In this document: positions 1-21,877 of the stretch, in pieces | Layout of the letters: the number at the start of each line of letters is the position of its first letter | Numbering within the stretch: position 1 is the first letter of the stretch | Source of the DNA: an uncultured virus (IMG/VR IMGVR_UViG_3300036781_000633) | Taxonomy: Duplodnaviria; Heunggongvirae; Uroviricota; Caudoviricetes | IMG/VR virus record: IMGVR_UViG_3300036781_000633 | DNA length: 21,877 bases | Reading direction: 5' to 3' (one strand) | Notes under the pieces: generated by a model | What the model was told of the DNA's origin: nothing | Database searches by the model: none | Seen by the model: only the letters and a program-made list of their open reading frames with translations | Program-made: the position numbers and the translations under genes

Positions 1-206
1 GAGCTCGAGCCGCCCGAGCTGGCATATGGGGTCGCACCCGGAATCGGCGTGCTCGAGATGACGTTGCCGCTCGCGTCGATGCACTCGTTCTGCGTGCCGT
101 CGATGGAGACGGCCATGCGCGCACACGTATCTCCGAGCGCGCCGCGCAGTGACGTGGTGGGGCGAAAGCGTCGGGCGGAACCGCGGGGGCTCGGTAGGTA
201 GCTCAT
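1..206 (-). CDS. Hypothetical (probable virion) protein, truncated by the left window edge
   Basis: ATG at 206-204 overlaps the TGA of the upstream gene (ATGA coupling). The frame stays open to the edge: MSYLPSPRGSARRFRPTTSLRGALGDTCARMAVSIDGTQNEC... It is not in the ORF track because no stop lies in the window. Confidence 0.7.
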   Translation of the reverse strand, partial: MSYLPSPRGSARRFRPTTSLRGALGDTCARMAVSIDGTQNECIDASGNVISSTPIPGATPYASSGGSS

Positions 207-2239
207 TTCACGGTTCCTCCGGCGGCCGCAGCCGCCTTTTTCTTGCGATTCGACTTCTTCGCCAACGCAGCAGCCAGCACGGCGCCACCGCCAAGGAGAG
301 CGATCAGCGTCCAGTTCGTCGGATGTGGGATCGGGATGCACTGGCTGATCCCGTTCCACATGTACCCGTCCGGACAGGTGGGAACCTGCGTCCCACCGCA
401 GAGTGCCGAGCCGACGGTGACCCCGGCACCCGCCGCCGCCCCATAGACTGGGTTCGCCTTGCCTGCACCCTGCGCCGCAGCATTCGCGGCGCCCGGTTGC
501 GTCAACACGCTGCACGCGAGACCACCGACGGCCGCGACGGCATCATTGACGGCGGTCAACACTGCCTGCGCGGCATCCGAGAGCTTCGAGGGGACGTAAG
601 CAATCAGGTCCCACAACGGTTGCCACCAAGGCTTCTGCGGCAGCGGCGCGAAGATGAGGCGCATGAACGCGGGCGGGTACGTCACCGTTTGGCTGCCGTC
701 CGGGTTGGCGGTCACCGTGTATGGATTGCTCATGATGAACATCCACATGCCCCAGTCTTTGTCGTCGGCGTTCGAGTGTTTGACGCCCTGGCGATCTATC
801 GTGCTTGGCATCACGTCGTAGATCGGCGGATCAGATCCGTCTGATCGAAACTTCACCGCCGGTACCGCCGTGAACTGTTGCGAGTCATAGGACAGCGTGC
901 CGTCGCTGTTCTGCGTGATGAGGTTCATGTCGAACGTGTTGCCACCTTCGACCGTCATGTCAGGCGTCAGGCCGATGGCGGCGTAGAAGTCGGCAGCCGT
1001 CGGAGACTGGTAGACCAGGTTCACCAGTTTTGCGCCCGGATCGCCAGCGTTGCACCCGCGCGAGCCACAATGGTAGTAGGAGCCCGACTGGGGCGAGCCC
1101 GGGCCGACGAGCTGACTGGCGGGCCATGCGGTTTTATACGCGCCGTTGTCGCCAAGCGGCCTCGTCAACTGCTTCAGCATCCACGGGCGGGCCGCCGCTG
1201 GGATCTGATTGGGCGTCGCGAAATCGACCGCGTACGAGCCGTGGGCAGGATCAAACTTGAACGGTCCCACGGTGATCTCGGTCGGCGACACCACCGTGTT
1301 CGAGGTCGAGATCGACGACACGTTCGTGAGCCCGCCTGCGGCGGCGCTCGTGGCGGCAGCGCTGGTGGCTCCCAGGCTGCGTCGTGCGGCGCGCTTGAAT
1401 AAACCGGCCATGGGTGCCGCGGAGCCCATGGCCGAACAGCCGGTGTATCCCGTGCAGCCGCTCAGGCCGCTCGGTCGCTTGCCCTGACCGCGAAGCGTGA
1501 GCTCGGCGATCATGCCCGCCGACATCGCTCGAGACAGCCCGGCGTGGAGTGCCTGCGCGGAGTTCATGCCCTGGCGGCGGAGATCGCGGGCGATCTTTCC
1601 GGTCCGCGCCTCGAGCGACGGGTCGATCGTCGCCAGTGTCTTCTTCAGGTACTTCGCGCGCTGGTTCGTCGGCAGCATCTGCATGCGCGCGAGGATGTTC
1701 GTGGCGGCGGCCTGACCGTACGACGGGAATGGGTCCGGCATCGGCGCGTCGCCGGCGATCCCGCCCAGCCCGTGGAGCGCTTGGCCACCTTGGTGGACAG
1801 GATGGAGTGGCTTCGCCTTGCCGATCCCCAGGATCGCGCGGAGCCATCCGAATGCGTCGGCCGCGCCCATCGACACCGCCTGGCCTTCGTTCGCTGGCAT
1901 GCCGATAGCGGGCGCGACCATGGTGATCTTCTGCGTGCCGCCGCTGTTCGGGACCCGCCGGTCGGAGAGGACCTGGGGGCGGCGGTTCAGGTAGTGGGGG
2001 ATCTTCGGGCCGGAGTACGTGCCGCTCGGCTGCCACCGGGTGGTCAGCGTGCCCTGACCGTAGCCCTCGTCGGTGACGTACTGAGGGACGTCATAGCCAC
2101 CGGTCTTGACGTTCGGATCGTCGTAGGTGCCGCGCGGCATCTGCTTCGTCACGAACGCGCGCCGCTGGAGTCCCTCTTGACGGACGTACTTGGGGAGGGC
2201 GAAGCCTGGGTCCCATGCTGGTGGAAGGTTGTAGGCCAT
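203..2239 (-). CDS. 678-aa putative virion membrane protein with C-terminal TM anchor
   Basis: AAAGG upstream of the ATG. N-terminal 36-aa duplication and Gly/Ala-rich linkers. C-terminal CPDGYMWNGISQC motif, then hydrophobic TLIALLGGGAVLAAALA and basic KKSNRKKK. No N-terminal signal peptide. Confidence 0.8.
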   Translation of the reverse strand: MAYNLPPAWDPGFALPKYVRQEGLQRRAFVTKQMPRGTYDDPNVKTGGYDVPQYVTDEGYGQGTLTTRWQPSGTYSGPKIPHYLNRRPQVLSDRRVPNSGGTQKITMVAPAIGMPANEGQAVSMGAADAFGWLRAILGIGKAKPLHPVHQGGQALHGLGGIAGDAPMPDPFPSYGQAAATNILARMQMLPTNQRAKYLKKTLATIDPSLEARTGKIARDLRRQGMNSAQALHAGLSRAMSAGMIAELTLRGQGKRPSGLSGCTGYTGCSAMGSAAPMAGLFKRAARRSLGATSAAATSAAAGGLTNVSSISTSNTVVSPTEITVGPFKFDPAHGSYAVDFATPNQIPAAARPWMLKQLTRPLGDNGAYKTAWPASQLVGPGSPQSGSYYHCGSRGCNAGDPGAKLVNLVYQSPTAADFYAAIGLTPDMTVEGGNTFDMNLITQNSDGTLSYDSQQFTAVPAVKFRSDGSDPPIYDVMPSTIDRQGVKHSNADDKDWGMWMFIMSNPYTVTANPDGSQTVTYPPAFMRLIFAPLPQKPWWQPLWDLIAYVPSKLSDAAQAVLTAVNDAVAAVGGLACSVLTQPGAANAAAQGAGKANPVYGAAAGAGVTVGSALCGGTQVPTCPDGYMWNGISQCIPIPHPTNWTLIALLGGGAVLAAALAKKSNRKKKAAAAAGGTVK

Positions 2240-2251
2240 GACGTAACCTTT

Positions 2252-2848
2252 CTACGCTGCAATCCCGTAGACGCGAGCGGCCTTGACCCGCCCCAGCATC
2301 TGTTTCGTCTTCTCGGCGGCGACCGGATCGAGCACGACCTTCTGACGGGTGCGGGGCTCGAGCCCGCACGTGAACACGTGCGAGTATTGGCGCTCGGTGC
2401 CGTAGAACATGTCTTCGAACGCGACGGTCACGAATTCCGCGCGGCCACCCATCGCGATCACCGCCGCCGCCAACCAGGTCGCGAGGTCGTCACAGTCGAC
2501 GCTCGGCACGTGGCCGTCCAAGATCATCTTGGAGATCACGTACGGCGCGCGCACGAGCTCGACACGCCGCGGGTCCCGCATGTAGCGGGTGTTCTGCAAC
2601 ATGAAGTAGAACACCGCGAGCATCTCGCTCGTGTAGTCCTTCGAGTCGACGTTCTCGCAGATCACCTCGCACAGTTGGCGGGTCTCGAGGTGGTCCTGGT
2701 CCTCACGCACCGCGCGCCGCATGACCTGGATGGTCTGCGGCGCGCCTGCGTACTCGATGTTGGACAACGGCGCGCGGTCCGGCACCCAGATGTTACGGGT
2801 GCCAGCGTACGCGCTATTTCGGTTGGTCCGGATCACGGTGGCCCACAC
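2252..2848 (-). CDS. Transglutaminase-like cysteine protease/transferase
   Basis: RYMRDP..VELVRAP, VDCDDLA (Cys), YSHVF (His) and VLDPV (Asp) give the transglutaminase-like triad in the expected order. Exact start uncertain (GTG, no clear RBS). Confidence 0.85.
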   Translation of the reverse strand: MWATVIRTNRNSAYAGTRNIWVPDRAPLSNIEYAGAPQTIQVMRRAVREDQDHLETRQLCEVICENVDSKDYTSEMLAVFYFMLQNTRYMRDPRRVELVRAPYVISKMILDGHVPSVDCDDLATWLAAAVIAMGGRAEFVTVAFEDMFYGTERQYSHVFTCGLEPRTRQKVVLDPVAAEKTKQMLGRVKAARVYGIAA

Positions 2849-2884
2849 CCGGAGAGATGGAGGCCGACATTGCGATCACCGACA

Positions 2885-4597
2885 CTAGCCGATGAGCCGC
2901 TCGGCAACCTTCCTCAGCCAGTTCTTTCCGGCCTGGGAGGAGAGGGGCGAGCTGCTCTGTAACTTTGCCACCTTAGACATGAAGACGTCAACGCCATGGT
3001 CCCGGAGGGTGATCTTCACCTCCTCTGGGATGTGGGGGCCGAAACTCTGGGCGACGATCTCGGGCTCCTGTCCACCACTGAAGGCGTTCTCGAGCATGGT
3101 AATGACCTGCGTCACCGTGGCCGGATCGACCTCGGGAAGCTCGGGCTCGACCACACCGTCCGGTCCCACCACCGGTCTCTTCTTCTTCTTCCGGATCGGG
3201 CCGGTCAACTGACCGTTGGGCTGGAGGAGGTACTTCTGGCCGTCGGGACCGTCGACGACTTGCGGTCGTCGCTGTTGCTGTTGGGCGATCTGCGCCTGGT
3301 GCGCTTGCTGGGCGGCGATGGCCTGTTGCTGCGGATTCGGAGCACCCTTGCCACCGATGATGCCCGCAATCGCGGCGATGTTCCCGGGATCGGTCACGGC
3401 CTCGATGATCCTCGCCCCGGTCGATTTCTCGTCCTCGTCGCCGCCGATGGCCTCGCGGATGGCCTGGACGTCCTTCATCGTCTCGATGATCCCCTTCTCT
3501 TTCTTCGCGCGAAGTTCCTTGACTTCGGTCGTCATGGCATCGATCTGGCGCTCGAGTGTCCGCACGGTGCCTTCGAGGAGCCGGATCTGGGTGTCGTTCG
3601 AGCTCTTGATCGCACCGAGCGCGATCTCGTGCGACATCCGCAGTCCCTGGATCTCGCGCTCGTGCTGCATCGTGATGTACTGCTTGTCGCGTTCGAAGCC
3701 ATCACGTAGCCGCGACTCCTGTTGCGACTGGCCATCCTTGATCGTGCGGATCTCCGCCTCGTACGCGATCCGCGTGGCCTGGACCTGATCGCCCGACTTC
3801 GTCATGAAGTGGGTCAGCATCCCCTCCTTGAACGTGTCCGTGGGGACGGGCTTGTTTTGGAGGTCGGCGATCAGTTTATCCTTCGCCGTCGATTGTTCCA
3901 TCAGCGCGACGATCTGCGCCTGCAGCGGCGCCACCGCGAGCCGGAGGGCGTCGAGCATCTGGGCATTGTTGTCGTGATGAACCTGTTCCTGGGGCCGCTC
4001 GGCGCGCCGGTTGGCTTGCTCGAGTTGATCCTTCATCACGCCCATCACCTCCTTGACGATCCCGGGCGAGTCCCCGTTCGCGGCCGGCGCCGTCTCCTTC
4101 GCCGGGGCCGAGGGGTTCTTGGCGCGGAGCGCGTCGAGCTTCGGTTCGCCGGCGACCGTGAAGTCCTTCGCCTTGTAGAACACGAAGCGTCCCTTCGCGT
4201 CGGGCCGCATCACCTTGATGCGCATCTTGCCGCCACCATGGTGCTGGGCGACGAGTTCCTCGTCGATCATCTGTTCGTATCGCTTCAGGTGACCGCTGCA
4301 CTGGATATCCCGCCCCGAGAACGTGTCGAACGCCGTTTCTGGCGACACGCGATGGAGCTCGATGCGAAACGCGCCCTCCTCCGCACCGATCGAGCGCATG
4401 AACACCGCGAGCGAGTTGTCCTCGTCCGCCTGGAGGCGACGTAGCGGCTCGGTCAGCGGCAGCGATGACGAGCGGGTTGGCTTGGGGTCGGTCTCGGCGT
4501 CGTTCGCCACAGCGGTCGTGTCGCCGAGCTCGAGAATCTCGGGCCGCGAGTCCACGCCCTCGGTGTCGTTTTTGGCCTCAGCCTTACTCGTCTTCAT
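2885..4597 (-). CDS. 570-aa coiled-coil hypothetical protein
   Basis: Start moved to ATG 4597, which has GAGGAGG 6 nt upstream inside the acidic tail of the previous gene. N-terminal globular region (QHHGGGKMRIKV), long E/Q/K/R heptad-like middle, Q-rich linker and helical C-terminal domain. Confidence 0.8.
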   Translation of the reverse strand: MKTSKAEAKNDTEGVDSRPEILELGDTTAVANDAETDPKPTRSSSLPLTEPLRRLQADEDNSLAVFMRSIGAEEGAFRIELHRVSPETAFDTFSGRDIQCSGHLKRYEQMIDEELVAQHHGGGKMRIKVMRPDAKGRFVFYKAKDFTVAGEPKLDALRAKNPSAPAKETAPAANGDSPGIVKEVMGVMKDQLEQANRRAERPQEQVHHDNNAQMLDALRLAVAPLQAQIVALMEQSTAKDKLIADLQNKPVPTDTFKEGMLTHFMTKSGDQVQATRIAYEAEIRTIKDGQSQQESRLRDGFERDKQYITMQHEREIQGLRMSHEIALGAIKSSNDTQIRLLEGTVRTLERQIDAMTTEVKELRAKKEKGIIETMKDVQAIREAIGGDEDEKSTGARIIEAVTDPGNIAAIAGIIGGKGAPNPQQQAIAAQQAHQAQIAQQQQRRPQVVDGPDGQKYLLQPNGQLTGPIRKKKKRPVVGPDGVVEPELPEVDPATVTQVITMLENAFSGGQEPEIVAQSFGPHIPEEVKITLRDHGVDVFMSKVAKLQSSSPLSSQAGKNWLRKVAERLIG

Positions 4598-5039
4598 CGT
4601 CATCCTCCTCGTCATCGGCATCGCTGCCAGCACTGTCCTCGTCCTCGTCCTCGTCCTCGTCATCCGGATCCTCGAGCACGGTGACTTCCTCGAGCGTTTC
4701 CTGCGCCACCTTGCACATCCCTCGGAACGCGTCGACCGCGCGCTTGACGGCGGCATTGCCCGGCGACTGGTCCTCGAGCGCCTTGGCGATCCCTAGGCCA
4801 GCAACGATCACATTCGCGAACACCTTCGCGGTCTCGGGATGGATGATCTCCTCCGCCCCGTTGAGGAGGTTCTCGATGCATTCGTCCTGTTCCTCGACCT
4901 CGGTCACCAAGCTCTCGACGAACGGCCACAGGGTGTTCTTCAGGTGGAGCACGATATCGGCAGAGCTCGTGAGCGGCCCCATCGTGGTGAGGGTTTGGAG
5001 GTTCGATTGCAGGTCGGCCTTCAGACTTTCGACGGTCAT
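4584..5039 (-). CDS. 151-aa acidic helical protein with Asp/Glu tail
   Basis: GGAGA RBS and ATGA overlap with the upstream stop at 5036-5038. MTVESLKADLQ... ends in DDEDEDEDED...DEEDDDEDE. Confidence 0.8.
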   Translation of the reverse strand: MTVESLKADLQSNLQTLTTMGPLTSSADIVLHLKNTLWPFVESLVTEVEEQDECIENLLNGAEEIIHPETAKVFANVIVAGLGIAKALEDQSPGNAAVKRAVDAFRGMCKVAQETLEEVTVLEDPDDEDEDEDEDSAGSDADDEEDDDEDE

Positions 5040-5602
5040 GGTGGATCTCCGAAGGGGCCGAGTTCCGCGGTGGGAGGCGCCTCGCCGTTGGTGATTTCCG
5101 GATCGCGCGCGGCAAGCTCGGCGGCGAGTAACTCGCGCTGGGCGGCAGCGACTTCCTCCGCCACACGAGCGGCATCGGCTCGAGCGACCTGCCACGCATT
5201 CATGTCCTTCAGGAATTGCTTCCCGCTCTTGGACTTCAGGTGGCGGTCGCGTTCGGCCTTGCGGCGCTTTTCGAGCGTCGCGCTGGTCGGCAGCCACAGG
5301 TTGCACGCGACGACAGGTGTGTCGCCGAGCTCGAACTCGATGCCCGATTGCGGGTAGCACGTGTGGTGGACCTGGACGTGGAGGCCACCATCCGAGCCGT
5401 CGCGCGGCGTTTCGGCGTCGAGCTGCGTCTCGAGCCGGTGGTAATGGACGCATGGGCCTTGCTCGCACATCCTCGGCGCGAGCCTTGGCGATCCTTGCGT
5501 CTGTGAATCGGTGAACAGCAACGATCCGTCCGGTCCCAACGGTGGGAGCGGGGACGGAGTGAAGCCATCCGTGAGGTCATCCCTGACCGAACGTCGTTTC
5601 AT
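5036..5602 (-). CDS. 188-aa hypothetical protein, Cys/His cluster (possible Zn binding)
   Basis: AAGGAG upstream of ATG 5602 (MKRRSVRDD). Motifs CEQGPCVHYH, HHTCYP and ACNLW. First gene of the leftward arm. Confidence 0.7.
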   Translation of the reverse strand: MKRRSVRDDLTDGFTPSPLPPLGPDGSLLFTDSQTQGSPRLAPRMCEQGPCVHYHRLETQLDAETPRDGSDGGLHVQVHHTCYPQSGIEFELGDTPVVACNLWLPTSATLEKRRKAERDRHLKSKSGKQFLKDMNAWQVARADAARVAEEVAAAQRELLAAELAARDPEITNGEAPPTAELGPFGDPP

Positions 5603-5984
5603 CCCGGAGAACTCCTTTCGGACGGCTACGATAAGCACTCCGGAACGACTGCGGCGGATTTGCGCGGGACTTTCCGGGGACTCTCGACGGCTTTTTCAGC
5701 CTTCAAAGTGGGGTCCAGGGACCATGGCCTTTGGCCCAGGGGTTGAAAAGCCTCCGGAGTAGGCGCCCAAGTAGCTGTTAGGACGTCCGAAACTGGTAGG
5801 TTTTGGACGTGTTTCACCACGTCTGACGTCTGGTTTCTACCACTCCGGAGTGCCGATCCCGGCCAAGTCCCCGAATTTCGGACCTTGCCAGTGGCAATCT
5901 AATCCGGAATACCTTTCGCAGTATCCCTTTCCATCGGAAACGAACCAACCCCGGGGGCATGGCCCCCGAGAGAGTAGGGACCCC
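5603..5984. promoter_or_regulatory. Divergent control region with multiple palindromes (promoters/operators, possibly origin)
   Basis: The only large non-coding gap, between divergent arms. Inverted repeats at 5783-5810, 5841-5852, 5871-5881, 5885-5897, 5928-5940 and 5952-5968, plus four TCCGGA copies. Confidence 0.65.
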
Positions 5985-6245
5985 ATGGGGGCAAAGAAAC
6001 TGAAGGCGTCTGCGGTGCTGGTGCGGGACGGCAAAGAGTCGACAGCAACCGTCACGCTTGTCACGGGCTCGGCACCTGTCATCCGCATCGATGGCACCAT
6101 GGGGTCCTGGTATCTCGCGGACGTTCGCGACTCTAACGGAGTGTGGGTCGATTTCGGGCAAGGACTCGCGTGCACCAACATTGCAGCGCTTGTCGCGGAG
6201 GCATACGCGATGTTGCGTGGCGACGGCGACGGGGAGTGCGCGTAA
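5985..6245 (+). CDS. 86-aa hypothetical phage protein
   Basis: AGGGA before ATG 5985 (MGAKKLK). Its stop overlaps the next ATG (TAATG). Confidence 0.7.
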   Translation: MGAKKLKASAVLVRDGKESTATVTLVTGSAPVIRIDGTMGSWYLADVRDSNGVWVDFGQGLACTNIAALVAEAYAMLRGDGDGECA

Positions 6246-6604
6246 TGGGCGCCGCAGATCAAGAGGGACTCCGGCTCGCTGGCGCGTTGATCCCATACAT
6301 CGGTTCGACCCCCACAACGCGGCGTCTTTGCGTCGAGATCGCGACACTCGCACGCCGCTATCAGCGGATTCAGGTGGCCAAACTGAATCGCTTCCTGACA
6401 GCAAGCGAGCGCACCATCGAGCCGAGACTCGAAGACCATATCCGGGCGCTCGTGGCCTCACTGCCCGCAACGGACGATGGCGCGATCACTGTCAGTTTCG
6501 ACGGTGATCCGCGAGGATCCGCGGTGCACGTCACTGTGCCGAATCAACCGCACGCGGGTAATTCGCTTGGACTCGGTGGTGAGTTCTATGTGGGAGGCGA
6601 ATAG
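6245..6604 (+). CDS. 119-aa hypothetical phage protein (GDPRG motif)
   Basis: TAATG coupling with GGGGAG upstream. Contains FDGDPRGSAV. Confidence 0.75.
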   Translation: MGAADQEGLRLAGALIPYIGSTPTTRRLCVEIATLARRYQRIQVAKLNRFLTASERTIEPRLEDHIRALVASLPATDDGAITVSFDGDPRGSAVHVTVPNQPHAGNSLGLGGEFYVGGE

Positions 6605-6606
6605 CC

Positions 6607-6999
6607 ATGGCCCGAACCACCGAGCATCCGGTGATGGCATACATGCGCTATGAGGCGCGCGGGTTCGTGACGTCATTCATGACGGATCTCACGAACCACG
6701 ACGCGGCAGCACTCAGCAAGCGTCCGCATGACGAGTGTTTCTCGTGGATCGTCAACCCATGCGGGACACACATCGCATTCCCCCATCAAAGCGATTGCAA
6801 CGGCGCATGGTCTACACGCTTCGCAGTCGAGGTGATGCGCGCCATGGGGCCCGATAACCTCCGCTACTTTTGGTGGGATGGTACCCACCTCGTGCGCATC
6901 AAGTGTGCGGCAGATCTCGACGACAAAATGGCCGAGCATGAGGCCACACTCCGCGAAACAGCCAAGCGAGCACACCTCGCTGAGATGGGAGTGGCGTAG
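6607..6999 (+). CDS. 130-aa hypothetical phage protein
   Basis: GGGAGG RBS and 2-nt gap after the previous stop. Protein-like composition (YFWWDG). Confidence 0.75.
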   Translation: MARTTEHPVMAYMRYEARGFVTSFMTDLTNHDAAALSKRPHDECFSWIVNPCGTHIAFPHQSDCNGAWSTRFAVEVMRAMGPDNLRYFWWDGTHLVRIKCAADLDDKMAEHEATLRETAKRAHLAEMGVA

Positions 7000-7001
7000 T
7001 C

Positions 7002-7229
7002 ATGGGTCCCGTCAAGATCTACAACCGATCGGCATGGCCGGCGATCATGGGAATCGTCCATTGCTGTGACGGCACGCGTTACACCATCAAGATTGACGAT
7101 GACATCGTCACAGTACATCTCGCGGACAACGGTCTCTGCAATACCACGAGCGCAAAACGCAGTCGCACGACCGGGTTCGCCGCGTCCAGGATGGTGAGGC
7201 GGTACCTACAATCCATGGGAGGCGTGTAG
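7002..7229 (+). CDS. 75-aa hypothetical protein
   Basis: GGGAG RBS and 2-nt gaps on both sides, so it fills the operon exactly. Confidence 0.65.
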   Translation: MGPVKIYNRSAWPAIMGIVHCCDGTRYTIKIDDDIVTVHLADNGLCNTTSAKRSRTTGFAASRMVRRYLQSMGGV

Positions 7230-7231
7230 TC

Positions 7232-7891
7232 ATGGCCCGACGCAAGAAACAGGTAATCCCCGTGATCGCTGCACCCTCTTCGCAATCGGCGAAGGTGCCG
7301 CGCCCGTTCTATGCCCCTCCTCCGCAACGCGAGCTTGCCGATACCGTGCTCGAAGACGCCAACACATTGCTTGCGCGTCACGATGTCGGTGTCACCGATG
7401 ACACGATCGACATCTGGCAGACACTTCGAGATCTCGCCGGAGTTGTCGGTGACATGTCGGTGCTGCAAGGGCAGATCGCCGAGCTTCAAGCGGACGTCGA
7501 GGCGGCAGACGGGCTTACGAAGGAAGCGAAGGAGCGCGCAACGCTCGTCGCGACCGATGCGGATCGCCGATGTCATGAGGCCACCGGCGAAATGCTACGG
7601 ATGCGCACGGAGCGCGACGCGCTCAATACAGAGCTCGAACAACTCCGTCACAAGTCCTCGAACCAAGACGCCCAGATCCGTATGGGGATCGCGGCGAACA
7701 TGGAGTTGCAGTCAAAGATCGACACGCTGACGTCGAGGCTTGCCACTCAACAGATCGAGCCATCGGCCGAACAAACCATCATGTCAAACATCCGTCGGCG
7801 GTATGCGACCTACAGCGCTCGCGGTCCGTCCGGTATGTCCCCAACCGCTATCGCTCGTGATCGGGCACTGGCAGAACGCGAGAACGCGTAA
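7232..7891 (+). CDS. 219-aa coiled-coil hypothetical protein
   Basis: GGGAGG RBS. Basic N-terminus and heptad-like LQGQIAELQADVE...LNTELEQLR. Confidence 0.75.
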   Translation: MARRKKQVIPVIAAPSSQSAKVPRPFYAPPPQRELADTVLEDANTLLARHDVGVTDDTIDIWQTLRDLAGVVGDMSVLQGQIAELQADVEAADGLTKEAKERATLVATDADRRCHEATGEMLRMRTERDALNTELEQLRHKSSNQDAQIRMGIAANMELQSKIDTLTSRLATQQIEPSAEQTIMSNIRRRYATYSARGPSGMSPTAIARDRALAERENA

Positions 7892-7893
7892 CG

Positions 7894-8085
7894 ATGTACA
7901 AGATCATCCGACATTTCTTCAATGGTACGAAACGCACCGTCCGTACTGGCCTCACGCTTGAAGAGGCGCAAGCGCACTGCAATGATCCGGAGACGTCATC
8001 CACCACGTGCACCAAAGCGGCCGGCAAGCGGCGCACGCGTATCCATGGCCGGTGGTTCGATGGTTACACGGAGTGTCGCCGATGA
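7894..8085 (+). CDS. 63-aa small phage protein
   Basis: MYKIIR...GLTLEEAQAHCNDPETSS...WFDGY resembles a recurrent small phage protein type (from recall). ATGA coupling to the next gene. Confidence 0.75.
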   Translation: MYKIIRHFFNGTKRTVRTGLTLEEAQAHCNDPETSSTTCTKAAGKRRTRIHGRWFDGYTECRR

Positions 8086-8507
8086 GACTTACCCTCTTGT
8101 TCCTGATCATGTGCGGCGCATGCGGCGCATGCGTTGCCGAACCGGAACCGGATCCGACTCCGGTGGTGGTGACACCGCAGTCCCCGGAGGGCCCGAAGTG
8201 TCCCGGGTTCACGGTGTCCTCGTGGATCGCACGTGGAGATGACAGAGGGCCAGCATGGTCCGCACTGCGGGCCTATAGCCCCACGCCATTCGGCACCGCT
8301 ACGCTACTGCAAGACGGCGCGCCGTTGTCCGCATCGGACATTCCCGCGCTCCCCTGGGAGGATACCAGCACGATCCCGTCGGTGTGGCGCGATCAGCCCT
8401 ACGAGGACGTGCTGATCCATCTTCCTGCGTTAGATGTTTCCTACTCCGTCACTGTTTCATACTCGGACGGTTCCGAGTGCTCCACGTTCATTCCCTTGGC
8501 TCGCTAA
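8082..8507 (+). CDS. 141-aa putative lipoprotein/exported protein
   Basis: ATGA-coupled start. MRLTLLFLIMCGACGAC signal/lipobox-like N-terminus followed by a Pro-rich linker. Confidence 0.65.
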   Translation: MRLTLLFLIMCGACGACVAEPEPDPTPVVVTPQSPEGPKCPGFTVSSWIARGDDRGPAWSALRAYSPTPFGTATLLQDGAPLSASDIPALPWEDTSTIPSVWRDQPYEDVLIHLPALDVSYSVTVSYSDGSECSTFIPLAR

Positions 8508-8551
8508 CCGCTACTCGTCGTCGGACATGGTCCGACAGAAACGGAGATCCC

Positions 8552-9181
8552 ATGGGGATCAAACAGTACCTCCGAGTCTCTGATCTTCCTGCGTCGCTTC
8601 GCGGCGCGCTCGAGTCTGTCAGCTACGCGAAGGTTGACATCGCAGTCGAGGCGCAAACCGAGGTTTCGATTCGCGCGCTCGGTGGCGATGGCTATCAAGC
8701 CTTCGCCGTCATCGTCAACCTGGAGACCGGGCAAACCGGTACTCACTGGGGGAGTTGGGGCGGTCCCAACGCATTCTCCAGCGATACCAACCCTGTCGAC
8801 GCAGACGGACGCATGCACGCGATCCCGGTGAACGGAGCTGCGATCACCGGTCGGCGTGGTGGCGGGCGCTCGGTGCTCGCGACGATCCACGTGCACCCGG
8901 ATAACCTCGCGAAACTCTTGCCCGGTGACACCTCGGAGTTGTCGCTTCGCGAGCGCTACGTGCTCCACGTCTACGATGGCATCAAGTCATCCTACCGCGC
9001 GGAGTATCTCCGTTTTATCAAAGGACGCGACGCGCTCGTCATGTCGCTGGTCGAACGCGGCTACCTCAAGCGCAACTCGAACGGAGCGACGCAGATCACC
9101 ACCGCTGGCAAGAACGCGCGCGGCGACGGAAACGCGGATCGGTACCGTTGGGATCTGGAAAAGATGGAGTCGGCGTCGTGA
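8552..9181 (+). CDS. 209-aa hypothetical protein, possible C-terminal winged-helix-like segment
   Basis: GGAGA RBS before ATG 8552. Contains GSWGGPNAF and C-terminal LVERGYLKRNSNGATQITTAGKN. Confidence 0.75.
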   Translation: MGIKQYLRVSDLPASLRGALESVSYAKVDIAVEAQTEVSIRALGGDGYQAFAVIVNLETGQTGTHWGSWGGPNAFSSDTNPVDADGRMHAIPVNGAAITGRRGGGRSVLATIHVHPDNLAKLLPGDTSELSLRERYVLHVYDGIKSSYRAEYLRFIKGRDALVMSLVERGYLKRNSNGATQITTAGKNARGDGNADRYRWDLEKMESAS

Positions 9182-9468
9182 GCGTCAAGATTCCCACGGT
9201 CCATCTCAACGGCACGTCCGGCGAGTCATTGGAAGAGCGCGCATTCTCAGCGGTGCAAGCTGTTTCATCCGCCATCGATGCCATGTGCGAAGCCGGACCT
9301 AATGCACGCGACTATTACATGCAGGGCGACACGGCGGCATTCGACGCGCAACGCGAGCATGAGGATCGCGTGAAGCGTCTCAAGATGGTCCGCGACGAAT
9401 TGCGCGAGATCTGGGAAGGCGTGCGCGATCAGATCGAAGAGCGCGACGCCCGACGGAAGGCGAGGTAG
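9178..9468 (+). CDS. 96-aa phage protein (PTVHLNGT / PNARDYY motifs)
   Basis: GTGA coupling and GGAG RBS. Motif pattern recalled from small phage proteins. Confidence 0.75.
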   Translation: MSVKIPTVHLNGTSGESLEERAFSAVQAVSSAIDAMCEAGPNARDYYMQGDTAAFDAQREHEDRVKRLKMVRDELREIWEGVRDQIEERDARRKAR

Positions 9469-9471
9469 CCC

Positions 9472-9717
9472 GTGACGCAGCCCCCAGACACAAAGCCCGG
9501 CTACTACTACGTGTCAGCCATCGATGGCGCGCGTTCGGCGCGGGTGAGAGGACCCTTTCGCGACGATCACGCAGGAGCGCTCGCATCCGTCGACTCCGCG
9601 CGTGAGCGCATGATCGCCATCGATCCGCGCGCACACTGGTATGCGTTCGGCACGTGCCGGAGCGACGCCGATCTCGGCCCGGGGTATCTCGATGCGACCG
9701 AAGGCGGTGGCTCGTGA
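9472..9717 (+). CDS. 81-aa hypothetical phage protein
   Basis: GAGG RBS before GTG. YYVSAIDG..RGPF..HAGAL..DPRAHWYAFGT. Coupled to the next gene. Confidence 0.7.
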   Translation: MTQPPDTKPGYYYVSAIDGARSARVRGPFRDDHAGALASVDSARERMIAIDPRAHWYAFGTCRSDADLGPGYLDATEGGGS

Positions 9718-10247
9718 CCCGCCTCCCCGCTCGCAACATCATGCTCCGTCGCGTGGAGGGTTCCCCGCACGAGCTCGGCACGTGGCATGCCCGGACGTGG
9801 GATGCCGCCGAGTCACAGATCGCCGTCATGCGACGCACGGCGCCCGCTCGCGGCGGCTACGACAAGGTCCTCGTGCTCGTCACGTTCGAGACGGACGAAA
9901 CCGGCACGCCATACCTCTACTCAACCCGGTACGACATCAAGCACCCCGATGTCACCGACTCCGGCGACAACCTCGCGCGCCACATCCGCCATGACTGGGA
10001 GTTCAAAGCGCTACGCTGGACACCGGCGCACATGGACCGCGACAAGCACCGCGCCTTCCTACTCGATCTGAATATCGACCCCAAGGTGTGGGCGACACGA
10101 TGCGACCGATACGACATCCCCGGCCTCGCCACGTTGTGCGCCCAGTGCGAGGCGAACGCGCGATGGAACGAAGCGGCGGGATGCAAGGCGCTCGCGGAGG
10201 AGTGTCGCGCCTACTGCCGAAACGGCCACAAAGCGGTGGCCTCGTGA
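9714..10247 (+). CDS. 177-aa protein with LPD25-like GGYDK motif
   Basis: GTGA coupling. APARGGYDKVLVLVTFE...YSTRYDI resembles large-polyvalent-protein-associated domain 25 (by eye only). Confidence 0.6.
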   Translation: MTRLPARNIMLRRVEGSPHELGTWHARTWDAAESQIAVMRRTAPARGGYDKVLVLVTFETDETGTPYLYSTRYDIKHPDVTDSGDNLARHIRHDWEFKALRWTPAHMDRDKHRAFLLDLNIDPKVWATRCDRYDIPGLATLCAQCEANARWNEAAGCKALAEECRAYCRNGHKAVAS

Positions 10248-10903
10248 GCAATCCCTACGAAGAGCACTGGATGTCCGTCGATCTCAGCCGAATTGCCAAG
10301 GAGCGTGACGCCATGCAAGCCATCCCCACCGTGACAGCCCCCGTCGCTACCGTTCCAACCTGCCCGACCTGTCACACGCCGACTCATGCCAGCGAGTCGA
10401 ACGACGCTGGCCAGTGCTTCAACTGCGCGCGCCCTGAAGAGGTCAAGCTGACCGATGGCCTGATTCCGTACCGCGGATGGCGAGCTTCGTACGAGTTCCC
10501 CGGGCAGATCGAATGGAGACATCCGCACACCACGACCGTCGTGTTTTCGACTCCGGATCATCAGGATCTTGGCTGGCTGTCGATCGAGATCCAGCAACAG
10601 GATGGCGGAGGTCCGGTCCAAGTCCCGAAGACAAGCGCCAACATGGGAGAAGGAATCGACGAGGGCGCGGAAGTCCCGTTCCCGGTTCGCACGTCCGATG
10701 CGTTGTTTGCCGCTGTCAAGCCGTGGCTCGATCTTCACTACCCCAAGCATCCGGCATACGCCTACGTGCTTGCAGCGCTCACCGAGCACATGGACGGGAT
10801 CAATGGTCCCGAGGGCAAGGAGTACGTGGAGATCATGGAGAACCTCCGCGCCGAGATCGCCCGCCGAATCGATACCTACGTCTCCAACCCCACGAGGCGC
10901 TAA
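10244..10903 (+). CDS. 219-aa hypothetical protein with CxxC...CxxC zinc ribbon
   Basis: GTGA coupling. CPTCH and CFNC motifs. Confidence 0.7.
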   Translation: MSNPYEEHWMSVDLSRIAKERDAMQAIPTVTAPVATVPTCPTCHTPTHASESNDAGQCFNCARPEEVKLTDGLIPYRGWRASYEFPGQIEWRHPHTTTVVFSTPDHQDLGWLSIEIQQQDGGGPVQVPKTSANMGEGIDEGAEVPFPVRTSDALFAAVKPWLDLHYPKHPAYAYVLAALTEHMDGINGPEGKEYVEIMENLRAEIARRIDTYVSNPTRR

Positions 10904-11353
10904 ATGAACCTCGTTACCTCGCACCAACTGGACGACTACATCACCACGCCCGACGACATCGGCGATGCGCTCGTAGAGCTTCACGAGGCAGGCGTCACGA
11001 TGGAGCAACTGATCGCGCATCTACAGGACCAACTCGGCGCATCCGGCGATACGTGCACGCCCCTCGCGGCGGAGGTCTGGATCGGCCGTCGACTCCAGAT
11101 CTTCCGTCCGGTGGAGAACCTCACGGCCGAGCGCGCAATGGAGATCGCGAAGTCGGTCCGCGACACGCACGGCTGGGATTCGCTCTGCACCAATGCCGAG
11201 CGCGACTCCATTCGCGCAGCGTGGCGCATCTGCCCGGGTCACTGGTGCCAGTACAACGTGATCGTCGAGATCTCCGTGGGAGGGATCGTGTTCAAGGACG
11301 GACAGCCCGTGCTGGTCGATCCAAAGGAGGCAGTCGGCGCTCAATCATCCTGA
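10904..11353 (+). CDS. 149-aa hypothetical protein
   Basis: ATG immediately follows the previous TAA. GAGG RBS. Confidence 0.7.
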   Translation: MNLVTSHQLDDYITTPDDIGDALVELHEAGVTMEQLIAHLQDQLGASGDTCTPLAAEVWIGRRLQIFRPVENLTAERAMEIAKSVRDTHGWDSLCTNAERDSIRAAWRICPGHWCQYNVIVEISVGGIVFKDGQPVLVDPKEAVGAQSS

Positions 11354-11400
11354 TACTGTGATACGAACCCATCGCCGCATGGCGGCAGAGGAGTCTCGAG

Positions 11401-11829
11401 ATGTTACGACATGTGATCGTGCTCGGCGTGCTACTCGGCACGTTCGGGATCGCTTCCGCCGAGTCCTTCAAGCTCGGCGCGGGCAAGTACCAGGACGGCC
11501 ACAAGGGGAAGTGTAAGCGGGTCCAGACGTACGAGTGGCTGATGCATATCGTCGGGCGCGGACCGCTCATCACCTGCACCCACGCTGGGACGGCTGACAC
11601 GATGTCGATCACCAGTGGCAAGGAGCCGCCGCTGTTCGCCGACGTCGTCGACAAGTCCACCGGGACATGGCGACTCGATGACACCCACAAACTGATGATC
11701 ACCGTCGACCCGCTCGCGCATCCGCGAGACACGGAGATCACCGTCGGGATCATCGACCGTGCCGACGACACCGAGTGCTACGAGAAATGGATCGGGGTGG
11801 GCGTGCGACAGCCGGAGGTGAAGCCGTGA
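11401..11829 (+). CDS. 142-aa secreted protein
   Basis: GAGGAG RBS. Sec-type signal MLRHVIVLGVLLGTFGIASA. Confidence 0.75.
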   Translation: MLRHVIVLGVLLGTFGIASAESFKLGAGKYQDGHKGKCKRVQTYEWLMHIVGRGPLITCTHAGTADTMSITSGKEPPLFADVVDKSTGTWRLDDTHKLMITVDPLAHPRDTEITVGIIDRADDTECYEKWIGVGVRQPEVKP

Positions 11830-12260
11830 CGACGCCCAAGAACTGGGAGGAAGCGAGGCGCCTTCTCGACGAGCAGGAGCGCATCCGCAACATCGAAGCG
11901 TCCACCGACAACGTCAAGGAACGTCTCAAGCGACGCCAACCTCGGTATCTCGGCGAGTTCGCCGTCGACATCGAACAGAGTCCGTTCGCGGGGTGGACCA
12001 CCGGGCAGTGGGCGCTCCACTACATCGGGCTCTACGGCGGGATCGACGGCGATCATCACAAGGCGTGGGTGCTCGACCAGGTCGCGCGCATCCTGAATGG
12101 CGCGCCGCTCAACGTGGTCGAGGCCAAGTGGGACAACGGGGATTCCGAGTTCCGTTTTGACGTCGGCGACTCCGAAACGTACCGGCAGTGGGTGGTCACC
12201 CTGCGCGCTGGCGAGAACGGCCCCGACTCGTACGACTACAGCGAAGGGATCGCGCCATGA
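11826..12260 (+). CDS. 144-aa phage protein (GGIDGDHHKAWVLDQ motif)
   Basis: GGAGG RBS and GTGA coupling. Distinctive YGGIDGDHHKAWVLDQVARIL and C-terminal EGIAP. Confidence 0.8.
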   Translation: MTTPKNWEEARRLLDEQERIRNIEASTDNVKERLKRRQPRYLGEFAVDIEQSPFAGWTTGQWALHYIGLYGGIDGDHHKAWVLDQVARILNGAPLNVVEAKWDNGDSEFRFDVGDSETYRQWVVTLRAGENGPDSYDYSEGIAP

Positions 12261-13525
12261 CCCGGGGAACCGACACGAAGACCTCGCCCACATCGATCGT
12301 CCAGAGCGGCCCGGCATCGTCCGGGCCCGATCCGGGCAAGCGTTCCGGTACTCAGGGACCCAACTACACCGGTAGCGCGTACGCGGACCACGGAGCGCTG
12401 TGCGAGAGCCAACCCGGGGCGGATGGGTGCTTCCTGCCCGCAAAGGTCCGAGACAAATACATCCCGGAGATCACGCAGCGGATCGCGGCGGTCGGCGAGA
12501 CCTACCAACGAGCCTGCGATGTTGTCCGGCTCGAGCGGCTGATGACACCGTCCACGCAGCCGTCATTCGTCGTCGGCTTGCTCTTCGACATCGTGGTCGG
12601 GAAGTGGACCGGGGGTATCGTCGAGCACTTCGCGGCGCTGCGCGCGGCTGCGTTCCAGACCGCGAACGCCCTGGAGCTCGAGGTTACTGGCGTCATGAAA
12701 CTTGAGGCGGCGACGCTCAACGCGAAGCTCGCGACCGCGGTGGCGAAGGTCAAGCCGCTTGCGGTGCAGTCCGCGGGATCGACTACCACGAGCGCGGCGC
12801 AGTCGTTCATTTCCGCGCTGAAACTCAGCGCGGCCATCGGGTTCCAGACGCTACGCGAGAGCGTGCCAGCCACCGCGACCGATGCTGAACTCATCGGCAT
12901 CCATGAAGCGTTCGACGTCCAGTATCACTCACAGGACTCCTACCAAGTTGCGATCAGCGAGAAGATCGAGCGCTACCTGAAGAGCGGTGTGACGAACATC
13001 GGTCGACAGTCCGACACCTCACGGCAGGGCGTCAGCACCAAGGAGGATGCCGACCCGTACGCGGCCGTCGATACGCGCGTGGCGTGGGCTCGGTTCACCT
13101 CGGGCTATCCAACCCGTCTGGTCTACGAACACGCGAGCTCGCGTGACATCGGTGGCAAGGGCGCGGCGAAATTCGGCGGTGCCGACACGCAACATGCTGG
13201 CGCAACCAAGGCCGGGCTGCCGGGTGAGACGGTCGACGCTGAGGCTGGCGCGCATTTCGTGCCGCAAGAATTCGTCGAGGTCGCGTTGCAGCGTCACATC
13301 GCACAGTGGGGCGGCGATCCCGGGTTCGTCGACATTGATGACTCGGCTTGGTACTGGGAACCTGCGCGCGCAGCTGCCGCGCATCAGCGCAAGCGTCAGG
13401 AACAGAAGTCGTCGATCCCCGTCGTCCAAAGCCCGAACATGACGAGGCTCGACCTCAAACCAGGCATGACCGACGAGCCAATCGTGATCCCCGACGCATT
13501 CAAGCTGAAGGATGGCATGCCGTGA
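12257..13525 (+). CDS. 422-aa hypothetical protein
   Basis: ATGA coupling at the start and GTGA at the end. Long Ala-rich helical ORF with no motif I recognise. Confidence 0.75.
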   Translation: MTRGTDTKTSPTSIVQSGPASSGPDPGKRSGTQGPNYTGSAYADHGALCESQPGADGCFLPAKVRDKYIPEITQRIAAVGETYQRACDVVRLERLMTPSTQPSFVVGLLFDIVVGKWTGGIVEHFAALRAAAFQTANALELEVTGVMKLEAATLNAKLATAVAKVKPLAVQSAGSTTTSAAQSFISALKLSAAIGFQTLRESVPATATDAELIGIHEAFDVQYHSQDSYQVAISEKIERYLKSGVTNIGRQSDTSRQGVSTKEDADPYAAVDTRVAWARFTSGYPTRLVYEHASSRDIGGKGAAKFGGADTQHAGATKAGLPGETVDAEAGAHFVPQEFVEVALQRHIAQWGGDPGFVDIDDSAWYWEPARAAAAHQRKRQEQKSSIPVVQSPNMTRLDLKPGMTDEPIVIPDAFKLKDGMP

Positions 13526-13698
13526 GGGACACACTTATCCGGATCGCCGTCGGGCTCGTGGTCGTGATGATCGCCGTCCTGGGATTCATCGCTGCCGGCG
13601 CGGCGGCGGATCGCAACAATCTCCGCCTCGAGCTATCGCGCGTCCTCGAACGAGAGCGGGCATGCGTCCTACAGCTAGGAAGTAAGAGCAGCCGATGA
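13522..13698 (+). CDS. 58-aa single-pass membrane protein
   Basis: Coupled at both ends. Hydrophobic IAVGLVVVMIAVLGFIAAGAAA followed by a charged helix. Confidence 0.65.
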   Translation: MRDTLIRIAVGLVVVMIAVLGFIAAGAAADRNNLRLELSRVLERERACVLQLGSKSSR

Positions 13699-14195
13699 CA
13701 CCCCCATCCGGCACGATGTCCGCCATGGAAAAACGCGACGCGTGGCTCGAGGCGGAAGCACTGGCGCTCGGCACCGACGAGCAGCGTGAGCGCTGGAACG
13801 CCGGCGCGCTACCCGATCCGGAGATCGCCACCCTGGCCCGCAACCAACTCTTCCAGCCGCTCGACGGCATGGTGCGGTGGCGCAAGATCGGCCCAGAAGA
13901 GATCCGCCATCTCACCCACCTCGGCCTCGGATGCTCAAGCTCGTCGGTGGAGTTCGATTCGAAGCCCACCAACGAGATCGACGCCCAGCAGTGGGTGATT
14001 CGCAATCGCATCATGCGAGCGTGCGCGATCATCGACACTCACGAGTGGATGAAGCGCGCGCGAGCGCACTGTGAAATCGAGGTCATCGATCACATCGCGA
14101 ACTGCGTGTTGTGCGACGTCACTGTGAGTCGGCTGTCGGTGATCGTCCGCGTCCCATGGGTCGGCCGGATGCTGATGAGGGAGTACGCCCTGTGA
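13695..14195 (+). CDS. 166-aa hypothetical protein
   Basis: Coupled at both ends. CVLC near the C-terminus. Confidence 0.7.
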   Translation: MTPPSGTMSAMEKRDAWLEAEALALGTDEQRERWNAGALPDPEIATLARNQLFQPLDGMVRWRKIGPEEIRHLTHLGLGCSSSSVEFDSKPTNEIDAQQWVIRNRIMRACAIIDTHEWMKRARAHCEIEVIDHIANCVLCDVTVSRLSVIVRVPWVGRMLMREYAL

Positions 14196-14602
14196 AATTC
14201 GACCGCGAGATTCGCCTTCTGTACGGCGCTCACCAGATTTTTATCCGGCTGGGGTTCGACCCGGCGGCCCTCTACACCGGCATCAACTGGGGCCGGGTCA
14301 TCCTCGTCGCCGCTCCTGGATATCCCGGGCTCGCCGACCAGTCCGAGCTCGCGAAGGTAAAGCCGCGGTTCGTATTCACGGTCTGCCAGACCGAGATGTA
14401 CGAGGCGTGTTTCAACACGAAGTGGCTCCAGGCCATCGAGCAGATCCAGAGCCTTCGCAACGTCACCGTGGCAGAGCGCGATGCCATGGTCGCCGAGTTC
14501 GAGCGCGATCTCGACCGCGTAGGTCTCGTCATCGCGCTCTATGCGAAGGGCATGCTCCCCGGCCAATCCACGACGACCCCTCCATCGTCCGAGGCGTCGT
14601 GA
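14192..14602 (+). CDS. 136-aa hypothetical protein
   Basis: GAGGGAG RBS, GTGA coupling, and a TGATG link to the next gene. Confidence 0.7.
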   Translation: MKFDREIRLLYGAHQIFIRLGFDPAALYTGINWGRVILVAAPGYPGLADQSELAKVKPRFVFTVCQTEMYEACFNTKWLQAIEQIQSLRNVTVAERDAMVAEFERDLDRVGLVIALYAKGMLPGQSTTTPPSSEAS

Positions 14603-14880
14603 TGGGTGCCGCGTGGTTGGAGCGTCCCCAGGAATGGACGCAGCGGATGATCATCCTCACGCACGTCGCCGACCAGTGCGGCTACGAGAGCGTCATGGCC
14701 ATGCTCGAGGCGGCGACCTTCGACGTCTGCCCGGGCGTCTGCATGGGGTGCAAGACGGTCGTCGATAGCGTCGAGCCCGACACTCGCGACAACTGCTGCG
14801 AGGAGTGCCACGCGGCGGGGCTTGGATGGGATCTGTGCCGTACTGTCAAGAGCGTGCTCGTCATCGCGGAGTTGGTGTGA
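14602..14880 (+). CDS. 92-aa zinc-finger-like phage protein
   Basis: GAGG RBS. CPGVCMGC...VEPD...CCEEC...VKSVL. Confidence 0.75.
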   Translation: MGAAWLERPQEWTQRMIILTHVADQCGYESVMAMLEAATFDVCPGVCMGCKTVVDSVEPDTRDNCCEECHAAGLGWDLCRTVKSVLVIAELV

Positions 14881-15215
14881 AGCCGCGCAAGCAATGCAAG
14901 AAATGCCCGTGGAAGGTCGGCACCAACCCGAACGAGATCCCGAACGGGTACAGCGTCGGAAAACACTGCGACCTCAAGCGCACCATCGCCACTGCCGATA
15001 GTCCCGTGCTCGCAGACTCGCTCCACGTGATGGCGTGCCACGAGACGAGCGTTGGTCAGATTTTGCCGTGCGTCGGGTGGCTCGTGCACCAGATGGGACC
15101 CGGCAATAACTTCGCGCTCCGTCTGCGGGTGGTGACCGGGCAGATCGATGCCAACGTCCAGACCGTCGGTCCGCAACACGAGCGGTTCGAGGACACGCTG
15201 CCGAGGGACAAGTGA
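14877..15215 (+). CDS. 112-aa Cys-rich protein, DUF6283-like
   Basis: GGAG RBS and GTGA coupling. CKKCPWK...MACHET...CVGWL pattern. Confidence 0.7.
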   Translation: MKPRKQCKKCPWKVGTNPNEIPNGYSVGKHCDLKRTIATADSPVLADSLHVMACHETSVGQILPCVGWLVHQMGPGNNFALRLRVVTGQIDANVQTVGPQHERFEDTLPRDK

Positions 15216-16351
15216 ATGCCATCTACAACGAGATCGAACCGTTCGCATGCGACTGGCTCGAGGCGCTCATCGCCGGAGGTCACATCGCCGCCGGCCGCGT
15301 CGAACGGCGAAGCATCACCGAGCTTCGACCAATCGACGTTGCCGGGCCTGGACAGCGCCATTTCTTCGCCGGTATCGCCGGATGGTCTGCCGCCTGTCGA
15401 CTCGCTGGAGTCCCAGACGACGCCGACATCTGGACCGGCTCGTGCCCGTGTCAGCCGTTCTCGGACGCGGGCACGCGGAGCGGAGTACTCGACACTCGAC
15501 ATCTTTGGCCAGCATGGTTCGACCTCATCCGCGAGTGCCGACCTGCAGCGATCTTTGGAGAGCAAGTTGCGTCTCGAGATGGACTCGCGTGGCTCGACCT
15601 TGTTCGCGCTGACCTGGAACGATGCGGTTACGCCTTCGGGGCATCGGATCTGTGCGCTGCGGGCGTCGGATCCCCCCACCGACGACAGCGACTCTATTTC
15701 ATGGCCTACACCCGTGAAGGAGGACGCCCGTTCCTCGGCGAGACACGGATACATGATAGAGGGCAATGCCGGGACCACGTTGCTAGATGCGGTCCGGTTG
15801 GCGGCATGGCCGACAGCGAAGGTGAACGATGCCGAGCGGGGCGGATGCCTGGAACACATGGACGGTCGACGCTCGAATCTGAACGACTCGGTTCATCTAG
15901 CGAGTTGGCCGACGTCGCGAGCGACCGACGGATCGAACGGCTCGACGACGCTTCGCTCAGAGAACGGCATCGACCTGCCAGCCACGGCGGGACTGACGGG
16001 CTGGGCGACGCCGTCCGCGACGGACGGCAAGATCGCATCCAACCCGGGACAGAGACGCGGACAAACGCTCGAGAACTACCGGGCGATGAAGCGCAACATG
16101 AAGTCAGGCGCACGTATCGCGATCACCCATCCTTCGCTCCAGGCGCAACTCGTGGTTTCTGGGCGCGCCCTGACTGGCTCTTCTGTCGCGACGGGAAGTG
16201 GAGGCCAGCTGAACCCGGATCACAGCCGTTGGCTTATGGGGTTCCCGGTCGAGTGGGCCTCTTGCGGGGCTACGGCAACGGCATCGTCCCGGAGGTCGCG
16301 GCGTCATTCATCCGGGCAGCGCGCGCGGCGGTCGAGGAAACGCGACGCTGA
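15212..16351 (+). CDS. DNA cytosine-C5 methyltransferase, catalytic (alpha-type) polypeptide
   Basis: FFAGIAG (motif I), GSCPCQPFS (IV, catalytic Cys), FGEQV (VI), PHRRQRLYF (VIII) and LRGYGNGIVPEVA (X). No recognisable motif IX in this frame. Confidence 0.92.
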   Translation: MNAIYNEIEPFACDWLEALIAGGHIAAGRVERRSITELRPIDVAGPGQRHFFAGIAGWSAACRLAGVPDDADIWTGSCPCQPFSDAGTRSGVLDTRHLWPAWFDLIRECRPAAIFGEQVASRDGLAWLDLVRADLERCGYAFGASDLCAAGVGSPHRRQRLYFMAYTREGGRPFLGETRIHDRGQCRDHVARCGPVGGMADSEGERCRAGRMPGTHGRSTLESERLGSSSELADVASDRRIERLDDASLRERHRPASHGGTDGLGDAVRDGRQDRIQPGTETRTNARELPGDEAQHEVRRTYRDHPSFAPGATRGFWARPDWLFCRDGKWRPAEPGSQPLAYGVPGRVGLLRGYGNGIVPEVAASFIRAARAAVEETRR

Positions 16352-16358
16352 TCGGTAA
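15216..16358 (+). CDS. Overlapping +1-frame methyltransferase beta-type polypeptide (WPT repeats and motif IX); true start probably internal
   Basis: Open for 380 codons across the whole MTase gene. Four W(P/A)T repeats and LNPDHSRWLMGFPVEW, which matches C5-MTase motif IX. Confidence 0.75.
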   Translation: MPSTTRSNRSHATGSRRSSPEVTSPPAASNGEASPSFDQSTLPGLDSAISSPVSPDGLPPVDSLESQTTPTSGPARARVSRSRTRARGAEYSTLDIFGQHGSTSSASADLQRSLESKLRLEMDSRGSTLFALTWNDAVTPSGHRICALRASDPPTDDSDSISWPTPVKEDARSSARHGYMIEGNAGTTLLDAVRLAAWPTAKVNDAERGGCLEHMDGRRSNLNDSVHLASWPTSRATDGSNGSTTLRSENGIDLPATAGLTGWATPSATDGKIASNPGQRRGQTLENYRAMKRNMKSGARIAITHPSLQAQLVVSGRALTGSSVATGSGGQLNPDHSRWLMGFPVEWASCGATATASSRRSRRHSSGQRARRSRKRDADR

Positions 16359-16440
16359 GGCGGGATCGGCCCACGAATTGGCACTGGCTAGACGTTTGGC
16401 TTAGGGTGAACGAATTCTCTCCAACGAAAGGACTCCGGGT

Positions 16441-17490
16441 ATGACGACGACAGCAAGGGAGGTGGAACTCAAGGATCTCCATCTCGAGCACGCGATGTGG
16501 GCAAACCCACGCACGACGACAGGACTTGGCAGCGACGATCTCGACGACCTCGCGGCGTCGATCAAGGAACGCGGGATCTTGGTGCCGCTGGAGGTCTTGC
16601 GGGTCAAGAACGAGGACGGTGGCGTCATCGACCTGGTGGTCGACGGGCAGCGTCGGGTGCTCGCGGCGAAACTCGCCGGGTTCAAGGGCTCCGCGCCGAT
16701 CCCGGTGGTCGATGCGCGCGAGGACACGCTCGAGTTCAACTGGCACGAGAGTGACGGTGTGTTCCTCGACATGCTCAGTATCGCGGTACAGCGCGTCGGT
16801 CTCTCCAGCTTCGAGCTCAGCGAAGCGGCCGAGCGGCTCAAGAACCGCGGCAAGAACGGCGAGGAAATTGCCCGCGCGATCAACAAGTCGGCCTCCTGGG
16901 TGAGCCGCATGCTCAAGGCTCGAGCATCGGCCGACCCGAAGATCTTGGCGGCATGGAAGGCAGGCAAGCTGACCGACGAGGTGTTCAAGGATCTCTCTGA
17001 CGTCGCCACCGCGAAGCAGAGCGACGCGCTCGACGACTACCTGGGCGTGAAGAAAAGCGACCGGGGCGGTGCTCGCGCGATGGCCAAGGAGGCGAAGGCG
17101 AAGACCGTGAAGAACGGCCACGCCAAGCACAAGCCTGTGGTCTCCGGCGAACAGAAGACGCTCTTCGAAGACGACCACGCGGAAGCCAAGGCCAAGAAGA
17201 ACCAGCCGCCCCGCAAGGACTTCCTCGAGGAGCTCGTCGCGCTCTCCGAAAAGCGGACGCCGACCTCGGACTACGTCAAGGGCATCATGGACGGAGTCGG
17301 CTACACCCTCGGCACGAAACAGCTCGACGAGTTCTCGCCCGCCTGGGCGAAGTATGTCAACCGCGTCGGTGGCAGCGCGACAACGAGTTTTTCCTCGCCG
17401 AAAGCAAAGAAAGGCAAGGCCAAGGGCAAGATCTCCAAGCCCACCAAGGCTCGCAAGCCATCGAAGAAGTCTGCTAAAAAGAAACGGTGA
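16441..17490 (+). CDS. parB: ParB/RepB/Spo0J-family protein with HTH and Lys-rich tail
   Basis: AAGGA RBS. NPR...LAASIKERGILVPL...VDGQRRVLAA (ParB/Srx domain), EEIARAINKSASWVSRML (HTH) and a Lys-rich C-terminus. Confidence 0.85.
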   Translation: MTTTAREVELKDLHLEHAMWANPRTTTGLGSDDLDDLAASIKERGILVPLEVLRVKNEDGGVIDLVVDGQRRVLAAKLAGFKGSAPIPVVDAREDTLEFNWHESDGVFLDMLSIAVQRVGLSSFELSEAAERLKNRGKNGEEIARAINKSASWVSRMLKARASADPKILAAWKAGKLTDEVFKDLSDVATAKQSDALDDYLGVKKSDRGGARAMAKEAKAKTVKNGHAKHKPVVSGEQKTLFEDDHAEAKAKKNQPPRKDFLEELVALSEKRTPTSDYVKGIMDGVGYTLGTKQLDEFSPAWAKYVNRVGGSATTSFSSPKAKKGKAKGKISKPTKARKPSKKSAKKKR

Positions 17491-17747
17491 GCACGCGCCG
17501 TCGCCGGATGATGCCGCAAGGCGCCTGGCGTACGTGCACGAAGGACTGCGGGTACAAGACGTACACCGCCCACACCGGACCGCTCCCATGTCCGGTGCTG
17601 GGCTGTTTGGGCGAGCTCGGGTTGCCGCTAACGTGGCCCCATATCTGCTCGCACGGCCACTCCAGGGATGTGGAGGCGACCGATCTGCCTCGCCGGACGA
17701 TCCCGGAGGCGTTCTGTGAAGAGTGCCCACCTATCGTCGAAGGTTGA
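17487..17747 (+). CDS. 86-aa Cys-rich (zinc-binding) protein
   Basis: GTGA coupling. CTKDC, CPVLGC, CSHGH and CEEC motifs. Confidence 0.6.
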   Translation: MSTRRRRMMPQGAWRTCTKDCGYKTYTAHTGPLPCPVLGCLGELGLPLTWPHICSHGHSRDVEATDLPRRTIPEAFCEECPPIVEG

Positions 17748-17804
17748 TGCCCCGGGATCTGCACCCGGTAGCGCTGTCACACGCAGAGGTGATACTTCGG
17801 TGAC

Positions 17805-18053
17805 ATGGGAGCACTGAAAGACCTCTTCGATTCCGCGCACTCGATGTTCGCGGTCATCCTATCCATCGGTGCCGTCGTGCTCACTGCGTTGGGCAAGATG
17901 ACGACCGACCAGTTCATCACGTACAGCGAGTGGATCTACGGGATCTTCGCTGGCGCCACGGCGGGGATCACCGTCGCCGACAAGCTTGCCACTGGAAAGG
18001 TGGAGGCGGCCAAGGCCGCCGCCATCATCGCGTCCATGCCCAAGGCTGCGTAA
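17805..18053 (+). CDS. 82-aa two-TM membrane protein, holin-like
   Basis: Two hydrophobic segments (MFAVILSIGAVVLTALG and WIYGIFAGATAGITVA), upstream of a peptidase. Confidence 0.65.
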   Translation: MGALKDLFDSAHSMFAVILSIGAVVLTALGKMTTDQFITYSEWIYGIFAGATAGITVADKLATGKVEAAKAAAIIASMPKAA

Positions 18054-18063
18054 GGAGCCGCCC

Positions 18064-18441
18064 ATGTCTCGCATCATCGTTCCGCTGTCGCTGTTCGTGC
18101 TCACGTTTGTCATCTGCATTGGTCTCGTCGCCGTCCCGTCGTGCTCGACGCTAAAGGCGGATACGCCCGGCGATGTCGTCGACTGCACTGGGTCGAACCT
18201 CTCCGCGCTCGCGGCGCTCCTGAAGGGACAGTCCGAGGACGCGATTCTATCGGCGGCGGAGTCCGCTGGTTTGCAGATCGGCGGATGCATCATCGCCGAG
18301 CTCATCAACCAGTGGGAGGCCGGACACAAGGTCGGGGTGACCGCGACCGTGATCGCGGGCGATCCGCACGCGCTGATGGACTGGTTCCGCGCGAAGGTCG
18401 CGCCCGGGAAGACGTTCAAGACGACGGCGGGGGCGCGATGA
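18064..18441 (+). CDS. 125-aa putative lipoprotein
   Basis: AAGGAG RBS. Hydrophobic N-terminus ending VAVPSC. Confidence 0.7.
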   Translation: MSRIIVPLSLFVLTFVICIGLVAVPSCSTLKADTPGDVVDCTGSNLSALAALLKGQSEDAILSAAESAGLQIGGCIIAELINQWEAGHKVGVTATVIAGDPHALMDWFRAKVAPGKTFKTTAGAR

Positions 18442-19205
18442 TCGGGCTCCACGCGGGCGTCCGGCTCGGCAAGATGGCGCCTCGGTACGATCCGCGAACG
18501 CTCCTCATGGCGAGTTACGTCAAGCACGAGTTCATCCCGCCACCGCCCGACAAACGTTACTGGTCGGCGAAGGCCGCCTCCGACTGGGGGATGATGAAAA
18601 ACGACGTGCTGGGGGACTGCACGTGTGCGGCCATCGGACACCTGATCCAGGCGTGGACCGCGAACTCTACCACCGAGGTCACGATCTCCGATGACGACGT
18701 GGTGCGTCTGTATGAAGAGTTCTGCGGCTACAAGCCGGGCGATCCCGGCACCGATGAGGGCGGCGTCGAGCTCGACGTCCTCAATGGCTTCGTGAAGCAG
18801 GGTGCCGCCGGGCACAAGATCGACGGCTATGTCGCGCTCGAGCCGCACAACCACGACCACGTGCGCGCGTCCATCGACCTCTTCGGTGGCATCTACACCG
18901 GTGTGGCGCTCCCGCTTTCGGCGCAGGACCAGAAGGTATGGAGCGTCGTTCGTCACGCGCCGAACGCCACCCCGGGATCGTGGGGCGGTCACGCCATCGC
19001 CATCGTGGACTACGACAAGAGCGGGCTTGCGTGCGTGACCTGGGGCGCGCTCAAGCGCATGACCTGGCAGTGGTTCGATATGTATTGCGACGAGGCGTAC
19101 GCCATCCTCTCCCAGGATTGGGCGAACGCCGGACGCATGGCGCCGTCGGGCTTCGACTACGCCGCACTCACCGCCGATCTGGCCTCGCTGCGTCACGCGG
19201 GCTGA
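18438..19205 (+). CDS. Papain-like (C1-type) cysteine peptidase
   Basis: ATGA coupling. NDVLGDCTCAA (Cys), WGGHAIAIVDYD (His) and CVTWG (equivalent of NSWG). Confidence 0.8.
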   Translation: MIGLHAGVRLGKMAPRYDPRTLLMASYVKHEFIPPPPDKRYWSAKAASDWGMMKNDVLGDCTCAAIGHLIQAWTANSTTEVTISDDDVVRLYEEFCGYKPGDPGTDEGGVELDVLNGFVKQGAAGHKIDGYVALEPHNHDHVRASIDLFGGIYTGVALPLSAQDQKVWSVVRHAPNATPGSWGGHAIAIVDYDKSGLACVTWGALKRMTWQWFDMYCDEAYAILSQDWANAGRMAPSGFDYAALTADLASLRHAG

Positions 19206-19218
19206 TCTACGATTAGGC

Positions 19219-19800
19219 GTGCCGTCGCGCGACGTTAACCAGTGCTGCTACAAAGAGGGGCGTCGTCGGTGCCGAAAGAACGGTACCGGCAACCCGCCGC
19301 TCTGCAACGCGCACCGCATCGCGTTCGCCGAGCAACTCGCGCCGGAACACGCGGCCGATCCGACGCTGGGCGATCTGGCGTCGGAGTTCCTGAATGGTGG
19401 GAGGATCAGCCTCGACGACGCGGTCCGGGCGGCGACCGGATGGGTGATGGGCGGCAACTACGGCCGCTTTTATCCGCCGACCGACGCGACACGACCGCCG
19501 CGCGTGACGCACACGGCCTCCCCATGGCAGAACATGTCGCCGGACGAGATCCTCCATGATCTCCGCCAAGGCGTCCGCTCGCAATCTCCCCCGCCGCCCA
19601 AGCCGCCGCCTCGCGACCCCCTCGAGCAGAAGCGCAAGGAGGCGAGGGTCGTGCTGGGGTTCGCGCCGAACGACGAGCTCGACGCCCAGCGCATTCGTCG
19701 GCGGCACCGCGAGCTCGCGATGCGGCATCACCCGGATCGCGGGGGATCTGTCGCTAAGATGGCGAAAATCAACGCGGCTGTCGACGTGCTCCTGGGCTGA
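19219..19800 (+). CDS. J-domain (DnaJ-like) protein with N-terminal Cys/His motif
   Basis: C-terminal ARVVLGF...RELAMRHHPDRGGS...INAAVDVL contains HPD. N-terminal CC...C...CNAH. Confidence 0.85.
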   Translation: MPSRDVNQCCYKEGRRRCRKNGTGNPPLCNAHRIAFAEQLAPEHAADPTLGDLASEFLNGGRISLDDAVRAATGWVMGGNYGRFYPPTDATRPPRVTHTASPWQNMSPDEILHDLRQGVRSQSPPPPKPPPRDPLEQKRKEARVVLGFAPNDELDAQRIRRRHRELAMRHHPDRGGSVAKMAKINAAVDVLLG

Positions 19801-19816
19801 CTGGTAGCATCGCTCG

Positions 19817-20569
19817 GTGGCGGAACCGAACCAGTCCCGTGCGGATCAGGCCACCGCGATCCTGAACACGTACGCGACTTGGATCGACCAGTACCGAGGT
19901 GGGATGTCGCGCGAATTCGCGGCGACGATCATGCTTTGGGAGAGCGGCGGCAACTTCAATGCCCCGGGCGATCCGAGTCTGGGCGAGGTTGGGTTCTACC
20001 AGGTCGCGCAGTACGTCCCCGCCGAGTTTGGCCTTCCGCCCGAAGCTCGCAACGATCCCGAGGGCAACGTCTGCATCGGCCTGGCCGAGTACGGGCTCGA
20101 GAACTTGACGTGGTACCTGTTCCTGCCATCGCTGATCGCGCGTGATTCGCGTGACGCATGGATGCTCGCGCGGCTCTCGTTTGCCATCGGCCGCGGTGGT
20201 TCCCAGCAACTGGCGTCGATGGCAGCGGCGAGCTCGCCTGGGGACGTATTCGGCGACATCGTACGCTACGTCACCGCGAACGGAGCTCCGGCACTCGGCT
20301 CCCAGTCCGGCGCGAAGGTGCAGCAACGCGTGGTTGACATCCTGACGCAGATGCAGATCGCCGACCTCGTGGGCCCGAACCTGTTCGGTCCACCAACGTT
20401 TCCTCCACCGCCGCCAGGTGTCGATTCGAACGGCACGCCGTACGATCAGCTATGGACGGCGCCGCCCCAGGTCGCGCCGTACTACTCGCAACCGCTCGGC
20501 TGGGACATCTGGCTTGGGCTTGGACTTGTGGCGGGGGCGGCGTACTTTCTATTTGGGAGACGTTCATGA
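19817..20569 (+). CDS. SLT-like lytic transglycosylase with C-terminal membrane anchor
   Basis: ATIMLWESGGNFNA (catalytic Glu motif), GFYQV and DPEGNV. Pro-rich linker, then WLGLGLVAGAAYFLF followed by GRRS. Confidence 0.75.
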   Translation: MAEPNQSRADQATAILNTYATWIDQYRGGMSREFAATIMLWESGGNFNAPGDPSLGEVGFYQVAQYVPAEFGLPPEARNDPEGNVCIGLAEYGLENLTWYLFLPSLIARDSRDAWMLARLSFAIGRGGSQQLASMAAASSPGDVFGDIVRYVTANGAPALGSQSGAKVQQRVVDILTQMQIADLVGPNLFGPPTFPPPPPGVDSNGTPYDQLWTAPPQVAPYYSQPLGWDIWLGLGLVAGAAYFLFGRRS

Positions 20570-21066
20570 AAGCACCACCGCCATCACTGCGCCGCATGCC
20601 ACCGCCGCACGTCAGTCCGATGACGCAGCGGCAAGCACAGATCCTGAAGGCGCCACCGAACAAGATCGATCCGGTGCAGATGGATCGCAACGTCGCCCAG
20701 GCGCACGCGCCCCGGACCACGCAGGGCGATCTCCGCACCGACGCGTTCACGTACTTCACGAAAGCCGACATCACCGACCGGCTCTACAACGGCGACCGGC
20801 TGTGGGCGCGCGTGCTCTTGACACTGGAAAGCGCAGGGCCGGTGGCGGTCGGGACCCGAGCCACCATCACGCCGGTGCTCTCGGGGCAGGGTCAGCTGTT
20901 GACCACCGGCCAGACGCGTGAGTTCATCATCGGCAAGGGTACCGTGCTCTACATCGCATCCACCACCGTGAACCGGGTGTCCGTGACCATCGAGCCCATC
21001 GCGTGGGCGGAGCAGATCACCGGACTTATCACGGCACTGCTCACTGGGGCTCCGGTGAGCAAGTGA
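20566..21066 (+). CDS. 166-aa putative structural protein (Pro-rich N-terminus, beta-rich C-terminus)
   Basis: GGGAGA RBS and coupling at both ends. Alternating hydrophobic strand-like segments. Confidence 0.7.
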   Translation: MKAPPPSLRRMPPPHVSPMTQRQAQILKAPPNKIDPVQMDRNVAQAHAPRTTQGDLRTDAFTYFTKADITDRLYNGDRLWARVLLTLESAGPVAVGTRATITPVLSGQGQLLTTGQTREFIIGKGTVLYIASTTVNRVSVTIEPIAWAEQITGLITALLTGAPVSK

Positions 21067-21854
21067 CCTACCCGCAACCCGACTCCAATCTGGCGCTGAT
21101 CGAAGGGTTCAACTTCTTTCGCCTGAACTCCGAGCTCGTCTCGCCCGGCGACATCTTCGAATCCACCCAGAGCTCGTACGCGATCTGCGTCGGCCCGGAC
21201 TCGGACATCGCCAATTATGGCTGCGCTTATTTTGATACCCAGGCACCCGACAACGTGCAGTTGCTGACGTTCTCTCCCCAACGCGGTTTCTCGGGACTCA
21301 TCCCGGCGCTCGCGGGTCAGTACGCGCCCTCGGGGCGTCCGGGGAAGACGCTCTTCTGGAGCAACGATCTCTTCGACCCGGCATACGTGCCCAGCGCCGG
21401 GATCGGTGCCGGTGGTTCCATCGAACGGGTGCAACCCATCTTCGATGTGATCCAGTACTTCACCGAAGAACCATCGATCACGCCACAGCGGACCGACAAG
21501 GTCTTCTTCTATCAGCAGATCCCGATCGACATCGTCTCCGCGGGCACGTCGTACGTGATCATCCCGTTTTACGGACGCAAGAGCGCGTCGATTCGATTCG
21601 CGAATGTCGGTAATGGCTCGCTGGCCTTTGGCGTGCTGGGCGTCAATTATTATGCGGTCACCTTGGGCAAGGCCGTCGAGACCGTGATCCATGCATCCGC
21701 TCTGGTCGCCGCTAACGCGCAGGTGTTCGTACCGGTCACATTTGCCGCCAACGGAGCCTTCGACGCCATCGTGTGCTCCGTCGGCCTCTTGACCGGGGGC
21801 ACCTATACGGCTGGAGACTTTCCGTTGACCATCACGGTATCGGATCAGGAGTAA
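21063..21854 (+). CDS. 263-aa beta-rich putative virion protein
   Basis: GTGA coupling. Rich in F/Y/V/I/G/S/T with few charged residues. Confidence 0.7.
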   Translation: MTYPQPDSNLALIEGFNFFRLNSELVSPGDIFESTQSSYAICVGPDSDIANYGCAYFDTQAPDNVQLLTFSPQRGFSGLIPALAGQYAPSGRPGKTLFWSNDLFDPAYVPSAGIGAGGSIERVQPIFDVIQYFTEEPSITPQRTDKVFFYQQIPIDIVSAGTSYVIIPFYGRKSASIRFANVGNGSLAFGVLGVNYYAVTLGKAVETVIHASALVAANAQVFVPVTFAANGAFDAIVCSVGLLTGGTYTAGDFPLTITVSDQE

Positions 21855-21858
21855 CGAG

Positions 21859-21877
21859 ATGCCACCAGCAGCATCAC
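21859..21877 (+). CDS. Start of the next gene, truncated by the right window edge
   Basis: AGGAG (21847-21851) lies 7 nt before ATG 21859 (MPPAAS...). Confidence 0.5.

Follow-up and report, generated by a model that had tools for sequence, protein, structure and literature searches.

A phage-family DNA cytosine-5 methyltransferase probably made of two chains encoded in overlapping frames of the same DNA

Among DNA cytosine-5 (C5) methyltransferases, the closest described counterparts of the locus presented here are enzymes assembled from two separate polypeptides, of which M.AquI has its genes side by side. M.EcoHK31I, found in E. coli HK31 and recognizing YGGCCR, is reportedly an alpha/beta C5-methyltransferase, as Lee, Kam and Shaw are said to have described in 1995. 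[quoted passage not shown] M.AquI (CYCGRG) is a C5 methyltransferase formed by two polypeptides, the variable region being where the chain is divided, and the excerpts of PMC3404938 do not mention alternative-frame coding for it. Our literature search found no description of a family-wide two-frame design.

The window that we have analysed, namely the whole stretch of 21,877 nucleotides of the IMG/VR record IMGVR_UViG_3300036781_000633, contains at positions 15212-16358 a locus that probably encodes two polypeptides in overlapping frames, jointly constituting one orphan DNA cytosine-5 methyltransferase. The element had previously been taken for a virus, but it lies in a bacterial contig as a prophage and is not a free virus. 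The DNA surrounding the gene contains numerous long spurious ORFs. The features of the locus are the following.

14805..15215, plus strand: upstream gene (DUF6283, phrog_18928), in the same frame as beta, with its stop codon within GTGAATG
15203..15218, plus strand: shared start region, GTGAATG preceded by the SD-like GAGGGA at 15203-15208
15212..16351, plus strand: frame A, the alpha ORF, 379 aa with GTG start, putative C5-methyltransferase catalytic chain
15212..15745, plus strand: alpha aa 1-178, catalytic (large) domain, folded by prediction, with its motifs in the order II-III-I-IV-VI-VIII
15746..16123, plus strand: alpha aa 179-304, unconserved and predicted-disordered linker, the out-of-frame shadow of the beta modules
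16142..16348, plus strand: alpha aa 311-379, GFW..DWLxCRDGKWRPxEPG..PL hairpin, motif X and C-terminal helix
15216..16358, plus strand: frame B, the beta ORF, 380 aa with ATG start, +1 relative to A, putative recognition chain
15501..15725, plus strand: beta aa 96-170, conserved helix and hairpin up to the first WPTP, lying over alpha motifs VI-VIII
15702..16025, plus strand: four beta modules of W-P-T-P type, WPTP at 15702, WPTA at 15807, WPTS at 15906 and WATP at 16002
16209..16256, plus strand: beta motif IX-like LNPDHSRWLMGFPVEW, conserved more strongly (0.89) than any other beta block

Both frames are open over the coordinates first described, beta ending 7 nt beyond alpha, and GTGAATG comprises the GTG of alpha (15212-15214), the TGA of the upstream gene (15213-15215) and the ATG of beta (15216-15218). 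The sequence-only reading had assigned motifs I, IV, VI, VIII and X to frame A and the motif IX-like block, from 16209, to frame B, and this assignment holds. In alpha, motif I is FFAGIAG (aa 51-57, 15362-15382), motif IV SCPCQPFS (15440-15463), motif VI FGEQV (15554-15568), motif VIII PHRRQR (15674-15691) and motif X GYGNGIV (16268-16288); motifs IV, with its catalytic Pro-Cys, VI, which is ENV-like, and VIII, which is QxRxR-like, all follow in order. When the DNA_methylase HMM is run on both frames, PF00145 matches A (E 2e-14) and nothing in B, the match being confined to alpha aa 67-168 and covering Pfam model positions 58-163 of 324. The alpha ORF also matches phrog_363 (E 2.8e-68 over aa 1-376) and, when compared by hhalign with 13 canonical C5 MTases, reaches a Prob of 99 and an E of 7.5e-18; its profile aligns to residues 72-177 of M.HhaI (E 2e-16), which span motifs IV, VI and VIII, and Foldseek matches it to M.HhaI (E 2e-8) and relatives over the large domain only, about 169 columns.

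The architecture of alpha departs from that of canonical enzymes in two respects. In canonical C5 MTases motif I is N-terminal and stands ahead of motifs II-III, whereas hhalign places alpha aa 3-45 on canonical motifs II-III and aa 46-66 on canonical columns 1-21 (E 0.0068); motif I of alpha thus forms an insert of 30 residues that separates motif III from motif IV, with a concordant strand order in the AF2 model. This part of the chain, aa 1-178, is conserved across 78 relatives and is modelled with pLDDT of 84-97, except for the catalytic loop aa 81-87 and the block 151-160 (mean 60). Between motifs VIII and X, moreover, neither a conserved in-frame target-recognition region nor motif IX was found in alpha. 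The majority-residue fraction over aa 171-310 is 0.07-0.40 with many gaps, and Arg, Gly, Asp and Glu account for 48% of the residues (R 17%, G 13%, D 9%, E 9%), this being the middle noted earlier as Arg/Gly-rich; pLDDT is below 50 across aa 179-304. Frame A alone does not fold completely in AF2, in line with the two-chain proposal, since 126 residues are predicted to be disordered where the recognition domain would be expected. Further downstream, aa 311-370 have conservation of 0.56-0.83, and the hairpin 321-333 and the helix 360-378 have pLDDT above 90. The region of motif X, aa 335-371, aligns weakly in hhalign (E 0.097) with canonical columns 280-313; in 67 sequences its G355 never varies, and the conservation of N356 is at least 90%.

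The beta ORF belongs to a different set of families, matching phrog_1008 (E 5e-27 over aa 77-356) and phrog_31772 (E 1.2e-24). Its first ~95 residues are 65% Ser, Pro, Thr, Arg and Ala, and no selection specific to them was detected. Beta aa 96-170 contain the conserved blocks L..SLESKL, GSTLFALTW and ALRAS (conservation 0.64-0.76), with pLDDT of 79-88 over aa 106-151 in AF2. The modules of W-P-T-P type are spaced by 32-35 residues and, by a loose count, vary in number from 0 to 6 across 78 relatives, the third of the four in the window falling in alignment columns that just 5-23% of these relatives fill; Tandem Repeats Finder detected no DNA-level tandem repeat beneath them. The length of the alpha linker correlates with the number of beta modules (r=0.72, n=30). 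Against canonical C5 MTases, the sole hhalign match of the beta profile is to the motif IX columns 268-284, and it is weak (E 0.22, Prob 0.3). Pfam has no match on frame B of the window, PF00145 matches none of 67 beta sequences, NCBIfam has nothing for beta, the beta profile has no match at E<=10 among PDB sequences, and the ESM Atlas matches are restricted to unnamed viral clusters. Modelled alone, beta is poorly folded (mean pLDDT 55.9), and a search of 48,161 chains with this model, which is too poor to inform on the fold, returned nothing above Z 3.5. A fused single-chain form, which would show as an added Pfam domain or as at least 150 extra N-terminal residues, was not found in the best 120 beta relatives of one search or in the best 150 of another. 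The earlier proposal placed the missing motif IX in beta; besides this motif IX-like block, beta carries the whole conserved variable region, formed by the W-P-T-P modules, unlike the published account of M.EcoHK31I. Considered together, the hhalign placements, which for alpha are the canonical columns 25-161, 1-21 and 280-313 and for beta the columns 268-284, indicate that the two chains are complementary and colinear with the canonical enzyme.

By tblastn, A matches 444 records and B 198 phage records in the same places, B down to E 6e-30, in phages of many hosts; the representative clusters related to beta number 25,960 at E<=1e-3 and 8,889 at E<=1e-30. We scored 81 gene copies, that is, the window plus 80 of 83 loci, leaving out 3 loci without the search motif, and in all 81 the +1 frame over A is open for 161-463 codons, versus 37-159 for the +2 frame. 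This applies also to loci with GC content of 49-53%, and distant dual-frame variants occur in E. coli phage XY2, Salmonella phage SalP219 and Rhodobacter phage RcKeef. Of 27 representatives with less than 62% identity, examined over the stretch that begins at codon 37 and finishes 12 codons short of the end, 18 have no +1 stops versus 0.54 expected, and the stops total 19 versus 112 expected; hence the avoidance of stop codons in frame B that had been anticipated for homologues is seen at family level, and no examined homologue has frame-B stops upstream of the motif IX-like block. Over A aa 91-165, frame-B identity is higher than its synonymous-shuffle null by z 10-26, and over aa 311-350 by z 15-37, while it lies at the null over A aa 16-45: in every part where B is conserved, A shows constraint at its synonymous sites (z 10-37). 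Substitutions at alpha codon positions 1, 2 and 3, counted in 19 independent pairs, number 192, 133 and 588 in the N-terminal region and 342, 239 and 207 in the middle region, from motifs VIII to X, where the peak falls on alpha position 1, equivalent to the third position of beta codons. Each frame is under purifying selection within its own segments.

Where would the translation of beta begin? An ATG in the +1 frame lies close to alpha +91 or +109 in 67 of 78 relatives, and for the ATG near +109 an SD-like 4-mer lies upstream in 41 of 51 cases, typically AGGAG placed 8 nt ahead and built from the codons for ERSIxDV of alpha; a frame-B stop often lies just 5' of the embedded ATG. Most of the gene-called beta proteins among the matches listed start at profile positions 60 and 66, matching the embedded ATGs. 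In the clade of the window, beta would start at alpha +4 instead of at the internal SD+ATG, its ATG following the alpha GTG by 4 nt and the two straddling the stop of the upstream gene. The usual internal AGGAG-ATG is missing from the window, and we infer a start at 15216 because there are no upstream start codons besides those at GTGAATG. Of 78 distinct family members, 3 have this stop+ATG arrangement (the window, L004 and L006). On these sequence features beta is probably translated and, since the two starts lie 4 nt apart astride the upstream TGA, both chains may be produced in this clade by coupling to the upstream gene. Overall, the conserved and selected frame B, with an embedded SD+ATG in most relatives, supports the M.EcoHK31I-like reading in two chains.

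Other explanations for the two frames must be weighed against this reading. A single chain might arise from two programmed frameshifts, one of +1 that leaves A for B once motif VIII is passed and one of -1 that leads back into A between motif IX and motif X, given that the best-conserved frame runs A, B, A along the gene and that the joined order of I-VIII, TRD, IX and X would be colinear with canonical enzymes. Yet the conserved beta aa 96-170 overlie alpha motifs VI-VIII, and GFW..CRDGKWRP..PL..RVGxLR of alpha overlies beta motif IX; because these conserved and selected segments of both frames share the same DNA, one chain would lose conserved sequence, which makes the double frameshift very improbable. 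Alpha residues G343, R347, V348, L351 and R352, which are conserved immediately ahead of GN, are encoded upstream of the end of beta motif IX (16256), so that no shift point retains both them and motif IX, and a shift after motif IX would leave about 5 residues between W and YGN, compared with 13-15 in canonical tails (counted from the F/W after GFPxx to GN). The window also has no X_XXY_YYZ heptamer at 15640-15760 or 16150-16300, and relatives possess their own frame-B SD+ATG, often directly after a frame-B stop. A programmed frameshift gene was rejected as a candidate in view of the missing slippery heptamer at the junctions and of the conservation and selection of both frames on either side; sequencing error was rejected on the same grounds as the chance ORF and the double frameshift. 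A review of frameshifting (PMC5009743) has nothing on DNA methyltransferases.

It is extremely improbable that frame B is untranslated, having opened by chance in GC-rich DNA or under nucleotide-level constraint. The window by itself would accommodate this view, for at its GC content of 64-65% the +1 frame remains stop-free in 11% of synonymous-codon shuffles of A, so that the open frame B, in the window alone, is not beyond chance (P=0.11), and long spurious ORFs abound in the surrounding DNA. What contradicts it comes from the relatives: frame B is open also at 49-53% GC and in the three distant phage variants, mid-gene substitutions peak at its third codon position, and most relatives have the embedded SD+ATG. 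Beta could alternatively be a real protein outside the methyltransferase, an independent overprinted gene for, e.g., DNA binding or anti-defence, a possibility that fits the absence of any Pfam family or solved structure significantly similar to it and the unnamed viral proteins in its nearest Atlas clusters. We consider this improbable, since alpha is without exactly the conserved variable region and motif IX that the position of beta would supply, the best and sole match of beta to canonical enzymes is motif IX at the colinear place, and both ORFs occur together in every examined relative; the PHROGs label for the beta family is also DNA methyltransferase, although this is an annotation and not a test.

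Returning to the two-chain enzyme, alpha would provide the catalytic, AdoMet-binding large domain, with N-terminal motifs II, III, I, IV, VI and VIII, and a C-terminus formed by the conserved hairpin, motif X and closing helix, its two parts being joined by a disordered linker of ~125 residues presumably without function of its own. Beta would be the small DNA-recognition domain, composed of the helix-hairpin, the four W-P-T-P modules and motif IX; by analogy with M.EcoHK31I, it would dock on alpha to complete the enzyme, and its modules would determine the target sequence. In evolutionary terms, the overlap might even be a device for evolvability, in which cassette turnover retargets methylation while catalysis stays untouched, and in which this clade has fixed the chain ratio. 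We advance this idea only tentatively and regard it as rather doubtful. Cassettes of ~33 residues of W-P-T-P type would be gained and lost among relatives, and alpha would tolerate every such change because the same DNA reads as its disordered linker, the length of which follows cassette number; the alpha:beta ratio would be fixed via termination-reinitiation at the GTGAATG junction with the upstream gene.

Database records offer a wider view of the same layout. The ORFs of the window are members of phrog_363 (alpha type) and of phrog_1008 and phrog_31772 (beta type), and GenBank records have the same nested arrangement: in Xanthomonas phage PhiXhv-28 both ORFs bear the database label 'DNA methyltransferase', while in Escherichia phage K1ind3 the labels are 'putative C-specific methylase' and 'putative Mte8-like protein', our literature search on 'Mte8' having found no protein description. 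The earlier contention that gene callers miss the second chain has to be withdrawn, for frame B is often called (25,960 clusters, phrog_1008 and some GenBank records), usually without a name. The two-frame design is proven for one E. coli enzyme and, judging from sequence, its layout is common to thousands of phage relatives. If both chains are made, this ~1.1 kb same-strand overlap in a dsDNA prophage, of which thousands of genes in phages and prophages conserve the layout, would be among the longest and most widespread dual-coding arrangements of prokaryotic viruses, and the M.EcoHK31I design would be no longer a curiosity but a common phage route to orphan cytosine methylases. It would also explain the incomplete view that Pfam has of such genes, give a function to a large set of unnamed 'hypothetical proteins' and reveal a natural split enzyme with a modular recognition chain, with bearing on restriction escape and on engineered targeted methylases.

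How close, then, is this locus to the known systems? It resembles M.EcoHK31I in having the second chain conserved as an alternative-frame ORF over the alpha gene, and the dispensable N-terminus of M.EcoHK31I beta, as excerpted, parallels the unconstrained N-terminus of beta in the window. Relative to the same excerpts, it differs in that its beta is as long as alpha (380 vs 379 codons) instead of a smaller nested chain, and in that the conserved variable region is solely in beta, its alpha counterpart being unconserved and predicted to be disordered. M.EcoHK31I is furthermore part of a restriction-modification system, whereas no endonuclease is seen adjoining the window gene. The primers in the supplement of PMC2836561 give M-K-K-K-P-L-K-Q for the N-terminus of its alpha, versus M-x-A-Y-Y-N-E in the family, and their fragments covering beta residues 35-75 show none of the family motifs; these differences, at the level of primers, suggest that M.EcoHK31I is a design analogue and at most a distant relative. 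The likeness to M.AquI lies in the reading of the window enzyme as a C5 methyltransferase of two polypeptides, but the second chain of M.AquI, in the excerpted account, has part of the variable region together with motifs IX and X. Compared with canonical M.HhaI and M.HaeIII (PF00145), finally, alpha has motif I between III and IV and neither a conserved TRD nor motif IX in frame, while sharing with them motifs IV, VI and VIII and the fold of the large domain.

Comparison of sequences indicates that 15212-16358 of the window is a real dual-coding gene, the product of which would most likely be a putative two-chain cytosine methyltransferase, with a catalytic alpha chain in frame A and a predicted recognition chain, beta, in frame B. 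The elements involved are as follows.

14805-15215, + strand: upstream gene (DUF6283, phrog_18928), its TGA overlapping the alpha GTG and abutting the beta ATG
15203-15208, + strand: SD-like GAGGGA ahead of GTGAATG
15212, + strand: alpha GTG, within GTGAATG
15213-15215, + strand: TGA of the upstream DUF6283 gene, in beta's frame, inside GTGAATG
15216, + strand: beta ATG, within GTGAATG
15212-16351, + strand: frame A (alpha), GTG start, 379 aa
15216-16358, + strand: frame B (beta), +1 relative to A, ATG start, 380 aa
16441-17490, + strand: ParB-like protein (PF02195 ParB_N, phrog_6218/1033), directly downstream of the methyltransferase

When re-read, both ORFs and their motif content proved exactly as the sequence-only reading had described them: frame A carries FFAGIAG, SCPCQPFS, FGEQV, PHRRQR and GYGNGIV, and frame B reads LNPDHSRWLMGFPVEW from 16209. 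Arg, Gly, Glu and Asp together constitute 48% of frame A aa 171-310, and GC3 is highest for frame A at both gene ends and for frame B from ~15520 to 16180. The DNA_methylase HMM, which that reading proposed to run on both frames, matched frame A over aa 67-168 only (E 2e-14); a Pfam search of frame B gave no match.

This layout, in a window of 64% GC, raises a question: Is frame B open merely by chance? In the window taken alone it is not beyond chance, the +1 frame remaining stop-free in 11% of synonymous-codon shuffles of A, and it is the relatives, not the window, that settle the matter. At the same places, tblastn matched 444 phage records with A and 198 with B; both ORFs are present in Salmonella phage SEN5, Erwinia phage 59 and Xanthomonas phage PhiXhv-28, and both are annotated in the records of PhiXhv-28 and Escherichia phage K1ind3. 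Having scanned IMG/VR (582 relatives, 80 loci kept), we scored frame openness in a set of 83 loci plus the window, leaving aside three loci without the SCPCQP search motif. The +1 frame is open over A for 161-463 codons in 81/81 scored copies, window included, and the +2 frame for just 37-159; the open +1 frame holds at loci of 49-53% GC too. The avoidance of frame-B stops expected of homologues was borne out in 27 representatives of <62% identity, counted between codon 37 and a point 12 codons short of the end: in 18 the +1 frame is stop-free, against 0.54 expected, and the stops summed across all 27 number 19 versus 112 expected. Among the stop-bearing loci, L002 has a beta that begins a few codons later, while in L022 and L070 alpha continues well beyond beta's stop. 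The dual-frame layout is found also in the more distant E. coli phage XY2, Salmonella phage SalP219 and Rhodobacter phage RcKeef.

Conservation of each frame was evaluated in 78 distinct relatives. In frame A, aa 1-165 and 311-370 are conserved and aa 171-310 are not, the majority fraction there being 0.07-0.40 with numerous gaps; the conserved parts of frame B are aa 81-170, the vicinity of 261-270, and 311-360. With the protein alignment of A held fixed and synonymous codons shuffled, B-frame identity equals the null over A aa 16-45 (z about 0) and exceeds it at aa 91-165 (z 10-26) and 311-350 (z 15-37); +2-frame identity rises too, as expected from any synonymous constraint, but to a smaller extent than that of B in every block except A aa 351-360, where the two are equal. 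For 19 independent pairs of 72-93% identity, substitutions at alpha codon positions 1, 2 and 3 number 192, 133 and 588 in the N-terminal part and 342, 239 and 207 from motif VIII to the CRDGK block, where they peak at the third codon position of beta; the signal is weaker in more divergent pairs, probably owing to module rearrangements. Taken together, frame conservation, shuffle nulls and substitution positions mark out two truly dual-coding stretches, one placing alpha motifs VI-VIII over the beta helix-hairpin and the other alpha GFW..CRDGKWRP..PL..RVGxLR over beta motif IX, with the gene middle predicted to code for beta only and the first ~90 codons for alpha only. As to the W-P-T-P modules, ~33-residue repeats of beta, relatives have between 0 and 6 under a permissive pattern that also counts the window's WASC; the third module of the window (15906-15929, beta aa ~211-240) occupies columns filled in only 5-23% of the 78 relatives and looks like a cassette acquired in the window's lineage.

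How would beta be translated? Of 78 relatives, 67 have an ATG in the +1 frame close to alpha +91 or +109, and an SD-like word precedes it in 41 of the 51 that have the ATG near +109, usually AGGAG at a distance of 8 nt from the ATG, within the alpha ERSIxDV codons GAR AGG AGY ATH nnn GAT GTC; the frame-B stop is often one or two codons before this site. Gene-called beta proteins in public catalogues mostly start, as read from the search table, at profile positions 60 and 66, which match the two ATG sites. The internal AGGAG-ATG site is absent from the window and its nearest relatives, L004 and L006, which present GTGAATG instead. We infer that beta starts at 15216 in the window, since the only other frame-B start codons are a TTG at aa 42, which has no SD, and those from aa 114 on, which would truncate the confident, conserved helix aa 106-125. 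The TGA of the upstream ORF overlaps the alpha GTG in L004, L005, L006 and L024 as well.

A double frameshift A/B/A could alternatively join both frames into one chain, but this is unlikely: such a chain would lose sequence that is conserved and under selection to either side of both junctions, and since the codons for the conserved alpha residues preceding GN come before beta motif IX ends, no shift point preserves both. No -1 slippery heptamer was found at the junctions in the window, and frame B has its own start in relatives. Nor does frame A alone appear to form a complete fold, an outcome that would have spoken against two chains. In its AF2 model (alignment of 67 sequences), aa 1-178 have pLDDT 84-97 except for the catalytic loop and for aa 151-160 (mean 60), aa 179-304 fall below 50, hairpin 321-333 is of middling confidence and helix 360-378 exceeds 90; Foldseek matched M.HhaI, M.HaeIII and DNMTs across about 169 columns, corresponding to the large domain only. 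Modelled by itself, beta reaches confident values only in aa 106-151 and 331-350, and a fold search with that model gave no meaningful match.

The two-chain reading also accords with canonical C5 methyltransferases, 13 of which, from relatives of the host genome, were compared with both profiles by hhalign. Alpha aa 3-165 aligned to canonical columns 25-161 (Prob 99), a 30-residue insert therein matching motif I (columns 1-21, E 0.0068), and aa 335-371 to columns 280-313 (motif X, E 0.097); the sole beta match, aa 332-348 to columns 268-284 (E 0.22), would be motif IX by position and pattern, not by statistics. The chains thus seem complementary and colinear with the single-chain enzyme. The motif order of alpha is II-III-I-IV, with YNEIEP (II), V-E-R-R-S-I (III), FFAGIAG (I) and SCPCQPFS (IV) within aa 1-84 (15212-15463); by hhalign and AF2 strand order, motif I and its helix are inserted between motifs III and IV. 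This non-circular permutation is not known to have been described for C5 methyltransferases.

In a 3.79-Mb bacterial assembly, the window corresponds to the minus strand of G000:C12:17708-39584, and the flanking contig DNA contains:

L106 (G000:C12:1-17707), 14462-15658: integrase, about 2 kb beyond the window 3' end
L107 (G000:C12:39585-59584), 14226-18475: peptidase-like ORF and 718-aa tail-fibre-like ORF, 14-19 kb beyond the window 5' end

These genes make a prophage the most likely identity of the element, and the window seems to lie inside one of roughly 40 kb or more. Window ORFs are mostly unknown, the methyltransferase having the DUF6283 gene upstream and the ParB-like gene downstream; a 486-aa ORF antisense to the latter (16270-17730) looks like a GC-driven artefact. 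Since no restriction endonuclease was recognised among the neighbouring genes, the putative enzyme is plausibly an orphan. Across the integrase from the window, L106 has a 171-aa ORF (8600-9115, - strand; phrog_111 'DNA methyltransferase', E 3.7e-13), probably part of host DNA or of a different element.

The family is very large: the beta profile retrieved 25,960 representative clusters at E<=1e-3 (8,889 at E<=1e-30) and, in 90% clusters, matched 3,271 of 8,000 scored candidates, the best 120 of which have no Pfam domain and few source names, all 'hypothetical protein'. PHROGs labels both phrog_363 (alpha) and phrog_1008 (beta) DNA methyltransferase. Gordonia phage Gmala1 (L086 979-1852) has its C5 methyltransferase as gp28 (180 aa) and gp29 (70 aa), 124 nt apart, and several Paenibacillus phages are annotated with 'DNA methyltransferase (x2)'; such pairs may represent additional split or two-frame forms. 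A literature search that covered papers, though not supplements of bioRxiv preprints, found no paper with the phage-wide two-frame design. The published precedent for that design is M.EcoHK31I of E. coli; its TRD is placed in alpha and beta is assigned motif IX alone (PMC2836561, PMC3404938), and its alpha N-terminus, as read from primers, is unlike that of the phage family. M.EcoHK31I would then be an analogue in design, at most a distant relative, and the window gene a new variant of this design, ordinary within its own very large and mostly unannotated phage family.
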